63,753 nucleotides of DNA, filler included, from Vannella sp. (GCA_023345925.1; 4 parts of 4 records of this genome joined end to end with filler, not necessarily neighbours in it), one strand, 5' to 3'. Positions 1 to 63,753 are shown, counted from the whole stretch's first letter. Notes: generated by a model not told the origin, from the sequence alone. A program made the numbers and translations.

Positions 1-470
1 CACCACGGCCCCACCAACAAAGCTCAAAGCATCCGGCGACTCGATCATCAGGAGAAGGTGAAATGCTCATTTCCCCTTCCTTCTCGAATGCCCTTCGGCT
101 AAGCATTGAAGGGAGCCTTTGGACGCTTTTGGAGGTAACAACCAGGGCCAACTCACAACGGCAACCTGCGGAGGTTCCCTGGAATGGCCCGCAGCCGGTT
201 CAGGTGGACTGGGGATGGCAACACTCCCTCGTTCTTGATGCAGAGGCGATGTGTGGGATGCTGGTCGCTCCTTTACCTCTTCTCTCACCTTCCAACGAGT
301 GCCGGAACTGCCATATACCGCTTTGAAGTTAGTGGCTGCTGGAGAGCTTCACAGCGCTGCCATCGACACCCAAGGCGTCTCCATCTCCGCCTGTTGTAAC
401 GGGAAATCCTTTTGTAATAGCGAAATGAACAGAATCTCCTCATTTGTGTTGTTTGAGTCATTTAGGAGGG

Positions 471-1428
471 ATGAGCGACGAGATCGACCTCGATGCCCTG
501 TTGGAGAGTGCTTTGGAAGACTTTAGTAAGGAACCAGAGACCCCCGTACCACCAGTAGCGTTGCCACAGTTTGTGCCGTCTTCTGGTAGTCGCTCTGAGG
601 AGCCAGACATGGCTGATCTGCTGCAGAACCCGATGAAGGCTCTCACAAGCATGTTGGCGGACCCAAAGATGAAAGAGGAGTTTGAACGCGACTTTGGTGG
701 GATGTTGCGAGAGATGGAGGGTGAAGGGGGTGCTTCAGAGTCATTCTCCCTTGATAACCTGCAAAAGGAGCTCGAATCTTTCACCAAGGCGATGGGAGAA
801 GCTCCCAGCGTACCAAGAAGGGCGGAATCTCCTTCTGAAGGCAAGCGAGAGGCGATTGACTCTTCTGAAGAAGCAGACGCGCTTGCTTCAACTCTTAAGA
901 ACCTTTTGGATAGTGCGAAGGAGCTACAAGGAGTGCGTAAACACGTTCGCCCGCAGCATCTCCTCACTCTATGTACAGGATGGGTCGGAGATGAAGGAAG
1001 AGAGCTTTATGGAGATGTTTAAAGAGATTGAGAACAATCCAGAGCTCTCTGGCATCATGGAGACCATGATGGAGCGATTCATGTCCAAAGAAGTCCTCTA
1101 TGAGGGCCTCAAAGAGCTTCATGACAAAGTAGGTGACTTCCAATCCACTAAGTACGCCTGATACTCAACCTCTGATCAGTTCCAAGTGTGGATGGATCAG
1201 AAGGAAACCGAAGGGAGCTTGTCCGACAGCGAAAGAGCTCAATATCTCACCCAACTTGGCGCTATCCAAAAGGTTCTGGCAGTCTACGATGCCAACGAGA
1301 ACGATGCGAGTACAGCATCCGAAGCAGAGGAGCTCCTTCGCCAAATGGAGAGTGTCGGGACACTCCCCGAAGAAGTTCTCCGCCAAATCGGTAAAACTGG
1401 AGCTGACGCACCCTGCACCATCATGTGA
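471..1428 (+). CDS. PEX19: Peroxin Pex19 (3 exons; introns 933-978, 1129-1179)
   Basis: N-terminal MSDEIDLDALLESALEDF, C-terminal MMERFMSKEVLYEGLKEL...GTLPEE and a CaaX end (CTIM*). GT-AG introns restore the frame. Confidence 0.92.
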
Positions 1429-1563
1429 AGAAACAAACCATTCGTAACTGCATTGTCAGACACTGTGAGGCTTGAAAGTAGAGAGAGGCTGCCACAGTCG
1501 ACCCCAAAAGCTTCAAGTTTAGTGGGAAATTGAACACTTTGATGGGATACGAACAAAGGGCAG

Positions 1564-4553
1564 TTAAGGATCTTCTGTTGAAGTGCTGGGCTCTTCTACG
1601 GGCTCGTCCAGGTCCAGATCTAGTTCGTACTCTGCTTCAAAGTCCAATTCAAGATCAATTTCATCGTCAGGATTCCTCTGGTTCTGATTGAGGTCCCCGG
1701 GAGACTTTTCTGAAGTCTCTAGGTCCAAATCAAATTCAGCATCAGGACCAACAAGGTCAAGTGACTCTGCCGTTGGCGTTTCAGCGGACTTGCTTGTTTG
1801 CGTTGATGTTGACTTGGAACGCTTTTTCTCTTTTGACTTTTTGGAGCGATGGGATCTCCCTTTGCTCTTCTTCAATGTGGTCCTACTTGATTCCCTTTCG
1901 CCCGTTTCCGGGTCTTTCCGGCTTTTCTTCGCCTTTCGGGGTTTGGCGGGGTTCTCATAGTTATCTACGAGGTCGCCATTGAAACTGCGCCATGTGCAGA
2001 AGATGGAAAGAACCAAAGTGGCACCGCTATCGCCGATGCCAAAGATAAGAGTCTTCTCCATCTTATGGAAACTGTAATCTTTCAGGTCAATAGATACCTT
2101 GCCAAGGCAATGTGCGCGGTCTTTCTTCTTCTCTGAGGAGGAGAGCAACTGGAAACTGACAATCCGGTTCTCAAAGGCGAGAGTCTTCCTGTCTTGGACC
2201 ATGTTGTAGTCACAAGCGATGCACGCATTATCCATGCTCCCTTCAAAGACCACAGACCGGTTCTTTGAACAGACAACAGGTTGCGTCTCGTCAGAAACCG
2301 TCTTCGTGTCAGCAGTGGGGCCAATGAGAGTGACGTTTCGCTTCGACTCGTGCTTCCAACGGATAAGCACTGGATGGTCAATCATCTTGGCTGGAAGGCT
2401 TTGAACTTCCTTAATCCAAAGGAAGAAGTTGACTACCACTCGGTTCTTGGACTTATTAATCTTTGGAGCCACGGACTGGGATCGTAAGACATCAATCCCT
2501 TCAGATAAGAAGGATTCTTCACCACTATCTGGATTCCAGGCGAAACTGAAGCCTCTAAAGATATCAACTGGAACATTTGCCTTATTGTCATCCTCCACAG
2601 GCTCGTCTGGATCAAAAGGTTTCCCCTTCTGAGAAGCGAGAAGGAATGTTAGTCAGCCACCACCTCTAATAAGCCAGTCCCAACTCACATTAACGGTTGG
2701 CAAGAAAGGCGGGGGAATCTTTCGGGCCAAGAGAAGCTTCCAGTCAATTGGCTGGAAGAAAGGATGGTCCTGAACCTCTGCAATGCCTCGAGGGCCACAT
2801 CCTAATCGATTTGCAGGGTCCTTCTCCAAGAGCTAGATTCGTCACTTCTTGTCAAAAGAAGAAAAGAAGGCAGCCAGGAGGTACTCACGCTACTAAGGAC
2901 AGCAATGCTTCGCTTGCTAAGGTGAGTGTAGTACTGAAAGGGAATTTCCCCCGTCTGGATTAACTGGAAGAGGTCGGGGTAGTGCTCTGCCCAAAAGGGA
3001 GGTTCTTGCGTCAGCATGATGAAGAGCATAATCCCGAAGCACCAAAGGTCGACACAATGAGTATGTCCTTGGTCCCCTGTGTCTGTGATTATCTCTGGTG
3101 CTAAATACGTTGCCGTTCCAGAGAAAGAATGGATTCGCTCTCCTCGTTTCGCCCGAGCGGACAACCCAAAGTCACTCAGTCGAATGTAGCCCCCGTCGTC
3201 AAGAAGAATGTTCTCCAATTTGAGGTCGCGGTAAACAATGTCGTTCGAATGCATGGCTTGTAATGCCAACAACACTTGGGCCGCGTAGAAGCGAGCTTCA
3301 TCCTCTGAGAAAGGGTCGTCCCTCTCCACTAACCAGTCAAATACGGACCCTCCACCCACCCATTCCATCACCAAACTGACACTCTTGTCTGTTTGGAAGG
3401 CGTGATACAACGCTGATAGCCATTACGGTCAGTACAGTAGAGGGAGCAACGAAGTATGAAACTTACAAACGATGAAGGGGTGGTGAGACATGTCCCGCAT
3501 GAACTCGAGCTCGTGTACCACATGGCGGATGGAATCTTCTCCATCCTCGAGGATCCCAGCCTTCTGCATGACCTTCATAGCCATAAGCTGGCCAGTATCT
3601 CGCTTAACGACAAGGAAAACCTTGCCAAAGGCGCCTTGTCCAATGACAGAGACCACCATAAAGTCCTCCAATGTTACCGAACCCTCTCCTGCCGGCCTTC
3701 GCCGGTCCTTAGAGAGCATATCTTGGTTACTGTATACCTTCTCAGAGACAGTAGGTCCAGTGTGACGCTGTGCCGTCCCTGGCGCGGGATTAAAGTGCTT
3801 CTCCGACAGCTTGCGGACCGAGTTGGTCGGCCGTAGTAGCTTGTTCCTGAAGTGGCTAACCGAGAGACTACGCGAACGTGAGGCCGGTCCTTCTTCGTTG
3901 GTCATGTCGGGATCAGAGAAGCCCGCCCTGATCTTGGTAGACTTTCGTTTGGAGCGCAAGCCGAGCGCGTCTATCTCCCCCTCTACCTGGCGTACCTTCT
4001 CTATCTTGGAGGCCACGATTTGGTCAAGAACGGACTGGTGCTCAATGTACTCCAACAAGAGGCGCTGGTAAGCAGTATCGGCGTCTTCGACTGTCTTCAG
4101 CTCGCTCAACTCGATGGGTACTCCGATGTCTTCCATCTCGTTTGGATCAAACGCCCGAGGACGATTGACCTTAGAAGCCTGTCCGTGTTGTTCAAAGTTC
4201 TCTTTGAGAGCACTGTAGTACCGATAGAGCTCCTCCTGCTCGAAGATTTGGCGGTGCATAGCCGCCGTCTTCCTCTTGTAAGTGTTGTTCGCGTCGAGGA
4301 TCTTATTGATGGTTGCATTGAAGAGAGCTTGCTCTTGTTCGGGTTTTAGCTGCGGCAACTCGATGATCTGATTGTCGGCTCTGTGAGAGACGCGCCGAAC
4401 AGAGCCGGAGGACTCAGCCTTGTGGAGCGGGTTCGTGATCATTGAGGCTGCCGACCTTGCTGTATCTCGTATCGACATGCGCTTCTTTAGGGAACTCTTC
4501 GGTCTCTTCTGCCGTCGAACGGCAATCGGGGCGATTGCAGGGTCGTCGCTCAT
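1564..4553 (-). CDS. AGC-family Ser/Thr kinase with N-terminal coiled coil and C-terminal NT-C2-like domain (multi-exon; start uncertain)
   Basis: GQGAFGKV, AMKVM, YRDLKLEN, DFG, GTATYLAPE, RLGCG...HPFF..IDW, hydrophobic motif FRGFSF, then a beta-rich domain containing LGKVSIDLKDY. Confidence 0.85.
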
Positions 4554-5178
4554 ACCCGCTGGCTGTTGATAAACTGCCGTTGCAAGTCAATTTGCGGCAA
4601 ACTGCCAACGAGAGAATGAAGAAATGAGATTTAGTGGCTTCAACTGGACTTGTTTGGTAACGGAAGGACCTTCTGTGTCGGAGTAAGAGCAAGAAGGGGA
4701 GGGATAACAAGACAGAATCAGCGAATTGTAGTTTTGAATGCTTCACGGAGGAATATGCATCCGTTGATCATCATACTGTCACATGAGAGAGACGTACTCT
4801 GAGAAGTGCAGCCTTTACTCGGAGGAGGAGTGCTGAAGAGGGTGGACATGGGCCAGTTGAGATCGTGCAGGCGCTGTGTAGGCACAGGGAGAGGATAGTC
4901 TGATCAAAACATGTTCTGAAAGAAGGATAAGTAACGAGTTAAATGCGATGATTCGCCTGTTGTTCTCATTGAAAAAAGTGGTAGCTTAGAGAATATCTTC
5001 ACAGAGTTCGGACAAATGCCTCGGTATAATCCTTGAACAACAGGCGAGGGGAAGTTGGCTTACCAGACGAGAGGGAGAAGTAATGAAACCAACCTCGCCC
5101 AAACTTTGGGAAATCCCCAAAAGACAAAGATCCGGATTTTAGATTTAATCAACAAGGGGATAGATCTGTCATTTTCAT

Positions 5179-7189
5179 ATGGCCTTGCCTCAATACTCAG
5201 GGGCTGTGTGGAGCGGGGCATCGTTGTTGATGGCGGGAGTGGTTTGGTGGTGTTTGAAGTTCACCAGAGTTCGTCAATGCTCACCATTGCACACCACGGG
5301 GTCTGCAGTACGACAGCAGGTGATCTTCAGCGCCATGAGTGCGGTGTCCTGGTTTTGCCACCGCGCTTTCCTTCGGGATGCAAAGCGAGCCAAAGAGGTT
5401 CAGGGTGGGACCTTTCCTTCATCAGAGGTCGCTCTCTCACACTCTAGGTAGACGAGGTCTTGCTAAAGATCCTTAAAGACAATCAGGATACCCCCTACGG
5501 CAAAAGTTGGCGTTTTGGAGAGATCAATAGCCGGGAGGCCTTCCAACAGCTCCACCCTCTGACCACTTACGAGCACTACCAGTCTTACATCGAGGAGATT
5601 CAGGAGCAGGGTGACCTAAACGTGCTGACAACGTGTAAGAATGCACTTCAGAGTCTGCTTTTGGACTCGCCCTGATGACTGGGTAGATCCTTTGGTCCAG
5701 TTAGCGATGACTTCAGGTACTAGTGGATCGCGGAAGCTGCTCCCTTTTACAAAGAAGCAGCGAACTGTCTTCTTCTTGCAAGGCATCGCTGTTATTTACC
5801 GCCAGTTACTCAGAATTGCAGGAACATCCCTTCAGAAGTCATGCAAGTTCATGTACACTCCCAAGAAAAGAACGGCACCTTCTGGGGTTATGGTGAGTGC
5901 CAACCCTTGAAGAACGAGAAAGAATGAGGTCTCATGCCATCTCAGATTGGTCCCAATTCATCTTCTCCTGAAGACAGCAAGTCAATGATGTGCATGTTCA
6001 CTACTCCTTTGGAGGGCTACATGGAGATCAGCAACGAAAGGGCAGCACTTTATGTGCATTTACTCTTTGCCTTGAAGGATCATAACCTGGGACAGTTCGA
6101 AGCCAATTTTGTTTCCCTCATTTACCATGCTTTCCGCTTCTTACAAGTTCACTGGAGGACGATGAGTGATGACATCCGACATGGAAAAGTCAATTCGGCT
6201 TTTGAGATGGCCTCGACCACAAGGAAAAGTTTGGAGCGGTCACTTCAAGGTCCTGATCCAGCACGCGCTGATTGGATCGATCGGGAGTTTGCATTGGGAG
6301 TTGAGGGCATTGCCACTCGCTTGTGGCCAAACCTCCGATGTATATTGAGCTGCAATACCGGCCCCTTCCAGCTCTATGATGAGAAGCTTTCCACTTTCAT
6401 CCCCAAAAGTGTACCACGTTATTCACCTCTCTATGCTGCTTCGGAGGGCTTACTTGGTATCAATCTGGAGGAAAATGGATCAAATTACATCATGCCACCA
6501 CGAGCAATGTTCTTGGAGTTCATTCCTGTGCTCAGCGATGACGAGGGTGAGCCAGAGAAAGTTCTCTTTGCGGACCAGATTGAGATTGGAGGAGTATACG
6601 AGCTTGTCATTACCAATATGTCAGGACTCATTCGGTACCGCATGGGAGACGTCCTCAAACTTGTTGGTCGCTACCACAACGCTCCAATTATTGAGTTTCA
6701 ATACCGCAAAGTGAGCCTTCTTTTCCTCATAGCGGACATGCTAATCATCATCAGGGTCAATTGATCAATTTGCGAGGAGAAAAAACTTCTGAAAAAAGCT
6801 TTTCAGAAGCAATACGTCTCGTACAATGGCCAGCTCCGGTGTTTGAATTCACTTCCGTAGATCCTGCTCTATTACAAGGCGACTTTGGAGAAATGCCCCG
6901 CTATCACATCTTTGTGGAGTTCGTTGATGAACCTTCCTCTTCTCTCGCAGACGGAGAGATGTTGGCCAGCAGCTTTGATGCAAATCTTTCCCAACTCAGC
7001 CCTGTTTACCAATCCTTCCGCGAGAAGGGAAGCATCGAACCGCCGATGATTCACATTGTTAGGAAGGGCACTTTCGAGCAGATTCGCCAACACATAATTG
7101 AAAGTGGCACTGGTGCCACTCAGGTGAAGATCCCGCGGGTGGTGAGAGTTCTGGAGCACATAACCTTCCTGCAAGATGGAAGGCTTTGA
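5179..7189 (+). CDS. GH3-family acyl-adenylating protein (GHDC-like), multi-exon
   Basis: LLKILKDNQDTPYGK, HPLTTYEHY, MTSGTSG, YAASEG, YELVITNMSGLIRYRMGD, NLRGEKT, QVKIPRV. Hydrophobic N-terminal segment. Confidence 0.88.
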
Positions 7190-7212
7190 GAAACAATTAA
7201 CTGAAAGTGACT

Positions 7213-8814
7213 TTACTGTGAAGACGCTTGTTCAAGTCGCAGAAGCGCGTTGACTGTGCTTGCCTCGCGAAAGGAGGGATCCGTGGCGAGGTTGTGAAGT
7301 GGTGAAGACATGCCATATGGATCAATCACACGGTGCTTGGGGGCGCTTTCATCTCGGTACTGGCTCATCCCAAGGATGCTGTCCATCTCTTGAGTGAGAC
7401 TGACGCCATCTTCGAGTGGAGCGTCTTGCATCAAAGTATTCTCATCATCACTCTCTTCAATGATATCAGAACTCTCAGTATCTTCCACATTAGTGTCCGC
7501 ATAAGCCTGGGCTGCGTATTGTTCCACTGAAAGGATAGGCTGGGCGTCTTCCCCTGACTCATAATCCTCAGAGTCAGAAGAAGGTACCAATGCAAAGGAG
7601 ACTGCATTGCGGTGCTTCACAGGGGAAGAAGTCATGCCTTCGTCCACAGACTCGCTTGTGGTAGATTCGAGGCTTTTAAGTTGAGAAATATGGAGAGATG
7701 GGCTCGCTGATACAGGAGATGGTGAAAGTAGACTTGCCTTTTCCTGAGAAAGTAGACCAACGTTCTGAATCTGGGACGGGGATGGCACGCTCAGCTGAAT
7801 TTGGCTCTTCAATGAGACGATTTCGGCTTGTTGCGACTCAACGTGCTCTTTGAGTTCGTATGCAAGTGTTTTCATGGCCTGCAGCTTAGTTTGGAACTTC
7901 CTTTCTGCTGCTTTGGCCTTTTTTTGAGCCAATTCACTTCCATTGGTGATTTCCTGCAGTCGAACTGCCATTGATTGGCTTGAAGACACAAGTCTCTTCC
8001 GCTCCTCCTCTTTTCGCTCCAGTTTCTCAGCCATTAAAGCAATAGTTCCTTCAAGACGCTTCTTATCAGCCTCCAAAGGGGATGGAGTGATTGAAATGTC
8101 AGCAGTACTTGGTCCTCCTGAGAACATTGCCAGTTCCTCCGCAGAGCAATTGAGAACGTAGGATATGATGTTCAGCCTTTCGACATGAATTGACGATGCA
8201 TCTGGCTTCTCATGAATTGATGATGCATCTGGCTTCTCATGAAGCACCTGAGTTAAAGACAATGCTTGAAGCTGCTCTTGGCTGCCTTCCTCCTCGGCAG
8301 CTTTCTCCCCGTTTCCAGCGAGAAAGTTCCTAATCTCAGCCTCTTTCTCAGAGATGATCCCATGCAATGTTGCCATCTGCTGGAGAGACTCAGCATGACT
8401 TGTCATCACGGTTTGGGACAGAGAGCGGCGTTCCTGTTCGGACTGAGTGACTTGGTTCTCAAGAAACTGGATTCGGGTTTGCTGCTCTCGGACGATCTGC
8501 TTGTGTTCTGCTTGAAGAGCTTCAAATTGAGAGCGAAGGTCTTGCAGGTCTCTCTGTGAATGGCCAGGAGAAGGAAAAGAGTTGGTTGGCCCTCGTTGAA
8601 GAGCAGGTGGGATGATTGGCTGGGCGACAGGCGGGGTGTATGCTTGTGTAGGTTGCGTAGGTGACTGGCAAGCCGGGTTCACAGGGCCTGCGAATAGTTG
8701 CTGATACCCCCCTGCTGGTTTCGCCTTCTTTCCCCCAGGCATTCTCGCCATTTCCAAAGAGCGTTTGTCTCCAAGAGCTGGTCCTCTAGGAAACGTACTG
8801 ACTCGATGATCCAT
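7213..8814 (-). CDS. Uncharacterised coiled-coil protein, about 533 aa
   Basis: Long uninterrupted ORF with a Pro/Gln-rich N-terminus, heptad-rich E/Q/K segments and an acidic tail. Confidence 0.65.
   Translation of the reverse strand: MDHRVSTFPRGPALGDKRSLEMARMPGGKKAKPAGGYQQLFAGPVNPACQSPTQPTQAYTPPVAQPIIPPALQRGPTNSFPSPGHSQRDLQDLRSQFEALQAEHKQIVREQQTRIQFLENQVTQSEQERRSLSQTVMTSHAESLQQMATLHGIISEKEAEIRNFLAGNGEKAAEEEGSQEQLQALSLTQVLHEKPDASSIHEKPDASSIHVERLNIISYVLNCSAEELAMFSGGPSTADISITPSPLEADKKRLEGTIALMAEKLERKEEERKRLVSSSQSMAVRLQEITNGSELAQKKAKAAERKFQTKLQAMKTLAYELKEHVESQQAEIVSLKSQIQLSVPSPSQIQNVGLLSQEKASLLSPSPVSASPSLHISQLKSLESTTSESVDEGMTSSPVKHRNAVSFALVPSSDSEDYESGEDAQPILSVEQYAAQAYADTNVEDTESSDIIEESDDENTLMQDAPLEDGVSLTQEMDSILGMSQYRDESAPKHRVIDPYGMSSPLHNLATDPSFREASTVNALLRLEQASSQ
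8184..8243. repeat. 27-bp tandem repeat (about 2.2 copies) encoding HEKPDASSI x2
   Basis: catgaattga(c/t)gatgcatctggcttct repeated with one mismatch, in frame within the CDS. Confidence 0.9.
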
Positions 8815-8922
8815 CACGCAAAAAATGAAGGAGACTTGTCGAGGACCTTCTTTTGTTGGGTCAATTCTGATTTCCTGGAAAATTTTAAAAGATTTGGGGA
8901 ACCGGAAGACCTCAGTAATAAT

Positions 8923-9591
8923 TTAGGTTTTATAGAGACCATTCTCTTGTTCATCAGACATGGTACATAATTGCTCATCAGCATTAGCAAGGGCATCTTG
9001 GTGGAGTGGAGGAGATTGGGGCGTTTCTCCTTTTTGTTGGTTCTCTTCTTCTTCGTCAGAGGCGGGGTTGAGAAGATCTTCGATGCGTAGTGGGGTGGCA
9101 ACGTGAACGATTGGTATTTCTTTCTCTCGTTTGAGCATCGTCTGGTAATGAATTCCACAGGCATTGCAGAGACTGTGAGATGCGTTAGATCGACTGGCAT
9201 GTTGCATGTGCATCATACGTGTTGTTGCCAGCTGGTCCCCTTCTCCATTGAGGTGAACGTAGTACTCCACATACCTGGCACCCTTCTTTTTGAAGCTCCG
9301 TCTGCTCGAGCATCAGACATCAACTTGATGCGTTCACGTCCGGGAAGGGATGCTCCCACGTACCGTCTTGTGCGAATTTCTACGTCGTCTCTTGATAGAT
9401 ATGAGTGGGTTCTCGGAGAATGGAGGAGGTTCTGCCGGTGTTCTACGGTCCTGAGGACTTTCATCGCCATTAGCATCTGCAAAAAGTACTAAGGGAACAC
9501 AGAGGACTCGAGCTCTGGACTCCAGTACGGTATTCCACCAACAACTGACTTACCTCTCCGTGACAAAGATGAAGTCATTAGGCAGGCTCAT
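8923..9591 (-). CDS. GATA-type zinc-finger transcription factor (multi-exon; 5' exon boundaries uncertain)
   Basis: Spliced product CQVCGVLRSPQWRRGPAGNNT|LCNACGIHY (C-x2-C-x18-CNAC), followed by an LRIEDLLNP motif. Confidence 0.85.
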
Positions 9592-9735
9592 GTTCAGGCA
9601 GTTGCGATCTTGCCTGGCCGGTCGCCCCCAAAATGGCATTTTGCACCACAAAAGATGAAAGCCAATTAGGATTGACATTGAGATGGAGATTGACATTCAG
9701 AATCTTTCTTTTGATTGTTTACTTATTTATTGTTT

Positions 9736-10575
9736 ATGAAGATCGGGCTTTTGGGGTTTGGCAGCTTGGGAGAGTACCTGTTTAATGCTGCTCAGGAGAG
9801 GGACGAATTGGAGGTGGTTTGGGTGTGGAATCGCACTGCAGAGGCTCTTTTGAAGCTACCTGAGAGTTTGAGAGTGGCGAAGATCGAGGACATTGCTTCT
9901 TTCCCTCCTGTTGACATCATTGTTGAGGTAGCTCATCCTTCCATCACAGAGAAGTATGGAAGCTTCCTTGTGCGCCAAGCCAACTACTTCGTAGGTTCTC
10001 CTACGTGCTTTGCCGACGCAGAGACAGAGAAGGCAGTCCGAGACACACTCAAGGAGTGTCCAAACCGTGCTGTGTACGTTCCTGCAGGAGCCTTCTGGGG
10101 AGCGCAGGACATCTTCAAGATGGCGAGCAACGGCTCCCTTCATTCACTTAGTGTCACGATGAAGAAGCACCCCAGCAGCCTCAAGCTCGAGGGAGAACTT
10201 GGAGAGAGGCTTGCACGCGTCATTGAGGACAAGACAGAAGGAGAAGTGGTCTTGTATGAAGGCAGTGTACGAGGTATTTGCCCTTTGGCTCCAAACAACG
10301 TCAATACGATGGCTGCAGGAGCTCTGGCTGGCTTCAACCTCGGTTTCGATGGTGTTCAAGCTCGCCTTGTCTCTGATAGAAGCCTAGACGCCCACGTCAT
10401 CACCATTGAAGCTTCTGGTGCGCCCAACGCTCAGGGAGATGCCTTCAAGATCTCCACAGAGCGCTACAACCCAGCAGCAGTTGGAGCAGTCACTGGGAGT
10501 GCCACTTACGCTTCCTTCCTCTCCTCCCTTCTCCAAGCACACTCACAAGCCTCTGGAGCCATTCACTTGTGCTAA
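9736..10575 (+). CDS. ASPDH: Aspartate dehydrogenase domain-containing protein (ASPDH/NadX family)
   Basis: Rossmann motif MKIGLLGFGSLG, IIVEVAHP, GAFWGAQDI, MKKHP, LYEGSVRGICPLAPNNVNTMAA, GAVTGSATY. Confidence 0.9.
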   Translation: MKIGLLGFGSLGEYLFNAAQERDELEVVWVWNRTAEALLKLPESLRVAKIEDIASFPPVDIIVEVAHPSITEKYGSFLVRQANYFVGSPTCFADAETEKAVRDTLKECPNRAVYVPAGAFWGAQDIFKMASNGSLHSLSVTMKKHPSSLKLEGELGERLARVIEDKTEGEVVLYEGSVRGICPLAPNNVNTMAAGALAGFNLGFDGVQARLVSDRSLDAHVITIEASGAPNAQGDAFKISTERYNPAAVGAVTGSATYASFLSSLLQAHSQASGAIHLC

Positions 10576-10626
10576 TGCACCAGTCCTAAACTCTCCTCTC
10601 CTGAGCATTTCCTCTTCGCCCTTCCG

Positions 10627-12208
10627 ATGATGCACGTTGTTGGCTCCGGCCTCCTAAAGGGGAGGAAGAAATGTGCGTTCTAGGGCTTAGCTGTACTTGT
10701 GAGTCTCTGACAGGGTGTAGGTGAGCTGTACGCTTGGGGTCGTAACGAGACCTCGCAGTTGGGACTGGGCGCGATGAACGACAACCAGTTCGAGCCTGTT
10801 CTCGTCGAGGACCTGAAAAAGAAGAAGGTCATATATATCTCTGCTGGCTCCCAGCATAGCGCGGCTCTCTTAGGTGCGTAGCTTGAGATAGAGCGAACTG
10901 CACCTCACCACACCTTAGCAAATGGAGAGACGTACTCTTGGGGTCGTGGAGAGGAAGGACAACTTGGTAATGGCAATCTGGTTCGCGGATATATACCCAT
11001 GCGAGTGCCCCTCTCCAAGAAGAAGAAGTTCCAGATGATTTCGTGCAGCTCTCGGTTCACTGTGGCTATTATCAGTACGTTCACTCCCTCTACTGGCAAC
11101 CTACTCTAACCTCTTGAAGGTGACAAGGCTGGGAGTGTTTATTCATGGGGACAGGGCTCTGAGGACCAGCTGGGAGTGGAAGGAGCCGCCACCACATTCA
11201 TCCCCTATGTGGCCGTCCCCATATGTGTGAGCTTCTTTGCTCGTATGAACGTTCGCAGTATCTCTGCAGGTGTGAATCACGTAGCATGCGTCGTTGGTAA
11301 GCTCTCTTCTTCCTTTCATAGGCCAAAAGTAACCAAACTATGAAGAAAACGAAGCGGGAGACACCGACGTCTATACTTGGGGTGACGGTTCGAAGGGGAA
11401 GCTTGGAAATAACTCGGAACAGGTATATTGTAGCGTTGGTGGAGCTCTGCTGTTCTTTCTGACGTCATGGAATAGTCTGAAGTCACTCCTTATCATGTTG
11501 TGGCCCTGCGGGGAGCTCGGGCTGGAATGGTCAGCTGTGGATCTGATTTTTCAGTGATGCTTTCAAGTGCGCTCCTTTATCCGTTATTGGATAGCTTAGA
11601 CTCACTCTGCTGTAGCACGAGGTGATGTTTACACCTGGGGAAGCGGAGATAGTGGCCGAACAGGCACTGGCTCGGTGGACAATGTTTTTGTGCCCGTTTG
11701 TTTGCCCACTTTTGGGAAGCTCAACATTGTTGAGGTCTCTGCAGGTTATGACCATGTCGCTGCTCTCACTGGTGAGAGAACGAGCTGGTGCGATAATGGC
11801 CATCTGATTCTCTTGTCCCAGATGATGGAAAAGTGTATACTTGGGGATACGGCAGTAATGGCCGATTGGGCAATGGAGAGGAGATCGATGGGCTTATTCC
11901 CAAGCCAGTGAAGGGTCTGAATGACGTCAAGATTGTCCACATCAGTTGTGGAGGTCATCACACAGCTGCTGTCACAGGTACGAGAGCGAGTCCCGCTCCT
12001 TCTGGCGCTAACGCATCTGGGCCGGTGACCAGATGAGGGTCGCTTGTACACTTTTGGCTGGAATCACTATGGGCAGCTGGGACTCAACCCTTTCTGCCAT
12101 GGATCAGAGGATTGCCAACTGCTTCCTCAACTAGTGAAGAGCTTAGAAGGGCGAGTCGTCGTCCAAGTCAGTTGCGGGGAGCAGCACACTCTCGCTCTTG
12201 TCGTATAG
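10627..12208 (+). CDS. RCC1-repeat beta-propeller protein, many short introns
   Basis: Repeated (L/V)Y(A/S/T)WG..G(Q/R)LG and ISAG..H units, e.g. LYAWGRNETSQLGLG, VYTWGYGSNGRLG, VSCGEQHTLALV*. Confidence 0.88.
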
Positions 12209-12385
12209 AACCCAACTCATCCCATCCACTGCATTAATAAATGTTTTGAACGGGAACAAGCCGGTTTGAGCTATTTTGGTTCATTTCGCAGTTTGTGTCT
12301 AAAAATAGAACACTTCAGCGAGCTGATGGGAGAAAAGCAAGTCTGAGGACGAGGGAAGGTCACTAAGAACAACCACACCTACACA

Positions 12386-13012
12386 ATGAGCACTGTTACA
12401 CAAGCCAAGCGAAGCGACTCGACCCAAGCCAAGTACAACTTGGCGGTGGTTGGTGGAGGGGCTGTTGGCAAGAGCGCCTTGACCATCCAGTTCATTCAAC
12501 ACGTCTTCTGTGACGAGTACGATCCTACGATCGAGGACCAACATCGCAAACAAACTGTTGTCGATGAGGAATGCTGCCTTCTGGAGATCCTTGACACAGC
12601 AGGGCAGGAAGAGTACATCGCCATGCGCGACCAATATCTCCGCTCAGCAGAAGGCTTCCTCATCTGCTTCTCACTATGCGCTCGCACTTCTTTCCTTGAA
12701 GCGACACAGCTGTATGAAAGCATCCTCCGAGCCAAAGACGCAGAACACGTTCCCGTTGTCTTCGTTGGGAACAAGTCAGACTTGGTTTCCGAGCGCCAGA
12801 TCACTCAGGAAGAGATCACTTCCTTTGTTAGAAGCACAGGCGATAAGAACATGCGCTATATCGAGTGCAGCGCCAAGACGCGCACCAATGTCGATGAAGC
12901 CTTCCACACTCTTGTCCGTTCTGTTCGCCAAAGCAAGATCGACCAACAAAAGAAGCTTCGAAAGGACTCCAAAAAGAAGAGCCGCATGCATCCCACTTGC
13001 CCCCTCCTGTAA
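12386..13012 (+). CDS. Ras-family small GTPase
   Basis: GGGAVGKSALT, effector loop YDPTIED, DTAGQEEY, GNKSD, ECSAK, polybasic tail and CaaX CPLL. Confidence 0.95.
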   Translation: MSTVTQAKRSDSTQAKYNLAVVGGGAVGKSALTIQFIQHVFCDEYDPTIEDQHRKQTVVDEECCLLEILDTAGQEEYIAMRDQYLRSAEGFLICFSLCARTSFLEATQLYESILRAKDAEHVPVVFVGNKSDLVSERQITQEEITSFVRSTGDKNMRYIECSAKTRTNVDEAFHTLVRSVRQSKIDQQKKLRKDSKKKSRMHPTCPLL

Positions 13013-13160
13013 ATCACCCAAAAATCACTAAAATGTACTCTATCTCACTCCCTCTCACTTGCTTCTATTGTACTTCCCTTATCTGAAGTCAGACTGACAG
13101 TAAGGATACTAATCTAGTGGAAGATTGGCCCTCAAACAGGATTTATCTCAAAAGGAGTGT

Positions 13161-15273
13161 TCACTCTTCATCTTCCTCTTCTTCCTCGTCTTCGTCTTGT
13201 TCTTCATCGGAAGCCATAAACTCCTCGTCCGAGTTAAATTCATCCCCAAACTGCTGGAATGTGAGAAGGATTCACTCATCCATCGAACGGGAGAAGAAGA
13301 ATCTTACCTCGGGCTCGTCGGTATTGATTCCAACGAAGAGTTTGTTATCGGTGGGGTGAATAATAATGTCAAGAGACTCTTCGTTGCAGGGGGTGAAGGA
13401 GTCTGGGAAATTATCCTCAAAGCTCTTCTTAGTGACCTCTTGGAAGTGTGTAATCTGGCTTCATGATGAGATACAAGTCATTCTCTGCGTGGAAAGACGC
13501 ACCATTTGGTCAAGTTCTCGGCTTTCCCCTTCATCGCTCGGGGCACCCATCGGAGTGGCTTCAATCTTCTTGATTTGAGCAAAATCGAGTTCAATATAAC
13601 TCTTCCAGGCTTCGCTCTGGTTCAGAAGCTCTTCCAATTGCGGGTAAACATCAACGATAGATCTCAGTGAGGAAGCAAGAATGACAATATGACCCATATA
13701 TCCCTTCCTCCCGCTGCTCCTGAAAAATTGATGAGGAAAAGGACGCATCCTCCACTATCACATACTCTCCATTGACATTCGGCAGCTCTCCAGCTTCCCC
13801 AATACGCTCGTGGAGCTTAGTTTGACCGACAAGCTACCAAAAGGTCAGTCAGGTCGGTCGATAGGTATCGTCAATGTCCCAACCTCCATGATGAGTGCCT
13901 CGTTGTTGCTTTCCAGGACAGCTCGGGCGCATCCCGTCATTAGGGAATGGACAAAGTTATTCCAAGGGTACGAGAAGAAGAGATCCTGTCAGAGAGGGGT
14001 CAGAAAGTGGTAAAAGGGAGGTCCTTGAGCTGCAACGCACAAAACCAGTGACAAACAGCTTCTCTTTGAGTAGAGAGTCTAACAGGGAAGTGAACTGGGA
14101 CTCTGCTAGGGCTTTCAGCAACTCCAGCACCTGCACTCGAGCCAAACCGAAGGGAGGAGCCAGAGGACCCGTTGTGGTTGAGACTTGATGATCGTTTGGG
14201 GTTTCAAGATGTTCTTTCAGCTTTCCAAGAGAGGCTTCGAGGACTTGATAGACTGGAGGGAGCTCGCTGCTCTTCCTATCATCCACACCGCGCGCTTTGA
14301 ATCCCTGAACCAACTCAACCAGTACGGGAGCGCCGTAGATGACAGCAGAAGAGTTAGGCTTAGAGAGAACGAGTTCTGCTAGCTTAGTGATGTTCGCCAG
14401 ATGGCTCAGTTGGCCGAACACGAGCGATTCTTCTTGGCCCGCGTTCATCAGTTGGAAGGCGGTCACTGCCACTTCAATGAGGACTGTAGCAGCGTACTCA
14501 TGAGTAGATTCAGAGCACTGCGGATCGAACTTTTCGACCAATTGAGGGACTAGAGCTGCCCCAGCAAGCCACTGGAGATGATGAGTCCCATTCCCCTCTC
14601 TTTGGAAGGCTTTGGACCTACTTGGTCTGTGCGGTCGCTCTGTGAGCAAGTAAGGAGCTTGATAAGAAGCTCGCTGATAGCTGGGGAGTAGATGTGGGCC
14701 AGGAGCTGCTCCACTGTGTTCTCACGCTTTTCCAGATAGGAGATGATCTGAATGGGCCTCTTGACGAGTAGGAAGGTTACCACTCGGATGAAGTAACTCG
14801 TAAGGAGTGTATCGAGAGGTGCTTCCTTCCCAAGAAGGCTGAAGAGCGTGTCCAATTGCTCTTCCTTGAGGAGTTCCTCGTAGATGACAGCAGAGTCATA
14901 GCAGAGGACTTCAGCACAAAGGTAAGGGTATCTGATGATCGATGGTAAGTGTCTGCAGTCCAAAAAGGGCCTGTTGGCTTACCTGTACTTGACCGCATCA
15001 GGGGCATCAGGTTGCGACTCTGTAAGGAATCCAAGAGCCTTCTGCTGGGTTTCTGGCTTAGAGAAGCTACGGGATAACATCTTTCAGTACGTCGAAAAGG
15101 AAGAGAGAGGAAAGCGGCACCCACAACCCAATGAGAGCGTCATTTGCACTCCGAAGCTCTGTAAGGATCTCATCCTCATCCAGGATGCTCTCCAAGGTAG
15201 CGTCATCCTTCTCCAGCAAATTGGTGATAGGGGAGGTACTTGTCACCCATGAGAAGTTGTCCCAGTAAGCCAT
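13161..15273 (-). CDS. SIT4-associated protein / PP6 regulatory subunit (SAPS family), multi-exon
   Basis: SPITNLLEKDDATLESILDEDEILTELR, RYPYLCAEVL, PPFGLARVQVLELL, FFSYPWNNFVH, RKGYMGHI and an acidic tail. Confidence 0.9.
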
Positions 15274-15316
15274 CGCTGCCTCTTCAAGAAGAGCGGGAAG
15301 AACTAGTCAGACCGAC

Positions 15317-15340
15317 AAACCCTAAACTGCTAAACCCTAA
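15317..15340. promoter_or_regulatory. Two telo-box-like AAACCCTAA motifs in the divergent SAPS/XRCC1 intergenic region
   Basis: aaaccctaaa (15317-15326) and aaaccctaa (15332-15340) lie within a 105-bp bidirectional promoter region. Confidence 0.4.
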
Positions 15341-15378
15341 TCACCAGGAAATGTTTTTCTTTGTTATTGTTCTTGGCG

Positions 15379-16695
15379 ATGTGGCGGGCGCGGGGGTTGT
15401 GGCAAACGGCTGTTGGACTGGACGAGCCCTCTTCTGTGGACGTGGCACTTTGGAGGGAGAAGAAGGTCTTGCGGGCGGTGATGCTAGAGCTAGAACTAGA
15501 GGAGCTGCAACAGCTGAGTTCCATCACTGTCGGTAAGTTGGGAAAGGAACCTGGTTTAAGGTGCTCACTGCGTGTGCAGAGTGTGAAGGAGCATCATTTG
15601 TAGAGATCAGTGTTCTGTTTGAAGAAGACTGCGCGGAGTGGGTAATTCTAGTACCACGAACAACCATGCGCTCCTTCTCTTCGACCAAGAACGCCCGAAG
15701 AGTGTTCACACCGCACAAGCACTTCACTAGATCTATCAAAGAGAAGCCTTTCAAACTCGTGCGAGTCAACCTGGAGCAACCATTCGAAGACACCTGTCCC
15801 ATCGGATTGGAGGCTCTCCATTTCGGTTCGGTTGGCTCGGATCCCGTTGCTCTTGAGAGCTCAGCGGTTTCAGAAGCTCCTACGATTGAGGTGCTCCTTT
15901 TCAGGCAGTGGAACTTTCTATTGGACCAAAAGGCATCTCCAAGGCGAAGCTCCATTCAGTCAATAATTCGTGCTTTAGGAGGGAATGTCGTCTTTGATCC
16001 CCAAGACAATCTAGCGCGGAGATGCTTGATGGTGGAGGATCTTTATTCAGGAGTCATTCCCCCTTCACATTTAAACTGGCGTCCAGTCCTGTCCACTTGG
16101 GTGGAAGAGTGTCAGACACTTGGGAAACTCCTTCCCGTTCACAAATACGAAGAGCTGGAGACAGAGGATGATTCACAAACTTCACCAGCACACTTACTAC
16201 CTCGTTCAAGTTCTTCTCTCCGCTTTTTAGACGATTCGGACGACTCAGAAGATGACCCATTCGAAGTCCTTGTCGACAAGACCAAGAGACTGACCTCACC
16301 GCCGAAACAACCAAGAGTCCAGACTGCTTCTGAGGGGTCTGCTTCTGAGGGGTGGGAGCCAGCAGCATTCTTATCCGAAGTTGTGGTGGGAATGCACAGC
16401 TTGTCCATGGTGGAACAGCAGTGAGTAGTACTTTTGCCTCTTCCTATTCTTACACCGCACCAGTGAATTAGGGCGCTATATAGCAGCGTACGGTGGCCGT
16501 ATTCAATCGAATTGGGAGCGGGACAAGGGAATCACTCATTTGGTGGCCGGCTCGGCGCTGTTGGATGATACTTCCTCCACCGCTTTGATCATGGAGAACT
16601 TTCCACAAGTCTCCTTAGTCCATTCAGAGTGGGTAATCCAATGCCACAATCACCAAAAACTGGTTCCTACCAACGCATTTTTGTTGTTGCTGTAA
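15379..16695 (+). CDS. XRCC1: XRCC1-like DNA repair scaffold (XRCC1 N-terminal domain plus two BRCT domains)
   Basis: GASFVEISV...LVPRTTMRS...FKLVRVNLEQPFEDTCPIGL matches the XRCC1_N pattern. BRCT-like segments: IIRALGG..VLSTWVEEC and ITHLVA..VHSEWVIQC. Confidence 0.7.
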
Positions 16696-16701
16696 AAAAG
16701 A

Positions 16702-16773
16702 TGAGCCCAGAGAGATTCGAACTCCCAACCTTTCGCTCTGGAGGCGAACGCGCTACCGTTGCGCCATAGGCCC
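16702..16773 (-). tRNA. tRNA-Trp(CCA)
   Basis: GGGCCTATGGCGCAACGGTAGCGCGTTCGC-CTCCAGA-GCGAAAGGTTGGGAGTTCGAATCTCTCTGGGCTCA folds as a cloverleaf with a GTTCGAAT T-loop and a downstream T6 terminator. Confidence 0.96.
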
Positions 16774-16945
16774 GTAAAATTGATCCTGCCAAAAATTTCA
16801 TTTTTTTATATTTAAATGTAACATCATTGTTTCTGTTGTTTGTTGTTGTCTGATTTCCGCTCCACCTTGGTCTCATATAATTGAGTTTGGGTCTCTTTCT
16901 CTTGGTATCACTCATTGTGTTTGCTGGTTGGAGAGAGCCGTTGCG

Positions 16946-17839
16946 ATGTTTTCGGGAAAGTCGGCTTTCTTTACGGAATCGGTTGATGTCCGTTTGATTC
17001 AGTTATGGGGTGTGCACATACGAGCTTCAGGCATACTTATCACTTGCTGATTATGTCTCCAGCGGCCGGAGGAGGGAAACGGGAGGCTTTCAACAATGCG
17101 AAGATCATTTTTGCCGGTTCGCCTTCGGATTCGGAGTCGATACGGTACGATATCTCTACCAAGAGAGGAACGAATCTTATAGATCCTCGACAGGGCTCAT
17201 AAGAAGCAGTCCCCCGTGTATTCAGCCGCATTCATCACAGAATGCCTGAAACTCGGGAGATGGGCCTCCATAGGGTCGTTCCTCATCCCACCCGAAGGAA
17301 CCGAGTTGCCTATTGGTCTTGTTCCCGGCCAGGTCGGTTTCCACAGGGGCAGGGACGAAGCATTGGAGGTCGCAGCGACCGAAGCAACGTCTAAAGGGCG
17401 AAGCCCTTCTCTTCCCAAAGCAAAGCGTCAAAGGACAGATGCCAAGAGAGGAGAGGAAGAGGCGTCCAGTGAGGAAGACTCTTTCATTGTTGATCTCGTC
17501 GAAAGCGAAGGATCAACCACTCAGAGACCCGCAGAGCGGGGAAGCAGATCTCAATCCATGCCCTTACACCCTTTTAGTTCACAGGAATACTCTGACAGAG
17601 CCTCTACAGAGCGCCACCGCCTCAGCGCCCCTCCCGGTCCCGTTGAAGATGAAGAAGGCAGCGAAGAGGATCCTGGGGACCCTGCTCTTCCACGCAGGGC
17701 TTCCCAGAACATCATAAGGATCACTGGAATAGGCAAGAGCGACATCGAATGCGACGAGCGCCTCCTTCACTCGATCATCGGCTTCCAGGACTTCCTTCCT
17801 GGCCGTGGAGTCGATTCAGTTCAACCAATCCGTTCATAA
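16946..17839 (+). CDS. TERB2: TERB2-like meiotic telomere-bouquet protein (introns 17010-17062, 17145-17193)
   Basis: Spliced N-terminus MFSGKSAFFTESVDVRLIQLWAAGGGKREAFNNAKIIFAGSPSDSESIRAHKKQSPVYSAAFITEC...IGSFLIPP and C-terminal GFQDFLPG resemble the two conserved regions of TERB2 as recalled from memory. Confidence 0.72.
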
Positions 17840-17911
17840 AGCTGCCCTACGCTCAACTACCACTTACACCGGGCCCCAGTGGCCCTCATCTGATCATTCC
17901 TTGGAAGCCAG

Positions 17912-20900
17912 ATGCAAAGGGTGGCGGGCTCGCTCAAACTCCGGGAAGTCTTCGATGCCCTGGGTACGGGAGGCGCCATGAAAGATACCTAAGGCTAGCT
18001 TCTCATACTTGGGGATGCTACAGAGACGGGGCAGTCCAAGAAGGCAGTCAAACTCTGCAACGCCCTTCTGAAGCAGAACAAGAACGCAGAGTTGCCTCGG
18101 GTGGGAGGCTCTAAGAGCGTGCAGGTGATGCCTCTAACCATTAGAATGCGATAGGTTCTCAAGGCTATCGCTCTGGAGCAAGAAGGGAAAAACGAGGAAG
18201 CGCTTGAAGAGTGTTCGATTCTCATGGCCGCTAAACCGACGAACGAGGATGTCTTACGCAAGATCTCATATGTCTGCCGTGCTCTCGATAAGCGTACGCC
18301 TTCCCCTTCCTAACAAACAGATGTTGATCGTCTCGACAGGTGGATTGATCACCCAAGCCTATGAGAACGCGTACGAGAAGGAGCCAGCTCGGGAGGATCT
18401 CGCCATGGGTGTATTTCAATCGTATGCGCGAGAGATGCGCTTCACGGACCAGCGAACAGTACGTCAGACGAAGGCAACTCTCCTCTTGACCTAACTTGGA
18501 TCGCCAAGGTCGCTTTCAAGCTGATGAAGGCCTTCCCAAGAGAAAGGAAGTATGTGTTCTTCGTTGCGACCTCCTATCTGCAGCAACTCGATGCCACAGA
18601 CAAGAATCCAGCGAATATCAACTTGATGATCGCTTCTCGCACTCTCGATAAGGCGGAAAGCGACTACGAGGGATTCCAAACGATCGAAGGTTAGCTCTCT
18701 ACCCTCACCTACTGAGAGATTGAGTTGGGACTCACTTGCGGCAGAGCTTCTGCTGGCCGTTCAGATCAACGAGCTGCGACAGGACTTTACAAAGGTGCTG
18801 GGGCTCGTAGAGAAGTACGCAGGCCTTTTCAAGCTTCCAGGAGATGCATTAGAGCTTCGAGCACGCACTCTGGGCAAGTTAGGACGCTACGAAGAGGCCG
18901 GAGAGCTTTATGAGGAGCTACTTCTCGCCTTGGCGAAGGACAATTGGCGTTATATCATCTCCAGTATCGAATGCTCTTGCAAAGGCGACCTTACAACGCT
19001 TACAGAGGAGTCAGCAGAGAGAGTGTTCCAGTTGTTGGACAAAATGGATTCTGCAAGCTCCATTCCCCTTCGTTCTGTCCACTTGGGACGGGTTGAAGTT
19101 GCTTTCCAACTCTTCCAACTCTCCAAAACGACAGAGAACGCCCAACGGCTCATTGGGTTCGTAGGAACGCATTTGGCCCATTTCAGCAGCAAACTGGTCT
19201 GTTTCCGAGATATCCGGGGATATCTGGCTCAAATGGACCAGGAGTCCATCAAAGAAGTCATTGACTCTTATGAGAAGTCTCTGGAGAGTGAAAAGGGGCT
19301 CTTCCATGGCACTGGGGAGCTCACAGAGAAGATTGTTTACCGCAGAGTTCTGGCTGAGCAACTTAAAACCAAGTTTGGGTATTTCCTACAAGACACTGTT
19401 GAAGAGTCCCGCCAGAGAGTGGAGGAATACCTCAGAATCTATCAACTTGCACTCGCCATCCCTTCTGCCATCCAATTAGTCGAGACAGAGCGTCAGTACG
19501 CCGATGATCTTGTCCTGTTAGCAGCTCACCAGTACTTTGATCTCTTCCAGCAAACAAGTAGGCTTCAATGGATGCTCTTTTGGCTTAATCCTAACCTCCT
19601 CCTCAACAGAGAATCTGGAATACGTTATCCGTGCGTTGGCCGTCACAGTCATGGCGTATGAGAAAAGCAAGTTCAATTTCCACTTTAAGGTGTTAGCTAT
19701 TCGATTGTATGCCTACTTGGGCGCTTTGGCTCCAGGCTTTGAGTTGTATCAAAGCCTTGAATGCAAACACATTCAAATGGACACTTTCACTCACGTCCTA
19801 TTTGACGAGTCTCTCTCCCAAATGATTCCTGCTTGCACTGAGGGACTCCTCTTCTCCATGGAACACTTTTACTACGAATCTCTTCGAGAGCTGCCCGAGA
19901 TGGTGACTTATCCCTACGTCAGACAAAGTTACAGCCGCGTGAGAAGAGACTTTACCTGAGGCTTGCAGTTACTAACCTAGACCTAGGCTCGTGAGTTCCG
20001 CCACTTTTATGAGAAAGTGGCGAATACAGTCCAGCGAGCGTCCCATGCTGTTGAATATGCACTTTTTGAAGTTCTTACGTGCAAGACACCTGCTGAGACT
20101 CTTGAGAAGCTGAATTACAGCAAGAATAAGGTACTCATCGAGGGTAAGAGACTATTTGTAGCTTTTGTCTTGGCTAAGGAATGGTTCAGATGCCAAGTTG
20201 AACTCTGCTTTCTCCACCGCTGACAACTCCTTCTGGGATAATTGGCACTCAGTGGCAGATCTTTCATCTCCGTTCATTACAACATCTGCCACAATGGCTT
20301 TGTCTGATTCAGATCGGCTCCAAATGATCAAACTGCGTGGATTGACCCTCCAACTTCTCATTGCCCTCCTCGAACATGATGGAGAGACTTCTTCTCAAAC
20401 ACTTGAAAGTTACAAAGCAACCTTTGAGACCATCCCATTCGATGCCGACTCGAAACCAGTTTGGGAACAATCCATTCAACTTTTCCGTGCCGTTCAAGGT
20501 GTTGCAGGAGTATCTGCACTTCTAGCCAAGGCAGTAGTTGAAGAAGAGTCATTCAAAGTAGCTCTGAAAGAGCTTGAAGATCTCCCTGTGTCCTTGGACA
20601 GTAAGTTCTCAAACTTTAAACAATTCTCAGACTAACTGACTTTCTCGCCCAGCCTTGGGAAGTTCCCTTCTTGTTACTTGCGACTTTATTGGACAACATC
20701 TCCCTCTTTATAACCTCTTTGCCAGCTTAATGAGCTGGGGGCGCCTCCTTCTGCTTAGTCTGGCAGAAGGTATCCCAAAGAAGCTCAAAAAGAACGCAAA
20801 AGAGAATGCCAGAGAAGCCGTAAGTCCACTTCTTTGCATAAGAAGGACTTAGCTAACCTCTTTCAAAGCACCGCGATCTTCGAAACCAAGTAAAGAGCTC

Positions 20901-21096
20901 AACCACCCAACTTGCTGAAAGTGCAAAGAAGTTCTCTGACCACTTTGCGGCTGTTTCCACTCGCCAGTCCCTCTCCTTAGAAGTTACTCTTCCCGCAGGA
21001 TGCCCCACCGAACACTTGGAAGCTCTCTCTCAAGCGATAAGCTCAAGTTACCAAAAGTCCTTCGAGAACCTCTCCCAGCGACTGGCTTCCTTCTGA
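17912..21096 (+). CDS. NAA25: NatB auxiliary subunit (NAA25/MDM20), multi-exon
   Basis: LREVFDALETGQSKKAVKLCNALLKQ...VLKAIALEQEGKNEEA, HFSSKLVCFRDI, ETERQYADDLVLL, SKFNFHFKVLAIRLY..LG..YQSLECKHIQMDT. Confidence 0.9.
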
Positions 21097-21194
21097 AGTC
21101 CCTTCCTCCCTCTTTAGCACCAAAAGTCCATCTCTCTACTTCAGTTGTTCATTGTCACGTTCGATCAGGAATGGGGAAATATACTTGCACTTAT

Positions 21195-22463
21195 CTAGAA
21201 CTCAAAGAGAGCTTCTTCTGCCTCTGAGCGAGGCTTTCCGGAAGTCCTTCTTGAAAAGGAGGATTTGATACGACTCCAGAGACTGTCAGAGTCATTAAAG
21301 GACTCGGGTAAGTGGAATCCCCCACGCAAGTGAGAGACTGTGGCAATCAACAAAGCCAGAACGACTAATCCAAACAGAACCGGAATGACTACGGAGAAGG
21401 CAATAACACTGCGGTCGTGACGGCGCTTGGCGATGTAGGAATCTTGGATATCCTGAGCCGCCCGATAAACTGTGCTGCACCCATCACAAGGGACTGCAGG
21501 ATAAGGAGGAGGGTTCTTTGCATCATAATACACTAACCCAGACCCCACAGATGGTTTGACAAAAGTAAACAAAGCAGCAACATAGGCGGGACCTCTGGGT
21601 GCACTCGGATCTGTTGACACATAAAGAAGAGGCGGTTGATGCGTGTTATCCACTGCCACACCCTCAGGATTCTCCATGGGAAGGTCCCAATAGTCATAAA
21701 CGATCGTGCCGGCAATGTTAATCAAATAGAGCCGTTCACTTTGGTCCGAAACCACCCAAAGTCGGTCCAATGTCTCGTCATAGTCCAACCCGCTGATGTC
21801 TCCCGAGTAATCGGGGTAGACCACATCAATGATGGCCCCGTCTGGTTTGATGGTGTAGAAGACACGCGGGTGCTTCTCGTTGGCGACGTAAAGGAGATTG
21901 CGGGAAGTATCGACCGCCATTGCTTCCAGGCCCGAGCGTGCATCCCCCACCTCACGTTCTACGGAGAAGCGACTGACTTCAATCAATCTCGGATGCTTGC
22001 CCTCTCGCTCCTCCCAGTCCCCTGGTCGTATTGGCAATCGGTACGAGTGGATTTCGTGTCGCGCCTCTTCAGCGACGTAGAAGAGCTTGTTCACTACATC
22101 ACAGGCTACTGTCTCGATATCGCTTAACGTAGTGGCAAACTGAAACTGCTGGATCTACAAAGGAGCCCGCACAGGTGAGAACAGAAGGTCCTTTGGAATG
22201 AAGAGCGAGTTCCCATCAAGCAAACGCACCAGATTGCCCGCTCGATCAACCTCGTAGATGTACTGGCATTGAGGCGTGTCACAGATCATGTAGAGATGCT
22301 CCGTGATGTTGCAAAAGGTCAATCCAGAGGGCTGAGATACAAATCTGCCGACCAACACGGCCTGGATAGGCTGCAGAGGCTGAATCTTCGTTGTAATGGC
22401 CAATCCCAACGTTGCCATCCCCACTACGAACAACCACAACACCCAGCAAGGTTGCCCCCGCAT
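21195..22463 (-). CDS. SdiA-regulated/YjiK-like beta-propeller, type I membrane protein (one intron)
   Basis: Signal peptide; repeats QPSGLTF, GLEAMAVD..LYVANEKHP, DISGLDYD..LWVVSDQS, NPEGVAVD; C-terminal TM segment VIAFSVVIPVLFGLVVLALLIA. Confidence 0.72.
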
Positions 22464-22603
22464 GACTCCCTGGAGGAAAGAAGAATGACCCAAAGGAAGG
22501 GGAAATGTCCCCTCCCTCCTCGCCTTGGCCCCTTTTCAACGTTCCCGTTGTGTTTGTAAGCCTCTTTCTCTCTATCTTTCTTGTATTCAACGAGGAAATG
22601 GCC

Positions 22604-23427
22604 TCAGCAACAACCTTCGTTGTTGGGAGGCGCTTGAGGTTCCTCTACTCCGAGCAGAATCGGTCCGCCAGCGCTGTAACTGGTCGGTCGACTACTTGCT
22701 TTTGTCTCTCCACGGACTGTTAACATTCCTGTTGCGCTACGGTGAGCCCTCTGCCTGGTTCTGATCCTTTCTAATGGGGACTTACGTTTGGCGAGGTCCA
22801 GGAAGAGATCTTCGACCCCTTGATTGATCTTTGCGGATGTGCTAAAGTGCTTTGCACCAACAGAGGCAGCGTAGGCCTCCGCTTCTTCAAGAGAGACGAT
22901 GCGGTTCAAGTCGACCTTGTTGCCAGCAATGGCTAAGGTGATGTCCTTTCCCAGCATGCGCCGAAGCTCCTTGACCCACATCTTAACCTTGAGGAAGGAA
23001 TCCCGGTCTGTAACGTCGTAGACTAACAACGCGCCTTCCTTCGGGTCAACCTCCCGTCCCTTGCCTTGACTGGGGCATCACCTACCATTGGCGTCTCTGT
23101 AGTAAATAGGTCCAAGCGCATGGAACCGCTCCTGCCCAGCTGTGTCCTGCAGGGCAACGTGAGAATCAAGTTGAAACACATCAGACTGCAGAAGGACGAA
23201 CCCAGATAGCCAGGTTCACTCGCCTAGAAGAGATGTTGAGGGATTTGCGTAGAAAGGAAGCCTGGATAGTCGTGATGTGGCTGTCGTTGAACTTGTTCTC
23301 GCAATACCGCAGAACCAGGGAGCTCTTCCCCACGCACCCTGAAGATCCCACTCAGCCCCACTCATTCTTCCTCTCCTGGCCACCCACCTTCTCCCAGCAG
23401 GACGATCTTAAAGTTCTGCGCCTCCAT
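22604..23427 (-). CDS. RAB21: Rab21 GTPase, multi-exon
   Basis: FKIVLLGE|GCVGKSSLVLRYCENKFNDSHITTIQASF, DTAGQERFHALGPIYYRD, WVKELRRMLG, C-terminal GCC. Confidence 0.93.
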
Positions 23428-23581
23428 CACCACCAACCAAAGGGGAAATGGTCGGAAACTTCTCTTCCGATTCCAAATGGATCCAAGTGGATGCTTCTTT
23501 CTCCTTTGTTCCCATTTTTCCTGTTAACAACCTTGGATTCACACTCACGATTTTCCATAAACCCCCGTACCGAGACAGTTC

Positions 23582-23596
23582 AACCCTAAACCCTAA
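23582..23596. promoter_or_regulatory. Telomere-like/telo-box motif AACCCTAAACCCTAA upstream of Rab21
   Basis: Two CCCTAA(A) units about 155 bp upstream of the Rab21 ATG. Confidence 0.35.
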
Positions 23597-23673
23597 GCCA
23601 CTGGACTGAAACACCCAAAAAGTGAATAAATGAAATCAGTCCAAAAGCTTATCCTGAAGAGATGGAGGTCATC

Positions 23674-23773
23674 NNNNNNNNNNNNNNNNNNNNNNNNNNN
23701 NNNNNNNNNNNNNNNNNTTAATTAATTAANNNNNNNNNNNNNNNNNNNNNNNNNNNNNNNNNNNNNNNNNNNN
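23674..23773. other. Artificial contig-joining linker
   Basis: N44-TTAATTAATTAA-N44 (stops in all six frames). The identical unit occurs three times. Confidence 0.97.
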
Positions 23774-23805
23774 CAGTGAAGACGTGTTTAGTTGATTAAA
23801 CGTAT

Positions 23806-23964
23806 CTACGGATGTTGAGGAGCGGCAACTTGGGGAGCTGTTTGTTGTCTGGTGATAACAATACCAATAGTAATAGTGACACTAATGATCGTTACCATAA
23901 CAATACCACTTGCACCAATGATCATAGAAGCCTGGACCAGAGAGTCACCTGCGCTGTTGCTCAT
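23806..23964 (-). CDS. Possible 52-aa single-pass membrane micropeptide
   Basis: MSNSAGDSLVQASMIIGASGIVMVTIISVTITIGIVITRQQTAPQVAAPQHP*; one long hydrophobic stretch. Confidence 0.3.
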   Translation of the reverse strand: MSNSAGDSLVQASMIIGASGIVMVTIISVTITIGIVITRQQTAPQVAAPQHP

Positions 23965-24265
23965 CAGGACACTCTCCGCAAACGCAAGACTAGAGGAAAT
24001 GAGAATGCGAAAGACTGCCGTTTGCCCATTCCCTTGACCAATATTACTACGAAGGATACTGCTGCAACAGCTTCTCCAATTTACGGCATCATTTGAAGAC
24101 TCAAAGCAAGAGAGAATTCACCGCCCCAGTCAACCACGTCCGCTGGCCTCTCAATTGAAAAGTACCTCTAAATTTGATCGGGACCCTTGCGAATCAAATT
24201 TTTATATGTTTTTAAGAGGGCCATTATTCCATCATCAGGGAGAGGGTTGAAAGGAGCTAAAAGGT

Positions 24266-24305
24266 GCTTAAAACACATAAAAAAATCGCTTAAAACACAT
24301 AAAAA
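24266..24305. repeat. 18-bp direct repeat (period 22) with an imperfect inverted copy at 24199-24216
   Basis: gcttaaaacacataaaaa at 24266 and 24288; tttttatatgtttttaag at 24199 is a near reverse complement. Confidence 0.6.
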
Positions 24306-24374
24306 GTTCGTAATGGTCCCACCAACCAGCGGCCATTCAGGAAATGATGTGTCCGCTTTCCCTCCAGTCATTTG

Positions 24375-24944
24375 ATGGACTACCTGGTGAAGATAGTGGT
24401 GTTGGGAGCAGCCAGCGTGGGAAAGACGTCGCTTGTGCAATCCTTCGTTGAGGGCGATCGTCCAGGACATGTGAGCTGCTCCATTGATAGTGAAGTGAGC
24501 ACCAAAGTCATCCACTTGAAGGACAAGATCCTTAGGCTGCGGATCTGGGATACAGCAGGTCAGGAGCGCTTTCGCTTGGCTTCGAGGTATCAAGGAGTTC
24601 ATGTGTTTATGCTGGTGTTTGACTTCTCCTGTCCCTCCTCCTTTGTCGCCATCGAGTCGTGGAGGAGAGAGATTGAAGAGAGTGGTTATGGACATGTGCC
24701 AATGATCCTTGTGGGGAACAAGACCGACCTTCGTCCCCTCTGGGCTGTCGAATGCAGCTCAATCCAGCACTTTGCAGACGACCATCAAATGCTCCTCGTT
24801 GGGACTTCATGTCTGAATGGGCAGAAAGTGGAGGAAGCGTTTCTAACGGCTTCAGAAGCAGGTCTCTGCAACATTCTTGCTCCCTGCCTCGATGCTCCCT
24901 CAATAGACTCGCCAAAAATGGACCCCTTTTGTGGGATCCTGTGA
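24375..24944 (+). CDS. Divergent intronless Rab-like GTPase
   Basis: DYLVKIVVLGAASVGKTS, LRIWDTAGQERFR, LVGNKTDL, CaaX CGIL. Confidence 0.85.
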   Translation: MDYLVKIVVLGAASVGKTSLVQSFVEGDRPGHVSCSIDSEVSTKVIHLKDKILRLRIWDTAGQERFRLASRYQGVHVFMLVFDFSCPSSFVAIESWRREIEESGYGHVPMILVGNKTDLRPLWAVECSSIQHFADDHQMLLVGTSCLNGQKVEEAFLTASEAGLCNILAPCLDAPSIDSPKMDPFCGIL

Positions 24945-25009
24945 TGGCGAAAGTTGTCCATAGATTTGGCTGTGTACATTTCACTCATTTTCCCGCTTCT
25001 TTGGCTCAA

Positions 25010-25900
25010 ATGCCTGCTTCGAGGGCTGGCAGGAGGGCTTCAGGGAAGCGAAAGAATGAAGGTCATAGCGATCGAAAGACCCTTTTGGAGAGAGGACAGG
25101 GAGTTGGACTGGTTCAGAAGATGTGGATCGCCTCGTTCCTTTCACTATTCTGTCTCGCATTCACCGCTTTATGCCTCTACAGCGATGCCAAACAGTTGAA
25201 ATACTCTCAAGTATGATCTTGACTCACTCTCTCACTCCATCCTCATCGTAACGATCAGTGGGAGGCGAACGAAGTTCTCCCTGGATTGTTTTTGGGGGAC
25301 TACAAGGATGCCCTGAACAGGGAGGAGATGCAGAAACTAGGGATCACCCACATACTTGTAGTTGCACTCGGAATCGAGCCCAATATGCCGAAGGACTTCC
25401 GGTACATGACCGTCAGAGCGCAAGATCACGACAGTCAGGATCTCCTCTCGTATTTAGGGCCGATACATCGCTTCATTGATGAAGGAAGGAAATCGGGAGG
25501 TATCCTTGTTCACTGTAAGGTGGGACAGTCCCGCAGCGTCATGATCACGACGAGCTACGTGATGAAGGAGAAGGATTGGAGTCTTATCGAGGCTCTTGAG
25601 TTCGTCGCTCAAGCTCGCCCTCGTGTTCGGCCCAGAGCAACCTTTAAGGACCAGTTGGACGCCTATCATGTGAGCCATTACGACCTGACCCAAGCGGAAC
25701 TCCAAGCTTTCACTTCCAACTATCCCAACAAAGCCCAGTTGGCCATCTGGCCCGCAACTGGTGATGCAGAGGGATCAGTGGAATACCTTCTACAGCCATT
25801 GTGGGTAAAGGAGGACCCCTGGAGGGAAGGGTGGGATGCAGTAGTTCATCTCTTCATGGACTTCTTCAACCGGTACCTCCGCTTTTACTTCGCCAAATGA
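25010..25900 (+). CDS. Dual-specificity phosphatase with N-terminal TM segment (intron 25211-25257)
   Basis: NEVLPGLFLGD, LGITHIL, catalytic ILVHCKVGQSRS; TM segment MWIASFLSLFCLAFTALCLY. Confidence 0.85.
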
Positions 25901-26078
25901 ATCCCCCTACCTTCTCACCGACCATTTCCACGAGAAGGAGAAGGAGAAGGGCTTTAACGAGTCTGAAAATCCGATTGGATGTCAGTAACTCTCTAAGCCG
26001 GCCATTGGGCGTGAGACAGACTGTGACATGGATTGAATCCTTGCCACTACAAACATGAACATGTAGAAGCGGTGCTCT

Positions 26079-27916
26079 TTAAAGTGTCTCTTGGGAGATA
26101 TCGGGAGAAGGCTCCCCTTCAACGTCAGTCTTGGCAACATTGAGAGGGGACTTGTCCTTGGATCTGTGCTTTCGTCTCTTGACGGACCCAGATGATGAAG
26201 AAGGGTTCCGCACGCGTCTACTGCTGGACTTCTTCTCTTTGGCTGACACTTCGGAAACTTCGGAAACTTCGGACTTCTCTTCGTCCCCTGTGGTGGGAGA
26301 TTGTGTTTCAGCAGGAAGAGGTATGGACTTGGGTGTAGAAACGGGAGAGGAAGCCTCGCTTTGTGGAGGGCTGATGGCAGCTTGGGCGTATCGGCTGTTG
26401 TTAATTTCTGACCCAACAGATTGGAGCTGGTCTCGGAGGTCCGATGCACTGGGTCGATCCTCAGGATTGAGAGCCAGACACCTTCTCCACAGGGGAAGAA
26501 GAGGAAGATACATCTCACGTTGCTGATCTGTCAAAAGAGGCTCTTTCCCTTCCATTGTTGCTTTGACAACTTCAATGGGCGAATTACACTCATAATACGG
26601 ATATTGAAGGCTCATAAGCTCGTAGATAATCATTCCCATCGAGAAAACTGATTTTAAGTGAGAATGGGGAGCTCGGAGAGGTTCAAAAGAGATGACTTAC
26701 TATCGGCACTGTAGGAGTAAGGATTCCTTCCACAGGCATCCAATACCTCTGGAGCCATAAACCCAGAGGTACCTACAGTAGATTTGGGGCGGACAGACAC
26801 ACCCAGGCGCTTTGCAGTGTCAAAATCACCAATGGCGACATCGCGAATGTCCCCAGCCCGATTGACGATGACAAAGACGTTGTCACTCTATCACGAACGT
26901 AAGAAGATGCCAAATGGCGTAACGTGACTTGCCTTCAGGTCTCTATGAATGATATTGAGGGAGTGAAGAAAGGCCAAGCCGTCCGCAATGTCGTGCACGA
27001 TTTTCACGAGATAACGGGGAGCTAGGAAGTCTTGAGTAACTAAGCGTTGCTTGATAATGTCCCGCAAGGTCCCTGAGTAGCGGCTCATGAAGAGACAGTA
27101 GCGACCGCGGAGCTTTCGGTGGAAGAGATAACGGGCGATGTTGGGGTGGTTGGGCATCTGGTAGAGGAGAGCCATCTCCTTTTCAAAGAACTCTGAGTTC
27201 ATCTCGTTGCTGATGTTACGCGGAAGCTCCTTCATGGCGCAGCACCATCCCCCCACATTGACCAAGTAAACGGTAGCCCCACTAGCGCCTGTTCCTAGCA
27301 ACTCGCACACCTGTACATCACGGAGGTCTACTTCCATAGTGTGTTCGGAAGCTACGGTGGGGATTGGTTGTGTGGTTGTCAACTTTCGCCCTCGAGACTT
27401 CTTGTCAGGAACAGGAGTGGACGTTGTCAGAGACATCTCTTGGAGCTTCTCACAGCTCTTAAGGAGACTCTGTTCTCGTAGTTCGAGCTGTTGCACTTGC
27501 TCCCGGATCCTACTTTCCTCTGTGTTGAGCTTCTGAATCTCCGTTCGGGCCTTTTCGATCTTTTTTTGGAGTTCTGTGAGGGTGGTCTCTTGTTCTTTCG
27601 TCGTCTGGGAAGCGTGAGGTGGCGTCCCTGACGGGGAGGAGTCAAACAAGATGACACTTCCGTATTGCCGCGAAGAACTTGGGTTGGCGTCTATTGGGAG
27701 ATGCGCCTTACGCTTCTTCTTCTTCTGCTCACCACGGCCTGGTGTCTTCTCTTCCTCACGAGTGGGAGTTACTGGAACGTCAGGGCGGTGAATGATGTCA
27801 TCATCCTTCGACCGCTCCGCCGACCGCTTCAGAGCCCCCTCCAAAGAGAACAAGATAGGCTCCACCTCCAGATCATCCTCCAGGCGAAAGAGGGATCCTG
27901 CTCGCCGCCGAGCCAT
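26079..27916 (-). CDS. Protein kinase with N-terminal coiled coil and a DFD variant of DFG (3 exons)
   Basis: LLGTGASG, CAMKEL, HPNI, IIHRDLK|SDNVF, IGDFDTAK, GTSGFMAPE, ADI|FSMG. Confidence 0.88.
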
Positions 27917-28325
27917 ACAAAACCGAAAGGAAGTGAAGACAGCGAGACCAAGAACCGGCCAAAAATGGACTTTCCCCAAACCCTTATCTTTACCATCAAC
28001 CACACCCGAGCAAAAGGGATTTTTTAGCGTGAACGGGACCAAATTTGCCTTTAGCTTGAATTGATGAGTTGGTTTTAGTGGATCAACTTTAGTTGATCTC
28101 CTTTTGGAGGGCTTCAACGTGCATGTACAACCATGGTCGAAGCAAGTGGTAAGCAGGAGGCAAGAGAGGGAAGGAAACCAGAGGCTGAGGTCAAAAAATC
28201 TTTTCCTTGAAAGCAGCCAAAAGAGGAACCCGGAGATACAATACACTAGATTGGGACTTCCACAGAAGAAATGGAAACCTCCAACGGGTCACGTCGGGCG
28301 AAAGTTAATTCTTCTTGGTCTTTGG

Positions 28326-30602
28326 ATGTCTGCGGTCTCTCAAGTTCGTGGAGGCCAATCAGGACTCCCGCTGGAGGTAGGAGAACGACATCTGACGGTC
28401 TTTTGTGTTCTCATGATGATGGTGATGATGTAGCTGTTCCAGCCTTCGTATCGCAAGGCCATACGAGCAGCAAGCCTCGTGGTGTTTGGCTTGACAGCTG
28501 GTTACGCAGGCTTGGCGTTGGCGCCGTGGTATTTGTTGCCTTTTTGTTGGTTTGTTGTTGGAACCGCGATCACTGGCTTGGTCAGCGTGGCTAATGACTG
28601 CGAGAACCAGTCCTTTGTCAAGTCCAAGTTCCTTAACAACGTAGTAGGAACGGTGTGCCTTCTTCCCCTTTGGATGCCCTTCAACACCTTGCGTGCTTCT
28701 GCTCAGTCTGGCCAATGGTTGCGTTGGGGCCCTCTCTGGACTCTTGGTTCTCTATGGCAGTGGATGAGAGCTAACTTTGCGGTTCCTTTGATCCGGTTGT
28801 TCGGCCACAAGGACCCTTCTGGCACGACAGGCAGCAAGATGTCGCTTATCTTGAACCTCGTCTGCTTGTGGGGCTTCCTTATGGTCTTCTTCCCTGTTAT
28901 GACGATGACACTGGGTGTATGGGGCCTCTTCAAGTACTACGTCATCCCCATGATCATCTATCACTTCTGGGTAAGTCCTCCGCCCCCCCTGACTCGTACT
29001 GAGAGCGACAGACTCTGACTCTGACATGGTTTGTAGATGAGTACGTGCTTAAAGCTTAGCCACGAGTTAGAGTCCGAAGGGTCTTCTCTTGTGGTGTGCT
29101 CTTACCCCCGTTTCGTCGAGATTCTCGGGAACAACTTCAACCAGGTCGTTGCAAGCTTCTCCAGGCTTCCAATGGATAAGATTCCAAGTTACAACATCTC
29201 TGCTGCTCGAAAGGTGATCAAACAAGGCGTGGCGACTGCTTCTCAAGAAGTGTCACTCTCTTGGAGAGCCCTTCTGATGAGCCAAAGGCCCCAAACCCCC
29301 ATCATTATGAAAGTTCATGGTGTTGTGTACGATCTGACCGAGTTCAAGCACCCCGGAGGACCAATCTCCTTGAATCTGGGGAATGGAAGAGACGCGACGC
29401 CACTTTTTGAGGCTCATCATCCATTCACGTCCAAGGCCAAGCTCAATTCGATACTACAAAAGTACAAGGTCCAAGACCAGACCATGAAACTCCTCAGCCG
29501 CCGTGAGCAAGAGGAGCCAGAGGGGGTTTTCGATTGGAATGAAGACGACAAGCACGCCCAGTTCTCTCGTGAGGTGGTCAGCGAAGTCAAAGACTACTTT
29601 CAAGCAGAGGCAACACGAAGAGGTATCTCTCTACTTGCTGCAACCAAGGCCACGAACGGACGTTGGGTGGAAATGATTGTTTTCTCTGGACTCTTCTTGG
29701 CCACTCTCCCCTTCTTCATCAATGGCTATTGGTTCTCTGTGGTTGCTCTGCCATTCTTTGCGTGGCTCATTGCTGCCGGAATTGTCCACGACGCCATGCA
29801 TTTCTCGATTTCCACGGATTGGCGTTTGAATGCGATTCTCGGTTATACTTCCCCTTGGACCACCTCTCCTCTCATGTGGTATCACCAACATGTTATTGGC
29901 CATCACGCCTACCCGAATGTGCCTTTCCGGGACCCTGATCTTGCCCATGCACCTGCGTTTATCCGCGTTCACGATTCCATTGCTTGGAAACCTCTCCATA
30001 AGTTCCAGATGGTTGCTACGGCGCTAATTTGGACCTTTGGTGCCTCACTCTACATGACAGTGGTCCCACTGAAGGCTTTGTTGATGGGTGCACTCAATCG
30101 TGCGGTTATTCTGATGCAATTGAGCCCCACTCGAGCAGCAGCACATGTACTGGGACGCCTGGGGACCGCATTAGCACTTTGGGGATGGCAATGGTACGTC
30201 TTCCAAGGTGACTTGCCCCGCCAAATTGGCTTCACCGTGTTACCTATTCTCATTCACTCGCTGTGCTTCATGTTCTCCACGCAAATGAACCATTTGACAC
30301 AAGAGAACACTGAAAAGTCATCTCGCAACTTCATGGTGCATCAGATTGTCACTTCTCACTCGTTCTCGATGGAAAGCCAACTCGTGTTCTGGTTCACTGG
30401 CGGGCTGAACCTCCAGATTGAGCATCACATGTTCCCCACTGTCAACCATTGCCACCTCCGAGCAATCAGCCCAATCGTCCGCCGTTGCTGTGCTAAATAC
30501 GAGATTCCTTACCACGAGTCCCGCTCGGTCCTGGAAGCGGTCGGGAAGCACTTTTCCCACGTTTCTCGAATGTCCCAAAAGCCCTCTCTGAAGGCCGATT
30601 GA
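28326..30602 (+). CDS. Fusion of a His-box-less FAD6/DesA-like domain, cytochrome b5 and a front-end fatty acid desaturase (introns 28377-28433, 28971-29036)
   Basis: APWYLLPFCWFVVGTAITG...YHFW|MST...CSYPRFVEIL..IPSYNI (FAD6-like), then HPGG, HDAMH, HQHVIGHH and QIEHHMFP. Confidence 0.85.
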
Positions 30603-30716
30603 AGCACATAAAGCATCGTTGGACTAAATGAGCCTTCCTAAAGGCACCTGACAGACACGTGGCAAGAGGGAGGAAGTCCTTTCTGGTCCATTCTCTTCTT
30701 CTCCCATCTTGGCGTC

Positions 30717-31924
30717 ATGAGCGATCTTCTGGAGCAGGTATGAACGATGGGGAAGGGGTGACATTGGCTTATAGACTGTAAGGCACGCTCTTTGAGCAGG
30801 GAGGCAGAAACAGCTTCGATGACCGGTCTGTGGAAAGAAGCGGTCATCAAACACGAGTCTTCTTCCGAACTCTTCCACAGGGCGGCTCTTTTGGTGGGCA
30901 AAGTGCGCTCTAATAGCTTTCTCGGAGGTCCTTTGCTGACCATAGAAGAAGGGAAATGCCCAGACCTTCGAACTACTCGCAAAGGAGCAAAAACAGAAAG
31001 CGGAGGAGCTGACTCGCCGTGTTAAGGCTGCGCAGAGCGACTCACTACAAGACAGTGAATGTGATAGTTCAAGCATGGCTGTAAGTGCTATCGTAGACCT
31101 CAAAAGAAAGCCGGAGCACTGCCCAATTCCGAGAAGGGATCTTCCCTCCTCCTCAGTTCTTCCTCCAGGAGATGATCAGGCTCCTATTGAGACCGTGAAC
31201 TGGGACCGTTTCTGGTCCGCTGTTGACGACTTGCTTACTATTATCCCAAAGCCTCTCTCAGAAGGTTACGAAGGGTCCTCTCCTCCTTGGATTAAAGTGA
31301 CCGTGCCTGCTCCCGCAGGGGTGCCTGCTCCTCTCAGTACCAGTGAAGAAGACGAAGATGAAGACTTCTTTATGGTTGCAGCTGGTTCACCCCAAGTAGC
31401 GCCCCGCCACTCTACCCGAATGTACGGATGAATTCCCATTGTTTCTGTGGAACATCAAGTCTCACTGAAGGGTTCATAGTGCTCCCAACCCAACAAACAG
31501 TCTGCTGACAGGAACTAGAGAGCCTGATGCCCAAGCCTACCATCTGGTAAGCCTCTTGAGCAAAGTGACATATCTGGAAGTGACCTCCTTCCAGCTTCTT
31601 GCCGAGCTGAATCAGAAGACCCAAGAGAATGATTCTCTGAAGAAACAGATATCCGAGTTTCAACAACAACTCACCTTCAAAGTCAGCCGCCTCCGTCAGT
31701 TTAGTGACTTGAGTATGGCACCTTCGGCCTCATCCTCTGGGCTACACAGAAGGGTAGCTACTTCCAACAGCCAACAGGAATTAGAAACTGTCTTACGTAG
31801 GCAGCTTGAAGATCGCGATAAGCTGATTGCCATTCAATCAGAAAAGATTGAAAAGCTGGAAGCCCGATGGAGAGACCTGAAGCGCTCAGCCCAACTCCGA
31901 AAGAGTCCTTCTCCATTCAATTAG
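30717..31924 (+). CDS. Atg38/NRBF2-like protein (MIT-like N-terminus, C-terminal coiled coil), multi-exon
   Basis: MSDLLEQ|ARSLSREAE...WKEAVIKHESSSELF (MIT-like), WDRFWSAVDDLL..IPKPL, acidic EDFFMV, KLEARWRDLKRSAQLRK. Confidence 0.55.
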
Positions 31925-32131
31925 GCTAGAAAGGACCCTCAGTGCCAAGCACTCAGGCTTAAGAGTCCCTTTCTGAGTAAGTGACAAGAAAACAGCTTGC
32001 CAACGCCAATCCTTTGATGTAAATGAAGCTTTGAACGATAAGGCCTCTTAAAACCAAAGGTTATCATAATGGGCGAGTTCAAGAGTGTTTGCTTCAGGCC
32101 ACTTCCAAGGATAACTCCTTTTGGAATGGAT

Positions 32132-33946
32132 CTATTTTCGTTTCTCGACTGGAAGAGAGAAAGGAATCACAGGGAGGCCGTGACTGCTGTATAGAATAGG
32201 CTTGGGCCAGCTGCACCACCCAAACTGGATGAACGCTATTTCCTGTTGTTTCCCTTCGCTAGATTCCAGAGAAGTTCTGGGGAAAGACAATCGGATGACG
32301 TTGGGTTCGACTCGCTTCAAGTCCTCCAGTTGAATGAGAGCACCGGTATCGAGTTTCGCCTCAAACCCGACACAATACTCTTCCATTGGTGCCCACGATA
32401 ACAGAAGCTGATTCACCGTGGGACACTGATAGCTCCGAATCTCCAGGCCCCCTTTCCCACATCGTTCTCTCTCGAAGATAACGTCAATTTGAATCAACTC
32501 ACTCAGATACTCCACCTGAACCCGCTCCACGGTGGGACCATACGATTGAATGGGAGAGTGGAAGATCTCTTCAAGAAGTCGCCAGGATATCCTCTCGCCA
32601 ATAGGCTTCTTGTCTCGCGGATGCAGGTCATCAAAAGGGCTGCTTGCATCGCCCTTGTCATACGCAGGAATCAGATGAACGTGAGGTACCCTTGTGAGAT
32701 TCATTTGAACTGCACGAAAGTTCTCTAATTGCGGATGACGGAGAAAAATCGGTGCCAAACCGACAACTACAAATGGAAGATTTGGCTGTCCGGATAACTT
32801 TCGCCAAACCTCCACGACAAACGGAAACGCACACGCGTAGAATTCCGGCGCAATAACATTCGACTCTCCCTGATACCAAAGAACCGCCCTTGTCTTGATT
32901 CGAGCCACTGGTTGGGCCATGCCAAACCATGAGAGACTGTTGTCGGTGGGACAGCACGGGTTTGAAGACACTTTTGACTCTCCACAAGCTTCAAAGACCA
33001 ACGGGTGGCTCCATGCTTGAAGAGGTGACCCATCAGCAGCCATCGTTATCAATCCAATTGGTACTTTCAACTCTTCATGCATCGCCCGCCCAAAGAACCA
33101 GCAAACGGCACTGACTTGAGAGTATGGCCGCAGCACATCTCGAACCGTACTGTTGGTAGATAGTGTCCATGGCATAGCAGGAGGGTTCTCCATTTCAGGA
33201 ATCTCTTCTTTGGAGTCCTTTCGCCCCACATCCATCACGCGGATCAGAGGAAAGTCAAATAGTTCGCCTTCCCTCTCATTTTCTCGTCCTATGAAGGTCT
33301 GGGCAACGGTAAACAACATGTTTGACTGTCCAGCGCAATGATATACATCTCCAAAGTACACGTCCTCTACTGTCAGACCTTCTCCTTGAGAGTTGAAGAT
33401 CCACAAAGTGATTGGTCCTCCCGCTTGTTGAAGAGGAAGCTCAATGGACCACCGCATTTGTGGTAATTTGGAAGGATATACTATTTCAGAGCTCTCTAGT
33501 GTGGCAAGGAGGGAGATCTTCTCATATTCAAGGAGAACTTCGCAGTCTTGGTCGTTGGCATCGCACCAACCCCAAACCAACGCCCGCTCAGGTGCTCGTT
33601 GCAAGACCATGTGGTCATTGAATACGTAGGCCAACCTAAACTTTCCTTCTCGATGCAACTCGCGCCCAAAGACGTCAGGACGACTGAAAGGTGGCTCCTC
33701 CAGCTCGGGACCGACGGGGGCAATCTCCAGAAACACTGCTTCCTTGACCGGCATTACTTCTCCAGGTGTAAACGCCAAAAAGAACATCAAACATAGGACT
33801 ACCAACCCTCCCACCGCTGCCATCTTCCTTCTGACGGAAGAACGCGGCCTTCTTGTCCCTCTCATCCATAAATGCCAGATTTCCCTTTTATGCCAGTTCA
33901 TTGCCGTCCATAATGGCTTGGAAAGGAAGGTACCCCTCCTCTCCAC
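32132..33946 (-). CDS. SIAE: Sialate O-acetylesterase (SIAE/SASA family), type II membrane; start codon uncertain
   Basis: FNDHMVLQRAP..VWGW, FGDVYHCAGQSNM, SAVCWFFG, VLWYQGESN, DLHPRDKKPIGER. Confidence 0.88.
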   Translation of the reverse strand: MERRGTFLSKPLWTAMNWHKREIWHLWMRGTRRPRSSVRRKMAAVGGLVVLCLMFFLAFTPGEVMPVKEAVFLEIAPVGPELEEPPFSRPDVFGRELHREGKFRLAYVFNDHMVLQRAPERALVWGWCDANDQDCEVLLEYEKISLLATLESSEIVYPSKLPQMRWSIELPLQQAGGPITLWIFNSQGEGLTVEDVYFGDVYHCAGQSNMLFTVAQTFIGRENEREGELFDFPLIRVMDVGRKDSKEEIPEMENPPAMPWTLSTNSTVRDVLRPYSQVSAVCWFFGRAMHEELKVPIGLITMAADGSPLQAWSHPLVFEACGESKVSSNPCCPTDNSLSWFGMAQPVARIKTRAVLWYQGESNVIAPEFYACAFPFVVEVWRKLSGQPNLPFVVVGLAPIFLRHPQLENFRAVQMNLTRVPHVHLIPAYDKGDASSPFDDLHPRDKKPIGERISWRLLEEIFHSPIQSYGPTVERVQVEYLSELIQIDVIFERERCGKGGLEIRSYQCPTVNQLLLSWAPMEEYCVGFEAKLDTGALIQLEDLKRVEPNVIRLSFPRTSLESSEGKQQEIAFIQFGWCSWPKPILYSSHGLPVIPFSLPVEKRK

Positions 33947-34034
33947 TACCTTTCAATGGATTGGTTTGGAAGACAAGCACTGTGAACCCCCGCTTTGATG
34001 TTGTGGGCCAGGAGAAGAGGTTCAGAGTGTAATG

Positions 34035-34134
34035 NNNNNNNNNNNNNNNNNNNNNNNNNNNNNNNNNNNNNNNNNNNNTTAATTAATTAANNNNNNNNNN
34101 NNNNNNNNNNNNNNNNNNNNNNNNNNNNNNNNNN
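34035..34134. other. Artificial contig-joining linker
   Basis: N44-TTAATTAATTAA-N44. Confidence 0.97.
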
Positions 34135-34479
34135 TGATGCTAATGGCATCCCAGTTCGGCGAGGAAAGCCTCAAAGCTCTCCGTAAGTTTGCAAAGTCTC
34201 AGTACGAGCAAGGGCAGTACGAAGAGGCCGCTAAGAACTTGACAATCGCCATGAGTCTCTCATTGAATGAGGAGGGAGAAAGGTGAGCCCTTAGGAACTC
34301 CCCAAGAGCACGAAACTCACGTCCTCCGCAGAAACGAAGAGTATCTCTCCGCCTTGTGGGGGAGACTGGCTGCCAACATCCTGATTAAGGACTGGAGCGC
34401 TGCAGGAGCTGAGCGAGCTGATTGACCAAGCTGACCTTGATGAGCTGAGGGAGCTGATTGACCAAGCTCGTCCGAGTCG
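34135..34479 (+). pseudogene. eIF3 subunit e (Int6) fragment with one intron and a frameshifting 22-nt duplication
   Basis: LKALRKFAKSQYEQGQYEEAA...ER|NEEYLSALWGRLAANILIKDWSAA[22-nt insert 34411-34432]DLDELRELIDQ. Intron 34283-34331. No downstream PCI-domain exons. Confidence 0.7.
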
Positions 34480-35720
34480 GTGAGAGGGCTACTCTTCTCT
34501 CTTTTGGGCTTCTTTTCCTTCTTCTCTTTGGAGGAACCCGCGCGGGAGCTCTTGGACGACTTATGAGAGCGAGATTGGCGCACAGAAAAGTGAACGGGAG
34601 GTGCACCTTCCACATTGGCTCCCTTTGAGTCAATGAAAGTGACTACCATGTCGTATTTGCGGTCTTCTGTTTCCTTCAGCAGTGACACAAGCGGCAAATC
34701 GAGCTTCTTCTTGTACATGGCCATCGGCATGTAGATCATGGAAGTGCCTTGGACCACTCCCGCAGGAGTAAGACCGAATTTCTTCTTGATTCTGTCAAAG
34801 AACTGTCCCAAAGTCATGTCATCACCCCCTCGGATCTCCCACTGGTCCCACATAGTGACTGATAGCTTCTCTGTCAACTGACTGACTTGAGATGGGCCTG
34901 GTTCAACCATGGCATAGAGAGACAACCAGATTCAAAAAGGAGTTTTTGAAGCGTTCCAGTTGTAGTGGCCCCATTCTCATTCTCCAACATTCTGAGTTTG
35001 ATAAGCTCCAAAGTGACTAGTCCAGCCACTGCGGATGTGGTAGTGGCAATAGCAGGAGTGATGTTACCGGCAATCCGTTTGATTTCAATACGGGGCGCCT
35101 CTTTGATGGAGTAGCAACGAGCTCGGAGATTAGTGACGGCAGTAATCAAGTCAACATGGTGATTCGAGTCATCATCTTTCTCAAAGCCCAATGGCTGGAC
35201 CTTCAAGCCTGGTGCAACAAACGGAGAACTTTCTTGAGAAGTAATTGTGAGTCACTTTGCAACCCATCACCTTTGTCAGTTGGCTTCAGTGCCTTCTCGT
35301 CAGTTTCGATTTCGACATCCTCTCTCGGAATGAAGACGGGCACCTTCGTAGACATGCACATTTGAGTGAGTTCTTGTGCAGATGGTACTGGCCCTGCAAT
35401 GTTCCATATCTCTGCCCACAGTGTTGCTCAATTAGTGATAAGGGAGCTGTGAAGCGGGTCATTCCCATTGAAATAGAGAGCTGTGGGAGGGCATCGTGGA
35501 GCAGCCCAAAAAAAGGCTCCATCCGCTAAAGTGTGGTCCAGAGGGAACTTCTTCAGCAGTTGCAGTCATTGCGAAAGCTGTCTTCAAAGTAGATTCTTGC
35601 GAAAGAAGCGCAATCGGCAGCCTATTGGGCGACGACGAAGGAGCCAAGCAACATTGCCAAGGCAACGAGATCCCCAGATTGTTATTTCGTATTTTTGAGT
35701 GCTCGCGCTGGATTGGCTGG
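34480..35720 (-). pseudogene. UBA6-like ubiquitin-activating enzyme (E1), C-terminal fragment with multiple frameshifts and an in-frame TGA
   Basis: [99 protein letters not shown] at 35428-35430 and frame breaks near 35620, 35565, 35222, 34968 and 34926. Confidence 0.8.
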
Positions 35721-35779
35721 AAACAGACCAATCGGGAAGGGACAAACGAATCACCAAGAGGGGAAGTGATCATTTGGTC

Positions 35780-38608
35780 ATGTCCCGCTCTCAAGCGAGT
35801 CTCCAGCGTGTCCATCGTCCAAACTCTCAGGCTACTCCTAAGAGTGCCCCTGTCCGTGCGGTTCAATTGCAGAGGAATCCGATGAGCGTGTTCATCAGTG
35901 GTGAGGCGCCTGTGAGCCCTTTCTTGCTTCAGAATCCGCCAAGTGGGCTCATACGCCCTGCTGTTGTGTCTCAGTTGATCATTCAACTTGATAGGAAGCT
36001 CCCTCAAGGCAACATTGTGTGTCTGTCTGCCTCTCCTGGTTCTGGAGGTACGACCATTGGTCGGTGGGTCGTGTCTACCTTGAATGACAGAGGCTTCTTC
36101 GTGGTTGACCTCTCTCCAACCATGGGTGATGTCAACTATGATGATATCCGTCGATTCCTCCATCAAGCGAGCACAGAAGCTCGCCATCCCCTGTTCTTGT
36201 TGGATTTCGGACCTTTCGTGAATGCTGCTGTCGTCTCCGCCGTGGTCAAAGTGATTCTATCACTCTGTGAAAGTGCCTCTGTACTCACTATCACTCATAA
36301 CGATCAGCCTGCCCCCCAATGTGACCATCTGATTGAGTACCAACTCGATGCAGGAGGATTGAAGGCTCTTCAAGAGGCCTACGCTACCCGCGAGCTCGCC
36401 TGTGGTAGTGGGCTTCTAGACCATGAGTCATTGATGATGGATACCAAACGGTTCACCGAAAACGAGGCGCTTAAGAAGGAGTTCTGCACGAAGGACCAAC
36501 GTGACTTGCTCAAGGATGGTTACTGGCCCCAAGAGATCTTCTCAGCCATCCAATATGCTGACTTGGGATTGCAATTGCGTAGGAACTACACGGAGCTTCA
36601 TCACATGACTTGCAGAGGTCTTATCCTTTACTATTTTACTGATATGGAAGTTCAGGAGCGCAATCGCATGGTTGCCTTGACTGTGGCGCGCATGCAACAG
36701 GAGGAAGTACTATTGCTGCGAGCCTGTTTGTTTGTCGCAATGTTCGCTCCAACAGAGAGACTTTCGCTTTCTGTGGTCCAGTTCTTCCTTCCGTCTTGTG
36801 GGAGATCCGTGTTGAATCTTAGTTCTCATCTCCGTACGCTCATTTCAGTGACCGACGACGAGTATGTGTGTATTCCAGCACCCCACATTGCCTACGCACT
36901 GCTGGAACATCCTCTTTTGTTCGGTCAAGATAGATTCGGCTTGACCCAGACCATTGAGATGTTAATGTCCTGTGCTGAAGTGAATCTCCCGTGCAGGGAT
37001 GATCTTATTAATGTTTTCCTGAACTCTTTCTGCTTCTACGATCTGGCGCACCCCATCGAAGAAGCCACTCCTTCCCAGATTCCCGGTCAAATCTTTGATG
37101 TGTCCAAGACTATTTCGTTTTCCTTTCTTGCGCAGAAGTTTCTTGACTTTGAAGCAAACGTTGAGTATCTTAAGAGACTCACATTCATCTACAGTTCCCA
37201 TGGAGAGGCTCAAGTTAGTTTCAGTACATATTGTGCTAGAATGATTACTTCGAAAGTCAGTTCCCAAGAGACCGAGGCCGCGGCAAACGCTCTTTTTGAC
37301 AAAGCCTTTGAACTGCTTGAGAGTGTAGGGAGAGACAGCCACCACAAAATTCAAGAGCGTTACGGACTGATTGAGAAGCTCCGCCTTGAAAACTACCGGC
37401 GGCGCCACATGGCATCGAAGAAGCTGGACCTTGCTTCTTTCCACAAGCATGAGAAGGTGATCTTCGCCATTCAAGAGCGCGCAATTGGATTTTTCGAGAG
37501 ATCCATGACCTTTCCAGAGCAGAATCTGTCCGTCCCGATGATTGGAGAGATGCTTTCGATGATGATGTACATCATGTCATTCCAGGAGCACCGCTGCAAC
37601 CGGAAATGCGAGGGAATGCTCGTGATTACTGGGAACACCGAAAGTGACGACAACAAGGTGCGCAAAGTCATTCAGGGAATGCTACGAAAGCTCTCTCTTC
37701 TCTATGCACAGTGCCAACATTTCTTGAGAACCAATTCCCGCCAATTCAGCTCGATCTCCATCAGGCGCAAGAAGATATCCCAAGAGAAGCTAGCGGGAAT
37801 CAAGATGCAGCTGAACCACATTCTTCGTCCCTCCAAATCTGGTTCACTTGCTCTCTGCAAGATATTCCTTGCCGATGGTCCTCCAAAAGATTTGCTCCAG
37901 GACCTCATTCAGGTGGCTGAGAGTATGAAGTCTGAGTCTCTCACGCAGAGAGAACGCCAATTCACTTTTGCAGAGATTATAAGGCTTGGTGTTGCTTCTT
38001 CTGAGCTTACTAACGTTCAACAAAAGCTTGCTGAGTTGATGGACCAAAAGCATTCCAATCGATTGATTTGGGAGCTTCCGCCACAACTCTTTTGGGAGGA
38101 TCCTAGAGCACTGGAGGATCTCTCTGCCTTGATTTGTGAGCAAAGCGATTGTCATTCCCTCTTCCGCGTTCATTTAGCTCCCGTGATGATCGCCATTTGG
38201 AAATGTATTCAGAATGCCTCTGCAAACGCCTCGGACCAGCTCTACGAAGCCCTCGAGCAAATGCAGGAATTCAACGTTAAGTTTCCAAGAGAGTTCTACC
38301 CAGAGAGATTCTTGGTAAGCAGTGCGCAGTCCATTCCAGGCTTCCCCTTTTCTGGTTTCCGACCGTTCCCAAATCTTCCCCCAAATAACCGGGAAGTCCG
38401 CCTCGCAATTATGAATGAGTTCTACAACTTCAGCGGTGAAGTAGCCAACCAGCAAGTGTTCTGTTCTGAACTTAACCTTCTGCTCCCCTGCCAACTGTAC
38501 CCCTCCGACATTCCCATCGGTAGCCCGGTTCGCTTCAAGATAATGCTGAACCGAACCGGACTGCGTTGCACCGGAATTCACGAGGAAATAGACGTATCTC
38601 GTATTTAG
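35780..38608 (+). CDS. SAMD9/SAMD9L-family STAND NTPase-TPR-OB fold protein lacking the N-terminal effector (intronless; alternative start 35882)
   Basis: Lys-less Walker A SPGSGGTTIG (36035-36055), PLFLLD Walker B, winged-helix-like FAPTERLSLSVVQFFL...VCIPAPHIA..LL, TPR-like CARM...KIQERYGLIEKLRL...ERAIGFFERS..NLSVPMIGEM, terminal OB-like FSGEV...VRFKIMLNRTGLRCTGI. Confidence 0.78.
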   Translation: MSRSQASLQRVHRPNSQATPKSAPVRAVQLQRNPMSVFISGEAPVSPFLLQNPPSGLIRPAVVSQLIIQLDRKLPQGNIVCLSASPGSGGTTIGRWVVSTLNDRGFFVVDLSPTMGDVNYDDIRRFLHQASTEARHPLFLLDFGPFVNAAVVSAVVKVILSLCESASVLTITHNDQPAPQCDHLIEYQLDAGGLKALQEAYATRELACGSGLLDHESLMMDTKRFTENEALKKEFCTKDQRDLLKDGYWPQEIFSAIQYADLGLQLRRNYTELHHMTCRGLILYYFTDMEVQERNRMVALTVARMQQEEVLLLRACLFVAMFAPTERLSLSVVQFFLPSCGRSVLNLSSHLRTLISVTDDEYVCIPAPHIAYALLEHPLLFGQDRFGLTQTIEMLMSCAEVNLPCRDDLINVFLNSFCFYDLAHPIEEATPSQIPGQIFDVSKTISFSFLAQKFLDFEANVEYLKRLTFIYSSHGEAQVSFSTYCARMITSKVSSQETEAAANALFDKAFELLESVGRDSHHKIQERYGLIEKLRLENYRRRHMASKKLDLASFHKHEKVIFAIQERAIGFFERSMTFPEQNLSVPMIGEMLSMMMYIMSFQEHRCNRKCEGMLVITGNTESDDNKVRKVIQGMLRKLSLLYAQCQHFLRTNSRQFSSISIRRKKISQEKLAGIKMQLNHILRPSKSGSLALCKIFLADGPPKDLLQDLIQVAESMKSESLTQRERQFTFAEIIRLGVASSELTNVQQKLAELMDQKHSNRLIWELPPQLFWEDPRALEDLSALICEQSDCHSLFRVHLAPVMIAIWKCIQNASANASDQLYEALEQMQEFNVKFPREFYPERFLVSSAQSIPGFPFSGFRPFPNLPPNNREVRLAIMNEFYNFSGEVANQQVFCSELNLLLPCQLYPSDIPIGSPVRFKIMLNRTGLRCTGIHEEIDVSRI

Positions 38609-38651
38609 AACCGGTCACTTCCATAAAGAACCATTCATTGACTTGCCCATT

Positions 38652-41600
38652 CTACTTTTTGGAATTGCCAGAGAATCTCTTCTTCTTCCGCTTCTTGATG
38701 CTGTTCTCTTGAACGGTCTTCATGACTGGTAGATTGTCAGTTAGAATGGATTCTCCGTCCCTGATTGTCCCACTCACTTGTTTGCTCCATTTCACTGTCA
38801 TTCAGTAGCAGCGAAACGACTTCGGAGTTGTTGTTGAAAGCTCCTGCTTCGAACTTGCCACCAGCAATCACGATTGATTGGATCTGCGAGTGGTTAGTGT
38901 TTGAAGCAAGGTAGATCGGTTCTGTCTTGACTACTAACATTGTGCTTCTCCTTGGCTCTGGCCAGAATGCGCTCTTCAATCGAATTTTCTGTAACCAAGC
39001 GATAGACAGTAACGGGGCGTGTTTGGCCAAGCCGATGGGCTCGGTCCATTGCTTGAGCATCCATTGTAGGGTTCCAGTCCGAGTCATAGAAGATGACCGT
39101 ATCAGCGGCGGTAAGATTAATACCGAGTCCTCCTGCACGTGTACTAAGCAGGAACGCAAAAATCTTGTTGTTTTGGAACTCAGAAACCATATCTCGTCTC
39201 TCAGAAAGCTTGCTGGCTCCATCCAGTCGGTGATAAGAGTACTTGCGGTAGTTCATGTACTCCTCCAAAAGGTCCAACATCTTGGTCATTTGAGAGTAGA
39301 TCAATACGTTGTGGCCGCCCGCCTTCAGTTGGCAAAGCATTTGATCCAACTGCTTCAGTTTGCCTGAATCGTTGATGACTGAAGCAAAGTCTGGTACTCG
39401 AATCCGGTTGGGAGAAACGTACTTGAAGAGAGGTGGAAGCAGCCCCTGTTCAGGTAATTCCTTCCACGGGTGAGTCCTGGGAACAATCGCCGGGTTCGTA
39501 AAGCTGCAGTGATAGTTAGCACCATAGAGAAGCTTTTGCTGATATCCACTGAACATGACTTGATGTGTCTGCACCACAAACTGTCTATCAGAGCAAACAG
39601 GGACGATGGGAGCGGCAGCAGCAGCAGGCGAGTAGCCTCGAACGCTGCGGACAACTGGAGGAAGAGATGGACTCATTCCCCCGCACCTCCAAAGCGGCCC
39701 ATCAGCGGGAAGCTGGCGCAATTGGACGGCTTCTCGGATGAGGAAGGGAGCGTTCGGTACTTGACTTGGAAAATCATTGATAACAACCTGCCCTTGCCAT
39801 CTCTCGCGTTGGTGAGAATAGAACAGGTTTTGATCAAGCTGCGATGAATTGAAAGCGAAAGAAGCTTCTCCAGCAGATAAGTCAGCAAACCGAGTAAAGG
39901 AGAATGCAGAGTGAAGAGAAAGAGTCTCTCCATCAGTCATGGCATCACTATTAGCATAGTCACAAAGGCTCTCCGTAATATGCTTTACCGAGAAAAGAGT
40001 GAATCGGCGCAAGAGCGATGGAGACAAGTCTCTTCCTTGAATATCTCTGTGGCGAGTAGATGCCCAATCAGCACGATAGAAGGCCTTGGGATAGCGGTAG
40101 ATAATTGGATTGTTGTTGACTGTTTCCACAGGGTCAATAAATTGGAATGGAGAGGTTACTCCTCGACGCTCGAAAAGTTCCGGGTGATTGCAGACCTTTC
40201 GGAACTGCATGACAAGATTCATCAGATGAGCAGAATGGTCCGTGTTGTTAGATTGTGAAAGCAAATCTGCAATGGAGATGTTCGCTTTGATGCCTTTGTA
40301 CAAACGCTTTTGCCGCTCTGTCAAGATACAACGCTGCTCGTACTCGGTCTTGGTGACCATCTCATCCTCAATGTCTTGCTTGACTCGTCGCAACATGAAT
40401 GGCTTGAGAATGGTGTGAAGTCGTGATAACTGCTGCTCACTTATCTGGCCAGAACCCTCTGCGTGGTTCTCAACGTCTTTTGAGAACCAATCGTTGAACT
40501 CTTCGTGGGAGTCGAAGAAGGAAGGCATTATGAAATGAAGGAGAGCCCACAACTCAGCCATGTTGTTCTGGATGGGGGTTCCAGTCAAAAGCAATCGATT
40601 GCGACAGTTGAATCCCAAAAGGGTCTTCCAACGGACACTTGAGGATGATTTGAGCGCATGAGCCTCATCTAAAGCCATGTACTGCCACTTGACACGGCGG
40701 AAGTATGCTTCATCTTGCACGATAATCTGGTAGCTAGTCACTACGACGTGCATGGAAGCATCTCGTGTGTACATGCTCTTTGGAGTCCAGAAGTGGCGGA
40801 GGATCTTTCTATCCTCAACTGTCCCCCAGTAGGGCCGAGCCTTTAGCGTTGGAGTAAAGCGAGCAAATTCTTGCATCCAGTTGTGCAGCGTTGAGACAGG
40901 AGAGATGACCAAGAAAGGGCCCCAAATGTCCTTCTCCTCTGCCAAGTGAGCCAGAAAGGCGATGGTTTGGATGGTTTTACCCAGGCCCATGTCATCAGCT
41001 AGGATTCCATTGATACCTTGATCGTAGAGGTTGACCATCCAATTCAATCCGCGCAATTGGTAGTTCTTCAGCTTCCCTGCAAAGAGTGAGGGCTGAGAAA
41101 TCATAAGCTCACCCTCTCCTAGAGGTGCAGAGGGCTTGGGCGCTTCAATAGAAGGCATTGCGTTAGCAGGAGCTACATCAATACCAAGTTTCCGCTTGCG
41201 AATTCGCGTTTCCTCATCGAAAGCTTCCATTCTCTCGCGCGTCTCTCGTAGCTTATCTTCTGCCGCCTTGGTAGCTTCCGCAGCCAACTCAGCATCTTCT
41301 GGCATCTCCGGCATGGGAATGCTCGTGCCGCTTTGGACTGTGGCGATTCCCTCGCCATCATCTCCTCCCAATTTGTCAATTCCAACCTTACTACCGATAA
41401 AGTGAGCGTAAAGCTCGGTCTGGGTGAGCAAGAAGTTCAGCTTCTTCTGCTGGCGTTTTGCCTCGCGGACTTCGTCGTCTCGCTTCCTCAATTGGGAAGC
41501 TGTTTTGACCGCTTTGCGAGCCTGTCCTCGTTGGTTCTTCTCATGTTTGCGCCAATACATAAGAACCTCCTTGGAAAGCTTCTTGCCGCGGTTGCCACCA

Positions 41601-42655
41601 TCTTTACCGACTCGTACGGAGCGGAGAATCCGTTTTTTGACCTCTTTTTGGCAAGCAATAGCCACCTTCTTGGCTAGTCCAATCAGATACGTGCGGTTGT
41701 TGACCAGTACGCGATGCTGCTTCAAGATATCAGCCTTGGAAAGGTGCGTCCACCTCGCTTGGCTCGATGGCGCCATCCGAGACAAGAACTCCCCAGATTT
41801 GCCTCCCAAGCCACGGGTAGATCGCAATCCGTACTCGACATCATACACGCGAGCCTTCTTTCGCTCAGGAGCAAGGATCTCGTGATAAGGCGCAACGAAC
41901 AAAAAGTCATCTTGGAAGAGGCCATCCGGGTTGATGTGTTCATCACAGGAGCTCTTCTCTGTGTTACGTGCACCAATCGGGAAGATGAACTCACTGGGGT
42001 CGATGCGGAGCCGCTTGCGAGGAAGCGCTTGGCGTCCAGCAAGGTGGCGCCGATTCACGAACGATTCTGAGTCCAAAGAGCCCGAGATCTCACCCTCTGG
42101 GTCTCCATCAGTATCCAGAGTTGAGTCTTGATCCTTCTCATGGGAGTCGAGCCTTGTCGGATGGTCCTGATCCCCTGAGCGGACCAAAGAGGCCCATCTT
42201 CGTTCTTTGTAAGCTTGGGAGCGAAGGAACAGAGGCGTAGCATCAGAGGTTTCCTCATATGTCGGTTGTACGCAGCACTCAAGCTCTAATCGGTCGATCT
42301 GAGCTTTGGCGTGCGACAACACGGCGAGGTCAAAGTGGGAGCTGGGATCCTCCGTTTCATTTAACTTGGAGTACCACCTGCTCATCCCATCACTGTGAGT
42401 CTCGAGACGGTTTCCAAGGAGAGAAGGGAGCGACAACGTACTCGCTTTGGAAGTGTTCTGAGTCGAACTGAAAGGACGTGGAAAATGGGTAAAAGGTGAG
42501 TTGTAAGACACCCTAGAACCCCTGAAAGGCACTCTCAGGGGTAGAAGGAGACTTACCTTGGCAGCGTCATCATTCTTGGGTAACGAGTGAGGAGGGAGAG
42601 GGACAAGTGGTGAGTCCTTTCCGGTGGGAACAGCCCCGTTCTCTGCAGGCTTCAT
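38652..42655 (-). CDS. INO80: Chromatin-remodelling ATPase INO80 (multi-exon)
   Basis: DBINO segment EAKRQQKKLNFLLTQTELYAHF, LYDQGINGILADDMGLGKT, LDEAHALKSSSSVRWKTLL, FSKDVENHAE, LLSTRAGGLGINLTAAD, QAMDRAHRLGQ. Confidence 0.95.
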
Positions 42656-42941
42656 CAAACTAACTTGGTCGTACTCCTTGTCCAACGTTCTCTCACGACG
42701 ACAGAACCGCCTTGGACAACAAAGGCGACGAAGAAAGCTGCTCTGCTGCTCCTCTTTCACTCCAAATTGCTTCAAATCCTTCCGATCTATATGACACAAT
42801 CAAATGACGAGTATGATAGTTTTGCGTGTTCAACATTTTCTTGGCAATGATTATTGGGTAATAATTACAAGCTGCTCCGTTTGATTCATGATAACGATGA
42901 TTCATTGATGCTCTCGCACAAGTCCCATACCGATCAATTTG

Positions 42942-44847
42942 ATGATGCCAGAAAGTGATCTTCCAACAATCGGTCCCTTTCAGTTTTTGTCGGCTCGCAT
43001 GGTGGAACCTCTTCCAAGTTTGGAGTCTTTTCGTGTGGCTCTGAAGAAGATCTCTCCACGTCAGCGGGTGAGGGTGCTACTGAAGGGAATAGCTCCCTTC
43101 TGACAAAGACCCAGTCACTCCCAAGCACTATCTGCTCAGACGAGATCGATTACCATTCCTCAGGGTTGATAGATACAGGGAACTTTGGGTCAGTGTACTA
43201 CGGCAAAGTGAGAGAGCTTCCAGCGGCTATCAAGGTGTTGAAGAATGCCACGATGACTACAAAAGCCATCGAGTCCTTCCAACGTGAGGTAGAGATAGTG
43301 AAGTACGCACTCTCTTCATTGAAGCCTCTCTCCTAACTCCCTTAAGGAAAAACTCTCACCCCAACATCGTCCAGTACTTGGGAGTATGCGCAGAACCAGA
43401 TAAGTTTGTGATTGTGATGGAGTTCATTCCTGGTGGGAACTTGGACAACCTTCTGCATGACACCAGACGCAACATATCTCTGTACCACCTGCTACGCATC
43501 GCAAAGGAGGTTGCCCTTGGCATGAACTGGCTCCACAACGCCAAGCCCCCAATCATCCACAGAGATCTGAAGCTCACCAACGTCCTATTAGACGCCAATC
43601 TTACCGCAAAGATATGCGACTTTGGGCTGTCACAAGAGAAGTACTCTCCCTTCCTTCGTGATCCATCAACTGGAGCCAAAGGCACCCCATTGTGGATGGC
43701 TCCTGAAGTCCTTCGTCTGGAGCCCTTCAACGAGAAGTGTGACATATACAGGTGAGTAAGTCACCGTTTGTAAGCATCTAACTGATTGCTGCAAGCTTGG
43801 GAGTCTTGTTCTGGTGCTTAGTCACGCGGATGGAACCGTATGATCAGTTCACGGAGTTTGATCCCTTCTTCCGCGCAGTCTGCTATGAAAACATACGACC
43901 CATCATCCCAGCCAACACCCTTCCGAGTCTGGCAGATCTCATCTCCACTTGCTGGCATTCAGATCCAAAGAAGCGACCGACTTGTGCCCAGATTGTCCAC
44001 AGCCTTCAGCATATCATGATAGAGGAGGCTGTCACTGACGAAGAAGGGCGACAGCTTTGGAAGGACAACTGCCTGGACCGCCAAAGTATCTATTGGGATG
44101 ACTTTATCGATATTTTTGAGGAGCCTTTTGTCTATTTGCCAGACCAAGCCTCACTCAAAGAGCTTGGTGCAGCTCAGGAGTTCCAGTTGAGTGAGTACAG
44201 CTCAAGGGATCTCGAGAAGGCTGCTGCAGTGTCCAACGAATGGATTCGAAGGACAGGGATGCCCACGGCGCCTGACAACATTGCTGAGTTGGAAGCAGCA
44301 TATGAAGTGAAGGTGAAGTGTTTGAAGTCTCTCCTTGTGTCCAAGGGTCCTGGTGACCTCGATATGGTCGAATTGGAGAAGTTTGGGGATGTTCTCAAAT
44401 GGTTTGGCCCCATTCGGGACCCTGATGGCTCAGTCAACATCATAGAACGTGTATGTGGAGACTTTCATCAATCCATCATCTTACCTGTTCCCGTAGATCG
44501 CTGAAATCCTTGGCAATGAAGCCTTCCATGGAGACATCAGTGCTTCACGAGCTCAGGAGCTTCTCCTGGCATACAAAGAGGCCGGCACGTATTTGGTGCG
44601 CTTTAGTTCTGTCCATGGCCAGTACGCAATCACTCACATTAGCGAAAACGGAGCTATCAACCACAACCGCATTTCCCACAAACTGGGAGAAGGCTTCCTC
44701 TTCCGCAACCAATACTTCCCCACCATTGCAGGCTTAATCGAAGCCATCTCTCCCGTTCTCAAACTCACCAAAGCCTGCCCTGGTTCAAAGTACCAAAGTA
44801 TCTTCCAAAATATCGGCACAGATTATCAGTACAAGAACTGCCTGTAA
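42942..44847 (+). CDS. Shk-type TKL kinase with C-terminal SH2 domain (multi-exon)
   Basis: GNFGSVYYG, HRDLK, DFG, KGTPLWMAPE, FGDVLKWFGP, SH2 FHGDIS...GTYLVRFSS..YAIT..NHNRI, CPGSKYQSIF. Confidence 0.9.
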
Positions 44848-45343
44848 TCGTTGACTTAAAATACAAGTAATTAAATCAAACATTTTCTCATTTATTTGAA
44901 GAAAGTTGATGGAAGGGGCCTCTTTTCCTGTCAGCACAAGAAGGCGGTGTTTGTCCATTGAGGGACACCGCTTTGAGCTCATTCTGAATGAGTATGAGGC
45001 AAGCAAATTGCTGATCGTGACAATGATCGACAAGCTGGGGACGTTTGTGAGGTCTCCCGGAGTGTGAAGTGGGTGGGCACTTACCCTCTCCCTCAAGGTC
45101 TCTATCGATTCTCAGGAATACCGTGTGCTTGTAGGAAAGAGAGATGATATCCGTATTGACGTAATCAGCCGTCATATCCAGCAGAAGCTTCCCCCAACCA
45201 TGCGGCTAACGGCTGCCATTGGCCTCTCTCCTGACACAACCTGTGGTCACAGCGTCATTAAGAAGCTTCTTCAAGTGCTCGACGTCTTCCTTTAAAGAAC
45301 CCTCTGCCTGCAGCCCTCTGATGCACAAGAAGCCGTTTAGAGT

Positions 45344-46182
45344 CTACTTTATCTGAAAGAAAGAAGTGATGGGAGGCTGCGACTTGATCTCCTTCTTTAC
45401 CAGGACCTTTACTGGAGTAGAGGGAGCTACAATCTCGTTCTCCGATGGTTCAGACTTGCAGACGGAAGGGGGAGAGAAGAAACGGGACAGAGCCTCTTGT
45501 TTGACCTCCACCAAGGGCTTGCGGCAGGCACTCGACTTTTCCTTGACGGAATTCACCCGAGAAGAGACTTTGGTGACGGTGAGAGACGCTTCAATGGGGT
45601 CTACCCTGGCTAGTTCTTCTGTGAGAAGGGCTTTGGCCTCCTCTTCACTCCCACTAAGCCACGATTGCACTTTGGCGCTATCCAGCATCACAGGCATGCG
45701 AGAGTGAAGCCAACACATACCTTTGGTACTCTCCCGAGTGATGACTGTGAAGGATTCTCGGGTCTCTTCCCCGTTGCTCCAGCAGTCGAACAACCCAGCC
45801 AGGAGCATCACCTCTTCCTGTTTGCTCGTGATGAAGTAAGGTTCCTTGAGTGAATTGGCCGTCTGCCACTCATAGTAGCCTTCGATCACTGCCACACACC
45901 GCTTTTGAGGGAGGAGCCTTCTAAACATCGGCTTCTCCCCCAGCGACTCGATCCTGGCATTGAAGGTACTCAGGGTCATCGCAGGTGTTTCTGCGAAGGA
46001 GGGAATGAGCCCCCAATGCATTACCTTGATGCAATGGGCACCATCGGCTCCTTGAACAAGAACTGGGAGTCTTGTCGTCGGCGGCGCGTTGTGTGGTACT
46101 CGCACTCTGCACACCCAAAGGGAGCACCAGTGGCTTTGGTGAGTTCAGAAGGAGCAAGAGCGCACGCAACACGCCCGCACAT
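45344..46182 (-). CDS. HMCES: SRAP/HMCES (YedK) abasic-site protein with an apparent frameshift near 46100
   Basis: MCGR start at 46182 lies in a different frame from HNAPPT, MHWGLIP, FNARIES, RCVAVIEGYYEW and WLHSRMPV. Confidence 0.85.
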
Positions 46183-46653
46183 TTGGAGAATGCGTGAAAA
46201 GTTGTTTGCATTGCCGAATATTTTATGGAATTCCAGGAATCATTCGTAAAAATGTTGGCTCGTCTTGAAAGTCCGGGCATGACATTAGTCGGTTTGTTTG
46301 AAACTGCAAGATGACGTTGGAGAAGGCCATGCTCGTGCTCGCCGTCAGGAATTCACGTTCGGTACACTTTCATGAACATCATGCCGTCCACCTTAACGTA
46401 TTCTACTGGCTTACTCTCTCTAGGTTTGAGACGGAGAGCTGACAGTATGCTTTGAATGGGACACAGAGACTCCTTCGCGTGCTTGGAAGAAGGCATGAAG
46501 GAAATGATTTCCAACTGCCAATCGCGCCTTCTTTGGGTCTTTGTCCTGTTTGTAAGTCCGAAAAAGGAGCGATCTATTTATAGGAATCAATTAGAATGGC
46601 TTTATAATTAGATTACTAGAAGGGGTGACGCAACACTTTGCCCCTTGAGGAAG

Positions 46654-48123
46654 TTAATGGGGAATGAGTTGGTTCAAGCGAAGGAAGAGAGACTGCTGTT
46701 CTACGAGGGGAAGAAGTGAAACCAGCTGAAGGATTTGTGGAACATCAACGGGAGAAAGTTGGATGAAAGTGCTGTAATGCACGAAGGTACAGAGAGTCAT
46801 GACAAGTTGGCAGTCGAAGCGATCATAGAAACCACCGTGGCCAGGGAAGACATTGTTAAAGTCCTTAATCTTGTAAGCGCGCTTCATCCCACTCGCAAAG
46901 AACCCTCCAAAGGGAGCAATCAAAGACGCGAATATCGACAGGAGTACCGCATGGAAGTAAATAGGAGGAAACTCCAGTGTCTGGGGTATTCCCAAGCCCT
47001 GAAGAGCCTCTGGTACATCATGAACAACAGAAGCCCACACACCATTACGGGAACATGCTTGGAATTCAAACCCCTTCGCTCCCCATCAGTCCACAACCCC
47101 AAAATAGCGGGAAATGGACAAACTCACATAATGTGGGCAAATGAATTGGTCGTATTCCATGAACCAGCGGCAGAACTGAAGGGTCCAAGTGAGTCAGGTT
47201 CTACTAATGACATGGAGCAGACGAAGGAGGAGGAACTTACAAGGATGCTGAACACAATGGTGGTGAAGAGAGCTCCAATGAAGCCTTCCCACGTCTTATT
47301 GGGCGAGAGGCTCGTCAAGCCAGATTGGAAGAACTTTTTGCCAAAGGCGAGGCCCCAGAAGTAAGCCATAATGTCATTGGTGACGATCAAGCAAGCAGGG
47401 AAGACCACCCAGAAGATGCCCGCTCGGAAGTTCTTGATGAACGAGGCGCACTGGAACACTACGAGGAGAAGAGAGAGCTAGAGTACATCAGAATACGTTC
47501 TATCGATGCCAGGGGAGCGTACCGCTGTCCAGGCGAGCTGGGTGAACTGATACTTGTACATTCCTGGCTTTAGGCTCATGATGAACCAGCAGAAAGCGGA
47601 GATGTACATGACAAAGCTAACCCACAGGTGGAAGTGATCAAAGGTACGGTACAAGTCGCCAGACACCGCTTCAATCTCATGAAGGAAGCGGAAGGAAGGC
47701 GTAGCATAGAAGTAGAAGAGAGTTATGCCCAGGAAGTACCAATTGAGAGTGCGGAATAGCGTCAGGTTGCGTTCTTTAACAGCATGGTAGCGTACAGCAA
47801 TGATCTCCTTGTACACCAACACTTGAAGGATCACAGCGACGCAAGGAAGGATCACAACGACCCACTGGCTCATAACGACAGCTATAGGTTGCTTAAGTAA
47901 CCTCAGCGATAGCTACTTGAAGATCTCTCACCTCCAAACGCCCCAATCATCACAAGGCCCACAACAGAGCGAACGAGGAACTTTTGAAGCCCCGACTGCT
48001 TCGGCTCCTCCTCCTTGGACTTCAAGCCAACGAGAGCATCAGTGTCTAAGCTATATAGCACATTGATACCCCTACCTTTGGTGCAGGCCCAGGACTAGCT
48101 GCCTTCTTACCACCCCGCTTCAT
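46654..48123 (-). CDS. CDS: Phosphatidate cytidylyltransferase (CDP-DAG synthase), multi-exon
   Basis: NDIMAYFWG..FGK, LSPNKTWEGFIGA, FASLIAPFGGFFASGMKRAYKIKDF..FPGHGGFYDRFDCQ. Confidence 0.93.
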
Positions 48124-48520
48124 GTGTCAGAGGGGAGCGGAAAAATAGTTCCATACAGAGGAGGAGACGACGTCGGTGAGGGTAACCAAGTGGGTTGTAC
48201 AAGTAGAGATTCACATGTATGATACAGCAAGGGGAAGAGCTCCTCAAGAAGGGATGGGAGCCATCTCAACAGGGAAAGTGTCTCTCCGTGTTCGTCCTTT
48301 GAAGATGAGGCGCATCAGGTCTCTAGGACCCAGGTCAAGAACGTATCGTAGAGGAGAGGAAAGCTGAGACACTGGAATGAAGTGGCCAGAAAGGTCAGCG
48401 TCGAGATCGCCCGTTCTCTCTTCCAAGGAAGCTTCTTCCCTTTCCTTACTCCAGCAGAAGTAACGCAGTAGAAGGAGAATACCTGCAGTCACCAGCACAA
48501 CCCACAAGAGAGTCAGAACC

Positions 48521-50441
48521 ATGAAGAACTCGAACTCCAAAGACACGCCAGTCCCCTCCTCCTCCTTCACAGCCAATGCAGGTGTACTCGTCGACTCTCC
48601 TCCTCCTGAAGACTCTTCAGAGCGACTCAGAACGCTCTCCAGCCACAGAGACATCGAGACTGAGCAACTGACCGCGGCAGGGACGTCAGAAATGACAGCT
48701 TCGCCCTCTCTGTGGGGACAAACGGACATGATACAAGCTGTAGTGTTCATTGGGGGATGGCTGGACAGCAGGGGCACGCGCGGTTGCGACCGTTCTTGCC
48801 TTTTGTTGTGTTGTTAGGATTCTCCTACACCAAGGACGATATCGAGGTGTTTATGCTCTACTTCTTGTTCTCAGAGACTTCATATGGCTGCTCCTTCAAT
48901 GAGGCCTTTGGCACTTACCTGACTGTGAATGCAATCGTCCAGGTGAGTGATTGAAGTCCCTTTTCTTCGTCCTACTGATGCGGGGAAGGTCGTGGTGCAA
49001 CCTATCTGGGCAAGAGTGACAGATAGATACTCAAAGTATAGTACAGTTCTGCTTTGGGCTGCTCTACTGGGAGAAAGCATCTCCGAAGTACTCTTGTTCA
49101 CCATCCCTGGCCACCGCTTCTCTGTGGTGTTGACCTTGTCCCTCATTCGCTCGGTTATCCACACGGAGAACACATTGGCAATGTGGAAAGTGTTCAAACA
49201 GAAGCTTCAGTTCATGCATCGAGCTGATCCAGCTGCTCATGACCGGATCATCAACAATATGTGAGCTCTCCTGCTTAGCTGGTCTTTGTGACTCATCTTG
49301 TCGAGTCAGTGGCATGTGGGGTATCATCACTGAGGTAGTAATGGACGTAGGGATCTTCTCTGGGGGATATTACCTTTCAGTGAACGGATTTTCCTACAAC
49401 ACGGTGAGGAGGACAGGCCCTACTGAAGTATAGATCATTGACATGGCTTAGATCAAGGCGTATGTCTACTTTATGACGACCTTCCCCTCGTTTCTGGTGT
49501 GGTTGATCGCCTACTTTGGATTCACTCCAGCTTACATCGAAGAAGGAAGCTCTGTTGAGACTTCAATGCTCTCATTAGATGGAGAGATTCCCCATAGAGA
49601 GGCTATATCTTGGAAGCAGCGATTGTGCCACTTCCGGTCCATTGATGTGGGAATTATCGAAAGTTCCGACATTCGGATGTATCATGGGCTCTTGGGCACA
49701 CTCCAGTACTTCCGCAAAGGACTGAGCCACATCTATCACAACTCAGTGTGCTTTGCAGCGCTCTGCCATGCGTTCTTTGTCTGTCTCTTCTGGAAATTGA
49801 TGAGCGGAGCGGAACCTTTGAATCTTGCATCGAGTAACTTGGATCCTTATGTCATTGCCACGTTAGAGAATCTATGCGGAGGAGAATTCACGAACCTGTT
49901 CTATCAGTATACGTGGAACAACATCCTCTATGTGGCTGGGGCGCTGATGTATATTGTTATTTTGGTGAGGACGCCTCCTTCCATGTTCTACCGCTGGGTG
50001 TGGCCTTTCATGGGTATTTTCTTTGCGATTTGTATTACTCCCTTGATTTTTGATGTTCCCTATGCTCTCCAAGTGATCTTGGCTGCCATTGTGGGAGTGT
50101 TCCCGTGGTATCTTTACCGCTATGACGAGTATCTTTGCACTGCCACTGTTGATGGGGAGTTTGTTGGTGTGCTTCAAGCACTTATCGGTTATATTCGCTA
50201 CATAACACCTGCCATCCCAGGCTTATTCCTTGCCTATGACCTCGTGAGTTTAGTCTTCATTTGTGGCTATTTGGTTCTCTTCTTGTCAGTACTCTACTCA
50301 GTCTATGTCTCTTTTGCGCATGGTGCTGCCCTCAGGGCGATCAGTCACAATGAGGTAGATGCCTTTCATCCCAAAGTGATTATAACTGACACTGTGAAGC
50401 AGCTGGTGGAGCCTGGTGGCGCCCAGGGAAAGATTCAGTAG
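48521..50441 (+). CDS. Multi-pass membrane protein, possibly an MFS-like transporter (multi-exon; 5' end uncertain)
   Basis: About 11-12 hydrophobic segments in two halves separated by a hydrophilic loop; QPIWARVTDRYSK resembles MFS motif A. Confidence 0.55.
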
Positions 50442-50474
50442 TAACAAAAGTGGTGTTATTGATGTGAGTCTTAC

Positions 50475-53400
50475 TTAGGAGCGTTCTAGGAAGGAGAGTC
50501 GCTCTTGAAGAGTTGCATTCTGGATTTCCTCTTTCGCTAACATGATTAAAAGATCCTCTTGTTCCTGCTCCAGCATCGAAAACTTCATCTTCCATTCTCT
50601 GAGTTCGTCTTGATTGTGTTGGTCACTTGGGCCCTTCCCTGAGGGAGAAGCTGAGCGATATCCAACGAGTTCTACCTCAAGGCGTTTGACCGCAGCTTCT
50701 TTAATGGCCAGATCTTCTTCCAATTGGGCGCAGCGTTCTGTTTTCAATTCGAGAGAAGATTGAATCTCTTGGTTAGAGTTAAGGGCACCCTCTAACTCTT
50801 TCTCGATGCGCATTCGAGATTCCTTTTCTTGTAAAAGGGTTTCTTCCAAAGCTATTGAAGTGGAAACTTGACTGGTCAATGCTGACGTCTGTTCAGCCAA
50901 TTGATTCTTCAGTTGATGAAGTGATTTGTGCGCCTCTTCCAACTCTGCATTTTCCAAGTTGCTTGGGAGCTCTGGAAGAGACAAAGATTCTACCTTCTTT
51001 TGAAGAGCTTCATTCTCTTCCTTCAGAGCGCCAATTAGCAAGAGGTTCTCCGAATCTTCGGTTTTGGTTTGAATCGGGATTCCTTCTTGAGCCAGATGCG
51101 CCTCCAGATCATTGTAGGCCATTGAAAGACCCTGGAGTGCATCTTCCTTTGAAGCTAATTCACTTTGAAGTTCCTGAATGTAGGCTAAAGCTTGCTCCAA
51201 CTGCAAATCCAACGAGTCGTTGGAATGAACTGAATTAGTTGAAACAATTGAATCTGGATTCGCCCCTTCTGTGATTGGAGCCTCAATAGATCGCGAAACG
51301 CAGCTCTCTAGCTCAGTGATCTTGGTCTGAAGCTGCTCAATCAAAGCGTCCTTCTCTCTAATCTGATCTTTGTACTGAATGTCTGCTTTCCGCTTATTTG
51401 GCGATCTGAGATCGCGAAGGAGCTGGTCTCTCGCGTTCTTTACGAACTCGATGAGATCAGAATCGTACAGTAGAATCTCCAAGTCCACCTCAGTGAGGTC
51501 GAGTGTGGTGATATCGAGAGTCTCTGCCCTTTGGAAGGGAGCAGATTGTCGCATGGCATCTAAACAGGCCAGGAACTTGTCCAGGCCGATACGATGGCAG
51601 ATGATGCCGTGAAGAGCCAATCGGTTGCTGCTCATGTCTTCCGACTCCTCGTTCTCATTGAACATGAAGCAGAAGCCCACCAGAAGGGCGGCCATGCCTT
51701 GCAGATGAATGTTAGCGGGTGATTGGGCGACAATCTCCACCAAGAACGAAAGATTCTCGGGCACAGAAAGGAATTCAGCGACCAGAGGCGGAAACTGGAA
51801 CATCCAAACGCACAGTAATCTCAAAAACCCAATACTGGCTATCTGTCCCACAAGACTGGTGTCTCGTTGCTTTTGCACCTGATTGGACCGCAGCAGAGTC
51901 ATACAAAGAGTCAAAAGGTTCTCTTTGGGGCGATCTAAAGATAGCTGAATGCGCAATGCAAAGTGTTTGCAATCCTGGTTATCACTAATGATAGATGCCA
52001 GAAGTACTGACGCCATCCATGAAGCTACTGGCTGCTTGTAACCTTCTTGGAGTGACTTAATGAGCTGCCTTCCAATCGAGTTAGCACCAGCATGAGCATC
52101 AGCCACGCTGGTGGACTGAGCGCTATCCGGGGGAGGAGTGAGGGTGGTCACAATGGCCAGCTGACTCTCGCTATTCTCGTGCATGTAATTCACAAAGGCA
52201 AAAGTGGCTCCCACTTGTTCAGCAAAGTGAGTGGAATGGAATGCCAATGTCAATAATCGATGCAATGTAGGCTGAGGAGTACTCTCCCTCGCAATACGAA
52301 TAGTTTTCTGCGCAAACGCACTCCTATTTTCAGAGTGATGCCGAAGCAACGCTCCCAAAGTGAATAACGCACGGCTCCTAATCAGAGGAGAATTGATTCT
52401 GTCCAACGCCCAAGTGATTACCAGCGGGAGCATTCCCTGTTTGGCAATCTCAGTCTGATTAACAGAAGCGTTGGAGTTGGCAGCTGGAGCAGAAAGAAGA
52501 AAGAAAAGGATCTCCAAAGCGCTCACAACCACCTTGGATTTCGTGTCTGTCAACAACCAAGTATCAGACGAGTCCACTTCTAATAAAGGAGCTAAACGGG
52601 CAATGCACGAAGTCTCTCGGAAGTAGTTCTGGTTGAGAGTGTTCTTCCGGAGCAGATTCCTCACTAATCGGAGACAATCCACAGTCCCCACAGCTTCTTC
52701 TCCCCAGTATCCGCTCCCATCCATTATTCCAAACGATCTCTCAAAGCCTCCCTTCGCCCAGAGTTAGTCCAGAGAGCCTAGAACGCATTAACCCCTACAC
52801 TGAAGGCAATGATCTTCTGCAGCTCCTCCTGAGGGGACTCAGTGAGGCCAACAAGGATACCCAAAGCTTGTAAACGAATAGTCTCCTTATCTCCAAGGAG
52901 TTCCACGATCGTGGCAACGGCCATTGGGTCGCACAGAATTTCGGACTTTTCATTCGTCAGCACTCCTTCTGATGGAGAGATCTTCGAAGCTACCTACCTG
53001 TAGAGGAGATGTCTTGTTGTTCTTCATCACAAACTGGAGAATGGAGGTCAGATGATAGCGGATCTGGAACTCGGGGATCGCAAGGAGGGCCAAAAGAACT
53101 CTCATATTGCTTCGTTGGTCGATCTCTCGATCAGAACTGGTTAACAAAGGCTCAAACAGAACGTCACAGTAGAGCAGATGGAGGTAGTTGGTCCCTACTG
53201 CCTCAGGTTTGGCTCGAACAGGCCGAATCGCTGCGAGAATGATCTCCAAAGCGGCCTGTACGATCTTCAGATCCTGACCAAAGTGGTAACAAGCCCAGAT
53301 ACATCGTCGCAATAGAGTTTTAGCTTGCTCCGAGTCCTCTTCCTCGGAAGAGAACAAAGGAAAGCCGCGAGCAAGCGCCCCCTTCATCCCCTCCAGCACA

Positions 53401-53531
53401 TGCGCCACCAGAGGCCTCTGCTCCTCCGTACAGAACTGCAGCTTTGCCAGCTCTTCATCAAACTCAAAAGAGAGATCGCTGCGACCAGCAGGAGGACCGC
53501 CACTCCACAAGCCGCCCAACCACCCGCTCAT
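50475..53531 (-). CDS. USO1: USO1/p115 vesicle-tethering factor (3 exons)
   Basis: ELQKIIAFS|GGFER, DCLRLVRNLLRKNTLNQNYFRETSCIARL, LQGMAALLVGFC, long coiled coil, EQEDLLIMLA. Confidence 0.9.
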
Positions 53532-53579
53532 GACCTCGTCCCCCGTCCAGCAAGCGAATAGCTCATTGGCAACTCTCTT

Positions 53580-54161
53580 TTATCGTATCTGAACGTTCTC
53601 CATCCCTCCAAACGAGTGGTGGGCTGCGGGAGTGTCCCAGATGCGGATGGGGAGGAAGACCGGGTCGTATTGGGGTTGCCAGGGGGGTTCTAGTGCTGAT
53701 GGGAAGCCTTGAGGGTGCTCACGCGCGTGTGGGGTCATCTGGGGAAGTGGAGGCTGAGCAGGGGAGGTGTGGGGAGGTTGGGGAGGATGATTTGGGGATG
53801 TGGCGGTGAATAGAGGGCGAGGGATCCTTCCTGCATACACAGGACGTTGCGTATGAGATGTGGTAGACCCGACAGGAGTCGAAATAGGTCTCTGGGGCTC
53901 CGGACGAGCAGCCGAAGGCTGTTCACATGAAATGGGATTGTCAACGCGTTCAAGACGTGGAGGAGCGCTTTGGGGAGCGCGTTTAGGGCTTGACTGATGC
54001 CAAAGAAAGGTACTTCCGGCTTTGAACGAAGGAGGAGAGGCGGGAGTAGAGGCAGAGGGCGTGGGAATGGCTTTGGGTTGTCCGCGACCAGTTTCAGCAA
54101 ACCAAGTGTTGATCTCAACTCGGCCGCCTTTCTGACCAGACCAGGAGGGTGACGCGGACAT
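53580..54161 (-). CDS. Hypothetical Pro/Ser-rich protein
   Basis: ATG-initiated 193-aa ORF filling the gap between NBAS and USO1; no recognisable motif. Confidence 0.4.
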   Translation of the reverse strand: MSASPSWSGQKGGRVEINTWFAETGRGQPKAIPTPSASTPASPPSFKAGSTFLWHQSSPKRAPQSAPPRLERVDNPISCEQPSAARPEPQRPISTPVGSTTSHTQRPVYAGRIPRPLFTATSPNHPPQPPHTSPAQPPLPQMTPHAREHPQGFPSALEPPWQPQYDPVFLPIRIWDTPAAHHSFGGMENVQIR

Positions 54162-54339
54162 GGGGCGTTAGAAAGAATGATCTTCGAGTCCTATTCAGGC
54201 ACCGCACATGGTGGTCTCGCAACCGTAAAAGGACAAGATAACTTCCTCTTTGGGACTCATTCGGACAACTATCCGTACGACCGAAACACTGACAGCGCTG
54301 GTGAATGAGGATTTGTGGACATGTTCTGTGCAGGAATGT

Positions 54340-57300
54340 TTATTTGGGGAGGAGTTGGAGGGCTTCCTGGCAGAGTTCAAAGGAAAAGTCCCAGAGGGGA
54401 GACTCGATGAATGATGTTGTGAGGAATTGTTGAGCTTTTGCGGGTGAGTTACTGGAGTGTTGGGTGTGAAGGAACTTGTAAAGCGCTTGGAGTGAGTTGC
54501 TCCAATCACCAAAGGGAGATGGTAAGCGAAGGGCGTTGTTCACCACTTGAGCTGCGTTTTCGATAAACCCAAGCTTAACAAGAGTTGCAACAAAGAATAA
54601 TAAGGAATGGGAAGCCTTACCATCTCTGGGGAATGCTAAACCCTGCAGAGATGGCACAACCGTGTCCCAAACAGTATTATCTTGGACTGCAAGAACGGCA
54701 GCCTGATAGAACGAAGGGATTACAATGATGTCTTGCAGGTTATCTGATTTCTCTTCCATGATTATCCGTGCCATACTTGCATCGCACATCTGATAAGGGG
54801 GTGAAGTTGCCCTGAGACTGTCCTGTTTAAGGATTACCAAAAGCTCTTCCAATCCAACTTTCTTGATACTGTCATGCTGTGAGTGTAACGCCATCTTCAG
54901 GCGGGAGAAGAGGGAAAGACAAGTATTCGTTTCACATGCTTGCAGTAGTCTTGCAAATTCCCGTTCCTCAGTCTCAGAAAAAGAGAGTCTGCGGGATAAA
55001 AATAGATCCAACGCATTCTCAACATCTCCAATAGTAATAGTACGCGACAAGAGATTAAACCAGCTGAGGTGTAGAGTATCTCCTAAGCCATTCTCTTGAT
55101 CCCCAAGGAGTCTCTGAGGAAGAGGAGGAGATAAACTCCAGTCCTTCAAGAGACTTTCTAGCTCCTGCAAATCGGAAAGGTTGTTTGATTTGGAGAGAAG
55201 AGAGAGGAAGTAGTCACTTAACTGCTCCTTTGAGCCAAAGGAATGGGGAATCGGTTCCTCTTGGAAGGTTTTACTCTCCGGCTGGACAAGGAGGGAACTA
55301 TAGAATGATAGCGTTCTTAAATATGCGGATGAAGAGCTTGGAGAGGCTTCGCTCACTGCCTTGTCGAGGACCTCTTCCAAGTTGTGGTGATGAATGAACT
55401 CTTGGAATTCCATTTTAAGCTCATGCAAGAGGTAGCGGCTGCTCAACGCAAAACAAATCATTTTGATGTATAAAGTAAGATCCTTGTCAAACACAAGGGA
55501 CTCAGTCGGCCACTCCCAGGCCTGATTCTCACCATCTTCCTGAGAGACACAAAGAATCTCTTTTTGGAAGAAGGCGTTGGCTTGAGGAAGAAAGTCCTCT
55601 TGTTCAATGGCTTGGAACAGCAAACTGAAAGCGACTTGCAGGTGTTGTTGTCGGAAATTGTGGAGCGAACTGGAGAGCAAAGCGTTATTGCGAGTTGAGT
55701 TCTCCAAAGCCTCGGATTGTGTGATATGAAAGTCATAAAGCGTTAAAGTAGATTGCATATCCAGTTCTAAGAGAAGCTTGGATGCATCCAAATCGCCTTC
55801 ATTGGCTTTCTCGCTTAACTGTTCCCTCTTCGATTGAAGCAAAGAATGACTTTCAATTGGAGATTGTAGCAAGCAGTCGAAGACATCTTCATCTCCTGGC
55901 GGAACAGTGTGTTCTAAACACTTCAAATGATTGATTTGGGCTAGGACCGATTGGACTTTAGATGACGGGCAATAGCACAAACCGAACTGAAGCAAATCTA
56001 AGCGGACACTGTGGATGAGTTCAGCGTGTGATGGGGCAAAGCCCAGTTTGATGGCAACCTTCCAAGAGCTTGTGCAGTTCCTATCTATAAGGCGCTGACA
56101 AAGATTCAGTGCCTTTCCATAATCTCCTTTGATAAAGGCAGCGTTGGCCACTTCGGTCAGAAGCTCATTATCTTTCTTTTTTGACTTGTTATCGGGGAAG
56201 AAGAGGCGATACAGCTGCAAAAGACTTTCTGGATCCGTGTATGCACGCGGACTGGTCGTAATGAGGTCCTGAATGAGCTCTTCTTTGTCTGCCAGGCGGA
56301 TAGAAATGGGAACTTTGCTGTACTGGAACTTCTTGTACAGGATACGAGTGGCTTTGATTAAGCAGAGCTCAAACTGTCCTTCTGGACTATCCTGAACTGC
56401 TGGCAATAGTGTGAGACAAGTCTCAGCATGGGCAAAGCTGCCATCATAAGGAGAAGTTGAGGAATTGAAATACTCTTTGACTGCCTTAATCAAGATTGAA
56501 GGAGCTTTGGCGCTCTTAACTAAATACTCCTTTGCCAAGTCGAACTTTTGTTGGAACAACAAAGCTTCGCAGAAGCTGCTGTAACAAAAATCAGTCGAAA
56601 TGAACTCGAAAACCTTCTCTCGAAGGTCTAAAATGACGCTGAGGATCTCCAACCACTCTTTGTCTGTCAAATTGTGACCTTTTCCTGCTTGCGCGCACAC
56701 TCTTTGAATCATCTGGCGTGCAGAATTTGGGTTCAGATTGCGGAAGCTGTTCAATGGGAGTGCTAAGCTATAATTAGCGAGCATCTCGCACGCCGCCAAG
56801 TGCACACAAAAGCTATCCACTTGGTCGTGTAGATTCTGGTAGAAGACGTCTTCAGTTTGAGGCTCCCTCTCGGGTATTGACGTGTAAATGTCGTTCATGG
56901 CTGGCCATTGATCGGTGCTGGTGCAGAGGTAAACACACTTCAAAGCAGTTTGAATAAAGACAACCTCTGAAGGAATGAGAGCTCTTTCTGACTCAAAACT
57001 TGGCGCGGATGGGTCGACTAAGCTGTTCAGTATTGGAGCTACTAAATCAATTCTATTGACTTTGGCGAGCTTAATCAGATAGCGAGGAAGAATCCAGGCT
57101 TCAATGTCTGCTGCAGGACCAATAACAACACTTCCCAGATCCTTATTGGCTTGTTGGATAAGCAGGCTGCAGCGAGAATGCACATCCGACGCAATCATGT
57201 GCCGAGAGGAGTTGTCCAGAATGCGTTGAAGAATGCCGAATTTGTCACACGAGAGGAAGTCGTCCCAATGGATTGAAGCGTCGCTCTCATAGATAATGCT

Positions 57301-58674
57301 GGTGTAAATACGGAACTGTTCGTGCAGTTCTCGGAGTTCTGTGCTCTCAGGCAGAAGTTTCGTGGCTTTGCGGAGAAGAACTTCTGAAGAAGAGCTGAAC
57401 CCGCTCGTTTGGTCAATCCGCTGTGCTGTGGCTTTGTACCAGGTCTCAATGGCACCTGGTGAATGGCTAGAGACGATGTTTGGCTTACTACTGAGCACCT
57501 CTAGCCTTTCTATCTGGTTCAACTCTTCTGGAAAGGCGGCGAGGGAGTCCAATATCATTTCGCGGGCTTTGCATTGTTCAGTCCAGTCTAGAATCCGCCA
57601 GTTGATTGCTACTTCTTGCTCAAGCTGCGGGAGCAATTCATTAAAGAGAGCCGGATCTGTGGTGGGAGGGAGGCTATTCAAAATGGCAAGGCGATCCTGA
57701 TTCAGCCGAATGGAAAGACAAAACGCTCTAGAAAGTGCTTCTGTGAGCTCCAGCTGAGCCAACTCCACCGCAATAAGCTCTAAATTGCAGTTTCTGAACT
57801 CGCTAAACTGTTGTTGAAAGCAGTCGCTCTCATCTGCTGCAGACGGAAGAATGCAAGCTTGGTAAACATACAATCTGTCCAGATTATTCAACAACATCAA
57901 ACGTTGATAGAATAGCGTAGCTTCCACTACTGGAGAATCGGTTGGAGAGTCCGGAATAACCAATAGAGCTAGTGTCGCCGGAATATCGCTGGTGTTCCGC
58001 TCCTCCCAAGAAGAGAATGGGACACGATAGGAACCAGATGGGACGGTTTGATACAGTCCATACACGTATAATAGACTTGCTTCTCTAATGGTGCGCCCAA
58101 TGAAGTTGAGACATTGGTCTAATACCCATGCTCGGTTTTGAATGGGATCCAAAGCAGACTGAATAGTGGAAACTGTTAATTCGGACGTCAGTGACCAACG
58201 GCATTGGTAGACAATATCGGGATCCAAGTCATAAAAGTGAGCCATTGATAACGCATCCTCAAGATGACCGAGGGCGGCCTTCTCAAGTACAAATTGGGTT
58301 GGTGTGATGGACTGAAATTCCAGAAGTCTGGTCGTATTGCGGAAGAAGAACTGGTTCTTGGATTCTTCACTTTCTTCATTCTTATTCTCATCATTGAGGA
58401 AGCTTATTGCCTCTCCCATCGCACTGGTGAGTTGAGAGTCGATTAGCTCCGCAGTAGTCAAGTCATTACGTTGCTCCGCGTCACAGAGACGGATCTCCTG
58501 CTTGTTTGTCTCAAGAATGAAGAATCGACTGCCGTCAGAAGCTATGCTGAGCTGGGATCTGGGCTCAAAAACCTCTGCAGACCCTCCAATGACATTCGAA
58601 AGGTCTTCTACATCGTGCATAGAGAGGTCCCCATTTCCCCAAAGAACAGCCAAAACATGAGAAGACCACCAAGT
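54340..58674 (-). CDS. NBAS: NBAS/Sec39 (NRZ complex) protein, 5'-truncated by the contig end
   Basis: ALSMAHFYDLDPDIVYQCRW, WVLDQCL, RLAILNSLPPTTDP, WYKATAQRIDQTSG, ALKCVYLCTSTDQW, VKEYFNSS. Confidence 0.88.
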   Translation of the reverse strand, partial: TWWSSHVLAVLWGNGDLSMHDVEDLSNVIGGSAEVFEPRSQLSIASDGSRFFILETNKQEIRLCDAEQRNDLTTAELIDSQLTSAMGEAISFLNDENKNEESEESKNQFFFRNTTRLLEFQSITPTQFVLEKAALGHLEDALSMAHFYDLDPDIVYQCRWSLTSELTVSTIQSALDPIQNRAWVLDQCLNFIGRTIREASLLYVYGLYQTVPSGSYRVPFSSWEERNTSDIPATLALLVIPDSPTDSPVVEATLFYQRLMLLNNLDRLYVYQACILPSAADESDCFQQQFSEFRNCNLELIAVELAQLELTEALSRAFCLSIRLNQDRLAILNSLPPTTDPALFNELLPQLEQEVAINWRILDWTEQCKAREMILDSLAAFPEELNQIERLEVLSSKPNIVSSHSPGAIETWYKATAQRIDQTSGFSSSSEVLLRKATKLLPESTELRELHEQFRIYTSIIYESDASIHWDDFLSCDKFGILQRILDNSSRHMIASDVHSRCSLLIQQANKDLGSVVIGPAADIEAWILPRYLIKLAKVNRIDLVAPILNSLVDPSAPSFESERALIPSEVVFIQTALKCVYLCTSTDQWPAMNDIYTSIPEREPQTEDVFYQNLHDQVDSFCVHLAACEMLANYSLALPLNSFRNLNPNSARQMIQRVCAQAGKGHNLTDKEWLEILSVILDLREKVFEFISTDFCYSSFCEALLFQQKFDLAKEYLVKSAKAPSILIKAVKEYFNSSTSPYDGSFAHAETCLTLLPAVQDSPEGQFELCLIKATRILYKKFQYSKVPISIRLADKEELIQDLITTSPRAYTDPESLLQLYRLFFPDNKSKKKDNELLTEVANAAFIKGDYGKALNLCQRLIDRNCTSSWKVAIKLGFAPSHAELIHSVRLDLLQFGLCYCPSSKVQSVLAQINHLKCLEHTVPPGDEDVFDCLLQSPIESHSLLQSKREQLSEKANEGDLDASKLLLELDMQSTLTLYDFHITQSEALENSTRNNALLSSSLHNFRQQHLQVAFSLLFQAIEQEDFLPQANAFFQKEILCVSQEDGENQAWEWPTESLVFDKDLTLYIKMICFALSSRYLLHELKMEFQEFIHHHNLEEVLDKAVSEASPSSSSAYLRTLSFYSSLLVQPESKTFQEEPIPHSFGSKEQLSDYFLSLLSKSNNLSDLQELESLLKDWSLSPPLPQRLLGDQENGLGDTLHLSWFNLLSRTITIGDVENALDLFLSRRLSFSETEEREFARLLQACETNTCLSLFSRLKMALHSQHDSIKKVGLEELLVILKQDSLRATSPPYQMCDASMARIIMEEKSDNLQDIIVIPSFYQAAVLAVQDNTVWDTVVPSLQGLAFPRDGKASHSLLFFVATLVKLGFIENAAQVVNNALRLPSPFGDWSNSLQALYKFLHTQHSSNSPAKAQQFLTTSFIESPLWDFSFELCQEALQLLPK

Positions 58675-58774
58675 NNNNNNNNNNNNNNNNNNNNNNNNNN
58701 NNNNNNNNNNNNNNNNNNTTAATTAATTAANNNNNNNNNNNNNNNNNNNNNNNNNNNNNNNNNNNNNNNNNNNN
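58675..58774. other. Artificial contig-joining linker
   Basis: N44-TTAATTAATTAA-N44. Confidence 0.97.
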
Positions 58775-60588
58775 TCCAGCGCCAAGAAGTTGCTCCAGTA
58801 CGTTCTGAGGCCAAGAAAGTTGAGCCATTCGTCCCCATTGTTGTAGGACAGAAAAAGGACAACAAAAAGGAAGACAATAAGCCTCTTCCCGCCAAAAAGC
58901 CTCTTCCCGCGAAGGCAAAGGTTTCCAGTGCAGAGAAGAAAACTGGAAGTCCTTCTGCTGCCCCTAAAAAGGCGTCTTCTTCTGCCAGTACCCCAAAGAA
59001 GGCAGCACCAGTGGAAGAGGAAGAAGAAGAGCCGCGACTGGGAATGGGAAAGAAGGAGAACCCAATTATCATTCCCAAGCCGAAGAAGGTCGTTCACCAG
59101 ATGACTTCGACTTCTCGCGCTGCCATTGCCTCCAGCCTTTCTAATAGCACTGACAAAGTCCACCTCAATCTGGTCGTGGTCGGCCATGTGGATGCTGGAA
59201 AGAGCACCACAATGGGAAGACTACTTCTGGAATTGGGGAACATCGACCAGCGCACCATGCACAAGTACAGGAAGCTAGCTGCAGAAGAGGGAAAGTCTTC
59301 TTTCGTTTACGCTTGGATTCTTGACGAGCATGTTGGCAAGTGTGTTGAGAGCTTTTAGGAGTCCTACTAATGTTAGTGTGTGCAGAGGAGAGGTCCCGAG
59401 GAGTCACTATCGACGTCGGACTGAATTACTTTGAAACTCCCACAAAGCGCGTTACTCTCTTAGACGCACCTGGCCACAAGGATTTTGTTCCGAATATGAT
59501 CACAGGTGCTGCACAGGCAGATTGTGCACTTCTGATGGTGGATTCTACGGTGGGAGAGTTTGAAACTGGACTGACAGACGATGGGCAGACCAAGGAGCAC
59601 ACCGTTCTTCTCCGAAGCTTGGGTGTGGAACATCTTGTTGTCGTTGTTAACAAGTTAGACATGGTGAACTACTCACAGGAACGTTTTGACTTTATTGTGG
59701 ATGAAATGCGCAAGTTTTTGAAGCAAGCTGGCTACAAGGGTGAGTGCTCCGACCTTTCACATCTCATTTCTCACCATGGTAATCAAGCTAGAGCAGTCCG
59801 TTTCATTCCCGTGAGTGGATTCCAAGGAGAGAACCTTGTACAGAGGACAGATGAGCGCCTATGTTGCTGGTATTCAGGCCAGACACTTTTGGAGGCTATT
59901 GACTGCTTTGAAGCCCCTCAACGCTCCGTGGATGGACCCTTCAGGATGTGCGTGTCCGATGTCTACAGAAACATTCCCCTTGGACTGGCTTGCAGTGGGA
60001 AGGTCGAATCAGGTCTAGTCGGTGTAGGAGACAATGTACTGACACCCCGCTTTACTTCTGCACTATCTAACCTTTGCGCAGCTGTTAGCCATTCCTGGGT
60101 ATGAGATCTGTACTGTGAAGGCTGTGGAGGTCCAAGACACTACCAAGACCTTTGCCTCTGCAGGAGACAATGTTTCTCTTGGTTTGACTGGCTTGGATTC
60201 CATTAATATTGGGATTGGTCACTTCTTGTGTGATCCTCAACATCCAATTCCTTTCACCAATCGTTTCATGGCAAAGATTATCACATTCAAGCTCAAGTAT
60301 CCGCTCACTCAGGGTTCCGCAGTGACTATGCAATATCAGAATGTCACTGTCGAGGCCGTCATTATCCGATTGCAGGAAATTTTAGACAAGACAACAGGAG
60401 CCACTTCCGGCAAGCGCCCTCGTAGCGTTGGCGACTCTACAGCTGCACTAGTAGCTATCAAAACAGAGCAGCCAGTGTGCGTCGAGTTGTTCAATAAGAA
60501 CAAGCAACTAGGGCGCTTCACTCTGCGAGATAACGGGCTTACCATTGCGACTGGAGTCATCACAAAACTGCTCCTCAGGAAACCCTGA
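58775..60588 (+). CDS. HBS1: HBS1-like translational GTPase, 5'-partial, multi-exon
   Basis: [87 protein letters not shown]. Confidence 0.92.
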
Positions 60589-60636
60589 TGAAATCTCTTC
60601 ACTCAAATACAGGGCGCTTTTGAGCGATGTTTAAAG

Positions 60637-61736
60637 CTATATCGATGCGGTATCGTACTTAACAAAGGGAACAAATCCAATGTACCACGAGTATTGGGTA
60701 TTCTTGCGTTCCAAAACATATTTGCAACGGACAAACCAAAGCGTTGTCACCATCAGGTAGGCCGCTGTGGCCGTCCCAAGGTGCCAAAAAGAATGCAGCT
60801 TGAACAATCGAACAAAAGGAGAGCAGAAAATGATCTCCGAAGCCTGTTCTTGTCAATGAATGGTAAAACTCCCTTCCCAGTCCAAGTCACTTACCCAAAC
60901 AGTAACAGACAGAGCTGTAAAGAAGATGCATGGTACCCCTAATTGCAGGTCTTTTCGTGGTAGAATAGCTAAGAAAGTCCGGCTTATCCAAAAGGTATAA
61001 AGAACGAACCCTGCCCAACTAATGGCCTTGTGAGAGGTGTTTGATGACGCTAGTGAGTTCCTACCCGGTCTGGAAAAGTGTAGGAATGGGATAGAAGAAG
61101 TAGAATATGCTGAAGAGAGATACAACAACTACAATGGCCCTTGGAAGGAGAGGATACTAGAATGGCGGTTAAACGGAGGGGGAATGCACATTGATTTCCA
61201 CGTACGCTCATTTGGATAGTAGGATGTTCTTTGCAGACGTAGAAAACTACGCAGAAGAGGTAGAGCATTGGTAGTTCGTCGCAAAGCTGCGCAGAAAACT
61301 GCAACGTTCCGTGGAACATGGCTGATCCCACTCCGATGACTCCTATGGACAGGTAGGCTGCCAGGTAGCGCTTCTCCACTAAGTAGAGATGTTAAGTAAC
61401 TGCATTAGACGAGAGAGACAGACACTAACTGTTGCGGTGGAGGGAAACGCCAACAAGAGCGGCAATCAGATACGCCGCGTTACTGAGGGTGTTGTAGAAC
61501 TCCGCAATGTAGTAACTCACAACATAGTTGGACTCACACCAGTCAAGAGTAGCTGTTGCTGGTCCCCAATAACCAGGCAGATCCTCCACATGTTCCAATC
61601 CCTTCTCCTTGGATTGGTCCACGAGGAGAAGCGCCAAGGACGTAGTGATAGCCACCACCGCTACTAACCGAAAGAACCTCGTATCAGGTACCTTTGCAGC
61701 TCCAACCACCGGCTGCGGGATGTTGCTCGCCGCCAT
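60637..61736 (-). CDS. Alkaline ceramidase (ACER3-like, CREST family), multi-exon
   Basis: GYWGPATATLDWCESNYVVSYYIAEFYNTLSN, GVGSAMFHGTL..QLCDELPM, LHSFWH. Confidence 0.9.
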
Positions 61737-61967
61737 AGACCAAAAAAGTAGAAAAATCTTTGAAACCGCAGCACCTCTCACCTCCTTCAACAGTTTCAAA
61801 CCCCCAATCATATTATCTGTCATTAAAAACGCCAACAATTTGTGACTCCGGAGTTGCAATTCCACCGGTTCGAGGTTGAAAAGGAAAATGCCAACGAAAT
61901 GGAATTTGGTTTTCCTTTCCTTTTTTGCGTGGCTATGAGTCATGGAATGTGGTCCATCTTATCTGTA

Positions 61968-63316
61968 TTAGGGTTGCTCTGGGCCAAGGAGTTGGAGGAC
62001 TTTCTTGCAGATTCTGCATTCGGCCAGATGGACGCATTCATCAAGCTTTTGGAGGAAAGGGGAAGGCAGATGCTCTTGAGCTTTCCATTCATGAAAACGG
62101 TTGATGTATGCATCCCAGTCACTAAGGAAAGGACTGAGAAACTCTGCCAGTCCTTCTGCAGTTGGGTATTGCCGAACATCCACAATCGAGTCTTGGTGTG
62201 GCAAGAAGTCCTCAACATTAGGGGCTCCCAAATAGATAGGCACAGCTCCAGAAAGCAGAGTCTGCGAGAGTTCTGGACAAATCCTGAATCCCTGAATGAG
62301 AACTGCGCCCTTTCCCGAATCTAAAACTCACCAATTGGTTTCCTGCACTTGCTCGAAGATGATAATGAACCGATATTTCCCCATATGCTCAACACGTTGA
62401 TCTAGGGAGTACGGGGAGGGCGCTTCAGCGTTCTTTCCTTGTCCTGCGAAGGTATCAATAGTGAGCAATTCTCGGAGACGGCTCATGTAAGGCTGGAATG
62501 CTTCAGGAGTAGACCCTTTGAAGTCAGCGATCCCAACAGAGGCTCCATTTCTATGTGGCAGAGCAGTTGAGGTGGGCATCCGAAGGAAACGAGGATTTGG
62601 ATAGCCCCAGTTGCACATGAGAGTCACTGGCAGATCTGCCCAGTCTTGTGGAGCCACTGTGAAGTCAAAGCGCGTGCGTAAGGTCTCATTAGCGACCACC
62701 ATGGGGTAAGAAGTCGACGATTCGTAATGGAAGAGGCCCAAAAGCTGTTTGGGATTAGGAGAAGGCCAAGGAATGGGAAGCTGAGTATCCTTTCCATAGA
62801 ACTGGAAGTGGTTTACAAGCTAACACGCGGTAAGGGCTCAGTAAAGGCACAGTGCGTGACTGACCTCCATTACTACCGCATCTGCGCGGGGCACCAGAGC
62901 TTGATCGTGGCTTATATGACAGTGAACGTCACACCCCTTAGTGATGTAAGCTCCTTCAGCTTGCCACTTCAAGCGTTGAGGTATCCGTCGTTGAAAAAGG
63001 TCTCCTGTGTCTGTTTCCAACGTCAGCTTGCCAATGGCAAGTTGCGTGCAGGACTGCACCATGACTTACGCTCTCCCCAAGCAGGCCACACACCAGTGTT
63101 CCAAGGGTAAGCAGCACCTTCAGGAAAGCCGTGGTACATCACAACCAAAGGAGAGTGGAGGTTCCCCACTCCGCGCTCCAAAAGGGATTCGGCCCGCCAA
63201 TGCTCCCACTCCCTGGAGATCTGAACACCACCGGCTAGACAGAGAACGGACACAGCAAAGAGGAGGACCTGACGAAAGTTCCAAGCGCGAGGACCGCCCA
63301 CTCTTTTCTTTTGCAT
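61968..63316 (-). CDS. GT10 alpha-1,3/4-fucosyltransferase-like type II membrane protein, multi-exon
   Basis: N-terminal TM, GCDVHC...ADAVVME, HYESS, MGKYRFIIIFE, LPIYLGAPNVEDFLPHQDSIVDV. Confidence 0.78.
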
Positions 63317-63331
63317 GGCGAAAAAAGAATG

Positions 63332-63402
63332 TGCATCAGCCGGGAATCGAACCCGGGTCCAACGCTTGGAAGGCGTCGATGCTGCCACTATACCACTGAT
63401 GC
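63332..63402 (-). tRNA. tRNA-Gly(TCC)
   Basis: GCATCAGTGGTATAGTGGCAGCATCGACGC-CTTCCAA-GCGTTGGACCCGGGTTCGATTCCCGGCTGATGCA folds as a cloverleaf; T6 terminator at 63321-63326. Confidence 0.96.
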
Positions 63403-63753
63403 GCGCCCAAGGGAGGCATCAAAATTTCGGACTTTGTCATAATATCACCTTGTTGAGTGTTCAATGGTGCATTTTTGCGGATTTTTTGAGGATTTGTTTT
63501 GGGGACGATCTGATTACAAGATGGTGCTGGAACGGGGGGTCCTTCGTTGACTCAGTCAGAGATCTTTTCTGGTTGCACACCTGGGCCGTTTATCCCGTAC
63601 GGAAAAATAAACGAAACGTACAAGATCGGTACGTCCGATTCACTTTCAGGGAAATGGTCCTCTATGATGATTGGTTGATTTCCAGTACTAAATCCTCGAA
63701 ATGAGGAGATTTCTGCTGGAAATTGGCGAGACCACTTTGTGGGTCGAGCCGAT

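What the first reader, a model, noticed from the sequence alone, without database searches (positions are those of the whole stretch)
35780..38608. SAMD9-family antiviral STAND sensor (NTPase-TPR-OB) in a protist
Seen: an intact, intronless ORF of about 940 aa with a Lys-less Walker A (LSASPGSGGTTIGRWV), preceded by VFISGEAP...LIRPAVVSQL. It is followed by PLFLLD, a helical FAPTERLSLSVVQFFL..RTLI..VCIPAPHIA..LLE region, TPR-like helices (KIQERYGLIEKLRL; ERAIGFFERS; NLSVPMIGEM) and a terminal beta domain (FSGEV..VRFKIMLNRTGLRCTGI). Known: mammalian SAMD9/9L have HPGCGGTTLA, ISLSQCEKFL..VRIIHSLIA, ISDTLGQVYKSKIR, AEHASSAFKES, NIAGYQGEI and a terminal OB fold (VSFYLGFSIGGPLAYDI) in the same order (recalled from memory). 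They are virus-sensing translation inhibitors, and the family is described mainly from animals and bacteria (Avs-like defence). Inference: this is a protist member and a candidate innate immune sensor, for example against giant viruses of amoebae.
Basis: partly seen in the sequence, partly recalled or inferred. Interest (0 to 1): 0.92.

Follow-up and report, generated by a model that had tools for sequence, protein, structure and literature searches.

The report
Headless SAMD9-like protein in an amoeba
An amoeba, likely a Vannella relative, carries an intact reading frame for the core of the human antiviral protein SAMD9, a family reported absent from protozoa, but this copy lacks the enzyme head and key switch residues, so it would likely act as a sensor or decoy partner rather than block translation itself.

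Summary
The 942-aa ORF is real and homologous to the SAMD9/Avs9 NTPase-TPR-OB core. A profile built only from it and its nearest hits finds human SAMD9 alone in the PDB (E 7.6e-7) and matches bacterial SAMD9-like cores at 99.5%. The neighbouring INO80 groups with Vannella robusta. A 2025 survey found no such proteins in protozoa (PMC12680541).

It has no tRNase, SIR2-like or other head, and five nucleotide-switch residues are replaced. Upstream lies a decayed ubiquitin-E1 fragment. Its only relatives among 1.84 billion proteins are three unnamed 1400-2200-aa lineages that keep a SIR2-like domain and an unproven HEPN-like head. Together they form a clade on the animal side of the tree.

Best reading: a headless member of a new eukaryotic SAMD9-like clade, likely a non-catalytic sensor or decoy; a young truncated remnant is the main rival. 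Antiviral function and expression are untested. The scan had not found this family before; it noted different Schlafen-NB-ARC proteins in metamonads.

The parts
35780..38608 (+). ORF of 942 aa (P0001): headless SAMD9/Avs9-like STAND core. The frame is open from 35699; a second ATG at 35882 lies just before the conserved core.
35861..36007 (+). Residues 28-76: counterpart of the SAMD9 lineage insert (SAMD9 667-704) and first NOD helix. F38, G41 and R59 kept; the R685 position is S40.
   Evidence: domain name from PMC13600222 passages
36008..36394 (+). Residues 77-205: nucleotide-binding domain. Lys-less P-loop PGSGGTT (86-92), Ala84 at the H737 position, one Walker B acid (D142), no Arg at or near sensor-1.
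36677..37114 (+). Residues 300-445: winged-helix and HD2-like region. The R982 position is C364 and the H985 position is A367; H369 lies two residues on.
37115..38281 (+). Residues 446-834: helical TPR1/TPR2-like arm (R487, G529, F572 kept). Residues 600-780 give no significant profile match.
38282..38587 (+). Residues 835-936: predicted five-stranded beta barrel in register with the family's terminal OB fold.
34500..35667 (-). Decayed, 5'-truncated fragment of a ubiquitin-activating E1 gene (SCCH and UFD domains) with frameshifts and a premature stop, head to head with the ORF, where the effector head would be encoded. A second E1 copy about 91% identical in the same runs parts from it at 35667.
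38894..42655 (-). INO80 ATPase gene, convergent neighbour used to place the host (62% identical to Vannella robusta INO80 over 1167 columns).

Best explanation
This is a headless member of a previously unreported eukaryotic clade of SAMD9-like STAND proteins, in a likely vannellid amoeba, and it likely works as a non-catalytic sensor or decoy partner rather than as a self-contained translation blocker. Shown: it holds only the NOD-TPR-OB core, and the residues that couple ATP to the switch in SAMD9 are replaced, while the P-loop backbone, the Mg-binding Thr and one Walker B acid remain. Shown: its nearest relatives carry a SIR2-like domain and a further N-terminal head. Inferred: the head was lost in a rearrangement that left a decaying E1 fragment upstream, and the core has since been kept by selection. 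Inferred mechanism: the TPR arm and OB fold would bind a viral or self ligand, and the protein would act in trans on a full-length, nuclease-headed paralog, either promoting its opening through the OB/SIR2 contact that SAMD9 needs for activation, or soaking up viral antagonists. No such paralog has been seen in this genome, which was not available.
For: Homology: seed-free profile of P0001 plus five relatives hits only six human SAMD9 sequences below E 0.3 among 177,635 PDB sequences (E 7.6e-7 to 2e-6); that profile against 27 bacterial cores gives 99.5%, E 3e-22; the WHD/TPR part alone, free of the Walker A motif, gives 95.5%, E 1.6e-8; the C-terminal 780-942 gives 63.8%, E 6.7e-5, 15 controls at most 0.7%; even the single-sequence model had SAMD9 as top Foldseek hit (E 8.2e-4). 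Headless: model 28-936 aligns to SAMD9 671-1589; 66 of 69 locus-derived homologs have 330 or more open residues before the P-loop, against 84 here. Switch: 0 of 5 residues kept, whereas 74 of 76 homologs keep 3 or more. Kept by selection: 969 open codons next to an E1 fragment with frameshifts and a stop; all 11 listed indels in public contigs lie upstream, none in the ORF; the 3 listed substitutions in the ORF are all synonymous (chance about 0.04). OB/SIR2 and SIR2/SIR2 contacts are required for SAMD9 activation (PMC13600222 passages).
Against: No whole genome was held, so a full-length partner is unseen, and no divergent contig of 80% identity or more was listed on the ORF. At least 2 more differences in the ORF (X3 records 21 and 22) were not displayed, so 3 of at least 5 were classed, and coverage is patchy and low. 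The protein is very divergent: it keeps 23 of 44 conserved columns against 9-19 for 21 shuffled controls, so loss of five residues may partly be general drift. The WHD His is missing in all three related lineages too, so that loss is not special to this copy. The Walker A His was selected for in 69 of the 76 homologs by my search pattern. The second model was built on a family alignment, so its SAMD9 match (E 1.4e-13, TM 0.49) is partly circular. No immune context: neighbours are housekeeping genes.
Confidence: 0.45

Rival explanations
1. Young 5'-truncated remnant: a recent deletion or rearrangement joined an already decayed E1 fragment to the middle of a full-length SAMD9-like gene, and the core has not yet had time to break.
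For: The open frame starts only 32 bases from the E1 breakpoint (35699 against 35667). All three related lineages are 470 or more residues longer at the N-terminus. The whole upstream 1.5 kb is a patchwork of gene fragments. It alone has lost the Walker A His and has no sensor-1 Arg.
Against: Similarity of the 27 pre-ATG codons to the relatives is not significant (best p 0.20 in 2000 shuffles). The ORF starts close to a domain boundary. No indel is listed in the ORF and the 3 listed substitutions are synonymous. The switch residues differ although the frame is unbroken, which suggests change while still coding.
Confidence: 0.25
2. The gene model is incomplete: the real protein has a head encoded by upstream exons beyond the contig end or hidden by a misjoin, and works as a complete SAMD9-like sensor-effector.
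For: In-phase AG sites exist at 35806, 35830 and 35872. The contig begins only 1.6 kb upstream. No listed contig bridges 35667 with 31 bases on both sides; X4 record 25 has only about 14 on the left.
Against: Introns seen in this window are about 45-50 bases. No trace of the relatives' head domains lies in the window (tblastn). A contig from a second study matches 35654-35804 without a difference. The switch residues would still be missing.
Confidence: 0.15
3. The core has been repurposed for a non-immune job, for example as an RNA- or protein-binding scaffold.
For: No effector, degenerate switch, housekeeping neighbourhood.
Against: The clade is very patchy: only 3 hits at E up to 0.001 among 1.84 billion representatives, none close, although a Vannella robusta protein set is in the collection. 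Such fast divergence fits conflict genes better than housekeeping genes (inference).
Confidence: 0.12
4. The gene is unrelated to SAMD9, or does not belong to the amoeba.
For: No Pfam, PADLOC or NCBIfam family hit, no single-sequence PDB hit, identity to family members 12-18%.
Against: for homology; for linkage to INO80 and host-like codon use.
Confidence: 0.03

Closest known systems
Human SAMD9/SAMD9L (PDB 9ZJR, 9ZJS, 9ZJV; SAM-tRNase-SIR2-Delta-NOD-TPR1-TPR2-OB)
   Same: Colinear lineage insert, NOD with Lys-less GGT P-loop, TPR arm and terminal OB barrel, matching residues about 671-1589.
   Different: No SAM, tRNase, SIR2-like or Delta domain. Positions R685, H737, R837, R982, H985 and D800 are replaced; in SAMD9, R837A abolishes activity and R982C and H985A cause gain of function (PMC13600222 passages). 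Host is an amoeba.
Bacterial Avs9 (AlbA_2-SIR2-STAND-TPR-OB) and Avs6 (PNP head; Labedella endophytica, locus L027)
   Same: Same core; profile match 95.5-99.5%. These also swap heads: AlbA_2, PNP and TCAD9 were seen.
   Different: They keep the P-loop His, sensor-1 Arg and WHD His and carry a head. In the three cases of 69 with a short leader, an in-frame ORF lies one stop codon upstream (AlbA_2 twice, TCAD9 once). P0001 falls outside the bacterial group in the later trees.
Animal-type SAMD9-like proteins with a DZIP3-like HEPN head (metagenome loci L190, L205; animal origin inferred)
   Same: Sister group of the new clade (98 SH-aLRT). L190 has a Pfam HEPN_DZIP3 domain upstream (E 5e-7), and the new clade's long members have a similar Arg-x4-His motif.
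   Different: They keep the His-containing P-loop. The HEPN call for the new clade's head is not statistically supported.
Avs5 (SIR2-STAND; PDB 9JAP, 9NC9)
   Same: Related STAND and TPR sensor; Foldseek E 5e-5 to 7e-5. Its sensor clusters with SAMD9 (PMC13581612 passage).
   Different: Much weaker match than SAMD9 (E 1e-13), and it has a SIR2 effector head.

Membership tests
SAMD9/Avs9-like STAND core | Significant profile homology of the NOD to SAMD9 and bacterial SAMD9-like proteins | tested here: met
   (residues 1-300: 84.6%, E 6.8e-6)
SAMD9/Avs9-like STAND core | Lys-less Walker A (GGT/S) | tested here: met
   PGSGGTT at 86-92 in the family's invariant columns; feature from PMC5445408
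SAMD9/Avs9-like STAND core | Upstream P-loop His (H737) that replaces the Lys | tested here: not met
   Ala84; His in 76 of 76 homologs (69 selected for it) and in 3 of 3 nearest lineages
SAMD9/Avs9-like STAND core | Sensor-1 Arg (R837) and WHD His (H985) | tested here: not met
   H173, with no Arg in residues 156-195, and A367; each residue kept in 71 of 76 homologs. H369 might stand in for the WHD His.
SAMD9/Avs9-like STAND core | TPR arm after the NOD | tested here: met
   (349-582, 95.5%); residues 600-780 alone not significant
SAMD9/Avs9-like STAND core | C-terminal OB fold | tested here: met
   clade profile 835-942 against family E 7.3e-4 and 780-942 E 6.7e-5, controls E 0.075 or worse; five strands in the model (alignment-guided); the single sequence alone is not significant
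SAMD9/SAMD9L and Avs9 proper | AlbA_2/Schlafen tRNase effector domain | tested here: not met
   Only 84 residues precede the P-loop; no AlbA_2 hit
SAMD9/SAMD9L and Avs9 proper | SIR2-like and Delta domains before the NOD | tested here: not met
   Absent in P0001; present in its relatives (78.7%, E 1.7e-5, reversed 2.4%)
SAMD9/SAMD9L and Avs9 proper | Infection-triggered translation shut-off or cell death | not testable with these tools
   needs experiments
HEPN RNase (head of relatives P0129-P0134) | HEPN fold with Arg-x4-His motif | tested here: inconclusive
   Motif aligned in 3 of 3 lineages and in register with 28 Swt1-type HEPNs, but 1.3% probability against controls up to 5.5%; the same test also missed a Pfam-confirmed HEPN (0.3%); no Pfam or PDB hit. 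The motif's meaning is recalled.

The most novel reading that the evidence does not exclude
Amoebae harbour their own clade of SAMD9-like immune proteins, with zinc-finger and HEPN-type RNase heads in full-length members and headless partner forms like this one. The clade shares ancestry with animal SAMD9, so the SAMD9 core predates animals and amoebae use a sensor-helper SAMD9 pair against giant viruses.
Probability: 0.3. Interest if true: 0.9.

Novelty: new variant of a known kind. Interest (0 to 1): 0.7.

Why it matters
PMC12680541 reports no SAMD9/Avs9-like hits in protozoa, algae, fungi or plants, and PMC5445408 suggests that animals may have gained the gene from bacteria. A SAMD9-like core linked to amoebal genes, in a clade that sits on the animal side of the tree, reopens the origin of this antiviral and disease gene family. 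It also hands over concrete candidates: three long relatives with a possible RNase head and one headless form, which can be tested for cell-autonomous immunity in amoebae, the hosts of giant viruses. The natural replacement of R982 by Cys and H985 by Ala mirrors human gain-of-function changes and gives a natural test of the SAMD9 switch. If this copy is only a remnant, the clade and its presence in an amoeba still stand.

Tried and rejected
Single-sequence searches found nothing: Pfam (only AAA, E 0.083), PADLOC, NCBIfam, PDB sequences, word-based search of 5.8 billion proteins (0 of 7491 candidates), metagenome contigs (0 of 29 stretches). The single-sequence AlphaFold model was poor (pLDDT 35.6) and its VIA re-alignment gave only generic helical matches. 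No relative was confirmed in IMG/VR for A1, P0131 or P0129, in plasmids with an Avs6 query, or for the clade profile in 201 genomes of one bacterial phylum (0 of 201, with no positive control); the viral fold library gave only generic ATPases. The Atlas search on residues 690-942 gave only a 0.85 lead. Counting conserved columns is a weak test (23 of 44 against 9-19). Trees without the three relatives did not place P0001 (branch 3.1-3.4; AU p 0.72 for a eukaryote grouping). An apparent likeness of the pre-ATG codons to P0131 was rejected (p 0.20). The HEPN test was inconclusive. No repeat or transposon ends of note around the gene. No whole genome was held. Literature searches for SAMD9 with amoeba, Amoebozoa, protist, unicellular eukaryotes and HEPN (listings only, plus passages of PMC13712778) showed no report of a protist member; supplements were not read and subscription papers are not covered.

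Full report
Observation. The window is four contigs joined by N spacers; the finding lies on the contig 34135-58674. Codon use matches the host genes in this frame only. Eight public runs hold part of the stretch, three of them half or more, all from one study. Of four runs laid, contigs match the ORF almost exactly and one bridges its 3' end to INO80; the best holders may be the source of the assembly.

Host. The contig carries INO80, a kinase with a C-terminal SH2 domain, SRAP, CDP-diacylglycerol synthase and Uso1 genes with short introns. Kinase-SH2 fusions of this type are typical of Amoebozoa (recalled). In a quick tree of 31 INO80 rows (30 picked from 120 listed hits) the window's protein forms a 100% clade with two environmental proteins, lies with Balamuthia (89) and outside animals and fungi (98) and plants. 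The cluster of its nearest row holds Vannella robusta INO80, which is 62% identical over 1167 columns. The host is therefore likely a vannellid amoeba.

Homology. Standard libraries are blank. ESM Atlas features gave 0.96 to an unnamed mostly chordate cluster, a SAMD9-like cluster and an nSTAND5 cluster, and a poor single-sequence model still had human SAMD9 as its only Foldseek hit under E 0.001. I gathered bacterial members by a P-loop DNA pattern (120 loci, 28 kept), among them Labedella Avs6; a profile of 27 of them hits human SAMD9 at E 7e-42. Against it, P0001 residues 349-582, which do not include the selected motif, score 95.5%, E 1.6e-8. With 76 members (69 from loci, 7 fish) the match runs from residue 36 to 938 (92.9%, E 3.6e-7; reversed 0.5%), while the plain HMM margin is modest (15.7 bits against at most 6.8 for 600 shuffles). 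An alignment-guided model (pLDDT 71.3, pTM 0.73) matches SAMD9 at E 1.4e-13, TM 0.49 and Z 15.1, rmsd 7.6, 673 aligned, residues 28-936 on 671-1589; this is partly circular. The independent test is: a profile made only of P0001 and five relatives found from it hits six SAMD9 sequences (E 7.6e-7 to 2e-6) and nothing else below E 0.3. It matches the bacterial profile at 99.5%, and its C-terminal part matches the family's OB region above controls.

What is missing. The protein begins at the SAMD9 lineage insert, so SAM, tRNase, SIR2-like and Delta domains are absent (domain names from passages of PMC13600222). Of 69 locus-derived homologs, 66 have 330 or more open residues before the P-loop, and the other three have an in-frame AlbA_2 or TCAD9 ORF one stop codon upstream. 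SAMD9 numbering was mapped by my hand count on the alignment. Positions R685, H737, R837, R982 and H985 are S40, A84, H173, C364 and A367; 74 of 76 homologs keep at least three of the five, though the His was selected for in 69. The P-loop backbone, T91/T92 and one Walker B acid remain. In SAMD9, R837A abolishes activity and R982C and H985A release autoinhibition. Against over-reading this, P0001 is highly divergent overall, and its relatives also lack the WHD His while keeping the P-loop His.

Relatives. A full phmmer scan of 1.84 billion representatives gave three hits (E 1.4e-8, 1.5e-5, 1.1e-4), with longer cluster members of 1987 and 2189 aa. All are unnamed metagenome proteins and their hosts are unknown. 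They align with P0001 end to end and add a SIR2-like and Delta region (78.7%, E 1.7e-5), a zinc-motif domain ending in Arg-x4-His that resembles HEPN RNases but fails to reach significance, and in two lineages Cys/His-rich fingers that look like B-boxes (recalled). In quick trees of 37 and 26 rows (33 and 22 of the 76 family rows), the four form a clade (100 and 99), sister to two animal-type metagenome proteins (98), and these with fish SAMD9L stand apart from the bacterial rows (98 under LG+G4, 96 under a mixture model). The trees are unrooted, long branches meet, animal sampling is thin, and trees without the relatives were unresolved; they give no direction of transfer.

Upstream. Where the head would lie there is a head-to-head fragment of a ubiquitin E1 gene split over three frames with a premature stop. 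A second E1 copy about 91% identical in the same runs restores the frames and parts from the window at 35667, 32 bases before the open frame starts. All 11 listed indels lie in this upstream part and none in the ORF; the three listed substitutions in the ORF are synonymous, but at least two more were not displayed. The pre-ATG codons show no significant likeness to the relatives, and no piece of their head is found in the window. A complete list of variants and a contig bridging the junction remain open.

Mechanism. Shown: a headless NOD-TPR-OB core with an altered switch. Inferred: it cannot cut RNA itself. Since SAMD9 activation needs OB/SIR2 and SIR2/SIR2 contacts, the most likely remaining immune role is in trans on a full-length paralog, or as a decoy for viral antagonists (0.45). 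A young remnant (0.25), an incomplete gene model (0.15) and a non-immune role (0.12) are the rivals. Two earlier scan notes, on a split bacterial SAMD9-like pair and on a degenerate diplomonad Schlafen-NB-ARC protein, suggested the partner idea; they are unchecked and are no support.

Novelty. PMC12680541 (passages) states that no significant hits were found in algae or protozoa, even with relaxed searches. PMC5445408 (first two of four parts of the text) lists animals and bacteria only. PMC13581612 (passages) speaks of an animal family. Five targeted searches showed no protist member (listings only); supplements were not read. The protein is not a SAMD9 or Avs9 proper, since the effector and SIR2 tests fail, but it belongs to their core family. 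I rate it a new variant of a known kind, interest 0.7: the phylogenetic extension is solid, the function of this copy is open.

Noticed in passing
window 34136-34470 (+): A second gene fragment at the contig start, with a 49-base intron and a 36-base tandem duplication; it resembles eIF3e by recall only (Pfam gave just TPR_3, E 0.0087). With the E1 piece it makes a 1.5-kb patchwork of gene fragments that varies among contigs.
   Followed up: partly
P0129-P0134 (unnamed ENA and Logan proteins): Full-length members of the new clade, 1400-2200 aa, with zinc fingers, a HEPN-like motif, SIR2-like, STAND, TPR and OB regions; better test subjects than the window's copy.
   Followed up: partly
L205:141-5405: Intronless 1755-aa animal-type SAMD9-like protein with a HEPN-like region and two N-terminal segments that look like LOTUS domains (recalled, no Pfam hit).
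   Followed up: no
L133:362-4102, L143:678-4364, L020:1808-6541: Bacterial-type SAMD9-like genes split from an in-frame AlbA_2 or TCAD9 head by a single stop codon; natural splits, read-through or errors.
   Followed up: no
window 42959-44847 (+): Tyrosine-kinase-like kinase with a C-terminal SH2 domain, of the amoebozoan Shk type by recall.
   Followed up: partly
window 5928-6764 (+), 21195-22154 (-), 32132-33901 (-): GH3-family, SdiA-regulated-domain and sialate O-acetylesterase genes; possible bacterial-type genes in the amoeba.
   Followed up: no
window 16702-16773 (-), 63331-63402 (-): tRNA-Trp(CCA) and tRNA-Gly(TCC) genes.
   Followed up: no
P0009 and P0012: A bird and a Brassica INO80 score far above their kin against the amoebal query but sit with birds and plants in the tree; likely scoring artefacts or chimeric records.
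   Followed up: partly
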